In this document: piece by piece, positions 1 to 64,000 of the stretch
Layout: the number at the start of each line of letters is the position of its first letter
How positions within the stretch are numbered: position 1 is the first letter of the stretch
Assembly (NCBI RefSeq): GCF_013122565.1
Contig: NZ_CP053258.1
Direction: 5' to 3' (one strand)
Origin: Escherichia coli
GTDB lineage: Bacteria; Pseudomonadota; Gammaproteobacteria; Enterobacterales; Enterobacteriaceae
Length of the DNA stretch: 64,000 nucleotides
The notes under the pieces: generated by a model
Database searches by the model: none
What the model was told of the DNA's origin: nothing
Seen by the model: the letters and a program-made list of their open reading frames with translations, nothing else
Made by a program: the position numbers and the translations under genes

Positions 1-60
1 GCGTAACTGGAGAACAGCGTTTTCGGTCATAAGAGAGCGTCGAAAAAACGCCATTGTCGC

Positions 61-91
61 AGAGGAGAAAACGGGGCACAAGATGCGCCCC
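61..91 (-). terminator. Putative intrinsic terminator downstream of trxC
   Basis: Hairpin GGGGC(73-77)/GCCCC(87-91) with 9-nt loop; on the minus strand it is followed by a U-rich stretch; lies just 3' of the trxC stop. Confidence 0.4.
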
Positions 92-98
92 GGTAAGA

Positions 99-518
99 TT
101 AAAGAGATTCGTTCAGCCAGCTATCAAACGGCGCTTTCGGTACTGCGCCATTAAGCATGTCGACAACCTGACCGTTTTTGAAAATCATGATCGTCGGTAT
201 ACTACGAATTCCAAAGCGGCTGCTTAATTCACGTTCAGCTTCGGTATTCACTTTCACAAAGCGCACTTTACCGCTACGCTCTTGCGCGACATCTTCAAAA
301 ATTGGTGCGAAATTACGGCAGGGGCCGCACCACGGTGCCCAGAAGTCGATCACCACAGGTAGATCATCTTTCAGCAATTTGTCGAGCGTTTCACCGGTCG
401 CATTAATCACCTCTCCGTCAAACAAGTCGTGACCGCAGCGTCCGCATTTTGCCGCATCTTCGATCCGATCGTCGGGAATGCGATTGATGGCCTGACAATG
501 GGTACAAACGGTATTCAT
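99..518 (-). CDS. trxC: Thioredoxin 2
   Basis: 139-aa ORF with N-terminal CxxC-x-CxxC zinc-finger motifs and WCGPC thioredoxin active site; length matches E. coli TrxC. Confidence 0.95.
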
Positions 519-724
519 AACTAACCTCGGGATGAGTAAGGAGACTTATCGGCAACGACGCCGGTATGTTTCTAATATGTTACATATTATCGGGGACATT
601 GTTCCAGACAACAATCTGTTTTATTCAATAGGTATGATAGTCGTAGGCTTTGGTACGAAATCATGGCGAACCGCGCGGACTTCGGGTAATCTGCGCGCTT
701 CGCGCAGCGCTGGGGGAGAAAAGC

Positions 725-1762
725 ATGAACGATGAAATGAAAGGTAAAAGCGGCAAGGTCAAAGTGATGTATGTCCGCAGTGATGATGATTCTGATAAAC
801 GTACCCACAACCCGCGTACCGGGAAAGGGGGCGGGCGTCCAGGAAAATCTCGTGCTGACGGTGGCCGTCGCCCCGCCCGCGATGACAAACAGAGTCAGCC
901 CCGTGACCGCAAGTGGGAAGAGTCGCCGTGGCGCACAGTTTCCCGCGCGCCGGGTGATGAGACGCCGGAAAAGGCCGATCACGGTGGTATCAGTGGTAAA
1001 AGTTTTATTGATCCGGAAGTGTTGCGTCGTCAGCGTGCGGAAGAAACCCGCGTCTACGGCGAAAACGCCTGTCAGGCACTGTTCCAGAGCCGCCCGGAAG
1101 CGATTGTTCGCGCCTGGTTTATTCAGAGTGTAACGCCGCGTTTTAAAGAAGCCTTGCGCTGGATGGCAGCAAACCGCAAAGCGTACCATGTGGTAGATGA
1201 AGCGGAATTGACAAAAGCGTCAGGCACGGAACATCACGGCGGCGTTTGCTTCCTGATCAAAAAGCGTAATGGCACAACTGTGCAGCAGTGGGTAAGCCAG
1301 GCAGGCGCGCAGGATTGTGTTCTGGCACTGGAAAACGAATCTAACCCGCATAACCTGGGTGGCATGATGCGCAGCTGTGCGCACTTCGGCGTGAAAGGTG
1401 TTGTGGTGCAGGATGCGGCACTGCTGGAGTCGGGTGCGGCTATCCGTACCGCAGAAGGCGGCGCAGAGCACGTTCAGCCGATTACTGGCGACAACATTGT
1501 TAACGTGCTGGATGATTTCCGTCAGGCGGGTTACACCGTAGTGACAACTTCCAGCGAGCAGGGGAAACCGCTGTTCAAAACCAGCCTGCCAGCGAAAATG
1601 GTACTGGTGCTGGGTCAGGAATATGAAGGGTTACCGGATGCCGCACGCGATCCGAACGATCTGCGCGTGAAGATTGACGGTACGGGCAACGTTGCCGGGC
1701 TGAATATCTCTGTTGCAACAGGCGTTTTGCTTGGTGAATGGTGGCGTCAGAATAAAGCCTGA
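725..1762 (+). CDS. yfiF: SpoU-family RNA 2'-O-methyltransferase (putative)
   Basis: ORF track 650..1762; ATG at 725 (MNDEMKGK...) gives 345 aa as in E. coli YfiF; basic Arg/Gly-rich N-terminus followed by SpoU methylase domain. Confidence 0.9.
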
Positions 1763-1769
1763 TAAATCA

Positions 1770-1800
1770 GCCGGGTGGCAACTCTGCCATCCGGCATTTT
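1770..1800. terminator. Bidirectional hairpin terminator between convergent yfiF and ung
   Basis: 11-bp stem gccgggtggca/tgccatccggc (one G-U) with loop actc, followed by ATTTT on plus strand and T-rich run on minus strand. Confidence 0.55.
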
Positions 1801-1809
1801 CCCGCAAAT

Positions 1810-2499
1810 TTACTCACTCTCTGCCGGTAATACTGGCATCCAGTCAATCGGCGTCTCGCCATGTTGTTCCAGCCACTGATTTGCCAGCACAAAATGGTTA
1901 CAGCCAAAGAATCCACGATGCGCAGAAAGCGGTGACGGATGCGGTGCTTTCAGTACGTGATGGCGTTGCTTATCTATAATCGCCCCTTTCTTTTGCGCAT
2001 GCGATCCCCACAACAAAAACACCACGCCTTCGCGATGCTGGTTAATCAGGCTGATCACTTTATCGGTGAAGGTTTCCCAGCCGAGGCTGGCGTGGGAATG
2101 CGCCTGACCTGCGCGTACCGTCAACACAGTATTGAGTAGCAGAACGCCCTGACGCGCCCAGCTTTCAAGATAACCATGATTAGGGCGGGTGAAGCCCGGA
2201 ATAGTATTTTCCAGCTCTTTATACATATTCAGCAGTGACGGAGGAGTGGCGATTCCGGGGCGAACGGAAAATGCCAGCCCATGCGCCTGTCCCGGTCCGT
2301 GATAAGGATCCTGGCCGAGAATCACCACTTTAACGTCACCCAACTCTGTAAAGCGGAACGCGTTAAAGACATCCTTTTGTGGCGGATAGATAGTGACGCC
2401 GGCCTGCCGCTCGCTGGCGACGGTCTGTAGGGTATTAAGAAAATAGGGTTGTTGCTTCTCTTCAGCCAGCACGTCATGCCAGGTTAATTCGTTTGCCAT
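1810..2499 (-). CDS. ung: Uracil-DNA glycosylase
   Basis: 229-aa [23 protein letters not shown]...; contains the GQDPYH active-site motif; length matches Ung. Confidence 0.97.
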
Positions 2500-2629
2500 C
2501 TCGCTCTCCCGCGAATCTTCAATCCGCCTAGCTTAACTGCTTCTTTCTACAGAACAAAATCATGCTCATTTTTTAGACTTAAACGAGTGCAAAAAAATGT
2601 AAATTGGTAAAATTTCACACCTGCATAAG

Positions 2630-2643
2630 TTGATGTAAAACAA
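2630..2643 (+). promoter_or_regulatory. FNR binding site (distal) in grcA promoter
   Basis: TTGATgtaaAACAA, 53 bp upstream of the proximal site; grcA (yfiD) is known to have FNR sites near -93.5 and -40.5. Confidence 0.6.
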
Positions 2644-2682
2644 TAAAATCCATTTGCGACCATACTTGATGTGTGGTTTTTA

Positions 2683-2696
2683 TTGATTTAAATCAA
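2683..2696 (+). promoter_or_regulatory. FNR binding site (proximal) in grcA promoter
   Basis: Perfect FNR consensus TTGAT-ttaa-ATCAA about 110 bp upstream of the grcA ATG. Confidence 0.7.
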
Positions 2697-2803
2697 AGAT
2701 TCAAGGGTGTTTGAGGAGTATATATACACTCAAGCAACAATGGTTTTACCAATTGGCCGCGACAGGCTGAACAAATCAAATAATTTTGCCGGGGAGGCAT
2801 CAC

Positions 2804-3187
2804 ATGATTACAGGTATCCAGATTACTAAAGCCGCTAACGACGATCTGCTGAACTCTTTCTGGCTGCTGGACAGCGAAAAAGGCGAAGCGCGTTGCATCG
2901 TTGCAAAAGCAGGTTATGCAGAAGATGAAGTGGTTGCAGTAAGCAAACTGGGTGACATTGAATACCGTGAAGTTCCAGTAGAAGTGAAACCAGAAGTTCG
3001 CGTTGAAGGTGGTCAACACCTGAACGTTAACGTTCTGCGTCGTGAAACTCTGGAAGATGCAGTTAAGCATCCGGAAAAATATCCGCAGCTGACCATCCGT
3101 GTATCCGGATATGCAGTTCGCTTTAACTCTCTGACTCCGGAACAGCAGCGCGACGTTATTGCTCGTACCTTTACTGAAAGCCTGTAA
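2804..3187 (+). CDS. grcA: Stress-induced alternate pyruvate formate-lyase subunit (glycyl-radical cofactor)
   Basis: ORF track 2786..3187; ATG at 2804 ([12 protein letters not shown]...) gives 127 aa; C-terminal glycyl-radical motif RVSGYAV. Confidence 0.95.
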
Positions 3188-3209
3188 GGCTTAAGTAGCA
3201 AGTTACTAA

Positions 3210-3240
3210 GCGGAAGAGGGCGACTTCTTCCGCTTTTTTT
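3210..3240. terminator. Bidirectional intrinsic terminator between grcA and eamB
   Basis: Stem gcggaaga/tcttccgc with 8-nt loop followed by a T7 run; A/T-rich on the other side. Confidence 0.7.
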
Positions 3241-3242
3241 CG

Positions 3243-3830
3243 TTAATAGAAAATGCGTACCGCGCAATAGACCAGCAACAGTGCAAGCACGATATTCAAC
3301 TGGCGACCATACTGGCGAAACAATCGCTGAAACAGATGCCCCGCCAGCGCCCAGCACACATTGCCAAACGTCCCAATCATCGCCAGCAAAACGCTGACGC
3401 CAACTACCCAGCTTAACGCCTGTGTTTGCGGCAGAACAAATGTCGACAGTGCCGTAACACCGTACAAAATGATTTTGACGTTCACAAACTGCAAAGCAAA
3501 GCTGGCCCAAAAACTGATTGGTTTTGTCTGAAGCCCGTCTTCCTTTGTTGGACTGGTAGCGATTTTCCACGCCAGCCAGACAATATATGCCGCTCCTGCC
3601 CAACTCAACAGATGCACTGCTGCCGGGTCGATAACAGCCAGTGAAAACGAAATGCCCGCACACAGCAACATGACGATTAAAAATCCCAGACTCATCCCTG
3701 CCAGCACGCGAGTACTCTGACGAAATCCGTGCGTTGTAGCTGAGCTAAGGGCGAGAATATTGTTCGGTCCTGGCGTCATGGCGGTAATCAGGGTGTAAGT
3801 CCAAAAAGCACTTAAAAGGGTCGGTGTCAC
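3243..3830 (-). CDS. eamB: Cysteine/O-acetylserine exporter (LysE/RhtB family)
   Basis: 195-aa hydrophobic ORF MTPTLLSAFWTYTLITAMTPGPNN...; matches EamB (YfiK). Confidence 0.93.
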   Translation of the reverse strand: MTPTLLSAFWTYTLITAMTPGPNNILALSSATTHGFRQSTRVLAGMSLGFLIVMLLCAGISFSLAVIDPAAVHLLSWAGAAYIVWLAWKIATSPTKEDGLQTKPISFWASFALQFVNVKIILYGVTALSTFVLPQTQALSWVVGVSVLLAMIGTFGNVCWALAGHLFQRLFRQYGRQLNIVLALLLVYCAVRIFY

Positions 3831-3932
3831 TTGTTATCTCCTCTGTTTTGGTAGACAGTACCCGACACGGAACATTTAAAAAAATGAATGTTTTTACATT
3901 CTAAATTCGATATTTTCGATAGGTTTGGGGTT

Positions 3933-4814
3933 ATGGATCTGCGCCGTTTTATTACGCTTAAAACCGTGGTGGAAGAGGGTTCCTTTTTGCGTGCTTCGCA
4001 AAAATTGTGCTGCACACAATCGACGGTGACTTTTCATATTCAGCAGCTTGAGCAGGAGTTCTCGGTACAGTTATTTGAGAAAATTGGCCGACGGATGTGC
4101 CTCACTCGCGAAGGTAAAAAGCTGCTGCCGCACATTTATGAACTCACCAGAGTGATGGATACCCTTCGTGAGGCTGCCAAAAAAGAGTCGGATCCGGACG
4201 GGGAGCTGCGCGTTGTTTCGGGCGAAACGTTGCTCTCTTACCGAATGCCGCAGGTGTTGCAGCGTTTTCGGCAACGCGCACCAAAAGTACGTTTATCGTT
4301 GCAGTCACTGAACTGTTACGTGATCCGTGATGCGCTACTGAATGATGAGGCCGATGTCGGAGTTTTTTATCGCGTAGGGAATGATGATGCTCTGAACCGA
4401 CGAGAGTTGGGTGAACAATCGCTGGTGCTGGTGGCTTCACCGCAAATTGCAGATGTCGATTTTACTGAGCCGGGAAGACATAACGCCTGTAGTTTTATAA
4501 TCAATGAACCGCAATGTGTCTTCCGGCAGATATTTGAGAGCACGCTGCGCCAGCGACGGATCACGGTGGAAAACACCATTGAGCTTATAAGTATCGAAAG
4601 CATCAAGCGTTGTGTCGCGGCGAATATCGGGGTCAGTTACTTACCGCGTTTTGCGGTGGTAAAAGAGTTGGAGTGCGGAGAATTAATTGAATTGCCTTTT
4701 GGCGAACAGTCGCAGACCATTACGGCAATGTGCGCACACCATGCTGGAAAAGCGGTTAGCCCGGCGATGCACACTTTTATTCAGTGTGTTGAAGAGAGTT
4801 TTGTGGCTGGATAA
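3933..4814 (+). CDS. yfiE: LysR-family transcriptional regulator
   Basis: ORF track 3888..4814; ATG at 3933 (MDLRRFITLKTVVEEGSF...) gives 293 aa; N-terminal HTH typical of LysR regulators; divergent from eamB. Confidence 0.9.
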   Translation: MDLRRFITLKTVVEEGSFLRASQKLCCTQSTVTFHIQQLEQEFSVQLFEKIGRRMCLTREGKKLLPHIYELTRVMDTLREAAKKESDPDGELRVVSGETLLSYRMPQVLQRFRQRAPKVRLSLQSLNCYVIRDALLNDEADVGVFYRVGNDDALNRRELGEQSLVLVASPQIADVDFTEPGRHNACSFIINEPQCVFRQIFESTLRQRRITVENTIELISIESIKRCVAANIGVSYLPRFAVVKELECGELIELPFGEQSQTITAMCAHHAGKAVSPAMHTFIQCVEESFVAG

Positions 4815-4872
4815 AAATAATGTCGGGATTAAACCCGGCATTTAACTTGTCGACAAAGTGCGCTTTATTCAT

Positions 4873-4970
4873 GCCGGATGCGGCGTGAACGCCTTATCCG
4901 GCCTACAAGATCGTGCAAATTCAATATATTGCATGAGCCACGTAGGCCTGATAAGCGTAGCGCATCAGGC
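4873..4970. repeat. BIME (two inverted REP elements)
   Basis: GCCGGATGCGGCGTGAACGCCTTATCCGGCCTAC and GTAGGCCTGATAAGCGTAGCGCATCAGGC, canonical REP palindromes between convergent yfiE and srmB. Confidence 0.9.
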
Positions 4971-5022
4971 AGTTTTGCGTTTGCCAGCACTTTTAATACC
5001 AGGCTTAAACCCGGCATTGAGA

Positions 5023-6357
5023 TTACTCTTCTGTCGTTTGCGGTGGCACGCCCGTTCCGCTTGGTTTACGGCGCTTACCAATATTTTTGGTGTCGCGATG
5101 GCGTTTTTTCACCCGCGGCTTCTCTTTCTCTTTAGCTTTTTTCTTCTCGGCGCGTTTTGCCAGTACTTTCTTCGATGGCTTGCCGGTCTGCTTCTCGCTT
5201 GGCGCACGCGTTTTCGGGCGTAACTCATCAATTACGCGAGCTTTAATTGGCTCTTCAATATAGCGACCAACTTTGCCCAGCAGCAGATGGTCATGGGCTT
5301 CTACCAGCGAAATTGCGGTGCCTTTACGACCGGCGCGCGCGGTACGTCCGATACGGTGCAAATAAGTATCGCCACTGCGCGGCATATCGAAGTTAAAGAC
5401 GTGGCTGACGTCAGGAATGTCGATACCGCGCGCGGCAACATCGGTTGCAACCAGTACGTTTACGCGACCTTCGGTCAAACGCTTGATCGCTTCGTTACGC
5501 TTGCCTTGTACCATCTCACCTTCGAGATAGCAGTTGTTGATGCCCGCTTCGCGCAGCCAGTTTGCCAGCTCATGCACACGTTCACGCTTACGCACAAACA
5601 CAATTGAGCGGGTCGCTTCCGGCTGTTTTAACAGATGCACCAGCAACGCGGTTTTATGCTCAAGATCATCGGCACGGTAATACCACTGATGAATTTTTTT
5701 GCGCTCACGGGTGGACGGATTGGCAGAAACTTCCACCGGATCTTCCAGCAGACGCTCGGCAAAGTCCTGAATCGCATCGCCTTCCAGCGTTGCCGAAAAG
5801 AGCAGGGTCTGTTTACGCCAGCGCGTTTCGCCAGCAATATGCTCGATATCCTGAGCGAAGCCCATATCCAGCATACGGTCTGCTTCGTCGAGGATCAGCG
5901 TTTCAACCGCGCGGCAATCGAAGTTCTCTTCTTTTATGTATTGCAGCAGACGTCCGGTCGTGGCGACCACGATGTCCTGATTTTCGCTGAACACTTCCGC
6001 GTGGTTCATATAGGCTACGCCGCCGGTGATGGTGGCGATATCCAGATGCGTATGTTTCGCCAGTTCGCGGGCATGATCGGCTACCTGCATCGCCAGCTCG
6101 CGAGTTGGGGTGAGGATCAAAATACGCGGCGGACCGGATTTCTTACGTGGGAAATCGAGCAGGTGCTGCAACGCTGGCAGCAGATACGCCGCCGTTTTAC
6201 CGGTGCCTGTCGGCGCAGAACCGAGTACATCACGGCCATCGAGCGCAGGCGGAATGGCGGCAGCCTGAATGGCGGTCGGGCGAGTGAAACCTTTATCCTG
6301 GAGGGCTTCCAGCAGGCTTTCGTCGAGTTCAAGTTCGGAAAAAGTCGTTACAGTCAT
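5023..6357 (-). CDS. srmB: ATP-dependent DEAD-box RNA helicase
   Basis: 444-aa ORF with DEAD-box helicase motifs ([25 protein letters not shown]) and a Lys/Arg-rich C-terminal tail. Confidence 0.96.
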
Positions 6358-6488
6358 GTTCTACCTCTGTGTGGGGCGCTGATTATAGACGTTACGGCTG
6401 CAATCTTCATCTGTTTGTATGGATATCGCTTCTCGGGTATTGTTCTCACCCGGTGCTATCGCCGTTTTTCCTGCAAGGTTTTATTTTC

Positions 6489-8842
<2,354 letters not shown>

Positions 8843-9130
8843 TTAATTTACTAAACACGGTTTGGTCAGCATAGCATCATGTTGTGCGAATAAACACCTG
8901 CTATTTTAATATTTGTTACAGTGGCTAAACACGCTGACGCAGGGCGGCGAGAAAAAGAGAAGTTACTGGCTGGTGGAGGATTAGGTGGTGAAATAAAAAG
9001 GCCGTTGGGTTACTCTTCAGGCAGTTAAATGGGCATTTCTACACAGATAATGCGATGTTCAGATTCTGTAGACTTATAATGATAGATAATGATCCGTCTA
9101 CAGCATGACAAACAAAAACAGATGCGTTAC

Positions 9131-9159
9131 GGAACTTTACAAAAACGAGACACTCTAAC
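9131..9159 (+). promoter_or_regulatory. Sigma-E-dependent rpoE promoter
   Basis: GGAACTT -35 element, 16-nt spacer, TCTAAC -10 element; matches the sigma-E consensus about 80 bp upstream of rpoE. Confidence 0.75.
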
Positions 9160-9240
9160 CCTTTGCTTGCTCAAATTGCAGCTAATGGAGTGGCGTTTCG
9201 ATAGCGCGTGGAAATTTGGTTTGGGGAGACTTTACCTCGG

Positions 9241-9816
9241 ATGAGCGAGCAGTTAACGGACCAGGTCCTGGTTGAACGGGTCCAGAAGGGAGATCAGAAA
9301 GCCTTTAACTTACTGGTAGTGCGCTATCAGCATAAAGTGGCGAGTCTGGTTTCCCGCTATGTGCCGTCGGGTGATGTTCCCGATGTGGTACAAGAAGCTT
9401 TTATTAAAGCCTATCGTGCGCTGGATTCGTTCCGGGGAGATAGCGCTTTTTATACATGGCTGTATCGGATTGCTGTAAATACAGCGAAAAATTACCTGGT
9501 TGCTCAGGGGCGTCGTCCACCTTCCAGTGATGTGGATGCCATTGAAGCTGAAAACTTCGAAAGTGGCGGCGCGTTGAAAGAAATTTCGAACCCTGAGAAC
9601 TTAATGTTGTCAGAAGAACTGAGACAGATAGTTTTCCGAACTATTGAGTCCCTCCCGGAAGATTTACGCATGGCAATAACCTTGCGGGAGCTGGATGGCC
9701 TGAGCTATGAAGAGATAGCCGCTATCATGGATTGTCCGGTAGGTACGGTGCGTTCACGTATCTTCCGAGCGAGGGAAGCTATTGATAACAAAGTTCAACC
9801 GCTTATCAGGCGTTGA
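9241..9816 (+). CDS. rpoE: RNA polymerase sigma-E factor (sigma-24)
   Basis: ORF track 9208..9816; ATG at 9241 (MSEQLTDQVLVERVQKGDQKAF...) gives 191 aa. Confidence 0.97.
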   Translation: MSEQLTDQVLVERVQKGDQKAFNLLVVRYQHKVASLVSRYVPSGDVPDVVQEAFIKAYRALDSFRGDSAFYTWLYRIAVNTAKNYLVAQGRRPPSSDVDAIEAENFESGGALKEISNPENLMLSEELRQIVFRTIESLPEDLRMAITLRELDGLSYEEIAAIMDCPVGTVRSRIFRAREAIDNKVQPLIRR

Positions 9817-9848
9817 CGATAGCGGGATACTGGATAAGGGTATTAGGC

Positions 9849-10499
9849 ATGCAGAAAGAACAACTTTCCGCTTTAATGGATGGCGAAACGCTGGATAGTG
9901 AGCTGCTTAACGAACTGGCTCATAACCCAGAAATGCAGAAAACCTGGGAAAGCTATCACTTAATCCGTGACTCAATGCGGGGTGATACTCCCGAGGTGCT
10001 CCATTTCGATATCTCTTCACGCGTGATGGCCGCCATTGAAGAAGAGCCAGTACGTCAACCGGCGACATTGATCCCGGAAGCCCAGCCTGCGCCGCATCAA
10101 TGGCAGAAAATGCCATTCTGGCAGAAAGTACGTCCGTGGGCGGCACAGCTTACCCAAATGGGCGTAGCCGCATGCGTATCGCTTGCAGTTATCGTTGGCG
10201 TCCAGCACTATAATGGACAATCTGAAACGTCCCAGCAGCCCGAAACGCCGGTATTTAATACACTGCCGATGATGGGTAAAGCCAGCCCGGTAAGCCTGGG
10301 AGTACCTTCTGAAGCGACCGCAAACAATGGTCAACAGCAGCAGGTACAGGAGCAGCGTCGTCGCATTAATGCAATGTTGCAGGATTACGAACTGCAACGC
10401 CGACTCCACTCTGAACAGCTTCAGTTTGAGCAGGCGCAAACCCAGCAAGCCGCTGTACAGGTGCCAGGAATTCAAACTTTAGGAACGCAATCGCAGTAA
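9849..10499 (+). CDS. rseA: Anti-sigma-E factor
   Basis: ORF track 9813..10499; ATG at 9849 (MQKEQLSALMDGETLD...) gives 216 aa; single central transmembrane segment; stop overlaps rseB start (TAATG). Confidence 0.95.
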   Translation: MQKEQLSALMDGETLDSELLNELAHNPEMQKTWESYHLIRDSMRGDTPEVLHFDISSRVMAAIEEEPVRQPATLIPEAQPAPHQWQKMPFWQKVRPWAAQLTQMGVAACVSLAVIVGVQHYNGQSETSQQPETPVFNTLPMMGKASPVSLGVPSEATANNGQQQQVQEQRRRINAMLQDYELQRRLHSEQLQFEQAQTQQAAVQVPGIQTLGTQSQ

Positions 10500-11455
10500 T
10501 GAAGCAACTTTGGTTTGCCATGTCATTAGTGACAGGTAGCCTGTTATTCTCTGCTAACGCCTCGGCCACTCCCGCGTCCGGGGCGTTATTACAGCAGATG
10601 AACCTGGCCAGTCAGTCACTGAATTACGAGCTGTCATTCATCAGCATCAATAAACAGGGTGTTGAGTCTCTGCGTTATCGACATGCACGCCTCGATAACC
10701 GTCCTCTTGCACAATTGTTGCAAATGGATGGCCCGCGCCGGGAAGTGGTACAGCGCGGCAATGAAATCAGCTATTTTGAACCGGGACTTGAACCGTTCAC
10801 GCTTAATGGCGATTACATTGTTGATTCTCTGCCATCGCTCATCTATACCGATTTCAAACGCCTTTCTCCTTACTACGACTTTATCTCCGTCGGGCGCACG
10901 CGTATTGCTGATCGTCTTTGCGAAGTTATTCGCGTGGTTGCCCGAGATGGTACACGCTACAGCTACATCGTGTGGATGGACACCGAATCGAAATTACCGA
11001 TGAGGGTTGATCTCCTTGATCGCGATGGTGAAACGCTGGAACAATTTCGCGTGATTGCTTTTAATGTCAATCAGGATATCAGCAGCAGTATGCAGACGCT
11101 GGCGAAGGCAAATTTGCCGCCGTTGCTTTCTGTTCCTGTAGGTGAAAAAGCTAAATTCAGCTGGACGCCAACCTGGTTGCCACAGGGTTTTAGCGAAGTT
11201 TCCAGTAGTCGACGTCCGCTACCGACGATGGACAACATGCCTATCGAATCACGTCTCTATTCCGACGGATTATTCAGCTTCTCGGTAAACGTTAACCGCG
11301 CTACGCCATCGAGCACCGATCAGATGTTGCGCACCGGACGCAGAACCGTCAGTACAAGCGTACGTGATAACGCCGAAATCACCATTGTCGGTGAACTGCC
11401 GCCGCAAACGGCGAAACGCATTGCCGAGAATATTAAGTTCGGGGCAGCGCAATGA
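10499..11455 (+). CDS. rseB: Sigma-E regulatory protein RseB (periplasmic)
   Basis: 318-aa ORF with N-terminal signal peptide MKQLWFAMSLVTGSLLFSANASA. Confidence 0.95.
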   Translation: MKQLWFAMSLVTGSLLFSANASATPASGALLQQMNLASQSLNYELSFISINKQGVESLRYRHARLDNRPLAQLLQMDGPRREVVQRGNEISYFEPGLEPFTLNGDYIVDSLPSLIYTDFKRLSPYYDFISVGRTRIADRLCEVIRVVARDGTRYSYIVWMDTESKLPMRVDLLDRDGETLEQFRVIAFNVNQDISSSMQTLAKANLPPLLSVPVGEKAKFSWTPTWLPQGFSEVSSSRRPLPTMDNMPIESRLYSDGLFSFSVNVNRATPSSTDQMLRTGRRTVSTSVRDNAEITIVGELPPQTAKRIAENIKFGAAQ

Positions 11456-11931
11456 TCAAAGAGTGGGCTACCGTCGTCTCCTGGCAAAACGGGCAGGCGC
11501 TGGTCAGTTGTGATGTTAAAGCCTCATGCAGCAGCTGCGCTTCACGCGCCGGTTGCGGTAGCCGCGTGTTGAATAAACTTGGCCCGCAAACCACGCATAC
11601 CATTGTCGTACCCTGTGATGAGCCGTTAGTGCCGGGGCAAAAAGTGGAATTGGGGATCGCCGAAGGCAGCCTGCTTAGCTCCGCATTACTGGTTTATATG
11701 TCGCCGCTGGTGGGATTATTCCTCATCGCTTCGCTATTTCAGCTACTCTTTGCTTCTGACGTCGCAGCATTATGTGGTGCTGTCCTCGGCGGTATTAGCG
11801 GGTTCCTGATTGCGCGTGGCTACTCGCGTAAGTTTGCTGCCCGGGCAGAATGGCAACCGATCATCTTAAGCGTGGCATTGCCGCCTGGCCTTGTGCGATT
11901 TGAAACATCTTCGGAAGACGCGAGCCAGTGA
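11452..11931 (+). CDS. rseC: Sigma-E regulatory protein RseC
   Basis: 159-aa ORF, ATGA overlap with rseB; cysteine-rich N-terminus and two hydrophobic segments. Confidence 0.93.
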   Translation: MIKEWATVVSWQNGQALVSCDVKASCSSCASRAGCGSRVLNKLGPQTTHTIVVPCDEPLVPGQKVELGIAEGSLLSSALLVYMSPLVGLFLIASLFQLLFASDVAALCGAVLGGISGFLIARGYSRKFAARAEWQPIILSVALPPGLVRFETSSEDASQ

Positions 11932-12128
11932 TTTCACTGGCTTTGTTGCATTTTGCATAACAAATGCGAGGACGTTTCCAGATACCACAATCCATACGGT
12001 ATGAACATTTCCTCGCCTCAATGTTGTAGTGTAGAATGCGGCGTTTCTATTAATACAGACGTTAAGCTCAGAACAGCGACTTCTAAAAGCCTGGTTAACC
12101 GGGCATTAAGGCACAATAATCATACTTT

Positions 12129-13928
<1,800 letters not shown>

Positions 13929-13943
13929 CCCTTAGGAGTTGGC

Positions 13944-14918
13944 ATGGCGAATATGTTTGCCCTGATTCTGGTGATTGCCACACTGGTGACGGGCATTTTA
14001 TGGTGCGTGGATAAATTCTTTTTCGCACCTAAACGGCGGGAACGTCAGGCAGCGGCGCAGGCGGCTGCCGGGGACTCACTGGATAAAGCAACGTTGAAAA
14101 AGGTTGCGCCGAAGCCTGGCTGGCTGGAAACCGGTGCTTCTGTATTTCCGGTGCTGGCTATCGTATTGATTGTGCGTTCGTTTATTTATGAACCGTTCCA
14201 GATCCCGTCAGGTTCGATGATGCCGACTCTGTTAATCGGTGATTTTATTCTGGTAGAGAAGTTTGCTTATGGCATTAAAGATCCTATCTACCAGAAAACG
14301 CTGATCGAAACCGGTCATCCTAAACGCGGCGATATCGTGGTCTTTAAATATCCGGAAGATCCAAAGCTTGATTACATCAAGCGCGCGGTTGGTTTACCAG
14401 GCGATAAAGTCACTTATGATCCGGTCTCAAAAGAGCTGACGATTCAACCGGGATGCAGTTCCGGCCAGGCATGTGAAAACGCGCTGCCGGTCACCTACTC
14501 AAACGTGGAACCGAGCGATTTCGTTCAGACCTTCTCACGCCGTAATGGTGGGGAAGCGACCAGCGGATTCTTTGAAGTGCCGAAAAACGAAACCAAAGAA
14601 AATGGAATTCGTCTTTCCGAGCGTAAAGAGACACTGGGTGATGTGACGCACCGAATTCTGACAGTGCCGATTGCGCAGGACCAGGTGGGGATGTATTACC
14701 AGCAGCCAGGGCAACAACTGGCAACCTGGATTGTTCCGCCGGGACAATACTTCATGATGGGCGACAACCGCGACAACAGCGCGGACAGCCGTTACTGGGG
14801 CTTTGTGCCGGAAGCGAATCTGGTCGGTCGGGCAACGGCTATCTGGATGAGCTTCGATAAGCAAGAAGGCGAATGGCCGACTGGTCTGCGCTTAAGTCGC
14901 ATTGGCGGCATCCATTAA
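13944..14918 (+). CDS. lepB: Signal peptidase I
   Basis: 324-aa ORF MANMFALILVIATLVTGILW...; catalytic SGSMMPTL motif. Confidence 0.97.
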   Translation: MANMFALILVIATLVTGILWCVDKFFFAPKRRERQAAAQAAAGDSLDKATLKKVAPKPGWLETGASVFPVLAIVLIVRSFIYEPFQIPSGSMMPTLLIGDFILVEKFAYGIKDPIYQKTLIETGHPKRGDIVVFKYPEDPKLDYIKRAVGLPGDKVTYDPVSKELTIQPGCSSGQACENALPVTYSNVEPSDFVQTFSRRNGGEATSGFFEVPKNETKENGIRLSERKETLGDVTHRILTVPIAQDQVGMYYQQPGQQLATWIVPPGQYFMMGDNRDNSADSRYWGFVPEANLVGRATAIWMSFDKQEGEWPTGLRLSRIGGIH

Positions 14919-14930
14919 TAGCCATCTTCG

Positions 14931-14971
14931 TTCACGTTGTCGCCGTTATGGCGACAACGTGAATTATTTAT
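14931..14971 (+). terminator. Intrinsic terminator after lepB
   Basis: Perfect 14-bp inverted repeat ttcacgttgtcgcc/ggcgacaacgtgaa (loop gttat) followed by TTATTTAT. Confidence 0.8.
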
Positions 14972-15062
14972 GAGATAAATCTCCCGTGGCTAACGACATC
15001 CCCCGTCGTTGTGTATAGAATATTCCCCCGAAGTTTAAGGTTGGCACCTCCAGGTTGCCACG

Positions 15063-15156
15063 GCACACGAAACAGCGTTGGTCCCCATATACCGGTAAAC
15101 TGAAACTGCAGCGAAGCAGTTAGCAGAACCATGTATATCAGGTCTGTTTCGTGTGC
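15063..15156 (+). promoter_or_regulatory. rnc leader long-range hairpin (likely the RNase III autoregulatory processing site)
   Basis: Perfect 13-bp complement gcacacgaaacag (15063-15075) / ctgtttcgtgtgc (15144-15156) closing an approximately 94-nt structured 5' UTR element ending 34 nt before the rnc ATG. Confidence 0.6.
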
Positions 15157-15159
15157 TGA

Positions 15160-16772
<1,613 letters not shown>

Positions 16773-16783
16773 GAGTCACTCCG

Positions 16784-17512
16784 ATGGAAGGCTGGCAGCG
16801 CGCATTTGTCCTGCATAGTCGCCCGTGGAGCGAAACCAGCCTGATGCTGGACGTCTTCACGGAGGAATCGGGTCGCGTGCGTCTGGTTGCCAAAGGCGCA
16901 CGCTCTAAACGCTCTACTCTGAAAGGTGCATTACAGCCTTTCACCCCTCTCTTGCTACGTTTCGGCGGGCGTGGTGAAGTCAAAACGCTGCGCAGTGCTG
17001 AAGCTGTCTCGCTGGCGCTGCCATTAAGCGGTATCACGCTTTACAGCGGTCTGTACATCAACGAACTTCTCTCCCGCGTACTGGAATACGAGACGCGCTT
17101 CTCTGAACTCTTTTTCGATTACTTACATTGCATTCAGTCTCTGGCCGGTGCCACTGGTACGCCAGAACCCGCGCTGCGCCGCTTTGAACTGGCACTGCTC
17201 GGGCATCTGGGCTATGGCGTCAATTTTACCCATTGTGCGGGTAGCGGCGAGCCGGTAGATGACACCATGACGTATCGTTATCGCGAAGAAAAAGGGTTTA
17301 TCGCAAGCGTCGTTATCGACAATAAAACGTTCACCGGAAGGCAGTTAAAAGCGTTAAACGCGCGGGAATTTCCTGACGCAGACACACTACGCGCCGCGAA
17401 ACGCTTTACCCGCATGGCGCTTAAGCCGTATCTTGGCGGTAAACCATTAAAGAGCAGGGAACTGTTCCGGCAGTTTATGCCTAAGCGAACGGTGAAAACA
17501 CATTATGAATGA
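16784..17512 (+). CDS. recO: DNA repair protein RecO
   Basis: 242-aa [34 protein letters not shown].... Confidence 0.95.
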
Positions 17513-17523
17513 TGAGGATTGTC

Positions 17524-18255
17524 ATGGCTGAATTACTGTTAGGCGTCAACATTGACCATATTGCAACGCTGCGTAACGCACGCGGTACTGCTTACCCGGA
17601 TCCGGTGCAGGCGGCGTTTATTGCTGAGCAGGCGGGAGCAGACGGCATTACCGTGCATTTACGTGAAGATCGCCGCCACATTACTGACCGCGATGTGCGC
17701 ATCCTGCGTCAGACGCTGGATACCCGCATGAATCTGGAGATGGCAGTGACCGAAGAGATGCTGGCGATCGCCGTTGAGACGAAGCCACATTTTTGCTGCC
17801 TGGTACCGGAAAAGCGTCAGGAAGTCACGACCGAAGGCGGCCTGGACGTCGCAGGGCAGCGTGACAAAATGCGAGATGCCTGCAAACGTCTGGCGGATGC
17901 CGGGATTCAGGTTTCTCTGTTTATCGACGCCGATGAAGAGCAGATCAAAGCTGCGGCAGAGGTTGGCGCACCGTTTATCGAGATCCACACTGGTTGCTAT
18001 GCTGATGCCAAAACTGACGCCGAACAGGCGCAAGAGCTGGCGCGTATCGCCAAAGCCGCGACCTTTGCCGCTAGTCTCGGTCTGAAAGTTAACGCTGGTC
18101 ACGGTCTGACCTATCACAACGTGAAAGCCATTGCCGCCATTCCTGAGATGCACGAACTGAATATCGGTCATGCCATTATTGGTCGTGCAGTGATGACCGG
18201 ACTGAAAGATGCGGTGGCAGAAATGAAGCGTCTGATGCTGGAAGCGCGTGGCTAA
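17524..18255 (+). CDS. pdxJ: Pyridoxine 5'-phosphate synthase
   Basis: ORF track 17509..18255; ATG at 17524 ([21 protein letters not shown]...) gives 243 aa. Confidence 0.95.
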
Positions 18256-18635
18256 TGGCAATATTAGGTTTAGGTACGGATATTGTGGAGATCGCTCGCA
18301 TAGAAGCGGTGATCGCCCGATCCGGTGATCGCCTGGCACGCCGCGTATTAAGCGATAACGAATGGGCAATCTGGAAAACGCACCACCAGCCGGTGCGTTT
18401 TCTGGCGAAGCGTTTTGCTGTGAAAGAAGCGGCGGCAAAAGCGTTTGGCACCGGGATCCGCAATGGTCTGGCGTTTAATCAATTTGAAGTATTCAATGAT
18501 GAGCTCGGCAAACCACGGCTACGGCTATGGGGGGAGGCATTAAAACTGGCGGAAAAGCTCGGCGTTGTAAATATGCATGTAACGCTGGCAGATGAACGCC
18601 ACTATGCTTGTGCCACGGTAATTATTGAAAGTTAA
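18255..18635 (+). CDS. acpS: Holo-[acyl-carrier-protein] synthase
   Basis: 126-aa [35 protein letters not shown]...; start overlaps pdxJ stop. Confidence 0.96.
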
Positions 18636-18654
18636 AAAAATACCGTTCTCTTTA

Positions 18655-18727
18655 TAAAGTAAAACCCCCGAACTGGTAAGGAACGGGGGTTTTACTTTAT
18701 TTTGTGCAGCACGCACCCTCAATGAGG
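18655..18727 (-). ncRNA. ohsC: OhsC antitoxin sRNA of the ShoB/OhsC type I toxin-antitoxin pair (ends approximate)
   Basis: Known to be encoded divergently upstream of shoB. Minus-strand RNA from about 18727 would begin with a 20-22-nt segment complementary to the shoB 5' UTR (18952-18973) and end at the bidirectional terminator; a CATAAT -10-like hexamer sits just upstream on the minus strand. Boundaries are inferred, not measured. Confidence 0.45.
18661..18700. terminator. Bidirectional intrinsic terminator (acpS on plus strand, candidate OhsC 3' end on minus strand)
   Basis: Perfect 10-bp stem aaaacccccg/cgggggtttt with 13-nt loop, flanked by A- and T-runs on both sides. Confidence 0.8.
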
Positions 18728-19044
18728 ATAATTATGGATCAGTGTGGTTATCTTTTACAAGCAACTTGCAATCTTTAGTATAAAAACTCGAGCCTTGACG
18801 AAGAAATCGATATTGATGGCAAGATTAACGTGACCGCCAATTCATAAGTACATTAAAATTGGCTTCGTTATTAGAGATTTTGCTGTGCTTTACACCATGC
18901 CACTGAATTCCCCCATTGAAACGAGTGGTGTCGTCAAAGCTCTGGTGTGGAGTGCAGCATGTACCCTCAATAACTCGCACGTTCAGTTTTGGGGAGATGT
19001 AAGGGCTAATCTGAACGGCTGCATTCCTTGTTTAAGGAAAAACG

Positions 19045-19125
19045 AATGACTGATTGCCGATACCTGATTAAACGGGTCATCAAAATCATCATTGCTGTTT
19101 TACAGCTGATCCTTCTGTTCTTATA
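19045..19125 (+). CDS. shoB: Small toxic membrane peptide ShoB (type I toxin)
   Basis: 26-codon ORF read directly from sequence, MTDCRYLIKRVIKIIIAVLQLILLFL, a hydrophobic single-helix peptide matching ShoB; absent from the ORF track because it is short. Confidence 0.85.
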
Positions 19126-19144
19126 ACACAAGGAAACGTACTTA

Positions 19145-19180
19145 AGGTGCGTCCGGTGAACCAGTCGGACGCGCCTTTAA
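19145..19180 (+). terminator. Putative terminator after shoB
   Basis: 10-bp stem ggtgcgtccg/cggacgcgcc (one G-U) with 10-nt loop, followed by TTTAATAA. Confidence 0.45.
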
Positions 19181-19319
19181 TAACTATAAATAAGTGTCTG
19201 GGCAGATACTATATAAATTAACTTAGTGAATGATTATGCCAATGTCATCAATCAAAAAAATATAATAGCGTTAAGGTTTCTCTATAAAATAATTAACACT
19301 CTACATCCAGAGTAGAATA

Positions 19320-19616
<297 letters not shown>

Positions 19617-19635
19617 TTATACGCGCATTCTTTAC

Positions 19636-20484
19636 TCAGACCAGTTTTTTCACCAGCGCTTCACTATGACGAATACGTTCTGGTGCCAGTTCCAGATCCT
19701 GCTGAATCAGCGCAATGAACAGCAAATCCGTTAACATTCCCTGCGCGTGACAAGCAGAGATTGAAGCACTGTTTGTCGCTTGTTCTTCGGCAATGGTATA
19801 CAGGCAATGAGAAGCACGCTGTTGCAGGGCATTGGGAGTAAAGCCGGTAATCGCCAGCACTTTTCCGCCCACTCGCAGCATCTCATCTGCTGCCAGGTTT
19901 AACTCGCGTCGTACACCGGTGTAAGAAATGGCTAATAACAGATCGTCAGGGGACGACGCCTGTACGGTAGCGAGTAGCGCATGCATATCGCGCACTGCGG
20001 CAGCATTGAAGCCAATCTTCATCAGCTTCCAGGCAAAGTTTTGCGCCACCAGACCCGAAGCGCCAATACCGGTCAGAATTATCCGCCGCGCAGAGCGCAA
20101 CATTGTTACGCATTCATGCAGTTTCTCTTCACTATTAACGTTTAGCGTTGCGTACATAGCGGCAGTATTTTCTTTAATCAGTTTTTCGCCGACCAGCCGT
20201 AACGGATCATCACCGCGGATTTGGTTATGAATGGGCACGGAGGGAGATTCCGGCTGGCTTGCCAGCGCTTCACTCAATGCTAACTTAAGCGCCGGAAAAC
20301 CTTTATAGCCGAGTTTTTGTGCGAACTTCACGACGCTGGACTGACTGACTCCGGCTTCGTTGGCCAGTTGCTGAGAGCTTAAATGGCGCGCCGTATCAGG
20401 TTGTAGCAGCAGATAATCCGCCAGTTTTTTATCACTCTGGGCAAGCCCCTGGTAACGCTGACGGATACGAAGTAAGCCGTTCAT
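19636..20484 (-). CDS. yfhH: RpiR/MurR-family transcriptional regulator (HTH plus SIS domain)
   Basis: ORF track 19636..20556; start at 20484 (MNGLLRIRQRYQGLAQSDKKLADY...) gives 282 aa. Confidence 0.88.
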   Translation of the reverse strand: MNGLLRIRQRYQGLAQSDKKLADYLLLQPDTARHLSSQQLANEAGVSQSSVVKFAQKLGYKGFPALKLALSEALASQPESPSVPIHNQIRGDDPLRLVGEKLIKENTAAMYATLNVNSEEKLHECVTMLRSARRIILTGIGASGLVAQNFAWKLMKIGFNAAAVRDMHALLATVQASSPDDLLLAISYTGVRRELNLAADEMLRVGGKVLAITGFTPNALQQRASHCLYTIAEEQATNSASISACHAQGMLTDLLFIALIQQDLELAPERIRHSEALVKKLV

Positions 20485-20692
20485 ATCTTTCCTCGCGATG
20501 AAATAGTGGCGACAACAGGCAATATGAGACAAACGCGAGTGAATTTTATATTCCATTGCCGCTAATTGCCATGAATTAAAAATTCCAGTTAGCCATGATG
20601 CGGTCGATTGTTGCCGGAAAAGTGATGATCTATCTGTTAGGCTATGTAGTAGCGAAAATTAATCAGGATGTTTCAGTCCAGAGGAGTATGGT

Positions 20693-21328
20693 TTGGCAAC
20701 TCACGAGCGTCGTGTGGTGTTTTTTGACTTAGATGGAACATTGCATCAGCAGGATATGTTCGGCAGTTTTTTGCGTTATTTACTGCGTCGCCAACCGCTG
20801 AATGCGTTGCTTGTCCTGCCGTTGTTGCCGATCATAGCCATTGCGTTATTGATAAAAGGCCGTGCGGCACGCTGGCCGATGAGTCTGCTTCTGTGGGGAT
20901 GCACTTTTGGTCACAATGAAGCGCGTTTGCAGGCGTTGCAGGCCGATTTCGTACGCTGGTTTCGTGACAATGTTACCGCCTTTCCGCTGGTTCAGGAGCG
21001 ATTAACCACCTACCTGTTAAGTTCCGATGCTGATATCTGGTTGATTACCGGCTCTCCGCAGCCGCTGGTTGAAGCGGTTTATTTTGATACGCCCTGGCTG
21101 CCGCGGGTTAATCTTATCGCCAGTCAGATTCAGCGTGGCTATGGTGGTTGGGTATTGACGATGCGTTGCCTCGGGCATGAGAAGGTCGCGCAACTGGAGC
21201 GTAAAATCGGCACGCCACTGCGGTTGTACAGTGGCTATAGCGACAGTAATCAGGACAATCCGCTGCTTTATTTCTGTCAGCATCGTTGGCGAGTAACCCC
21301 GCGCGGTGAACTCCAGCAACTGGAATAG
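20693..21328 (+). CDS. pgpC: Phosphatidylglycerophosphatase C (HAD-like)
   Basis: 211-aa ORF MATHERRVVFFDLDGTLHQQDMFGSF...; DxDGT HAD motif followed by hydrophobic segment. Confidence 0.9.
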   Translation: MATHERRVVFFDLDGTLHQQDMFGSFLRYLLRRQPLNALLVLPLLPIIAIALLIKGRAARWPMSLLLWGCTFGHNEARLQALQADFVRWFRDNVTAFPLVQERLTTYLLSSDADIWLITGSPQPLVEAVYFDTPWLPRVNLIASQIQRGYGGWVLTMRCLGHEKVAQLERKIGTPLRLYSGYSDSNQDNPLLYFCQHRWRVTPRGELQQLE

Positions 21329-21340
21329 AGTAAAGCATAG

Positions 21341-23442
<2,102 letters not shown>

Positions 23443-23607
23443 TTAGTTAATTCTCTGTGTCGTGCGCGTCCCAGCTTGAAAAAACGTAATAATAGTGAAA
23501 GGTTTACTCATAAATGAGCGGCATTTTGCGTAAACCTGCGCCAGATGGCAACTTATTACAGCCATTGGCGGCACGCGTTGCTAATTCACGATGGTGATTT
23601 TATTTCC

Positions 23608-23623
23608 ACGCAAACGGTTTCGT
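23608..23623 (+). promoter_or_regulatory. PurR operator (PUR box) in purL control region
   Basis: ACGCAAACGGTTTCGT, near-perfect match to the 16-bp PUR box palindrome, about 80 bp upstream of the purL ATG and adjacent to a TATAAT hexamer at 23641-23646. Confidence 0.7.
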
Positions 23624-23699
23624 CAGCGCATCAGATTCTTTATAATGACGCCCGTTTCCCCCCCTTGGGTACACCGAAAGCTTAGAAGACGAGAGACTT

Positions 23700-26600
23700 A
23701 TGATGGAAATTCTGCGTGGTTCGCCTGCATTGTCGGCATTCCGAATCAACAAACTGCTGGCACGTTTTCAGGCTGCCAGGCTCCCGGTTCACAATATTTA
23801 CGCCGAGTATGTCCATTTTGCTGACCTCAATGCGCCGTTAAACGATGATGAGCACGCACAACTTGAACGCCTGCTGAAATATGGCCCGGCACTCGCCAGC
23901 CACGCCCCGCAAGGCAAACTCCTGCTGGTGACCCCGCGTCCTGGCACCATCTCTCCCTGGTCTTCGAAAGCGACCGATATTGCCCATAACTGCGGGCTAC
24001 AACAGGTAAACCGCCTTGAGCGCGGCGTTGCTTACTATATAGAAGCCGGTACGCTGACCAATGAACAATGGCAGCAGGTTACCGCTGAACTGCACGACCG
24101 CATGATGGAAACGGTCTTTTTTGCTTTAGATGATGCAGAGCAGTTGTTTGCCCACCATCAACCGACTCCGGTTACCAGCGTTGATTTGCTGGGGCAGGGC
24201 CGTCAGGCGCTGATCGACGCTAACCTGCGTCTTGGCCTGGCTCTGGCGGAAGATGAAATTGACTATCTGCAGGATGCTTTCACAAAGCTTGGTCGTAACC
24301 CGAACGACATCGAGCTGTATATGTTCGCTCAGGCGAACTCTGAGCACTGCCGCCACAAAATTTTTAATGCCGACTGGATTATCGACGGTGAACAGCAGCC
24401 GAAATCGCTGTTTAAGATGATCAAAAACACCTTCGAAACCACGCCGGATCACGTTCTCTCTGCTTATAAAGATAACGCCGCCGTAATGGAAGGTTCTGAA
24501 GTGGGCCGCTACTTTGCTGACCACGAAACGGGCCGCTACGATTTCCATCAGGAACCGGCGCATATCCTGATGAAAGTTGAAACTCACAACCACCCGACGG
24601 CGATTTCTCCGTGGCCGGGTGCGGCGACCGGTTCCGGCGGTGAAATCCGCGATGAAGGTGCCACCGGGCGCGGCGCAAAGCCGAAAGCGGGTCTGGTTGG
24701 TTTCTCCGTTTCCAACCTGCGAATTCCTGGCTTCGAACAGCCGTGGGAAGAAGATTTCGGTAAGCCTGAGCGCATTGTCACCGCGCTGGACATCATGACC
24801 GAAGGCCCGCTGGGCGGCGCGGCGTTTAACAACGAATTTGGTCGTCCGGCTCTGAATGGCTACTTCCGTACTTATGAAGAAAAAGTGAACAGCCACAACG
24901 GCGAAGAGCTGCGCGGTTATCACAAACCGATCATGCTGGCGGGCGGGATCGGCAACATTCGCGCCGATCACGTACAAAAAGGCGAGATCAACGTCGGTGC
25001 GAAGCTGGTCGTTCTCGGCGGCCCGGCAATGAACATCGGTCTTGGCGGCGGAGCGGCGTCTTCCATGGCGTCAGGTCAGTCTGATGCCGACCTCGACTTT
25101 GCTTCCGTACAGCGCGACAACCCGGAGATGGAGCGTCGCTGCCAGGAAGTGATCGACCGTTGCTGGCAGCTTGGTGATGCCAACCCAATCCTGTTTATCC
25201 ACGACGTCGGCGCTGGCGGTCTTTCTAACGCGATGCCGGAACTGGTGAGCGACGGCGGGCGCGGCGGTAAATTTGAACTGCGCGATATTCTAAGCGACGA
25301 ACCGGGCATGAGCCCGCTGGAAATCTGGTGTAACGAATCCCAGGAACGCTACGTGCTGGCGGTTGCTGCCGATCAATTACCGCTGTTTGACGAACTGTGT
25401 AAGCGTGAGCGCGCGCCATACGCGGTGATTGGTGAAGCGACCGAAGAACTGCATCTTTCTCTGCACGATCGTCATTTTGATAATCAGCCGATCGATCTGC
25501 CGCTGGACGTCCTGCTTGGTAAAACGCCGAAGATGACCCGCGATGTACAAACGCTGAAAGCGAAGGGCGATGCGCTGGTCCGTGAAGGGATCACCATTGC
25601 AGACGCGGTGAAACGCGTACTGCATCTGCCGACCGTGGCGGAGAAAACTTTCCTGGTGACCATCGGTGACCGCAGCGTAACCGGCATGGTGGCGCGCGAT
25701 CAGATGGTGGGGCCGTGGCAGGTGCCGGTCGCTAACTGCGCGGTCACTACCGCCAGCCTCGACAGCTACTACGGTGAAGCGATGGCGATTGGCGAGCGTG
25801 CGCCGGTTGCGCTGCTGGATTTCGCCGCCTCTGCCCGTCTGGCGGTCGGTGAAGCGTTAACCAATATTGCCGCAACACAGATTGGCGATATCAAACGCAT
25901 CAAACTTTCCGCCAACTGGATGGCGGCGGCAGGCCACCCTGGTGAAGATGCGGGCCTGTATGAAGCCGTTAAAGCCGTGGGCGAAGAGCTTTGTCCGGCG
26001 CTGGGCCTGACGATCCCGGTGGGTAAAGACTCCATGTCGATGAAAACCCGCTGGCAGGAAGGTAACGAAGAGCGTGAAATGACGTCGCCGCTGTCGCTGG
26101 TGATTTCTGCATTTGCCCGCGTGGAAGATGTACGTCACACCATCACGCCGCAGCTTTCTACCGAAGATAACGCACTGCTGCTGATTGATTTGGGCAAAGG
26201 CAATAACGCGCTGGGCGCAACGGCGCTGGCGCAGGTTTATCGTCAGCTTGGCGACAAACCGGCAGATGTACGCGATGTCGCGCAACTGAAAGGCTTCTAT
26301 GACGCGATTCAGGTGCTGGTTGCACAGCGTAAGCTGCTCGCATACCACGACCGCTCTGATGGCGGCCTGCTGGTAACGCTGGCGGAAATGGCCTTTGCTG
26401 GTCATTGCGGCATTGACGCAGATATCGCCTCTCTGGGTGACGATCGCCTGGCGGCGTTGTTTAACGAAGAACTGGGGGCGGTGATTCAGGTTCGTGCCGC
26501 TGACCGTGAAGCGGTCGAGTCCGTACTGGCACAGCATGGGCTTGCTGATTGCGTCCATTATGTTGGGCAGGCGGTTTCCGGTGACCGTTTTGTGATTACC

Positions 26601-27587
26601 GCCAATGGGCAGACTGTATTCAGCGAAAGCCGCACTACGTTGCGTGTCTGGTGGGCAGAAACTACCTGGCAGATGCAGCGCCTGCGTGACAACCCGGAGT
26701 GTGCCGATCAGGAGCATCAGGCGAAATATAACGACGCCGATCCGGGCCTGAATGTAAAACTGTCGTTCGATATCAACGAAGATGTGGCAGCACCGTATAT
26801 TGCCACTGGCGCACGTCCGAAAGTTGCCGTACTGCGTGAGCAGGGCGTGAACTCGCATGTTGAAATGGCGGCAGCTTTCCACCGTGCGGGCTTTGATGCT
26901 ATCGACGTGCATATGAGCGACCTGCTGACTGGACGCACGGGACTGGAGGATTTCCACGCCCTGGTCGCGTGCGGCGGTTTCTCCTACGGTGATGTACTGG
27001 GTGCCGGTGAAGGTTGGGCGAAGTCTATCCTGTTCAATGACCGTGTACGCGATGAGTTTGCAACCTTCTTCCATCGTCCGCAAACGCTGGCGCTGGGGGT
27101 ATGTAACGGTTGCCAGATGATGTCTAACCTGCGCGAACTGATCCCAGGTAGTGAGTTGTGGCCACGTTTTGTGCGCAATACCTCCGATCGCTTTGAAGCG
27201 CGTTTCAGCCTGGTTGAAGTAACCCAAAGCCCGTCTCTGCTGTTGCAGGGGATGGTGGGCTCGCAAATGCCGATTGCTGTCTCTCATGGTGAAGGGCGCG
27301 TGGAAGTGCGTGATGCGGCGCATCTGGCGGCACTGGAAAGCAAAGGGCTGGTGGCACTGCGCTATGTCGATAACTTCGGCAAAGTCACTGAAACCTACCC
27401 GGCTAACCCGAACGGTTCACCGAACGGTATTACGGCGGTTACGACTGAAAGCGGTCGAGTTACCATTATGATGCCGCACCCGGAACGTGTTTTCCGTACT
27501 GTCAGCAACTCCTGGCATCCGGAAAACTGGGGCGAGGATGGCCCATGGATGCGCATTTTCCGCAATGCGCGTAAGCAGTTGGGGTAA
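23700..27587 (+). CDS. purL: Phosphoribosylformylglycinamidine synthase
   Basis: 1295-aa [26 protein letters not shown]...; large single-chain FGAM synthase with C-terminal glutaminase domain. Confidence 0.98.
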
Positions 27588-27610
27588 GTCGTCAGCCCAT
27601 TGGTTTTGCA

Positions 27611-27641
27611 GCCCGGATGAGGCATTCACGCCGCATCCGGC
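27611..27641. repeat. REP element downstream of purL
   Basis: GCCCGGATGAGGCATTCACGCCGCATCCGGC, canonical REP palindrome. Confidence 0.85.
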
Positions 27642-27664
27642 ATTAAGCACCAACCACTATCATA

Positions 27665-27690
27665 AGCTCCCAACTCCGGGAGCTTTTTTG
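27665..27690 (+). terminator. Intrinsic terminator downstream of purL
   Basis: Stem agctccc/gggagct with 6-nt loop followed by TTTTTTG. Confidence 0.75.
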
Positions 27691-27708
27691 TGTCTGTAAA
27701 TCACGACA
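27691..27708 (+). promoter_or_regulatory. GlrR (QseF) binding site 1 upstream of glmY
   Basis: TGTC-N10-GACA (tgtctgtaaatcacgaca), the NtrC-family GlrR recognition pattern. Confidence 0.7.
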
Positions 27709-27723
27709 ATGGGTGGTTTGCCG

Positions 27724-27741
27724 TGTCGCTTTTTGGTGACA
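27724..27741 (+). promoter_or_regulatory. GlrR (QseF) binding site 2 upstream of glmY
   Basis: TGTC-N10-GACA (tgtcgctttttggtgaca). Confidence 0.75.
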
Positions 27742-27786
27742 CATAACTGATTGATTTTACTGAAATCTAATAAGTTTATCTTAAGT

Positions 27787-27804
27787 TGTCTCTTTTTGGC
27801 GACA
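27787..27804 (+). promoter_or_regulatory. GlrR (QseF) binding site 3 upstream of glmY
   Basis: TGTC-N10-GACA (tgtctctttttggcgaca), about 100 bp upstream of the sigma-54 promoter, typical enhancer distance. Confidence 0.75.
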
Positions 27805-27893
27805 CAGTGGCTGAATTACATTCAAATAGCGAAGAAGCCATAAATCCCTCAAAGCAGCGTATAATCAGTACGTTACCAAACTATTTTCTTTAT

Positions 27894-27909
27894 TGGCACA
27901 GTTACTGCA
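27894..27909 (+). promoter_or_regulatory. Sigma-54 (-24/-12) promoter of glmY
   Basis: TGGCACagttaCTGCA: GG at 27895-27896 and GC at 27907-27908 with exact 10-nt spacing; a sigma-70 promoter is known to overlap it. Confidence 0.8.
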
Positions 27910-27920
27910 TAATAGTAAGC

Positions 27921-28104
27921 AGTGGCTCATTCACCGACTTATGTCAGCCCCTTCGGGACGTGCTACATAAAATTCGAATGACGCACAACAAGGTGCCTGC
28001 CGTCCAACTTCTGATATCAGCGTAGCTATATCAACCATCGGGCGAAACGTCGAGTTAGGCACCGCCTTATTCCATAACAAAGCCGGGTAATTCCCGGCTT
28101 TGTT
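27921..28104 (+). ncRNA. glmY: GlmY small RNA (ends approximate)
   Basis: Transcript from about 12 nt downstream of the -12 element (AGUGGCUCAUUCACCGACUUAUGUCAGCCCC...) to a terminator hairpin at 28078-28102; location between purL and glrK matches GlmY. Confidence 0.8.
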
Positions 28105-28110
28105 GTATCT
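28078..28110 (+). terminator. GlmY intrinsic terminator (leaky; glrK lies immediately downstream)
   Basis: Stem aaagccggg/cccggcttt with loop taattc, followed by GTTGTATCTG. Confidence 0.7.
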
Positions 28111-28162
28111 GAACTTCCCCTCGGTTAGCATCAGGCTATTCGCGTCTGACGAGAGTAACACC

Positions 28163-29590
28163 TTGAAACGCTGGCCCGTTTTTCCCCGCTCATTACGACA
28201 ACTGGTAATGCTGGCATTTTTGCTGATTCTGCTGCCCCTGTTGGTGCTGGCATGGCAAGCCTGGCAAAGCCTGAATGCGCTTAGCGACCAGGCGGCGCTG
28301 GTCAACCGCACCACGCTTATCGATGCCCGGCGCAGTGAAGCGATGACCAACGCGGCGCTGGAGATGGAGCGTAGCTACCGTCAGTATTGCGTGCTGGATG
28401 ACCCTACGCTTGCGAAGGTTTATCAAAGCCAGCGCAAGCGTTACAGCGAAATGCTCGATGCCCACGCAGGCGTACTGCCAGACGATAAACTTTACCAGGC
28501 ATTGCGTCAGGATTTGAACAATCTGGCCCAACTTCAGTGTAACAACAGTGGTCCCGATGCTGCCGCCGCCGCGCGTCTTGAAGCCTTTGCCAGTGCCAAT
28601 ACCGAAATGGTGCAGGCCACGCGCACAGTGGTGTTCTCTCGTGGGCAGCAACTTCAGCGTGAAATCGCCGAACGTGGGCAATATTTTGGTTGGCAATCGC
28701 TGGTGCTATTTCTGGTGAGTCTGGTGATGGTGCTACTTTTCACGCGGATGATTATCGGGCCGGTGAAAAATATTGAACGGATGATCAATCGGTTGGGGGA
28801 AGGGCGTTCTCTGGGCAATAGCGTTTCGTTCAGTGGACCGAGCGAGTTACGCTCGGTTGGGCAACGTATTCTTTGGTTAAGTGAGCGCCTGTCATGGCTG
28901 GAATCCCAACGCCATCAATTTTTAAGACATTTATCTCATGAATTAAAAACGCCACTGGCGAGTATGCGCGAGGGCACTGAATTACTGGCCGATCAGGTTG
29001 TCGGGCCGCTTACGCCAGAGCAAAAAGAGGTGGTGAGCATTCTTGATAGCAGCAGCCGCAATTTGCAAAAACTGATCGAACAACTGCTTGATTACAACCG
29101 TAAACAGGCGGACAGTGCGGTGGAACTGGAGAATGTTGAATTAGCACCGCTGGTGGAGACAGTGGTTTCTGCTCATAGCCTGCCCGCACGGGCTAAAATG
29201 ATGCATACCGACGTCGATCTCAAAGCAACAGCTTGCCTGGCGGAGCCAATGCTGCTGATGAGCGTACTGGATAATCTTTACTCCAATGCGGTGCACTACG
29301 GGGCTGAATCCGGTAACATTTGCCTTCGCAGCAGTTTACATGGTGCGCGGGTTTATATTGATGTCATCAATACAGGCACACCCATTCCGCAAGAGGAACG
29401 CGCCATGATCTTCGAACCCTTTTTTCAGGGAAGCCACCAGCGAAAAGGGGCGGTGAAGGGCAGCGGTCTGGGATTAAGCATTGCCAGGGATTGTATTCGC
29501 CGTATGCAAGGGGAACTGTATCTGGTCGACGAGAGCGGGCAAGACGTTTGTTTCCGCATTGAATTGCCGTCGTCGAAAAACACGAAATAA
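28163..29590 (+). CDS. glrK: Sensor histidine kinase GlrK (QseE)
   Basis: ORF track 28100..29590; the 475-aa form (KRWPVFPRSLRQLVMLAFLLILLPLLV...) would start at the TTG at 28163; two transmembrane segments, H-box HELKTPLASM and ATP-binding domain. Confidence 0.9.
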   Translation: MKRWPVFPRSLRQLVMLAFLLILLPLLVLAWQAWQSLNALSDQAALVNRTTLIDARRSEAMTNAALEMERSYRQYCVLDDPTLAKVYQSQRKRYSEMLDAHAGVLPDDKLYQALRQDLNNLAQLQCNNSGPDAAAAARLEAFASANTEMVQATRTVVFSRGQQLQREIAERGQYFGWQSLVLFLVSLVMVLLFTRMIIGPVKNIERMINRLGEGRSLGNSVSFSGPSELRSVGQRILWLSERLSWLESQRHQFLRHLSHELKTPLASMREGTELLADQVVGPLTPEQKEVVSILDSSSRNLQKLIEQLLDYNRKQADSAVELENVELAPLVETVVSAHSLPARAKMMHTDVDLKATACLAEPMLLMSVLDNLYSNAVHYGAESGNICLRSSLHGARVYIDVINTGTPIPQEERAMIFEPFFQGSHQRKGAVKGSGLGLSIARDCIRRMQGELYLVDESGQDVCFRIELPSSKNTK

Positions 29591-29754
29591 TGCTAACAGC
29601 CTATCCCATCAGGCTATTTTATTTGCCAGTTCGGCCCCGGGCAGTGCTCGAAATCCTCACGTACGACGTGTACGCTCTGGTTTCTCCGCACGGTCCATGT
29701 CCAAACTGCCTGCAACAATTATGCCCACTGGGAAAGGCTTTAAGTCTGGTGAAT

Positions 29755-30468
29755 ATGCGACACATTTTTCAACGATTATTGCCCCGACGGCTGTGGCTGG
29801 CAGGGCTGCCATGTCTGGCATTGCTGGGTTGCGTGCAGAGTCACAATAAGCCAGCCATTAATACGCCAGCAGAAGAAAAAATTCCGGTTTATCAACTGGC
29901 TGACTATCTTTCTACTGAATGTAGCGACATCTGGGCGCTGCAAGGTAAATCAACCGAAACCAATCCGCTTTACTGGCTGCGGGCGATGGATTGTGCTGAT
30001 CGTTTAATGCCTGCGCAGTCGCGTCAGCAAGCTCGCCAATATGACGACGGCAGCTGGCAAAATACCTTTAAACAAGGGATTTTGCTCGCCGACGCCAAAA
30101 TTACGCCGTATGAGCGCCGCCAGCTGGTCGCGCGTATTGATGAGTTAAGTACCGAGATCCCGGCACAGGTTCGCCCTCTGTATCAACTCTGGCGCGACGG
30201 TCAGGCGCTGCAACTGCAACTGGCGGAAGAGCGCCAACGCTACGGCAAGCTCCAGCAATCCAGCGACAGCGAGCTGGATACATTGCGCCAGCAACATCAC
30301 GTTCTACAGCAGCAACTGGAACTCACCACCCGCAAGCTGGAAAACCTGACCGATATTGAACGCCAGCTCTCGACCCGCAAACCGGCTGGAAATTTCTCGC
30401 CGGATACGCCGCACGAGGGTGAAAAGCCCGCGCCATCCACCCATGAGGTCACTCCTGATGAGCCATAA
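29755..30468 (+). CDS. qseG: Outer-membrane lipoprotein QseG (YfhG), accessory to GlrK
   Basis: ORF track 29590..30468; ATG at 29755 (MRHIFQRLLPRRLWLAGLPCLALLGCVQSH...) gives 237 aa with lipoprotein signal peptide and lipobox LLGC; coiled-coil C-terminus. Confidence 0.88.
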   Translation: MRHIFQRLLPRRLWLAGLPCLALLGCVQSHNKPAINTPAEEKIPVYQLADYLSTECSDIWALQGKSTETNPLYWLRAMDCADRLMPAQSRQQARQYDDGSWQNTFKQGILLADAKITPYERRQLVARIDELSTEIPAQVRPLYQLWRDGQALQLQLAEERQRYGKLQQSSDSELDTLRQQHHVLQQQLELTTRKLENLTDIERQLSTRKPAGNFSPDTPHEGEKPAPSTHEVTPDEP

Positions 30469-31792
30469 ACCTGCGCATTTATTATTGGTCGATGACGATC
30501 CGGGATTGCTGAAACTGCTTGGCCTGCGCCTGACCAGCGAAGGCTACAGTGTGGTCACGGCGGAAAGTGGCGCTGAAGGATTACGGGTACTGAATCGCGA
30601 AAAAGTAGATTTAGTTATCAGCGACCTGCGGATGGATGAAATGGACGGTATGCAGCTGTTTGCTGAAATCCAGAAAGTGCAGCCGGGAATGCCGGTAATT
30701 ATCCTTACCGCGCATGGTTCTATTCCCGATGCCGTTGCAGCAACACAGCAGGGCGTTTTTAGTTTCCTCACCAAGCCTGTCGATAAAGACGCGCTATATC
30801 AGGCAATTGACGATGCGCTGGAACAATCCGCGCCAGCCACCGACGAACGCTGGCGCGAGGCGATTGTCACCCGCAGCCCGCTGATGCTGCGTTTGCTGGA
30901 ACAGGCGCGGCTGGTGGCGCAATCAGACGTCAGCGTTTTGATTAACGGCCAGAGCGGCACCGGGAAAGAGATTTTCGCCCAGGCTATCCACAACGCCAGC
31001 CCGCGCAATAGCAAACCATTTATTGCTATTAACTGTGGCGCATTGCCCGAGCAATTGCTGGAGTCGGAGCTGTTTGGTCATGCGCGTGGCGCGTTTACTG
31101 GCGCTGTCAGCAATCGCGAAGGTTTATTCCAGGCGGCGGAAGGCGGTACGCTATTTCTCGATGAGATTGGCGATATGCCCGCACCGTTGCAGGTCAAACT
31201 GCTGCGCGTGTTGCAGGAGCGTAAAGTGCGCCCGCTGGGCAGTAACCGCGATATTGATATCGACGTGCGGATTATTTCCGCCACTCACCGCGACCTGCCA
31301 AAAGCGATGGCGCGCGGGGAATTCCGTGAAGATCTCTATTACCGCCTCAACGTTGTCAGCCTGAAAATTCCGGCTCTGGCGGAGCGCACAGAAGATATTC
31401 CGCTACTGGCAAATCACCTGTTGCGCCAGGCGGCAGAGCGACATAAACCGTTTGTCCGCGCGTTCTCCACCGATGCGATGAAACGCCTGATGACTGCGAG
31501 CTGGCCGGGTAATGTACGCCAGTTGGTCAACGTGATTGAACAGTGCGTGGCGCTGACCTCATCTCCGGTGATTAGTGATGCATTAGTAGAGCAGGCGCTG
31601 GAGGGCGAAAACACGGCGCTGCCAACCTTTGTCGAAGCGCGTAATCAGTTTGAACTCAACTATTTGCGTAAGCTGCTGCAAATCACCAAAGGTAACGTCA
31701 CCCATGCGGCGAGAATGGCGGGGCGCAACCGGACAGAATTTTATAAACTGCTTTCCCGACACGAGCTGGATGCAAACGATTTCAAGGAATGA
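30458..31792 (+). CDS. glrR: Sigma-54-dependent response regulator GlrR (QseF)
   Basis: ORF track 30356..31792; ATG at 30458 ([18 protein letters not shown]...) gives 444 aa; receiver domain, AAA+ sigma-54 activation domain with GAFTGA motif, C-terminal HTH; overlaps qseG by 11 nt. Confidence 0.95.
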
Positions 31793-31816
31793 ATTGGCGT
31801 TATGTGTTACGTTTAG

Positions 31817-32191
<375 letters not shown>

Positions 32192-32203
32192 ACCGCGTCA
32201 AGG

Positions 32204-32235
32204 GTTGCCGGATGTTTCCATCCGGCAACATCAAA
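32204..32235. terminator. Bidirectional hairpin terminator between glnB and hmp
   Basis: Perfect 11-bp stem gttgccggatg/catccggcaac with loop tttc between the convergent stop codons. Confidence 0.65.
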
Positions 32236-33426
32236 TCACAGCACCTTATGCGGGCCAAAGCATTCGTAATGAATGTTTTCCTGCTTCACGCCCAGATCCA
32301 CTAACTGTTTCGCGGCAAACTGCATGAAGCCAACCGGGCCGCAGAGATAGAACTGCATTGTCGGATCGCTGAACGCACCTTCCAGTTTGCTCAAATCCAT
32401 CAGACCTTCGCTATCAAACTGACCTTTAGCGCGATCGGCTTCGCTCGGCTGACGATACCAGGTGTGCGCGGTAAAGCGCGGCAGTGACTGCCCCAGTTCC
32501 TTAACTTCATCGGCAAAGGCGTGAACATCGCCATTTTCTGCCGCATGGAACCAGTTCACTTGTGCTGTGTGGCCTGCTTTTGCCAGCGTGTCGAGCATTG
32601 CCAGCATTGGCGTTTGACCGACACCGGCAGAGATTAACGTCACTGGTGTGTCATCGGCCACAGCCATAAAGAAATCACCTGCCGGAGCGACCAGTTTCAC
32701 GACATCGCCAACATTGGCGTGATTGTGCAACCAGTTGGATACCTGCCCGCCATCTTCGCGTTTCACCGCAATACGATAGCCTTTGCCATCCGGTTTGCGA
32801 GTCAAAGAGTACTGACGAATTTCCTGATGCGGGAAACCTTCCGGCTTCAGCCAGACGCCGAGATATTGCCCCGGACGGTATTCTGCCACTGCGCCACCGT
32901 CGACCGGCTCCAGTTCGAAGCTGGTGATAAGCGCGCTGCGCGGTGTTTTAGCCACAATGCGGAAATCGCGAGTACCTTCCCAACCACCGGCTTTGCTGGC
33001 GTTTTCGTTATAGATTTCCGCCTCGCGATTGATAAATACATTAGCCAGTACGCCATAGGCTTTACCCCACGCGTCCAGCACTTCCTGCCCCGGGCTGAAC
33101 ATTTCGTCCAGCGTTGCCAACAGGTGTTCACCGACGATGTTGTACTGTTCCGGTTTGATCTGGAAACTGGTGTGCTTCTGCGCGATTTTTTCTACCGCTG
33201 GCAGCAGCGCAGGCAGGTTTTCAATATTACTGGCGTAGGCGGCAATAGCGTTAAACAGGGCTTCACGTTGATCGCCATTACGCTGGTTACTCATGTTAAA
33301 AATTTCTTTGAGTTCTGGGTTATGAGTAAACATACGGTCGTAGAAATGGGCGGTTAACTTTGGCCCCGTTTCCACCAGTAAAGGGATGGTGGCTTTTACT
33401 GTAGCGATGGTTTGAGCGTCAAGCAT
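32236..33426 (-). CDS. hmp: Flavohemoprotein (nitric oxide dioxygenase)
   Basis: ORF track 32236..33447; ATG at 33426 ([17 protein letters not shown]...) gives 396 aa; N-terminal globin plus FAD/NAD reductase domain. Confidence 0.96.
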
Positions 33427-33452
33427 ATGGTCTTCCTTTTTTTGCATCTTAA

Positions 33453-33475
33453 TTGATGTATCTCAAATGCATCTT
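33453..33475 (-). promoter_or_regulatory. NsrR operator in hmp promoter
   Basis: Minus-strand AAGATGCATTTgAGATACATCAA, an 11-1-11 imperfect inverted repeat resembling the NsrR consensus, 27 bp upstream of the hmp ATG. Confidence 0.6.
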
Positions 33476-33621
33476 ATAAAAAATAGCCCTGCAATGTAAA
33501 TGGTTCTTTGGTGTTTTTCAGAAAGAATGTGATGAAGTGAAAAATTTGCATCACAAACCTGAAAAGAAATCCGTTTCCGGTTGCAAGCTCTTTATTCTCC
33601 AAAGCCTTGCGTAGCCTGAAG

Positions 33622-33637
33622 GTAATCGTTTGCGTAA
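33622..33637 (-). promoter_or_regulatory. Possible PurR box in glyA control region
   Basis: Minus-strand ACGCAAACGATTACCT: first half-site perfect, second half-site weak; glyA is a known PurR regulon member. Confidence 0.35.
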
Positions 33638-33753
33638 ATTCCTTTGTCAAGACCTGTTATCGCACAATGATTCGGTTATACTGTTCGCCGTTGTCCAACA
33701 GGACCGCCTATAAAGGCCAAAAATTTTATTGTTAGCTGAGTCAGGAGATGCGG

Positions 33754-35007
33754 ATGTTAAAGCGTGAAATGAACATTGCCGATTATGATGCCGAACTGTG
33801 GCAGGCTATGGAGCAGGAAAAAGTACGTCAGGAAGAGCACATCGAACTGATCGCCTCCGAAAACTACACCAGCCCGCGCGTAATGCAGGCGCAGGGTTCT
33901 CAGCTGACCAACAAATATGCTGAAGGTTATCCGGGCAAACGCTACTACGGCGGTTGCGAGTATGTTGATATTGTTGAACAACTGGCGATCGATCGTGCGA
34001 AAGAACTGTTCGGCGCTGACTACGCTAACGTCCAGCCGCACTCCGGCTCCCAGGCTAACTTTGCGGTCTACACCGCGCTGCTGGAACCAGGTGATACCGT
34101 TCTGGGTATGAACCTGGCGCATGGCGGTCACCTGACTCACGGTTCTCCGGTTAACTTCTCCGGTAAACTGTACAACATCGTTCCTTACGGTATTGATGCT
34201 ACCGGTCATATCGACTACGCCGATCTGGAAAAACAAGCCAAAGAACACAAGCCGAAAATGATTATCGGTGGTTTCTCTGCATATTCCGGCGTGGTTGACT
34301 GGGCGAAAATGCGTGAAATCGCTGACAGCATCGGTGCTTACCTGTTTGTTGATATGGCGCACGTTGCGGGCCTGGTTGCTGCTGGCGTCTACCCGAACCC
34401 GGTTCCTCATGCTCACGTTGTTACTACCACCACTCACAAAACCCTGGCGGGTCCGCGCGGCGGCCTGATCCTGGCGAAAGGTGGTAGCGAAGAGCTGTAC
34501 AAAAAACTGAACTCTGCCGTTTTCCCTGGTGGTCAGGGCGGTCCGTTGATGCACGTAATCGCCGGTAAAGCGGTTGCTCTGAAAGAAGCGATGGAGCCTG
34601 AGTTCAAAACTTACCAGCAGCAGGTCGCTAAAAACGCTAAAGCGATGGTAGAAGTGTTCCTGGAACGCGGCTACAAAGTGGTTTCCGGCGGTACTGATAA
34701 CCATCTGTTCCTGGTTGATCTGGTAGATAAAAACCTGACCGGTAAAGAAGCAGACGCCGCTCTGGGCCGTGCTAACATCACCGTCAACAAAAACAGCGTA
34801 CCGAACGATCCGAAGAGCCCGTTTGTGACCTCCGGTATTCGCGTGGGTACTCCGGCAATTACGCGTCGCGGCTTCAAAGAAGCAGAAGCGAAAGAACTGG
34901 CTGGCTGGATGTGTGACGTGCTGGACAGCATCAATGATGAAGCCGTTATCGAGCGCATCAAAGGTAAAGTTCTCGACATCTGCGCACGTTACCCGGTTTA
35001 CGCATAA
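33754..35007 (+). CDS. glyA: Serine hydroxymethyltransferase
   Basis: ORF track 33748..35007; ATG at 33754 ([22 protein letters not shown]...) gives 417 aa; PLP-lysine motif [14 protein letters not shown]. Confidence 0.98.
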
Positions 35008-35050
35008 GCGAAACGGTGATTTGCTGACAATGTGCTCGTTGTTCATGTTG

Positions 35051-35144
35051 GATGCGGCATGAACACCTTCTCAGGCCTACAAAATCTTGCAAATTCAATA
35101 TACTGCAATCTCCGTGTAGGCCTGATAAGCGCAGCGCATCAGGC
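35051..35144. repeat. BIME (two inverted REP elements) between glyA and yphH
   Basis: GATGCGGCATGAACACCTTCTCAGGCCTAC and GTAGGCCTGATAAGCGCAGCGCATCAGGC. Confidence 0.85.
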
Positions 35145-35204
35145 AATTTTTCGTTTATGATCATCAAGGCTTCCTTCGGGAAGCCTTTCTACGTTATCGC
35201 GCCA

Positions 35205-36398
35205 TCAAATCTGTCGTAACTGCGTCTCAACATACAAATAGCCAATTCCCAGCACCTGTTGTGCGCGGCTTAATTGCCCGAAGCCAATTTGCGTCGCTTT
35301 CACGCTCGGTCCTTCGTCGCGGTCGAACGGGTTAAATCCTGTCTGGCGAATAATGGTATTAAGCCAGTGCTCACCAAAGGCACAACTGCGACCGTACAAC
35401 CAAATCTGATTAATATTGAGGATGTTGAGGAAGTTATACAGACTCAAACCAATGGCATTGGCACTGCGGTCAACCCAGCTGGTGATCCACGGTTCTCCAC
35501 TCTGCCAGGCAGCGATTAACTGCGCGGTTGTCAGTTTTTCAGGATCAAGTTGAGTATTAACCGGTTGTGATTTTAGCCATACCCGCGCCTGTTTTTTTAA
35601 TGCACTTAACGAGGCGACGGTTTCCAGGCAGCCGTAACGTCCACAGTCGCAGACGACGCCATCCGTATTAACGATGGTGTGACCAATCTGTCCGCTACCA
35701 TACAAACTGCCGCGATAAATTTGCTCGTTAATCACGAACGACGAGCCAATGCCGTAATCAACGTTGATCACGCAGAAATCCCGTTCCTGCGAATTATTTT
35801 GCCATTTTTCCGCCAGCGCCAGCATCACGCAGTCATTATCGACCATCACCCGAATGCCCAGCTTCTCTTCCAGCAGATATTTCACCTCAACCGGCGTTGT
35901 CCACGGCGCTTGCGGCATGGTTTGCGACACTCCAGTCACTGGATCAACCTGACCGTGGATTGCCAGCGCCAGATTGATGGTGCGGTCCGGCCACAATTTA
36001 CGGTGGCGATGCCAGCATTTTTCGATTTCGGACAGCAGCGCCTGCGGCGTCGGTGCATCAATCTGTAAATACTCAAATTCACCTTTCGGACTTAAACAAG
36101 CATTAGCAACCTGACACTCAATACTGGTGGGCGTCACGTTCAGGCACAGCGTCCAGTCACCTTCCGGCGCAATCAGCCATGTACCGCTACTATGCCCGCG
36201 CGTCTGGCTTTCATCGTCGATATTCACCACCCGTTTTTCGCTTTCCAGTTCCTGCAAAATATTACTGACTGCCGGAATCGAAATTTGCGCCAGCCGGGCC
36301 AGCGTTGATTTATTGGCGCGCTTTTGCCGGTACAGCAGTTCCAGAATCACGCATTTGTTATGGTGGCGAATCTGTTGATTGTTAATGCAGGCTCTCAT
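35205..36398 (-). CDS. yphH: ROK-family (NagC/Mlc-like) transcriptional regulator
   Basis: ORF track 35205..36404 (399 aa); N-terminal HTH, ROK sugar-kinase-like fold with Cys-rich zinc motif CDCGRYGC. Start set at the second Met (36398) on remembered length; this is uncertain. Confidence 0.85.
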   Translation of the reverse strand: MRACINNQQIRHHNKCVILELLYRQKRANKSTLARLAQISIPAVSNILQELESEKRVVNIDDESQTRGHSSGTWLIAPEGDWTLCLNVTPTSIECQVANACLSPKGEFEYLQIDAPTPQALLSEIEKCWHRHRKLWPDRTINLALAIHGQVDPVTGVSQTMPQAPWTTPVEVKYLLEEKLGIRVMVDNDCVMLALAEKWQNNSQERDFCVINVDYGIGSSFVINEQIYRGSLYGSGQIGHTIVNTDGVVCDCGRYGCLETVASLSALKKQARVWLKSQPVNTQLDPEKLTTAQLIAAWQSGEPWITSWVDRSANAIGLSLYNFLNILNINQIWLYGRSCAFGEHWLNTIIRQTGFNPFDRDEGPSVKATQIGFGQLSRAQQVLGIGYLYVETQLRQI

Positions 36399-36515
36399 CT
36401 TCACTAAACCTTGTTTAGTTAATTGCGTGATTATTCCGCGAAAACATTGCCAGATTGTTCAATACACTGCCACAAATCTTTTAATTCAGTATGTCTTGTT
36501 AATATTGAGGGCACC

Positions 36516-39500
36516 ATGACTCCAGTAAAAGTGTGGCAAGAGCGCGTTGAGATCCCGACCTATGAAACCGGGCCGCAGGATATACATCCCATGTTCCTCG
36601 AAAATCGCGTTTATCAGGGATCGTCCGGCGCGGTTTATCCCTACGGCGTGACCGATACGCTGAGCGAGCAGAAAACCCTGAAATCCTGGCAGGCGGTGTG
36701 GCTGGAAAACGACTACATCAAAGTGATGATCCTGCCGGAATTGGGCGGTCGGGTGCATCGAGCATGGGATAAAGTGAAACAGCGCGATTTTGTCTATCAC
36801 AATGAAGTCATTAAACCTGCGCTGGTGGGGCTGCTGGGACCGTGGATCTCCGGCGGGATTGAGTTTAACTGGCCGCAACACCATCGCCCGACCACCTTTA
36901 TGCCCGTTGATTTCACCCTCGAAGCCCATGAAGACGGCGCACAGACGGTGTGGGTAGGCGAAACGGAGCCGATGCATGGTTTACAGGTGATGACAGGTTT
37001 CACCCTGCGCCCTGACCGGGCGGCGCTGGAAATCGCCAGCCGCGTCTATAACGGCAACGCCACGCCGCGTCATTTCTTGTGGTGGGCCAACCCGGCAGTG
37101 AAAGGGGGGGAAGGGCATCAGAGCGTCTTCCCGCCGGATGTAACGGCGGTGTTTGATCACGGCAAACGGGCCGTCTCCGCTTTCCCTATCGCCACCGGCA
37201 CTTACTACAAAGTGGACTACTCCGCTGGAGTGGACATTTCTCGCTATAAAAATGTGCCTGTTCCAACCTCATATATGGCCGAAAAATCGCAGTACGATTT
37301 TGTCGGCGCGTGGTGTCACGATGAAGATGGCGGTTTGCTGCACGTTGCCAACCACCATATTGCGCCAGGTAAAAAACAGTGGAGTTGGGGACACAGTGAA
37401 TTTGGCCAGGCGTGGGATAAGAGCCTAACTGATAATAACGGCCCGTATATCGAACTGATGACCGGTATTTTTGCCGATAACCAGCCCGATTTTACCTGGC
37501 TTGATGCTTACGAAGAGAAGCGTTTTGAGCAGTATTTCCTGCCTTATCATTCTTTGGGCATGGTGCAAAATGCCTCCCGCGATGCGGTGATAAAACTCCA
37601 GCGTAGTGAGCGGGGGATTGAGTGGGGGCTGTATGCCATCTCTCCGTTGAACGGATACCGCCTGGCGATCCGCGAAATCGGCAAATGCAACGCGTTACTT
37701 GATGATGCCGTGGCACTGATGCCTGCGACCGCCATCCAGGGCGTGTTGCACGGTATCAATCCTGAAAGGCTGACCATTGAGCTCTCTGATGCCGACGGCA
37801 ATATTGTACTGAGTTATCAGGAACATCAGCCGCAAGAGTTGCCGTTGCCGGACGTCGCCAAAGCGCCACTGGCAGCACAAGACATTACCAGTACAGATGA
37901 AGCCTGGTTTATCGGTCAGCATCTGGAGCAATATCATCACGCGAGCCGTTCACCGTTCGATTACTACCTGCGCGGCGTGGCGCTGGATCCGCTGGATTAC
38001 CGCTGTAACCTGGCGCTGGCGATGCTGGAGTATAACCGCGCAGATTTCCCGCAAGCGGTGGCGTATGCCACTCAGGCTCTGAAACGCGCACATGCGCTGA
38101 ACAAAAATCCGCAGTGCGGACAGGCGAGTTTGATTCGCGCCAGTGCTTACGAACGTCAGGGACAATATCAACAAGCCGAAGAGGATTTCTGGCGTGCGGT
38201 CTGGAGCGGCAACAGTAAAGCCGGAGGCTATTATGGTCTGGCACGACTGGCGGCGCGTAATGGTAACTTCGACGCGGGTCTGGATTTTTGCCAACAAAGT
38301 CTTCGCGCCTGCCCAACCAATCAGGAAGTGCTTTGCCTGCATAATCTGCTGCTGGTGTTAAGTGGTCGTCAGGACAACGCGCGTTTGCAGCGCGAGAAAC
38401 TGCTGCGCGATTATCCGCTGAACGCCACTCTGTGGTGGCTGAACTGGTTCGATGGTCGTAGCGAATCAGCTCTCGCGCAGTGGCGCGGTCTGTGTCAGGG
38501 ACGCGACGTTAACGCCCTGATGACCGCCGGGCAACTGATTAACTGGGGAATGCCCACCCTGGCGGCAGAGATGCTGAACGCACTGGACTGCCAGCGCACG
38601 CTGCCGCTTTACCTGCAAGCCAGCTTGCTGCCGAAAGCCGAACGTGGCGAACTGGTCGCAAAAGCCATTGATGTCTTCCCGCAGTTTGTCCGTTTCCCGA
38701 ATACGCTGGAAGAAGTGGCGGCGCTGGAGAGTATTGAAGAGTGCTGGTTTGCTCGCCATTTACTGGCCTGCTTCTACTACAACAAACGTAGCTACAACAA
38801 AGCCATTGCCTTATGGCAACGTTGCGAAGAGATGTCGCCGGAGTTTGCCGACGGCTGGCGCGGGTTAGCGATCCATGCGTGGAATAAGCAACACGATTAT
38901 GAGCTGGCCGCGCGTTATCTTGATAATGCTTATCAGCTTGCGCCGCAGGATGCACGTCTGCTTTTCGAACGGGATTTGCTTGATAAGTTAAGTGGAGCCA
39001 CACCGGAGAAACGACTGGCGCGTCTGGAAAATAATCTGGAAATTGCGCTGAAACGCGACGACATGACCGCAGAACTGCTCAATTTGTGGCATCTCACGGG
39101 GCAGGCAGACAAAGCGGCGGACATTCTCGCCACGCGCAAATTCCACCCGTGGGAAGGCGGGGAAGGGAAGGTCACCAGTCAGTTTATCCTCAACCAGTTA
39201 TTACGCGCCTGGCAGCATCTTGATGCCAGACAGCCGCAGCAGGCCAGCGAACTGCTTCATGCCGCGCTGCATTATCCGGAGAATTTAAGCGAAGGCCGTT
39301 TACCGGGGCAAACTGATAACGACATCTGGTTCTGGCAGGCGATATGCGCCAACGCGCAGGGCGATGAAACTGAAGCGACGCGTTGTTTACGTCTGGCGGC
39401 GACTGGCGATCGCACCATTAACATTCACAGTTATTACAACGATCAGCCGGTTGATTATCTCTTCTGGCAAGGAATGGCGCTGCGACTGCTGGGCGAACAA

Positions 39501-39797
39501 CAAATCGCACAGCAACTGTTTAGTGAAATGAAACAGTGGGCGCAAGAGATGGCGAAAACCAGTATCGAAGCGGATTTCTTTGCCGTCTCGCAACCTGACT
39601 TGTTGTCGCTGTATGGCGATTTACAACAGCAGCATAAAGAAAAATGCCTGATGGTGGCGATGCTGGCGTCCGCGGGACTCGGGGAGGTTGCGCAATATGA
39701 GTCTGCTCGCGCTGAATTGACGGCGATTAATCCGGCCTGGCCGAAAGCGGCATTATTCACCACTGTGATGCCTTTTATTTTTAACTACGTTCACTAA
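36516..39797 (+). CDS. yphG: Large uncharacterised protein with C-terminal TPR-like repeats
   Basis: ORF track 36423..39797; ATG at 36516 preceded by GAGGG RBS gives 1093 aa; no signal peptide evident; function unknown. Confidence 0.85.
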   Translation: MTPVKVWQERVEIPTYETGPQDIHPMFLENRVYQGSSGAVYPYGVTDTLSEQKTLKSWQAVWLENDYIKVMILPELGGRVHRAWDKVKQRDFVYHNEVIKPALVGLLGPWISGGIEFNWPQHHRPTTFMPVDFTLEAHEDGAQTVWVGETEPMHGLQVMTGFTLRPDRAALEIASRVYNGNATPRHFLWWANPAVKGGEGHQSVFPPDVTAVFDHGKRAVSAFPIATGTYYKVDYSAGVDISRYKNVPVPTSYMAEKSQYDFVGAWCHDEDGGLLHVANHHIAPGKKQWSWGHSEFGQAWDKSLTDNNGPYIELMTGIFADNQPDFTWLDAYEEKRFEQYFLPYHSLGMVQNASRDAVIKLQRSERGIEWGLYAISPLNGYRLAIREIGKCNALLDDAVALMPATAIQGVLHGINPERLTIELSDADGNIVLSYQEHQPQELPLPDVAKAPLAAQDITSTDEAWFIGQHLEQYHHASRSPFDYYLRGVALDPLDYRCNLALAMLEYNRADFPQAVAYATQALKRAHALNKNPQCGQASLIRASAYERQGQYQQAEEDFWRAVWSGNSKAGGYYGLARLAARNGNFDAGLDFCQQSLRACPTNQEVLCLHNLLLVLSGRQDNARLQREKLLRDYPLNATLWWLNWFDGRSESALAQWRGLCQGRDVNALMTAGQLINWGMPTLAAEMLNALDCQRTLPLYLQASLLPKAERGELVAKAIDVFPQFVRFPNTLEEVAALESIEECWFARHLLACFYYNKRSYNKAIALWQRCEEMSPEFADGWRGLAIHAWNKQHDYELAARYLDNAYQLAPQDARLLFERDLLDKLSGATPEKRLARLENNLEIALKRDDMTAELLNLWHLTGQADKAADILATRKFHPWEGGEGKVTSQFILNQLLRAWQHLDARQPQQASELLHAALHYPENLSEGRLPGQTDNDIWFWQAICANAQGDETEATRCLRLAATGDRTINIHSYYNDQPVDYLFWQGMALRLLGEQQIAQQLFSEMKQWAQEMAKTSIEADFFAVSQPDLLSLYGDLQQQHKEKCLMVAMLASAGLGEVAQYESARAELTAINPAWPKAALFTTVMPFIFNYVH

Positions 39798-39893
39798 ACC
39801 CTATTAACTGTAATATTTGAGCGGCACGCGCTGCCGCTCATCACAAAATAATTAGAATAAGCCGTTGTTAATAAAAACCCTACAGGAGGCTCT

Positions 39894-40877
39894 ATGCCTA
39901 AAAAAATGAGAACAACCCGTAATCTATTATTAATGGCTACGCTATTAGGTAGCGCTTTATTTGCCAGGGCTGCGGATAAAGAAATGACCATTGGCGCAAT
40001 ATACCTTGATACTCAGGGATATTACGCTGGAGTGCGTCAGGGCGTTCAGGATGCGGCAAAAGATTCTTCAGTACAGGTACAGTTAATTGAAACTAACGCC
40101 CAGGGTGATATTTCGAAAGAAAGTACCTTTGTTGATACCCTCGTGGCGCGTAATGTCGATGCTATTATTTTATCGGCAGTGTCTGAAAATGGCAGTAGCC
40201 GTACCGTTCGTCGCGCCAGTGAAGCGGGTATTCCGGTGATTTGCTACAACACCTGTATTAATCAAAAGGGTGTCGATAAATATGTCTCGGCATATCTGGT
40301 GGGTGACCCGCTGGAATTTGGTAAAAAACTGGGTAACGCTGCCGCCGATTATTTTATTGCCAACAAAATTGACCAGCCGAAAATTGCCGTCATCAATTGC
40401 GAAGCCTTTGAAGTTTGTGTGCAACGACGTAAAGGGTTTGAAGAAGTATTAAAAGCCCGCGTTCCCGGCGCGCAAATTGTCGCTAATCAGGAAGGGACTG
40501 TTTTAGATAAAGCGATTTCCGTTGGTGAAAAACTAATTATCTCTACGCCGGATCTCAACGCCATTATGGGAGAATCGGGCGGTGCGACACTCGGCGCGGT
40601 AAAAGCGGTACGTAATCAAAATCAGGCAGGAAAAATTGCCGTTTTCGGTTCGGATATGACAACCGAAATTGCTCAGGAGCTGGAAAACAATCAGGTGCTG
40701 AAAGCGGTAGTGGATATTTCCGGTAAGAAAATGGGCAATGCTGTTTTCGCGCAAACATTGAAGGTTATCAATAAACAAGCCGACGGTGAAAAAGTGATTC
40801 AGGTGCCAATCGATCTCTATACCAAAACGGAAGACGGTAAACAGTGGCTGGCAACGCACGTTGATGGTCTGCCCTAA
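39894..40877 (+). CDS. yphF: ABC transporter periplasmic sugar-binding protein (RbsB-like)
   Basis: 327-aa ORF with signal peptide MPKKMRTTRNLLLMATLLGSALFARA and periplasmic-binding-protein fold. Confidence 0.88.
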   Translation: MPKKMRTTRNLLLMATLLGSALFARAADKEMTIGAIYLDTQGYYAGVRQGVQDAAKDSSVQVQLIETNAQGDISKESTFVDTLVARNVDAIILSAVSENGSSRTVRRASEAGIPVICYNTCINQKGVDKYVSAYLVGDPLEFGKKLGNAAADYFIANKIDQPKIAVINCEAFEVCVQRRKGFEEVLKARVPGAQIVANQEGTVLDKAISVGEKLIISTPDLNAIMGESGGATLGAVKAVRNQNQAGKIAVFGSDMTTEIAQELENNQVLKAVVDISGKKMGNAVFAQTLKVINKQADGEKVIQVPIDLYTKTEDGKQWLATHVDGLP

Positions 40878-40899
40878 TCGCTGATTCGCAGAGGTCCCT

Positions 40900-42411
40900 A
40901 TGTTCACGGCAACAGAGGCAGTCCCGGTAGCAAAAGTGGTGGCAGGAAATAAGCGTTATCCCGGCGTCGTTGCGTTGGATAACGTTAACTTCACGCTCAA
41001 TAAAGGCGAGGTTCGTGCGCTGTTAGGCAAAAACGGCGCGGGCAAATCGACCCTCATTCGAATGCTTACCGGTAGCGAACGTCCGGATAGCGGTGATATC
41101 TGGATTGGCGAGACGCGACTGGAAGGCGACGAAGCTACGCTGACTCGCCGTGCCGCTGAACTGGGGGTTCGTGCGGTTTATCAGGAGTTAAGTCTGGTGG
41201 AAGGGCTGACGGTGGCGGAAAACCTCTGCCTCGGTCAGTGGCCCCGCCACAACGGCATGATTGATTACCTGCAAATGGCGCAGGATGCCCAACGTTGCTT
41301 ACAGGCGCTGGGCGTTGACGTTAGTCCTGAACAACTTGTTTCAACACTAAGCCCGGCGCATAAGCAGCTGGTGGAAATTGCGCGGGTGATGAAGGGCGAG
41401 CCGCGCGTGGTCATTCTTGATGAACCTACCAGTTCGCTTGCGAGTGCGGAAGTTGAACTGGTGATCAGCGCGGTGAAAAAGATGTCGGCACTGGGCGTGG
41501 CGGTGATTTATGTCAGCCACCGGATGGAAGAAATTCGCCGCATTGCCTCCTGTGCCACCGTTATGCGCGACGGGCAGGTGGCTGGCGATGTGATGCTCGA
41601 AAACACTTCCACGCATCATATTGTGTCGCTAATGCTAGGGCGCGATCACGTTGATATTGCGCCGGTTGCACCTCAGGAAATTGTGGATCAGGCCGTGCTG
41701 GAAGTCCGTGCGTTACGCCATAAGCCCAAGCTGGAGGATATCAGTTTTACGCTACGTCGTGGCGAAGTGCTCGGCATTGCTGGTCTGCTGGGGGCAGGGC
41801 GCAGTGAATTGCTAAAGGCGATAGTTGGGCTGGAGACATATGAACAGGGCGAAATTGTTATCAACGGCGAGAAAATCACTCGCCCCGATTACGGCGACAT
41901 GCTGAAACGCGGCATTGGCTATACGCCAGAAAACCGCAAAGAAGCGGGGATCATTCCCTGGTTGGGCGTTGACGAAAATACAGTGCTGACCAATCGGCAA
42001 AAAATCAGCGCCAACGGTGTGCTGCAATGGTCCACCATCCGCCGCCTGACCGAAGAGGTGATGCAGCGGATGACGGTCAAGGCCGCCAGTAGTGAAACGC
42101 CCATCGGTACGCTTTCTGGCGGCAATCAGCAAAAAGTGGTGATCGGTCGTTGGGTCTATGCCGCCAGCCAGATTTTGTTGCTCGACGAGCCAACGCGCGG
42201 CGTCGATATCGAAGCCAAACAGCAGATTTACCGTATTGTCCGTGAGCTGGCTGCCGAAGGAAAAAGCGTGGTGTTTATCTCCAGTGAAGTGGAGGAGTTG
42301 CCGCTGGTGTGTGACCGCATCCTGTTATTACAGCACGGCACGTTCTCGCAGGAGTTTCACGCTCCGGTCAATGTGGATGAGCTGATGTCCGCCATTCTGT
42401 CTGTGCACTGA
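40900..42411 (+). CDS. yphE: ABC transporter ATP-binding protein with duplicated ATPase domains (RbsA/MglA-like)
   Basis: 503-aa ORF with two Walker A motifs (GKNGAGKST, GLLGAGRSE) and two LSGGxQ signature motifs. Confidence 0.9.
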   Translation: MFTATEAVPVAKVVAGNKRYPGVVALDNVNFTLNKGEVRALLGKNGAGKSTLIRMLTGSERPDSGDIWIGETRLEGDEATLTRRAAELGVRAVYQELSLVEGLTVAENLCLGQWPRHNGMIDYLQMAQDAQRCLQALGVDVSPEQLVSTLSPAHKQLVEIARVMKGEPRVVILDEPTSSLASAEVELVISAVKKMSALGVAVIYVSHRMEEIRRIASCATVMRDGQVAGDVMLENTSTHHIVSLMLGRDHVDIAPVAPQEIVDQAVLEVRALRHKPKLEDISFTLRRGEVLGIAGLLGAGRSELLKAIVGLETYEQGEIVINGEKITRPDYGDMLKRGIGYTPENRKEAGIIPWLGVDENTVLTNRQKISANGVLQWSTIRRLTEEVMQRMTVKAASSETPIGTLSGGNQQKVVIGRWVYAASQILLLDEPTRGVDIEAKQQIYRIVRELAAEGKSVVFISSEVEELPLVCDRILLLQHGTFSQEFHAPVNVDELMSAILSVH

Positions 42412-42434
42412 TGAATTTTACCGAGGAACCTAAG

Positions 42435-43433
42435 ATGTCTGCTTCGTCATTACCATTGCCGCAGGGCAAGAGCGTCTCGCTCAAACTATTTGTCAGTCGC
42501 CATATTAATGAGATCGGTTTGCTGGTGGTGATTGCCATTCTTTATCTGGTCTTCTCCCTGAACGCGCCTGGCTTTATCTCATTGAATAACCAGATGAACG
42601 TGCTGCGCGATGCCGCCACCATTGGGATTGCCGCCTGGGCGATGACGCTGATTATTATCTCCGGTGAAATTGATGTCAGCGTTGGGCCGATGGTGGCTTT
42701 TGTCTCGGTGTGCCTGGCATTTTTGCTGCAATTTGAAGTTCCGCTGGCGGTGGCGTGTCTGCTGGTGTTGCTGTTAGGCGCGCTGATGGGAACGCTGGCC
42801 GGGGTGCTGCGCGGCGTGTTTAACGTACCAAGTTTCGTTGCCACACTGGGGCTGTGGAGCGCCCTGCGCGGAATGGGGCTGTTTATGACCAACGCACTGC
42901 CAGTGCCGATTGACGAAAACGAGGTGCTGGACTGGCTGGGCGGACAATTTCTCGGTGTGCCGGTATCCGCGCTGATCATGATGGTGCTGTTTGCGCTGTT
43001 TGTGTTCATTAGCCGAAAAACCGCCTTCGGGCGCTCGGTTTTTGCCGTTGGCGGTAATGCCACGGCGGCGCAGTTGTGCGGTATTAACGTTCGTCGGGTA
43101 CGCATTCTTATCTTTACCCTTTCGGGATTATTAGCGGCGGTGACCGGCATTTTGTTGGCGGCGCGCCTCGGTTCTGGTAACGCAGGTGCCGCAAACGGTC
43201 TGGAGTTTGACGTCATCGCCGCGGTCGTGGTCGGCGGTACGGCACTTTCCGGTGGTCGCGGCTCGTTGTTCGGTACGCTGCTTGGCGTACTGGTGATTAC
43301 GCTAATCGGTAACGGTCTGGTGCTGCTCGGGATTAACTCCTTTTTCCAGCAGGTGGTGCGCGGCGTCATCATCGTGGTGGCGGTGCTGGCGAATATCTTG
43401 CTGACCCAGCGTAGCAGTAAAGCGAAACGCTAA
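42435..43433 (+). CDS. yphD: ABC transporter permease (RbsC-like)
   Basis: ORF track 42411..43433; ATG at 42435 with GAGGAA RBS gives 332 aa; multi-pass hydrophobic protein. Confidence 0.88.
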   Translation: MSASSLPLPQGKSVSLKLFVSRHINEIGLLVVIAILYLVFSLNAPGFISLNNQMNVLRDAATIGIAAWAMTLIIISGEIDVSVGPMVAFVSVCLAFLLQFEVPLAVACLLVLLLGALMGTLAGVLRGVFNVPSFVATLGLWSALRGMGLFMTNALPVPIDENEVLDWLGGQFLGVPVSALIMMVLFALFVFISRKTAFGRSVFAVGGNATAAQLCGINVRRVRILIFTLSGLLAAVTGILLAARLGSGNAGAANGLEFDVIAAVVVGGTALSGGRGSLFGTLLGVLVITLIGNGLVLLGINSFFQQVVRGVIIVVAVLANILLTQRSSKAKR

Positions 43434-43498
43434 ACCTTAACGCCCCTGGCGCGGGTGCGGCAGGGATGAAAATTAATCGTATTGTTAATGAGGGATTT

Positions 43499-44560
43499 AT
43501 GAAAACGATGCTGGCAGCTTATTTACCAGGAAATTCGACCGTCGATCTGCGGGAAGTTGCGGTGCCGACGCCGGGGATTAACCAGGTACTGATCAAAATG
43601 AAATCCTCCGGGATTTGCGGAAGCGATGTCCACTATATCTACCATCAACACCGCGCCACGGCGGCGGCGCCCGATAAACCGTTATACCAGGGCTTTATCA
43701 ACGGTCATGAGCCGTGCGGGCAAATTGTGGCGATGGGGCAAGGCTGCCGCCATTTTAAAGAGGGCGACCGCGTGCTGGTGTATCACATTTCTGGCTGTGG
43801 TTTTTGCCCGAACTGCCGTCGCGGTTTTCCTATATCTTGTACTGGCGAAGGAAAAGCGGCTTACGGCTGGCAGCGTGACGGCGGTCATGCCGAATATCTG
43901 CTGGCGGAAGAAAAAGATCTGATCCTCCTGCCGGATGCGCTGAGCTACGAAGATGGTGCGTTTATCAGTTGCGGCGTTGGCACGGCCTATGAAGGGATTT
44001 TACGCGGCGAAGTTTCCGGCAGCGATAACGTGCTGGTGGTCGGTCTGGGGCCGGTCGGCATGATGGCGATGATGCTGGCGAAAGGTCGCGGTGCAAAACG
44101 GATCATCGGCGTTGATATGCTGCCGGAACGTCTGGCGATGGCAAAACAGTTAGGGGTGATGGATCACGGTTATTTAGCGACCACCGAAGGTCTGCCGCAG
44201 ATAATTGCTGAACTTACCCACGGTGGCGCGGATGTTGCGCTCGATTGTTCCGGTAATGCCGCAGGTCGCTTGCTGGCACTGCAATCCACTGCTGACTGGG
44301 GGCGGGTGGTTTACATTGGTGAAACCGGAAAAGTGGAATTCGAGGTCAGCGCCGATCTGATGCACCATCAACGGCGGATTATTGGCTCCTGGGTGACCAG
44401 TCTGTTCCATATGGAAAAATGCGCCCACGATTTGACTGACTGGAAGCTGTGGCCGCGTAACGCCATTACCCATCGCTTCTCGCTGGAACAGGCAGGTGAT
44501 GCCTATGCGCTGATGGCGAGCGGCAAATGCGGGAAAGTTGTGATTAACTTCCCGGATTAA
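43499..44560 (+). CDS. yphC: Zinc-dependent alcohol/polyol dehydrogenase (MDR family)
   Basis: ORF track 43466..44560; ATG at 43499 (MKTMLAAYLPGN...) gives 353 aa; GHEPCG zinc motif and GLGPVG NAD-binding motif. Confidence 0.88.
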   Translation: MKTMLAAYLPGNSTVDLREVAVPTPGINQVLIKMKSSGICGSDVHYIYHQHRATAAAPDKPLYQGFINGHEPCGQIVAMGQGCRHFKEGDRVLVYHISGCGFCPNCRRGFPISCTGEGKAAYGWQRDGGHAEYLLAEEKDLILLPDALSYEDGAFISCGVGTAYEGILRGEVSGSDNVLVVGLGPVGMMAMMLAKGRGAKRIIGVDMLPERLAMAKQLGVMDHGYLATTEGLPQIIAELTHGGADVALDCSGNAAGRLLALQSTADWGRVVYIGETGKVEFEVSADLMHHQRRIIGSWVTSLFHMEKCAHDLTDWKLWPRNAITHRFSLEQAGDAYALMASGKCGKVVINFPD

Positions 44561-44571
44561 GGAGTTAGCGG

Positions 44572-45444
44572 ATGACCATCTATACCTTATCCCACGGGTC
44601 GCTAAAGCTGGGCGTTTCTGACCAGGGCGGCGTAATCGAAGGCTTCTGGCGCGATACGACGCCGCTCTTACGTCCTGGTAAAAAAAACGGTGTGGCAACC
44701 GATGCCTCCTGTTTTCCGCTGGTGCCGTTTGCAAACCGGGTGAGCGGTAACCGTTTTGTCTGGCAGGGGCGTGAGTATCAACTGCAACCGAATGTTGAAT
44801 GGGATGCGCACTATCTGCACGGCGATGGCTGGCTGGTCGAGTGGCAATGTGTCTCGCACAGCGATGATAGTTTGTGTCTGGTGTATGAACATCGCAGCGG
44901 TGTCTATCACTATCGGGTAAGTCAGGCGTTTCATTTAACGGCGGATACGCTGACGGTGACGCTCTCTGTCACCAATCAAGGGGCAGAGACGCTGCCATTT
45001 GGTACCGGCTGGCATCCTTATTTTCCGTTGTCGCCGCAAACGCGGATTCAGGCACAGGCGAGCGGTTACTGGCTGGAGCGGGAGCAGTGGCTGGCGGGTG
45101 AGTTTTGCGAGCAGCTACCGCAAGAATTGGATTTTAACCAGCTCGCGCCGTTGCCGCGCCAGTGGGTGAACAATGGTTTTGCCGGATGGAATGGTCAGGC
45201 CCGCATCGAGCAGCCGCAGGAGGGTTATGCCATCATCATAGAAACGACGCCATCTGCACCGTGTTATTTCATCTTTGTTTCCGACCCGGCGTTTGATAAA
45301 GGATATGCGTTTGATTTCTTCTGTCTGGAGCCGATGAGCCATGCGCCGGATGACCATCATCGCCCGGAAGGGGGGGACCTCATTGCGCTTGCGCCGGGGG
45401 AATCAACAACCTCAGAGATGTCGTTGCGGGTAGAGTGGCTGTAA
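44572..45444 (+). CDS. yphB: Aldose 1-epimerase family protein (mutarotase-like)
   Basis: 290-aa ORF MTIYTLSHGSLKLGVSDQGGVIEGFW.... Confidence 0.85.
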   Translation: MTIYTLSHGSLKLGVSDQGGVIEGFWRDTTPLLRPGKKNGVATDASCFPLVPFANRVSGNRFVWQGREYQLQPNVEWDAHYLHGDGWLVEWQCVSHSDDSLCLVYEHRSGVYHYRVSQAFHLTADTLTVTLSVTNQGAETLPFGTGWHPYFPLSPQTRIQAQASGYWLEREQWLAGEFCEQLPQELDFNQLAPLPRQWVNNGFAGWNGQARIEQPQEGYAIIIETTPSAPCYFIFVSDPAFDKGYAFDFFCLEPMSHAPDDHHRPEGGDLIALAPGESTTSEMSLRVEWL

Positions 45445-45454
45445 TTTATAAAAT

Positions 45455-45484
45455 GCCGGATAAGGCGTTCACGCCGCATCCGGC
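45455..45484. repeat. REP element between yphB and yphA
   Basis: GCCGGATAAGGCGTTCACGCCGCATCCGGC canonical REP palindrome. Confidence 0.85.
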
Positions 45485-45491
45485 ATCTTTC

Positions 45492-45914
45492 CTAACGGCG
45501 ATCGAGAGAAATTGCCCCCGGCCCGGTAATTGCCAATAGCAAGAACGCGCCAGCGATACTGACATTCTTCCAGAAATTAATCATATTTGGCCCGACGGCA
45601 TCGCCGGTCATATCCCAGTAATGGTGACCAATCACCGCCGTACCCAGCGTGTAGAAAATAAACAGTACCGCCAGCGGACGGGTGAAAAAGCCAAGCACGA
45701 TTAATATCGCGGCGGGCACTTCCATAACTACCGCAATAATCGCTGCCAGCATCGGCATCGGTGCGCCCAGCGAGGCCATATATTGGACCGTACCGTCAAA
45801 GCCCATCATTTTGGGAAAACCAAAAATAATGAAAATTAGGACCACGGCGATACGGGCAATTAATAACAAAACGGGGCGGGCAGCACCAAAATCAAAATAA
45901 CGTAGTGAGTTCAT
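45492..45914 (-). CDS. yphA: DoxX-family inner membrane protein
   Basis: ORF track 45492..45959; ATG at 45914 ([28 protein letters not shown]...) gives 140 aa; four hydrophobic segments. Confidence 0.85.
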
Positions 45915-46010
45915 AACCAATCCCTTTGCAAGATAATGTGATTTAAACGTAATACACACTCTGGTACCTCGCCACGCCCCAAGCGTTGAGATATTCGCTA
46001 ATTATCCTGG

Positions 46011-47222
<1,212 letters not shown>

Positions 47223-48035
47223 TTAAAGATCCAGCCCAGCCGCTACGTGGCGAATGCCGCGAATCGCTAAACCCGCATCAGCGTTGATCATCACACCGCT
47301 TAATGCGCGATTATTGCGCCGCGATGCCAACATCACATACGGACCCGTAAAATCAGCCGGTTGCGGGAAAAATTGCAGCGGTAAAATGGCGGCAATTTTC
47401 TCCGGCGTCAGAGACTGCATTATTGAGGTTTCACTTTGCCCGAGCGCCTGTGGGCCGCGCAGGTCGCTGGCCATACCACAAGGGCCGACGCCATTCACCC
47501 GTACTTTCGGAGCCAGTTCATAAGCCAGTTGGCGAATAAGTCCGGTTGCGGCATGTTTACTGGCGGTGTACAGCGGGCCACCGCCGCCGGGATACCAGGC
47601 GGCATTTGATAGTGTGAAAATCATGCTGCCTTCACCGGCGATTAACGCCGGAGCGCAGGCTTTTGCACCCAGCAGGTAACCGAGTACGTTGACGTTAAAC
47701 AGCTCGTGGAAGCCGGTTTCGAGCGTCTCTGCGGGAGTATTAACCAGTGAGGCATTGTGATCCCAGATGCCCGCATTGCCGATAAAACAATCCAGCTTGC
47801 CGGAACGAGTCAGGATCTGATCGACCGCGCGTTGATAATCGGCATAACAGGTCACGTTGCCTTCCACCGCCAGAATATGTTCACCAAATCGCTGACGCAG
47901 ACTGGCGACTTTCGCCGCCGACAGTTCCAGCGTGGCAACCTGCGCGCCTTCTTCGATAAATCGCTCGACCAGCGCCAGCCCTAATCCCGATCCGCCGCCG
48001 GTAATAAAAATGGACTCGTTATGCAGATCGCTCAT
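47223..48035 (-). CDS. hcaB: 3-phenylpropionate-dihydrodiol dehydrogenase (SDR family)
   Basis: 270-aa ORF with TGGGSGLG cofactor-binding motif. Confidence 0.93.
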
Positions 48036-48351
48036 GGCTGCGCCTCCGGTAAGTCGATGAAAATGTCACCACCTTCAACGTGTACTGGATAAGTGGTGAG
48101 CGGATCGGTGGCGGGCAGGCATAACGCTTTCCCCGTTTTCAGGCAAAAACTGGCGGCGTGTAGCGGGCACTCCACCGTGGCGTCATCTTCCAGATACCCT
48201 TCTGACATAGACGCATTACCATGGCTGCAACGATCGTTAATGGCATAAAACTCGCCGCCAACGTTGAACAGGGCGATGACGGGCGAGGTATCGATCCGGA
48301 GAGCCTCACCCTCCGGCACATCCGCAACGGGACACGCATAAATTCGATTCA

Positions 48352-48352
<1 letters not shown>
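48032..48352 (-). CDS. hcaC: Rieske-type ferredoxin of 3-phenylpropionate dioxygenase
   Basis: 106-aa ORF with Rieske CxH...CxxH motifs (CSHGN, CPLHA). Confidence 0.93.
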
Positions 48353-50264
<1,912 letters not shown>

Positions 50265-50363
50265 CTATTTTTGTGCCATAAGGATGTTGCTGGTTGGTTG
50301 CTAATATGTGAAATAGTTAATTTCTACCAGCTGAGACGTTTTTTCGATAACAAGGGGAAGGTG

Positions 50364-51254
50364 ATGGAACTACGACATTTACGCTATTTCGTCGCAGTGG
50401 CGCAGGCACTGAACTTTACCCGTGCGGCGGAAAAACTGCATACCTCACAGCCTTCGTTAAGCAGCCAGATCCGCGATCTTGAAAACTGTGTCGGTGTTCC
50501 GTTACTGGTGAGGGATAAGCGCAAAGTCGCGTTGACGGCGGCGGGAGAATGTTTTCTCCAGGACGCGCTGGCAATCCTCGAACAAGCGGAAAATGCCAAA
50601 TTACGGGCGCGGAAAATTGTTCAGGAAGACAGACAATTAACCATTGGCTTTGTGCCATCGGCGGAAGTGAATTTACTGCCAAAAGTATTACCGATGTTTC
50701 GTCTCAGACAGCCAGACACCTTGATTGAGCTGGTGAGTTTAATCACCACGCAACAGGAGGAAAAAATTCGCCGTGGTGAACTCGACGTCGGCTTAATGCG
50801 CCATCCTGTTTATAGCCCGGAGATTGATTATCTGGAGCTTTTTGACGAACCATTAGTGGTGGTGTTACCGGTTGATCACCCTTTAGCACATGAAAAAGAG
50901 ATCACCGCCGCGCAACTGGATGGCGTGAATTTCGTCAGTACCGATCCGGCGTATTCCGGTTCGCTTGCGCCGATCGTTAAAGCGTGGTTTGCGCAAGAAA
51001 ACAGCCAGCCAAATATCGTCCAGGTGGCAACGAATATTCTGGTGACCATGAATCTGGTGGGCATGGGGCTGGGCGTCACTTTGATACCCGGTTATATGAA
51101 TAATTTTAATACCGGGCAGGTTGTTTTTCGTCCCATTGCCGGAAATGTGCCTTCCATTGCTTTACTGATGGCGTGGAGGAAAGGGGAGATGAAGCCGGCA
51201 TTACGCGATTTCATCGCCATTGTGCAGGAACGTTTGGCAAGCGTAACGGCATAA
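50364..51254 (+). CDS. hcaR: LysR-family activator of the hca operon
   Basis: ORF track 50271..51254; ATG at 50364 (MELRHLRYFVAVAQALNFTRAAEKLH...) gives 296 aa; divergent from hcaE. Confidence 0.93.
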   Translation: MELRHLRYFVAVAQALNFTRAAEKLHTSQPSLSSQIRDLENCVGVPLLVRDKRKVALTAAGECFLQDALAILEQAENAKLRARKIVQEDRQLTIGFVPSAEVNLLPKVLPMFRLRQPDTLIELVSLITTQQEEKIRRGELDVGLMRHPVYSPEIDYLELFDEPLVVVLPVDHPLAHEKEITAAQLDGVNFVSTDPAYSGSLAPIVKAWFAQENSQPNIVQVATNILVTMNLVGMGLGVTLIPGYMNNFNTGQVVFRPIAGNVPSIALLMAWRKGEMKPALRDFIAIVQERLASVTA

Positions 51255-51413
51255 TTACGCATTATTTTTGCAACATGCGTCGCGGATCGCAGTTTTTTAG
51301 TGCTTGTGAACTGGCGTTACAGACATCGGGAAGCAGACTCGAATATTCTTATTTTTCAACTTGCACCAACATTCGATTAACCCCAGACTAACGCCTCCTG
51401 ACGGGAGGGACTC

Positions 51414-52553
51414 ATGGTTTTGCAATCCACGCGCTGGTTGGCGCTCGGCTATTTCACATACTTTTTTAGTTACGGCATTTTTCTACCTTTCTGGAGCGTC
51501 TGGCTTAAAGGGATTGGTTTAACGCCAGAAACCATCGGCCTGTTATTGGGGGCGGGTCTGGTTGCCCGTTTCCTCGGGAGTTTGCTCATCGCGCCCCGCG
51601 TCAGCGATCCTTCTCGCCTGATTTCCGCCTTGCGCGTGCTGGCACTGCTGACACTTCTCTTTGCTGTCGCCTTCTGGGCGGGGGGGCACGTAGCGTGGCT
51701 GATGCTGGTGATGATTGGCTTTAACCTTTTTTTCTCACCGCTGGTACCGTTGACCGATGCACTGGCGAATACGTGGCAAAAGCAGTTCCCGCTTGATTAC
51801 GGCAAAGTGCGACTGTGGGGCTCGGTGGCGTTTGTCATTGGCTCGGCGCTGACGGGCAAACTGGTCACTATGTTTGATTATCGGGTGATCCTCGCGCTGT
51901 TGACGTTGGGCGTGGCATCCATGCTGCTCGGCTTTCTCATCCGTCCGACGATTCAGCCACAAGGGGCAAGCCGCCAGCAGGAGAGCACCGGTTGGTCAGC
52001 GTGGTTGGCGCTGGTTCGCCAGAACTGGCGCTTTCTGGCCTGCGTTTGTTTATTGCAGGGGGCACATGCGGCCTATTACGGTTTTAGCGCCATTTACTGG
52101 CAGGCCGCTGGCTACTCGGCCTCGGCGGTGGGGTATTTGTGGTCGCTGGGCGTGGTGGCGGAAGTCATTATCTTTGCGCTGAGTAATAAACTTTTCCGCC
52201 GTTGTAGTGCACGCGATATGCTGTTGATCTCGGCGATTTGCGGCGTAGTGCGCTGGGGCATTATGGGAGCAACTACGGCGTTGCCGTGGTTGATAGTGGT
52301 GCAAATTCTGCATTGCGGCACCTTCACGGTCTGCCACCTGGCCGCCATGCGTTATATTGCTGCTCGCCAGGGTAGCGAAGTTATCCGTTTACAGGCGGTT
52401 TACTCTGCCGTCGCGATGGGCGGCAGTATCGCTATCATGACCGTTTTCGCCGGTTTCCTGTATCAATATCTGGGCCACGGCGTGTTCTGGGTGATGGCGC
52501 TGGTGGCGCTTCCGGCAATGTTTTTGCGCCCGAAAGTTGTTCCCTCATGCTGA
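51414..52553 (+). CDS. hcaT: MFS transporter (putative 3-phenylpropionate permease)
   Basis: 379-aa 12-TM-like hydrophobic ORF; 3' end overlaps csiE 3' end by 9 bp. Confidence 0.9.
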   Translation: MVLQSTRWLALGYFTYFFSYGIFLPFWSVWLKGIGLTPETIGLLLGAGLVARFLGSLLIAPRVSDPSRLISALRVLALLTLLFAVAFWAGGHVAWLMLVMIGFNLFFSPLVPLTDALANTWQKQFPLDYGKVRLWGSVAFVIGSALTGKLVTMFDYRVILALLTLGVASMLLGFLIRPTIQPQGASRQQESTGWSAWLALVRQNWRFLACVCLLQGAHAAYYGFSAIYWQAAGYSASAVGYLWSLGVVAEVIIFALSNKLFRRCSARDMLLISAICGVVRWGIMGATTALPWLIVVQILHCGTFTVCHLAAMRYIAARQGSEVIRLQAVYSAVAMGGSIAIMTVFAGFLYQYLGHGVFWVMALVALPAMFLRPKVVPSC

Positions 52554-53825
52554 TTCGAGCATTTTGCGGATCTGCTCCTGTTGATGTGTTGTCAGCGTCA
52601 GGTCCGTATAGATCAGCGGTGGTGAAAAGAGCGGTAACGGCATGGCGTAAGGCGCAATAATCAATGCTGCGCCGCGCGGAGCGCCTGTCTGCAAAAATGC
52701 CTTTACCGACATATGCTTAATGTTGAGCGGCAGTAACGTTAGTTCGCGTAACTGCTGCTCAATCTGCGCTTCTCGCTCGCTATCATTCCCGGTCAGTAGA
52801 ATAATCTGTTTTTCATGCAGATCGTTTTCCTGCATTAGCCAGGCACCGAAAATCACCGCGACCAGACCACTTTCCTCATCAGAAAGATGGACGCCGTATT
52901 CACTTTCAAATCCGGTCAACGCCGCGCGGGTGGTGCGCACCAGGCGTGGGTACAGTCTGGAGAACTCTTCCGGCAGGGTGTTATCAATACCGATGGCAAA
53001 CAAACTGCGATTTAACGCCTGGGCGAGGTGGGTATAAAGCTGATCGCATAACCCCTGTTCATCATAAAAACGAACATTTCCCAGCTCACGAAAATGGTTT
53101 ACCAGACGTTTGATAGACTGACGCAATTGTTTGTCCCGCTGATGCGCATCCCGGAGTGGATCGGGAACCCGCAACATGGAAAAAAGTAATGCCATAAACA
53201 GTGGCTCATCAGGCGGTACAGGCTGGAGCGCCCGACGCTGCCAGTGGCGTCCAATTTCCTGCGCTACTTGAAATTCAAGGCAGGATTCCGCCCAGCGACG
53301 TTGGAGCGGATTAAACTGAGGCGTAATTCCAGCGTGGTGTTGCAGCAAACAATATTGCAGATACAGACACAGGAAATGAATATCGCGCGATTCAAAGCGT
53401 TTTTGCAGCCGTCGGGAGCAGAGATTCACTAACGCTTGTAGATTGGTATCGTCGTAAAAGTTACGCGCAATTCCGCGCCGCTTCAGTTCACTCTTCAGGG
53501 CGGGGGTGAATTGGCTGGTAATAAATGACGGACACAGACGGAAACCACGTCGTAGCCAGTGAAATAAACACAAACGTTGGTTAAGCACTGTACCTTCAAC
53601 CCGGTAGCTACCGTCATAACCAGTCGTCAGTGTGAGTTGATGATAGCGCAGGATCTCCCGTCCTGTTTCGCTGATATCAAGACTGGCAATATCATCATCC
53701 ACACCATTAAGCTCGCTGAAGGTTGCCATGGTGGCGGTCAACCCCGGCTGAAAGAGCGTCAGCAAGATCTGGCAGCGGCGCTGGGGAGCCGAAAGGACAG
53801 ATGGTGGAGCAAGCGTAGGCATCAT
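52545..53825 (-). CDS. csiE: Stationary-phase-inducible protein CsiE (PRD-containing)
   Basis: ORF track 52545..53846; ATG at 53825 (MMPTLAPPSVLSAPQRRCQILLTLFQ...) gives 426 aa. Confidence 0.9.
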   Translation of the reverse strand: MMPTLAPPSVLSAPQRRCQILLTLFQPGLTATMATFSELNGVDDDIASLDISETGREILRYHQLTLTTGYDGSYRVEGTVLNQRLCLFHWLRRGFRLCPSFITSQFTPALKSELKRRGIARNFYDDTNLQALVNLCSRRLQKRFESRDIHFLCLYLQYCLLQHHAGITPQFNPLQRRWAESCLEFQVAQEIGRHWQRRALQPVPPDEPLFMALLFSMLRVPDPLRDAHQRDKQLRQSIKRLVNHFRELGNVRFYDEQGLCDQLYTHLAQALNRSLFAIGIDNTLPEEFSRLYPRLVRTTRAALTGFESEYGVHLSDEESGLVAVIFGAWLMQENDLHEKQIILLTGNDSEREAQIEQQLRELTLLPLNIKHMSVKAFLQTGAPRGAALIIAPYAMPLPLFSPPLIYTDLTLTTHQQEQIRKMLESA

Positions 53826-54015
53826 CTGTAGATCTCCCATAAGCATAATTGATAAGAATAGCTAAAGTTTGCTCAGGGAAATGGCGAAGTGAATGCTAAT
53901 CATCAGAAATGTTGGCAAGCGTCACAGAATTTTTCTCATCTTAAACTGTTCTGACCAGTGGATTAGCATGTCTTAAGGTGGTTTTGTGAATGATTATCGC
54001 GCTAGCGATCATGGG

Positions 54016-54870
54016 TTAGTTCTGCGGATTCAACGCGCTAAGGATAAAGTCCACCATCTGTTCGCGATAAACATCGCCGTGACGATCGGAAAAAGCATCA
54101 ATGTGTTCGCCATCCGGGATTAGGATCAACCGTTTTGGCTCTTTTGCCAGGCTATACAACTTTTCGCTGTGCTGCCATGGGATAACGTGATCAGCTTTAC
54201 CATGTATAAGTAAAAGCGGGATCGGGCTGACGCTGGCGATGTAATTTTCGCCGCTGTAACTCTCATCAAGTAAGTAGCCACTGCCGGGGATCATCTGGTT
54301 GGCGATGGTTGCATAAGAGGCAAATGTGGAGTCGAGGATCACCGCACGTATGCCTTCACGATCACCCTGACCAATAACAGCAAGAATATTCGCCCCGCCA
54401 ATACTCTGCCCGAACAGCACCAGCCGTTGTGGGTTTACATCACTGCGATGGCGCACCACATTGATGGCGCTTTGCGTATCGTCCAGCAATCCGGCCTGGG
54501 ACGGCGTGCCTTTTGATTTACCAAACCCGCGATAATCAAACATAAAAACGTTGAAATTACGCTCGGGTAACCAACTGACCAGCGGCCAGTGGGCGGACAT
54601 ATTTCCGGCATTGCCGTGAGCATGAATGATGGTTGCGATGGCGTTGTCAGCAGGGCCCGTCGAAGAAGGGATAAACCAGCCTTGCAGACGAGTACCGTCC
54701 TTAGCCGTAAATTCGACGGATTCCGCCGACCATGGGTCGGGACCGTAAATTTTATCGTCAGGATAATAGAAGAAGTTGATGGCAACGCGCGGCACTAAAT
54801 AAACGCAGAAGGCAACAACAAAGAGAATAAACAGAATTTTGGGAACGCGTTTGTTCACTGGCAGTGCCAT
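54016..54870 (-). CDS. yfhR: Alpha/beta-hydrolase (S9 peptidase-like) membrane-anchored protein
   Basis: ORF track 54016..54897; ATG at 54870 (MALPVNKRVPKILFILFVVAF...) gives 284 aa; GQSIGG nucleophile-elbow motif. Confidence 0.88.
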   Translation of the reverse strand: MALPVNKRVPKILFILFVVAFCVYLVPRVAINFFYYPDDKIYGPDPWSAESVEFTAKDGTRLQGWFIPSSTGPADNAIATIIHAHGNAGNMSAHWPLVSWLPERNFNVFMFDYRGFGKSKGTPSQAGLLDDTQSAINVVRHRSDVNPQRLVLFGQSIGGANILAVIGQGDREGIRAVILDSTFASYATIANQMIPGSGYLLDESYSGENYIASVSPIPLLLIHGKADHVIPWQHSEKLYSLAKEPKRLILIPDGEHIDAFSDRHGDVYREQMVDFILSALNPQN

Positions 54871-55014
54871 AACCTTTCCTTGCGACTTCTTTATCATCCA
54901 TTAATCGGGGAAAGATGGTGGGAGAGTGACGAAAGAAAGTAAAGCGGTGAGGAAGTATTTCGGAATAGCGCCTGAAAGGCGAGGGCGGGTGAGTGATATC
55001 ACCCGCCTGAGTCA

Positions 55015-55818
55015 TTAACGCTTCAGAGCGTCGCTTAACTCGTCACGCATGTTCGCCAGCATGGCTTTAACAACACGCGGGTTACCAGCAACGATGTTAC
55101 CGGTCAGCATATAGTTATGACCACCGGTGAAGTCGCTGACGATGCCGCCCGCTTCACGAACCAGCAGCTCGCCTGCAGCGAAGTCCCACGGGCGCAGACC
55201 GATTTCAAAGAAACCGTCAACACGACCCGCAGCGACGTAAGCCAGATCCAGCGCCGCAGAACCGGTACGACGGAAGTCTGCACATTCGTTGAACAGTTTG
55301 CCGACGATGTTGATGTAGGTAGTGGCGTACTGTTTTGCTTTGAACGGGAAGCCGGTCGCCAGAATAGTACCGTCGAGATCGCGAGCGGTGCTGCCGCGCA
55401 GACGGTAGCCGTTCAGCTGTGCGCCCTGACCGCGAGTGGCGGTGAACAGTTCGTTACGCATAGGATCGTATACCACAGCAACTTCGGTGCGGCCTTTGAT
55501 ACGAACGGCGATAGATACCGCGAAGTGCGGCAGACGTTTGATAAAGTTGGTAGTGCCATCCAGTGGATCGATAACCCATTGAACATCCTGATCAGTACCT
55601 TCAAGTTCACCGCTTTCTTCGGTGATGATGGTGTGCTGTGGGTAAGATTTACGAATCGTGTCGATAATCACCGCTTCGGCAGCTTTATCTACGTTGGTCA
55701 CGAAATCGTTACTGCCTTTCTGGCTCGCTTCTACAGCGTCCGGGGTTTCATAGTTTTTGGCAATTAAATTACCCGCCTTGCGCGCTGCGCGCACGGCGAT
55801 GTTCAGCATCGGATGCAT
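55015..55818 (-). CDS. suhB: Inositol monophosphatase / NusA-interacting protein SuhB
   Basis: 267-aa ORF MHPMLNIAVRAARKAGNLIAKNYE... with IMPase motifs DPLDGT and WDFAAG. Confidence 0.96.
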   Translation of the reverse strand: MHPMLNIAVRAARKAGNLIAKNYETPDAVEASQKGSNDFVTNVDKAAEAVIIDTIRKSYPQHTIITEESGELEGTDQDVQWVIDPLDGTTNFIKRLPHFAVSIAVRIKGRTEVAVVYDPMRNELFTATRGQGAQLNGYRLRGSTARDLDGTILATGFPFKAKQYATTYINIVGKLFNECADFRRTGSAALDLAYVAAGRVDGFFEIGLRPWDFAAGELLVREAGGIVSDFTGGHNYMLTGNIVAGNPRVVKAMLANMRDELSDALKR

Positions 55819-55936
55819 CGGTCTCTCTCACTGGATGTTAAAGAACGGGAAAACGGCGCAGATTATAGCAGCGAGATCGGCATCTGTCTTCGTTTTATGA
55901 TAAGATGCGCTAATAATCTTTAGACGAAGAAAGACA

Positions 55937-56674
55937 ATGCTGCAAAATATTCGAATTGTGCTGGTGGAGACGTCACACACCGGCAATATGGGTTCTGTTG
56001 CCCGTGCCATGAAAACAATGGGATTAACCAATCTGTGGCTGGTTAATCCACTGGTGAAACCCGACTCCCAGGCGATTGCCCTGGCAGCAGGGGCCAGCGA
56101 TGTGATTGGTAATGCTCACATCGTCGATACGCTCGACGAAGCGTTAGCCGGTTGTAGCCTGGTGGTGGGCACCAGCGCACGCTCCCGCACGCTGCCGTGG
56201 CCGATGCTCGACCCGCGCGAATGCGGTCTGAAAAGCGTCGCTGAAGCGGCAAATACCCCGGTGGCGCTGGTTTTTGGTCGCGAGCGTGTTGGCTTGACCA
56301 ATGAAGAGTTGCAGAAATGCCATTATCATGTCGCGATTGCCGCGAACCCGGAATACAGCTCGCTGAACCTGGCGATGGCGGTGCAGGTTATTGCCTATGA
56401 AGTGCGTATGGCCTGGCTGGCAACTCAGGAAAACGGCGAGCAGGTCGAGCATGAAGAGACGCCATATCCGCTGGTCGATGATCTGGAGCGTTTTTATGGT
56501 CATCTCGAACAAACGCTGCTGGCAACCGGTTTTATTCGTGAAAACCATCCGGGGCAGGTGATGAATAAACTGCGACGTCTGTTTACCCGTGCGCGCCCGG
56601 AAAGCCAGGAATTGAATATCCTGCGCGGGATTCTGGCTTCTATAGAGCAGCAGAATAAAGGTAATAAGGCCTGA
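55937..56674 (+). CDS. trmJ: tRNA (cytidine/uridine-2'-O)-methyltransferase TrmJ
   Basis: 245-aa [33 protein letters not shown]..., SpoU/TrmH-class methyltransferase; divergent from suhB. Confidence 0.93.
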
Positions 56675-56700
56675 GGGCTAAGCCAGATAAATGCACGGAC

Positions 56701-56748
56701 GGTCCCCTCGCCCCTTCGGGGAGAGGGTTAGGGTGAGGGGAAGAGGCC
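56701..56748. repeat. GC-rich imperfect-palindrome intergenic element (possibly a small repeat family member)
   Basis: GGTCCCCTCGCCCCTTCGGGGAGAGGGTTAGGGTGAGGGGAAGAGGCC: stem CCCTCGCCCC/GGGGAGAGGG around a TTC loop plus flanking GGG/CCC tracts; resembles what I remember of enterobacterial Box C-type elements but the family assignment is unverified. Confidence 0.35.
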
Positions 56749-56841
56749 AGCGCTAATGCGAATAATTGCCCTCAACCCGCCCATGGTCTGGAAGGACAAC
56801 AGGTACAAACGCCACGATAAAAAAATGGCACTGAAGGTTAA

Positions 56842-56891
56842 ATACCCGACTAAATCAGTCAAGTAAATAGTTGACCAATTTACTCGGGAAT
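56842..56891 (+). promoter_or_regulatory. Two adjacent type-1 IscR binding sites in the iscR promoter (autoregulation)
   Basis: ATACCCGACTAAATCAGTCAAGTAAAT and ATAGTTGACCAATTTACTCGGGAAT, followed by TTGACC at 56899-56904, about 80-130 bp upstream of iscR. Confidence 0.6.
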
Positions 56892-56974
56892 GTCAGACTT
56901 GACCCTGCTATGCAATACCCCCACTTTTACAATAAAAAACCCCGGGCAGGGGCGAGTTTGAGGTGAAGTAAGAC

Positions 56975-57463
56975 ATGAGACTGACATCTAAAGGGCGCTA
57001 TGCCGTGACCGCAATGCTTGACGTTGCGCTCAACTCTGAAGCGGGCCCGGTACCGTTGGCTGATATTTCCGAACGTCAGGGAATTTCCCTTTCTTATCTG
57101 GAACAACTGTTTTCCCGTCTGCGTAAAAATGGTCTGGTTTCCAGCGTACGTGGACCAGGCGGTGGTTATCTGTTAGGCAAAGATGCCAGCAGCATCGCCG
57201 TTGGCGAAGTGATTAGCGCCGTTGACGAATCTGTAGATGCCACCCGTTGTCAGGGTAAAGGCGGCTGCCAGGGCGGCGATAAATGCCTGACCCACGCGCT
57301 GTGGCGTGATTTGAGCGACCGTCTCACCGGTTTTCTCAACAACATTACTTTAGGCGAACTGGTTAATAACCAGGAAGTGCTGGATGTGTCTGGTCGTCAG
57401 CATACTCACGACGCACCACGCACACGCACACAAGACGCGATCGACGTTAAGTTACGCGCTTAA
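56975..57463 (+). CDS. iscR: Fe-S cluster-responsive transcriptional regulator IscR
   Basis: 162-aa [49 protein letters not shown]..., Rrf2 family with three cluster-ligand cysteines. Confidence 0.97.
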
Positions 57464-57574
57464 TAAAAAGAATTCAGAATCAGGCCGGGGCGTATCGCGC
57501 TCCGTAAACACGGTCGTACATCCAGCCGGTAGCCTGATTCCTTGCATTGAGTGATGTACGGAGTTTATAGAGCA

Positions 57575-58789
57575 ATGAAATTACCGATTTATCTCGACTA
57601 CTCCGCAACCACGCCGGTGGACCCGCGTGTTGCCGAGAAAATGATGCAGTTTATGACGATGGACGGAACCTTTGGTAACCCGGCCTCCCGTTCTCACCGT
57701 TTCGGCTGGCAGGCTGAAGAAGCGGTAGATATCGCCCGTAATCAGATTGCCGATCTGGTCGGCGCAGATCCGCGTGAAATCGTCTTTACCTCTGGTGCAA
57801 CCGAATCTGACAACCTGGCGATCAAAGGTGCAGCCAACTTTTATCAGAAAAAAGGCAAGCACATCATCACCAGCAAAACCGAACACAAAGCAGTACTGGA
57901 TACCTGCCGTCAGCTGGAGCGCGAAGGTTTTGAAGTCACCTACCTGGCACCGCAGCGTAACGGCATTATCGACCTGAAAGAACTTGAAGCAGCGATGCGT
58001 GACGACACCATCCTCGTGTCCATCATGCACGTAAATAACGAAATCGGCGTGGTGCAGGATATCGCGGCTATCGGCGAAATGTGCCGTGCTCGTGGCATTA
58101 TCTATCACGTTGATGCAACCCAGAGCGTGGGCAAACTGCCTATCGACCTGAGCCAGTTGAAAGTTGACCTGATGTCTTTCTCCGGTCACAAAATCTATGG
58201 CCCGAAAGGTATCGGTGCGCTGTATGTGCGTCGTAAACCGCGCGTACGCATCGAAGCGCAAATGCACGGCGGCGGTCACGAGCGCGGTATGCGTTCCGGC
58301 ACTCTGCCTGTTCACCAGATCGTCGGTATGGGCGAAGCCTATCGCATCGCAAAAGAAGAGATGGCGACCGAGATGGAACGTCTGCGCGGCCTGCGTAACC
58401 GTCTGTGGAACGGCATCAAAGATATCGAAGAAGTTTACCTGAACGGTGACCTCGAACACGGTGCGCCGAACATTCTCAACGTCAGCTTTAACTACGTTGA
58501 AGGTGAGTCGCTGATTATGGCGCTGAAAGACCTCGCGGTTTCTTCCGGTTCCGCCTGTACGTCAGCAAGCCTCGAACCGTCCTACGTGCTGCGCGCGCTG
58601 GGGCTGAACGACGAGCTGGCACATAGCTCTATCCGTTTCTCTTTAGGTCGTTTTACTACTGAAGAAGAGATCGACTACACCATCGAGTTAGTTCGTAAAT
58701 CCATCGGTCGTCTGCGTGACCTTTCTCCACTGTGGGAAATGTACAAGCAGGGCGTGGATCTGAACAGCATCGAATGGGCTCATCATTAA
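57575..58789 (+). CDS. iscS: Cysteine desulfurase IscS
   Basis: ORF track 57551..58789; ATG at 57575 ([19 protein letters not shown]...) gives 404 aa; PLP-lysine [12 protein letters not shown] and active-site loop SSGSACTS. Confidence 0.98.
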
Positions 58790-58816
58790 TCGGTATCGGA
58801 ATCAGGAGAATTTATA

Positions 58817-59203
58817 ATGGCTTACAGCGAAAAAGTTATCGACCATTACGAGAATCCGCGTAACGTGGGTTCCTTTGACAACAACGACGAGAACGTCGGC
58901 AGCGGCATGGTGGGTGCACCGGCCTGTGGCGACGTGATGAAGTTGCAGATTAAAGTCAACGATGAAGGTATCATTGAAGACGCGCGTTTTAAAACTTACG
59001 GCTGCGGTTCTGCTATCGCTTCCAGCTCCCTGGTCACCGAATGGGTGAAAGGGAAGTCTCTCGACGAAGCGCAGGCGATCAAAAACACCGATATTGCTGA
59101 AGAACTTGAACTGCCGCCGGTGAAAATTCACTGTTCTATTCTGGCAGAAGACGCGATCAAAGCCGCCATTGCGGACTATAAAAGCAAACGTGAAGCAAAA
59201 TAA
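58817..59203 (+). CDS. iscU: Fe-S cluster scaffold protein IscU
   Basis: 128-aa ORF MAYSEKVIDHYENPRNVGSF... with conserved Cys ligands and LPPVK motif. Confidence 0.98.
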   Translation: MAYSEKVIDHYENPRNVGSFDNNDENVGSGMVGAPACGDVMKLQIKVNDEGIIEDARFKTYGCGSAIASSSLVTEWVKGKSLDEAQAIKNTDIAEELELPPVKIHCSILAEDAIKAAIADYKSKREAK

Positions 59204-59219
59204 GAGTTGAGGTTTGGTT

Positions 59220-59543
59220 ATGTCGATTACACTTAGCGACAGTGCAGCAGCGCGAGTAAATACCTTTCTGGCTAACCGTGGCAAAGGGTTTGGCCTGCGT
59301 CTGGGCGTGAGAACCTCCGGATGTTCAGGTATGGCTTATGTACTGGAATTTGTTGACGAACCGACGCCGGAAGACATCGTGTTTGAAGACAAAGGCGTGA
59401 AAGTCGTGGTCGATGGCAAAAGCCTGCAATTTCTGGACGGTACGCAGCTGGACTTCGTAAAAGAAGGCCTGAACGAAGGGTTTAAATTCACCAACCCGAA
59501 CGTTAAAGATGAGTGTGGTTGCGGCGAAAGCTTCCACGTTTGA
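59220..59543 (+). CDS. iscA: Fe-S cluster assembly A-type carrier IscA
   Basis: ORF track 59214..59543 (TTG); ATG at 59220 ([17 protein letters not shown]...) gives 107 aa; C-terminal CGCGESF motif. Confidence 0.96.
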
Positions 59544-59638
59544 TGCGCATACCGATAACCCCACCGTGGTCGCCTGCGCGTGGGGTTTGTTTTACCTGAT
59601 TCGCCGTTATCGCGGCGGATCGCAGCCCTGAGAATGTT

Positions 59639-60154
59639 ATGGATTACTTCACCCTCTTTGGCTTGCCTGCCCGTTATCAACTCGATACCCAGGCACTGAG
59701 CCTGCGTTTTCAGGATCTACAACGTCAGTATCATCCTGATAAATTCGCCAGCGGAAGCCAGGCGGAACAACTCGCCGCCGTACAGCAATCTGCAACCATT
59801 AACCAGGCATGGCAAACGCTGCGTCATCCGTTAATGCGCGCGGAATATTTGCTTTCTTTGCACGGCTTTGATCTCGCCAGCGAGCAGCATACTGTGCGCG
59901 ACACCGCGTTCCTGATGGAACAGCTGGAACTGCGCGAAGAACTGGACGAGATCGAACAGGCGAAAGATGAAGCGCGGCTGGAAAACTTTATCAAACGTGT
60001 GAAAAAGATGTTTGATACCCGCCATCAGTTGATGGTTGAACAGTTAGACAACGAGACGTGGGACGCGGCGGCGGATACCGTGCGTAAGCTGCGTTTTCTC
60101 GATAAACTGCAAAGCAGTGCCGAACAACTCGAAGAAAAACTGCTCGATTTTTAA
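59639..60154 (+). CDS. hscB: Co-chaperone HscB (J-domain)
   Basis: 171-aa [39 protein letters not shown]... with HPD J-domain motif. Confidence 0.96.
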
Positions 60155-60170
60155 TTTCTGGAAGCTAAAC

Positions 60171-62021
60171 ATGGCCTTATTACAAATTAGTGAACCTGGT
60201 TTGAGTGCTGCGCCGCATCAGCGTCGTCTGGCGGCCGGTATTGACCTGGGCACAACCAACTCGCTGGTGGCGACAGTGCGCAGCGGTCAGGCCGAAACGT
60301 TAGCCGACCATGAAGGCCGTCACCTGCTGCCATCTGTTGTTCACTATCAACAGCAAGGGCATTCGGTGGGTTATGACGCGCGTACTAATGCAGCGCTCGA
60401 TACCGCCAACACAATTAGTTCTGTTAAACGCCTGATGGGACGCTCACTGGCTGATATCCAGCAACGCTATCCGCATCTGCCTTATCAATTCCAGGCCAGC
60501 GAAAACGGCCTGCCGATGATTGAAACGGCGGCGGGGCTGCTGAACCCGGTGCTCGTTTCTGCGGACATCCTCAAAGCACTGGCGGCGCGGGCAACTGAAG
60601 CCCTGGCAGGCGAGCTGGATGGTGTAGTTATCACCGTTCCGGCGTACTTTGACGATGCCCAGCGTCAGGGCACCAAAGACGCGGCGCGTCTGGCGGGCCT
60701 TCACGTCCTGCGCTTACTTAACGAACCGACCGCTGCGGCTATCGCCTACGGGCTGGATTCCGGTCAGGAAGGCGTGATCGCCGTTTATGACCTCGGTGGC
60801 GGGACGTTTGATATTTCCATTCTGCGCTTAAGTCGCGGCGTGTTTGAAGTGCTGGCAACCGGCGGTGATTCCGCGCTCGGCGGCGATGATTTCGACCATC
60901 TGCTGGCGGATTACATTCGTGAGCAGGCGGGCATTCCTGATCGTAGCGATAACCGCGTTCAGCGTGAACTGCTGGATGCCGCCATTGCAGCCAAAATCGC
61001 GCTGAGCGATGCGGACTCCGTGACCGTTAACGTTGCGGGCTGGCAGGGCGAAATCAGCCGTGAACAATTCAATGAACTGATCGCGCCACTGGTAAAACGA
61101 ACCTTACTGGCCTGTCGTCGCGCGCTGAAAGACGCGGGTGTAGAAGCTGATGAAGTGCTGGAAGTGGTGATGGTGGGCGGTTCTACTCGCGTGCCGCTAG
61201 TGCGTGAACGGGTAGGCGAATTTTTCGGTCGTCCACCGCTGACTTCCATCGACCCGGATAAAGTCGTCGCTATTGGCGCGGCGATTCAGGCGGATATTCT
61301 GGTGGGTAACAAGCCAGACAGCGAAATGCTGCTGCTTGATGTGATCCCACTGTCGCTGGGCCTCGAAACGATGGGCGGCCTGGTGGAGAAAGTGATTCCG
61401 CGTAATACCACTATTCCGGTGGCCCGCGCTCAGGATTTCACCACCTTTAAAGATGGTCAGACGGCGATGTCTATCCATGTAATGCAGGGTGAGCGTGAAC
61501 TGGTACAGGACTGCCGCTCGCTGGCGCGTTTTGCGCTGCGTGGTATCCCGGCGTTACCGGCTGGCGGAGCGCATATTCGCGTAACGTTCCAGGTTGATGC
61601 CGACGGTCTTTTGAGCGTGACGGCGATGGAGAAATCCACCGGCGTTGAGGCGTCTATTCAGGTCAAACCGTCTTACGGTCTGACCGATAGAGAAATCGCT
61701 TCGATGATCAAAGACTCAATGAGCTATGCCGAGCAGGACGTAAAAGCCCGAATGCTGGCAGAACAAAAAGTAGAAGCGGCGCGTGTGCTGGAAAGTCTGT
61801 ACGGCGCGCTGGCTGCTGATGCCGCGCTGTTAAGCGCCGCAGAACGTCAGGTCATTGACGATGCTGCCGCTCACCTGAGTGAAGTGGCGCAGGGCGATGA
61901 TGTTGACGCCATCGAACAAGCGATTAAAAACGTAGACAAACAAACCCAGGATTTCGCCGCTCGCCGCATGGACCAGTCGGTTCGTCGTGCGCTGAAAGGC
62001 CATTCCGTGGACGAGGTTTAA
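60171..62021 (+). CDS. hscA: Hsp70-type chaperone HscA
   Basis: ORF track 60117..62021; ATG at 60171 ([31 protein letters not shown]...) gives 616 aa. Confidence 0.97.
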
Positions 62022-62022
62022 T

Positions 62023-62358
62023 ATGCCAAAGATTGTTATTTTGCCTCATCAGGATCTCTGCCCTGATGGCGCTGTTCTGGAAGCTAATAGCGGTGAAACC
62101 ATTCTCGACGCAGCTCTGCGTAACGGTATCGAGATTGAACACGCCTGTGAAAAATCCTGTGCTTGCACCACCTGCCACTGCATCGTTCGTGAAGGTTTTG
62201 ACTCGCTGCCGGAAAGCTCAGAGCAGGAAGACGACATGCTGGACAAAGCCTGGGGACTGGAGCCGGAAAGCCGTTTAAGCTGCCAGGCGCGCGTCACCGA
62301 CGAAGATTTAGTGGTCGAAATCCCGCGTTACACTATCAACCATGCGCGTGAGCATTAA
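62023..62358 (+). CDS. fdx: [2Fe-2S] ferredoxin of the isc operon
   Basis: 111-aa [56 protein letters not shown].... Confidence 0.97.
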
Positions 62359-62369
62359 CAGAGGTTAGT

Positions 62370-62570
62370 ATGGGACTTAAGTGGACCGATAGCCGCGAAA
62401 TTGGCGAAGCACTGTACGATGCGTATCCCGATCTTGATCCGAAAACGGTTCGATTCACCGATATGCATCAGTGGATTTGCGATCTGGAAGATTTCGACGA
62501 CGACCCGCAGGCATCCAACGAGAAAATCCTCGAAGCGATTTTGTTAGTCTGGCTGGACGAAGCCGAGTAA
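62370..62570 (+). CDS. iscX: Fe-S assembly protein IscX
   Basis: 66-aa acidic [50 protein letters not shown].... Confidence 0.95.
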
Positions 62571-62747
62571 TTTCCGCGTCATGCTTCACGCCGCAGATGC
62601 GTTGGCTGCGCTCGTTCACCCCAGTCACATAGTTATCTATGCTCCTGGGGCTTCACTCACTTGCCGCCTTCCTGCAACGCGAATCATTTAGCGGAAAAAT
62701 CCTGGGGCTGCCAACTGGCGGCCCTTTTACAAAGAAGGATAACTAAA

Positions 62748-64000
62748 ATGACAGAAGCGATGAAAATTACCCTCTCTACCCAACCTGCCGACGCGCGCTG
62801 GGGAGAAAAAGCAACTTACAGCATTAATAATGACGGCATTACCCTGCATTTGAACGGGGCAGACGATCTGGGGCTGATCCAGCGTGCGGCGCGCAAAATT
62901 GACGGTCTGGGCATCAAACATGTTCAGCTAAGCGGTGAAGGCTGGGATGTGGATCGCTGCTGGGCATTCTGGCAAGGTTACAAAGCCCCGAAAGGCACGC
63001 GTAAAGTGGAGTGGCCGGATCTGGACGATGCCCAGCGCCAGGAACTGGATAACCGCCTGATGATCATCGACTGGGTGCGTGACACCATCAACGCACCGGC
63101 GGAAGAGCTGGGGCCATCGCAACTGGCACAGCGTGCTGTTGATCTGATCAGCAACGTCGCAGGCGATCGTGTGACTTATCGGATCACCAAAGGTGAAGAT
63201 CTGCGTGATCAAGGTTATATGGGGCTGCACACTGTCGGGCGCGGTTCAGAACGTTCTCCGGTATTGCTGGCGCTGGATTACAACCCAACTGGCGATAAAG
63301 AAGCACCGGTGTACGCGTGCCTGGTTGGTAAAGGCATCACTTTTGATTCCGGCGGCTACAGCATCAAACAGACTGCGTTTATGGACTCGATGAAGTCGGA
63401 CATGGGCGGCGCGGCAACGGTTGCCGGGGCGCTGGCATTTGCCATTACGCGCGGACTGAACAAGCGCGTGAAGCTGTTCCTCTGCTGTGCGGATAACCTG
63501 ATTAGCGGCAATGCGTTCAAGCTGGGCGATATCATCACCTATCGCAACGGTAAAAAAGTTGAAGTGATGAACACTGATGCCGAAGGGCGTCTGGTGCTGG
63601 CCGATGGTCTGATTGATGCCAGTGCGCAGAAACCGGAACTGATCATTGATGCGGCGACCCTCACCGGGGCGGCGAAAACCGCGCTGGGTAATGATTATCA
63701 TGCGCTGTTCAGTTTTGACGATGCGCTGGCCGGTCGCTTGCTGGCGAGTGCCGCGCAGGAGAACGAACCATTCTGGCGTCTGCCGCTGGCGGAATTCCAC
63801 CGCAGCCAGCTGCCGTCTAACTTTGCCGAACTGAACAATACCGGAAGCGCGGCGTACCCGGCAGGCGCGAGCACGGCGGCGGGCTTCCTGTCGCACTTTG
63901 TTGAGAACTATCAGCAAGGCTGGCTGCATATCGACTGCTCGGCGACTTACCGTAAAGCGCCGGTTGAACAGTGGTCTGCGGGTGCTACGGGACTTGGTGT
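62748..64000 (+). CDS. pepB: Peptidase B (M17 leucyl aminopeptidase family); 3' end truncated by window edge
   Basis: ATG at 62748 read directly ([55 protein letters not shown]...); ORF runs open to the end of the window; M17 motif NTDAEGRL visible. Confidence 0.9.

Follow-up and report, generated by a model that had tools for sequence, protein, structure and literature searches.

The spacer between iscX and pepB in Escherichia coli is a copy of the ERIC repeat followed by a conserved terminator-like hairpin and the pepB Shine-Dalgarno sequence

What fills the spacer between iscX and pepB in Escherichia coli, and does anything in it set the isc operon apart from pepB? The window, which is the whole 64,000-nucleotide stretch of E. 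coli DNA analyzed here, has at its 3' end the genes hscA (to 62021), fdx (62023-62358), iscX (62370-62570), and pepB (from 62748). The spacer between the last two spans 62571-62747 (177 bp), bounded by the iscX stop codon at 62568-62570 and the pepB ATG at 62748. It is also 177 bp long in K-12 MG1655 (2656359-2656535, minus strand), whose RefSeq record holds no feature annotation within it, and the pepB start in the window is the same base as the annotated start in K-12 and other records. Recent work on the isc operon writes the operon as ending at iscX and leaves the spacer unmentioned. A sequence-only reading of this DNA had described the spacer as structured, and had proposed that it may contain a pepB promoter or an attenuator.

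The spacer is made up of three parts: an ERIC copy, an old and conserved terminator-like hairpin, and the Shine-Dalgarno sequence and ATG of pepB. These are features of already described kinds, an ERIC repeat and an ordinary conserved hairpin, and none of them is a new regulatory element. Taken whole, the best explanation of the locus is an ancestral hairpin that would serve as a leaky terminator or 3' protector, an old ERIC insertion, and the pepB Shine-Dalgarno sequence; we give this reading a probability of about 0.8. The features, in order along the DNA, are as follows.

62370 to 62570, plus strand: iscX coding sequence, 66 amino acids, from the list of open reading frames; named iscX in K-12 and other E. 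coli records.
62571 to 62697, plus strand: ERIC (IRU, RU-1) repeat, 127 bp, from the match to the published E. coli consensus.
62571 to 62596, plus strand: left terminal inverted repeat of the ERIC copy (inverted repeat I1, 26 nt, 73% complementary).
62619 to 62650, plus strand: central hairpin of the ERIC copy (inverted repeat I2), paired in predicted MFE structures.
62672 to 62697, plus strand: right terminal inverted repeat of the ERIC copy, the partner arm of I1; as RNA it is AU-rich, GAAUCAUUUAGCGGAAA.
62704 to 62725, plus strand: deeply conserved GC-rich hairpin, GGGGCUGCC-AACU-GGCGGCCCU, -17.7 kcal/mol, in 80 of 80 sequences.
62725 to 62728, plus strand: short T-run TTTT after the hairpin, from the sequence.
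62735 to 62750, plus strand: pepB ribosome-binding site AAGGA (62735-62739) and ATG (62748-62750), from the sequence.

We compared the segment 62571-62697 with the 127-nt E. coli ERIC (RU-1) consensus given in Table 1a of Delihas 2007 (PMC2759123). The two matched over their full length, ungapped, at 105 of 127 positions (83%), while shuffles of the segment gave 33 +/- 4.8 matches with a maximum of 51. The match to the Salmonella SeRU-1 sequence was 96/127. The isc-pepB mRNA strand carries the reverse complement of the canonical orientation as it is printed in that table. When the segment was used as a BLAST query, it was found at 59,503 places. Of 5,426 complete E. coli genomes, 5,425 had such places, 2 to 18 in each (median, 13); the consensus as query gave the same median of 13 and a maximum of 22 places per genome. 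The family was reported in 1990-91 and is classed in reviews as a miniature inverted-repeat element. We conclude that the core of the spacer owes its structure to the dispersed ERIC/IRU repeat, of which it is a copy, and is not a locus-specific regulator. Rfam has no ERIC family as such; its family RF02818 (V_AS5) aligns to the minus strand of the segment over model positions 1-129, with 44.9 bits (E = 6e-9) against a gathering score of 96.

The anatomy of the copy is that of a complete element. The terminal inverted repeats have 26-nt arms that are 73% complementary and span exactly 127 bp, and the outermost 7 nt at the 62571 end, TTTCCGC, pair perfectly with GCGGAAA at 62691-62697. Inside them, CCCCAG (62619-62624) pairs with CTGGGG (62645-62650). 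This pattern occurs nowhere else in the window. The element adjoins the iscX TAA (62568-62570) immediately, so that its termini, TT...AA, are flanked by TAA on one side and AATCC on the other, with neither TA at the ends nor a TA target duplication recognizable. Such termini are consistent with an old, diverged insertion. Strain WCHEC020031 carries both the isc copy and a separate copy between psuT and yeiL, and the latter has the canonical TATAC...GTATA termini.

The ERIC copy is present at iscX-pepB in 3289 of 5425 E. coli genomes and missing from about 39%, and in about 2,100 genomes the locus is about 120 bp shorter. An alignment of alleles from K-12, the window, ETEC H10407, an O25:H4 strain, and strain K_EC180 showed three spacers: one of 58 bp without ERIC, one of 177 bp, and one of 244 bp with 69 bp inserted inside the ERIC copy. 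The 58-bp allele amounts roughly to the hairpin, GAACGGGCUGCC-UGGG-GGUAGCCCGUUU (-20.6 kcal/mol), followed by the pepB Shine-Dalgarno sequence. Long and short E. coli alleles are nearly identical in their coding flanks, and their divergence is limited to the DNA from the iscX stop codon to the pepB Shine-Dalgarno sequence. Wilson and Sharp reportedly noted unusually divergent flanks at polymorphic ERIC sites.

To look beyond E. coli, we anchored a survey on the PepB N terminus in species-representative genomes of the Enterobacteriaceae, which gave 80 loci and 79 extracted iscX-pepB spacers. In 17 of the 79 species a full or near-full ERIC was present, each time adjoining the iscX stop codon and pointing the same way. 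These species belong to Escherichia, Salmonella, Citrobacter, Raoultella, Klebsiella (K. indica), Kluyvera, Enterobacter, Leclercia, and Atlantibacter. Internally deleted remnants are left in about 13 species, and about 49 have no trace. The K. pneumoniae remnant consists only of TTTCGCGT...TAAGCGAAAA, and spacers in the K. oxytoca group are 107 bp long. In most other species, as in the 39% of E. coli genomes mentioned above, the spacer is 51 to 71 bp long and contains the hairpin plus the Shine-Dalgarno sequence.

Copies at this locus have characters that are missing from the genome-wide consensus, namely the termini TTTyyGCGTCATG and the central loop CACATAGTTATCTATGC. Every locus copy is nearer to the window copy (72 to 98%) than to the E. 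coli consensus (62 to 81%). This comparison, which covered the locus copies and the E. coli genome-wide consensus, favors one ancient insertion with many losses over recurrent site-specific insertion.

In the ERIC copy, the 69-bp insert takes the place of CT between GCCGC and TCCTG. Of 5,426 E. coli genomes, 437 contain it, each in a single copy, and it sits at iscX-pepB in both insert-bearing loci that we examined (K_EC180 and strain 746). We considered it as a second mobile family and rejected this, as it is single copy in E. coli and located at iscX-pepB. A homologous insert occupies the identical internal ERIC site in E. whittamii and Leclercia; the 70-bp insert of S. arizonae is a different one and lies elsewhere. 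The three states of the locus (ERIC absent, 127 bp, and 127 + 69 bp) recur within E. coli and across genera.

Where the ERIC copy is present, it is mostly well conserved. Locus copies from 13 species in eight other named genera are 72 to 91% identical to the window copy, and 11 of the 13 fall at 82 to 91%; the low exceptions are locus L047 (78%) and the degenerate Raoultella planticola copy, L023 (72%). We set these values against iscX and the first 200 codons of pepB, which between genera are 77 to 81% identical to the window overall and 43 to 53% at fourfold-degenerate sites (the L082 row of the identity table is unreliable, with its coding comparison out of register). Most full-length isc ERICs therefore evolve more slowly than the flanking coding DNA and several times more slowly than synonymous sites. 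RNAalifold predicted 31 pairs from 15 locus copies plus two consensus sequences, and 14 of the 31 had compensatory double changes. Covariation extends to the terminal pairs, which from genus to genus read CCGC/GCGG, TCGC/GCGA, TTGC/GCAA, or CCAC/GTGG.

We considered a peptide as the source of this constraint. Two reading frames are open through the ERIC copy, one of them a 36-codon ORF (62581-62691) whose ATG lies 10 nt past the iscX stop codon. Most full-length orthologs keep this ORF intact; it ends 12 nt before the hairpin, and open frames of this sort are a property of the ERIC family as a whole. The variable sites of the ERIC copy have no three-base periodicity in any frame (P = 0.31 to 0.42), while iscX, as a control, has variable sites distributed 13/8/60 by codon position. 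We rejected a small ORF or leader peptide on these grounds; the lack of codon periodicity places the constraint on nucleic acid structure and sequence instead.

These results bear on the view that the ERIC copy is left over from a selfish element and has no function, and that only the hairpin and the Shine-Dalgarno sequence matter. Identities of 78 to 91% in 12 of 13 full-length copies (L023 looks decayed) sit poorly with that view when fourfold sites have fallen to 43 to 53%, as do the compensatory changes in 14 of 31 pairs. Gene conversion from other ERICs would not rescue it, as conversion would erase the locus-specific characters common to the orthologs. The relic view draws strength from the losses: with about 39% of E. 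coli genomes lacking it, the copy is dispensable, and the species with deleted remnants or no trace outnumber the rest. In addition, we found no experimental function for the isc copy in the literature covered (ERIC reviews and recent isc operon work). We regard a plain relic as unlikely, though it deserves serious weight. A middle position may also apply, in which selection acts only against harmful, half-broken ERICs, while well-folded or cleanly deleted versions are tolerated and bring no net benefit. The conservation of the ERIC copy where it is present could reflect either a real function or such tolerance.

The real conserved feature at the isc-pepB junction is the hairpin. Its arms are GGGGCTGCC (62704-62712) and GGCGGCCCT (62717-62725) around the loop AACT, forming 9 bp at -17.7 kcal/mol, and T62725 possibly also pairs with G62704. 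Folded in context, it has a z score of -3.9. A hairpin is present at this position in all 80 sequences (79 Enterobacteriaceae spacers plus the window), with 28 different loops; folding energies run from -17.7 to -21.6 kcal/mol. Of the 80 hairpins, 78 have GGGCTGCC as the 5' arm; on the 3' side, GGCGGCCC stands in 58, GGTGGCCC in 15, GGTAGCCC in 4, and GGCAGCC[C/T] in 3. Across 37 distinct sequences, 96.2% of cells are standard pairs, compared with 28 to 55% when the partner column is slid. Three pairs have changed on both sides, and 34 of the 37 retain a U.G wobble; the six core pairs are invariant and so provide no covariation evidence. Judged from these alignments, the hairpin is the ancestral and most conserved content of the spacer, present with or without ERIC. 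The sequence-only reading had named poor conservation as the outcome that would count against it, and the 79 spacers gave the opposite, both for the hairpin and for ERIC where present. Its description of the spacer as strongly structured also held, with the ERIC folds and the 9-bp GC hairpin as the structures concerned.

The same reading saw no obvious rho-independent terminator and so overlooked the 9-bp GC-rich hairpin and its TTTT. The omission is understandable, as a consensus terminator scan makes no call here: the rule requires 5 T in 8 bases, and only TTTT is present. The run after the stem is GTTTGC in 38 of the 80 sequences, and the U-run is 3 to 4 residues long in most species. The locus thus has the GC-rich stem-loop of an intrinsic terminator and lacks its U-rich tract. 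From the hairpin to the pepB start is 23 nt, and in every species examined AGGA is positioned 7 to 8 nt ahead of the pepB ATG. We also considered an anti-Shine-Dalgarno pairing, as the Escherichia-specific AUCCU (62699-62703) pairs with pepB AGGAU when folded in a 46-nt context, and rejected it as not robust. With 30 nt of coding sequence added, the pepB Shine-Dalgarno sequence pairs instead with a CU-rich stretch inside pepB, and in silico replacement of AUCCU had no effect on its pairing. Across species, the probability that the Shine-Dalgarno sequence is unpaired ranges from 0.03 to 0.78, unrelated to the presence of ERIC.

Reported expression bears on read-through past the hairpin. In an E. 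coli iscR mutant, yfhJ(iscX)-pepB-sseB were reported to be derepressed along with the isc genes, and in a Yersinia pseudotuberculosis iscR mutant, pepB was up 10.1-fold and iscX 10.8-fold. Derepression of pepB and sseB together with isc points to read-through more than to a separate promoter. The thresholded Term-seq table of Adams et al. 2021 (PMC7815308) lists no 3' ends in K-12 from 2654157 to 2663263, an interval that includes the spacer. Given the weak U-run and the reported coregulation of pepB with isc, the hairpin is probably a leaky terminator. We infer that it acts as a weak, leaky intrinsic terminator, as a stabilizing hairpin, or as both, with substantial read-through into pepB.

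In this mechanism, the hairpin at 62704-62725 and its short U-run would act on the isc transcript through weak intrinsic termination, 3'-end protection, or the two together. Part of the isc transcripts would end after iscX, and the remainder would run on into pepB-sseB. The ERIC copy, probably an old insertion upstream of the hairpin and next to the iscX stop codon, would be cotranscribed and fold as a long imperfect hairpin. For its effect we turn to a model from Yersinia (De Gregorio et al. 2005), as relayed in PMC2229807 and PMC3184786. According to these accounts, cotranscribed ERICs adjacent to a stop codon lower the upstream relative to the downstream transcript in an orientation-dependent manner via RNase E, and the RNase E site lies in the right terminal repeat. 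By analogy, the isc ERIC might influence how the isc mRNA upstream of it is processed, and how stable that mRNA is, in comparison with pepB. Ribosomes terminating at the iscX stop codon could disturb the basal stem, so that an RNase E site within the right terminal repeat becomes accessible. For the isc copy, a role through RNase E or mRNA stability is suggested by analogy only.

A promoter for pepB in the spacer, native or carried by the ERIC copy, would offer a different route to pepB expression, and it had been raised in the sequence-only reading. Some miniature inverted-repeat elements of other bacteria do carry promoters, according to a review. Our search of 62000-63000 on both strands found no sigma-70-like site. 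Short alleles of 51 to 71 bp, taken up by the hairpin and the Shine-Dalgarno sequence, leave no room for a promoter, yet species with such alleles still conserve and express pepB. Together with the IscR regulation that pepB follows alongside the isc genes, this makes a promoter in the spacer very improbable.

Alternatively, it may be the other strand of the ERIC copy that functions, whether through an antisense RNA or by forming a hairpin in single-stranded DNA. In all 15 copies the mRNA strand folds worse than its complement (-42.7 versus -64.8 kcal/mol in the window), so a constraint on RNA structure, if there is one, is not obviously on the mRNA strand. When each copy is aligned to its own reverse complement, wobble-type mismatches favor the minus strand 49:19, although these counts come from related, nonindependent sequences. 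The family consensus already has a like wobble skew of 4:1, and the skew at this locus may thus be inherited. V_AS5, which Rfam types as an antisense RNA, matches on the minus strand. No promoter-like site was found on that strand in 62000-63000. We give action from the opposite strand slightly less credence still than a promoter in the spacer.

The motifs named in the sequence-only reading are explained by these parts of the spacer. The 64-kb window contains just two instances of the motif CCTGGGGCT, at 62644 and 62701, and the full exact repeat is the 10-nt TCCTGGGGCT at 62643 and 62700. The two copies and the bases that follow them, TC and GC, were described correctly, while the distance between them is 57 bp and not about 70 bp. 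A direct repeat of at least 10 nt arose in 0.8% of dinucleotide-preserving shuffles of the spacer and in 31 of 1082 (2.9%) real 177-nt tiles of the window; with about 3% of tiles of this size containing one, such a repeat is unremarkable by itself. The first copy (62643-62652) forms the right-hand side of the central stem of the ERIC copy and pairs with CCCCAG, and the second (62700-62709) is mostly inside the hairpin, as its 5' arm. Other genera have GGGGATT in the ERIC copy and TAACGGGCTGCC ahead of the hairpin, which makes the 10-nt repeat Escherichia specific. In the Escherichia lineage, one side of the ERIC central stem and one arm of the hairpin happen to share TCCTGGGGCT; this is a coincidence and not a repeated functional unit.

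The segments GCCGCC (62663, inside the ERIC copy) and GGCGGC (62717-62722, the 3' arm of the hairpin) are present and complementary, as had been noted, but they are not partners in the predicted folds: their pairing has a probability of 0.0004 and costs +4.7 kcal/mol when forced, and we rejected it as an antiterminator pairing. A regulated attenuator, in which formation of the hairpin would depend on this pairing or on translation of the 36-codon ORF, is the least probable of the alternatives, for beyond the 6-nt complementarity and an ORF that stops shortly before the hairpin in most full-length orthologs, neither periodicity nor folding revealed the leader peptide or alternative-structure logic of a classical attenuator in the spacer, open frames are ERIC-wide, and most species have the hairpin without ERIC. 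Of the suggestion that an element here separates isc from pepB, the part that survives is the terminator-like hairpin at the junction.

For annotation, the iscX-pepB region can be labeled with an ERIC copy and a terminator-like hairpin, and with no new regulator. The operon annotation ends at iscX, yet pepB and sseB are reported to follow IscR, so the leakiness of the hairpin would decide whether pepB-sseB belong to the isc operon. The locus also offers a natural experiment on ERIC function, with three E. coli spacers between near-identical flanks. It is possible, and we propose it tentatively, that the isc ERIC became fixed long ago and is under host constraint as RNA or DNA, with orthologs in the nine named Enterobacteriaceae genera that retain full or near-full copies. 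If this is true, it would imply a role in the ratio of isc to pepB-sseB expression, or a repeated exchange of spacer cassettes between lineages. The apparent purifying selection on the isc ERIC, with no coding signal, bears on whether ERICs do anything.

We compared the spacer with four known systems. V_AS5 (RF02818), from Vibrio, resembles the ERIC copy in its long-hairpin architecture and in aligning over the full model, 1-129 (E = 6e-9). It differs in that its 44.9 bits fall short of the gathering score of 96, the matching strand is antisense to isc-pepB, and the genus is different. The Yersinia ERICs at stop codons are like the isc copy in adjoining a stop codon inside a multigene transcription unit and in having an AU-rich right terminal repeat. 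In the accounts cited above the Yersinia elements, which are classed by orientation as A or B, are described by their effect on transcript levels; the isc copy is described here by its sequence.

Intrinsic terminators and intercistronic hairpins share with the conserved hairpin a GC stem of 9 to 12 bp, a loop of 3 to 6 nt, the Ts that follow, and a location at the end of the annotated isc operon. Unlike a typical intrinsic terminator, the hairpin has a U-run of 3 to 4 residues in most species, and the genes downstream are reported to be coregulated with isc.

The closest relative is the ERIC/IRU/RU-1 family itself (Sharples and Lloyd 1990; Hulton and coworkers 1991; Wilson and Sharp 2006). The isc copy has the length of 127 bp, 83% identity, terminal and central inverted repeats, and intergenic location of that family, which is multicopy and present or absent among strains. 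It departs from the family in its termini, TTTCCGC...GCGGAAA in place of TATACCC...GGGTATA, and in its central loop, CACATAGTTATCTATGC in place of CACTTACTTATGTAAGC. As the deviant termini and loop are common to copies at the same locus in other genera, they are locus-specific characters. Both the ERIC family and the ordinary conserved hairpin are already known, and the spacer holds nothing new in kind; the long forms with inserts of about 70 bp and the internally deleted short forms that characterize the family both occur at iscX-pepB.

The conserved GC-rich hairpin between ERIC and the pepB Shine-Dalgarno sequence holds a U.G wobble within its stem (window positions 62708/62721). Across this pair and the equivalent positions in comparison loci L005-L084, the wobble is retained in 34 of 37 distinct sequences and not resolved to U-A. 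Because the retained U.G would be a C.A mismatch if read on the opposite strand, its persistence, judged from sequence, points to an RNA-level function on the isc-pepB strand.

Throughout the spacer (window 62571-62750), all 59 codons are open in the iscX frame, and the pepB ATG lies in that same frame; therefore, TAA alone divides iscX from pepB. Open frames are already known as a property of the ERIC family. No coding signal was detected.

We compared spacer tails using window positions 62698-62747 against positions 572-629 of locus L001, together with loci L008, L012, and L017. Two tail families recur across genera, CCCGTTTTnCTGT..CGAAnAAGGA versus CCCGTTTGCTAATAAGGA. In E. coli itself, sharp divergence between the long and short spacer alleles is confined to the stretch from the iscX stop codon to the pepB Shine-Dalgarno sequence, with coding flanks that are almost identical. 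This suggests either that a very small cassette has been exchanged or that the polymorphism is old.

In Kluyvera, Citrobacter, and Pseudocitrobacter (L037), spacers without ERIC start with a segment similar to the ERIC center, AGTCACATAGT. This segment may have been left behind by a deletion, or the similarity may be due to chance.
L010, L020, L037, L043, L053, and L056, at the spacer start: GTCACATAAC

In one record titled "Chryseobacterium sp. 18061" (L081), the isc-pepB locus is that of an Enterobacteriaceae genome and differs little from the locus in "Citrobacter sp. 18056" (L083); the assembly is probably contaminated or mislabelled. Delihas 2007 (PMC2759123) described a different repeat, the 103-bp RU-3, located 3' of pepB in E. 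coli O157:H7 EDL933; the corresponding position, downstream of pepB and beyond window position 64000, would fall outside the window.

Two Rfam "sRNA" families also matched this region on the minus strand, and both look as though they were modelled on ERIC-like repeats.
62572-62696, minus strand: RF02818 V_AS5 ("Vibrio RNA AS5"), full-length alignment to ERIC, below threshold
62540-62625, minus strand: RF02798 CssrA (Shigella sRNA), weak, partial match

ERIC itself can be interrupted. A 69-bp insert, single-copy and at a fixed site within ERIC, was found in 437 of 5426 E. coli genomes. Separately, 12 E. coli genomes match part of it (83% identity) at another locus, beside bsmA; this may be a further insert-bearing repeat.
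L002 (E. coli K_EC180) and L086 (E. coli strain 746): 69-bp insert
L087 (E. coli 06-00048): the partially matching sequence beside bsmA

Homologues of the 69-bp insert occupy the same internal ERIC site in E. whittamii (L006) and Leclercia (L048). The 70-bp insert of S. arizonae (L014) is unrelated to it and lies at a different internal ERIC site.
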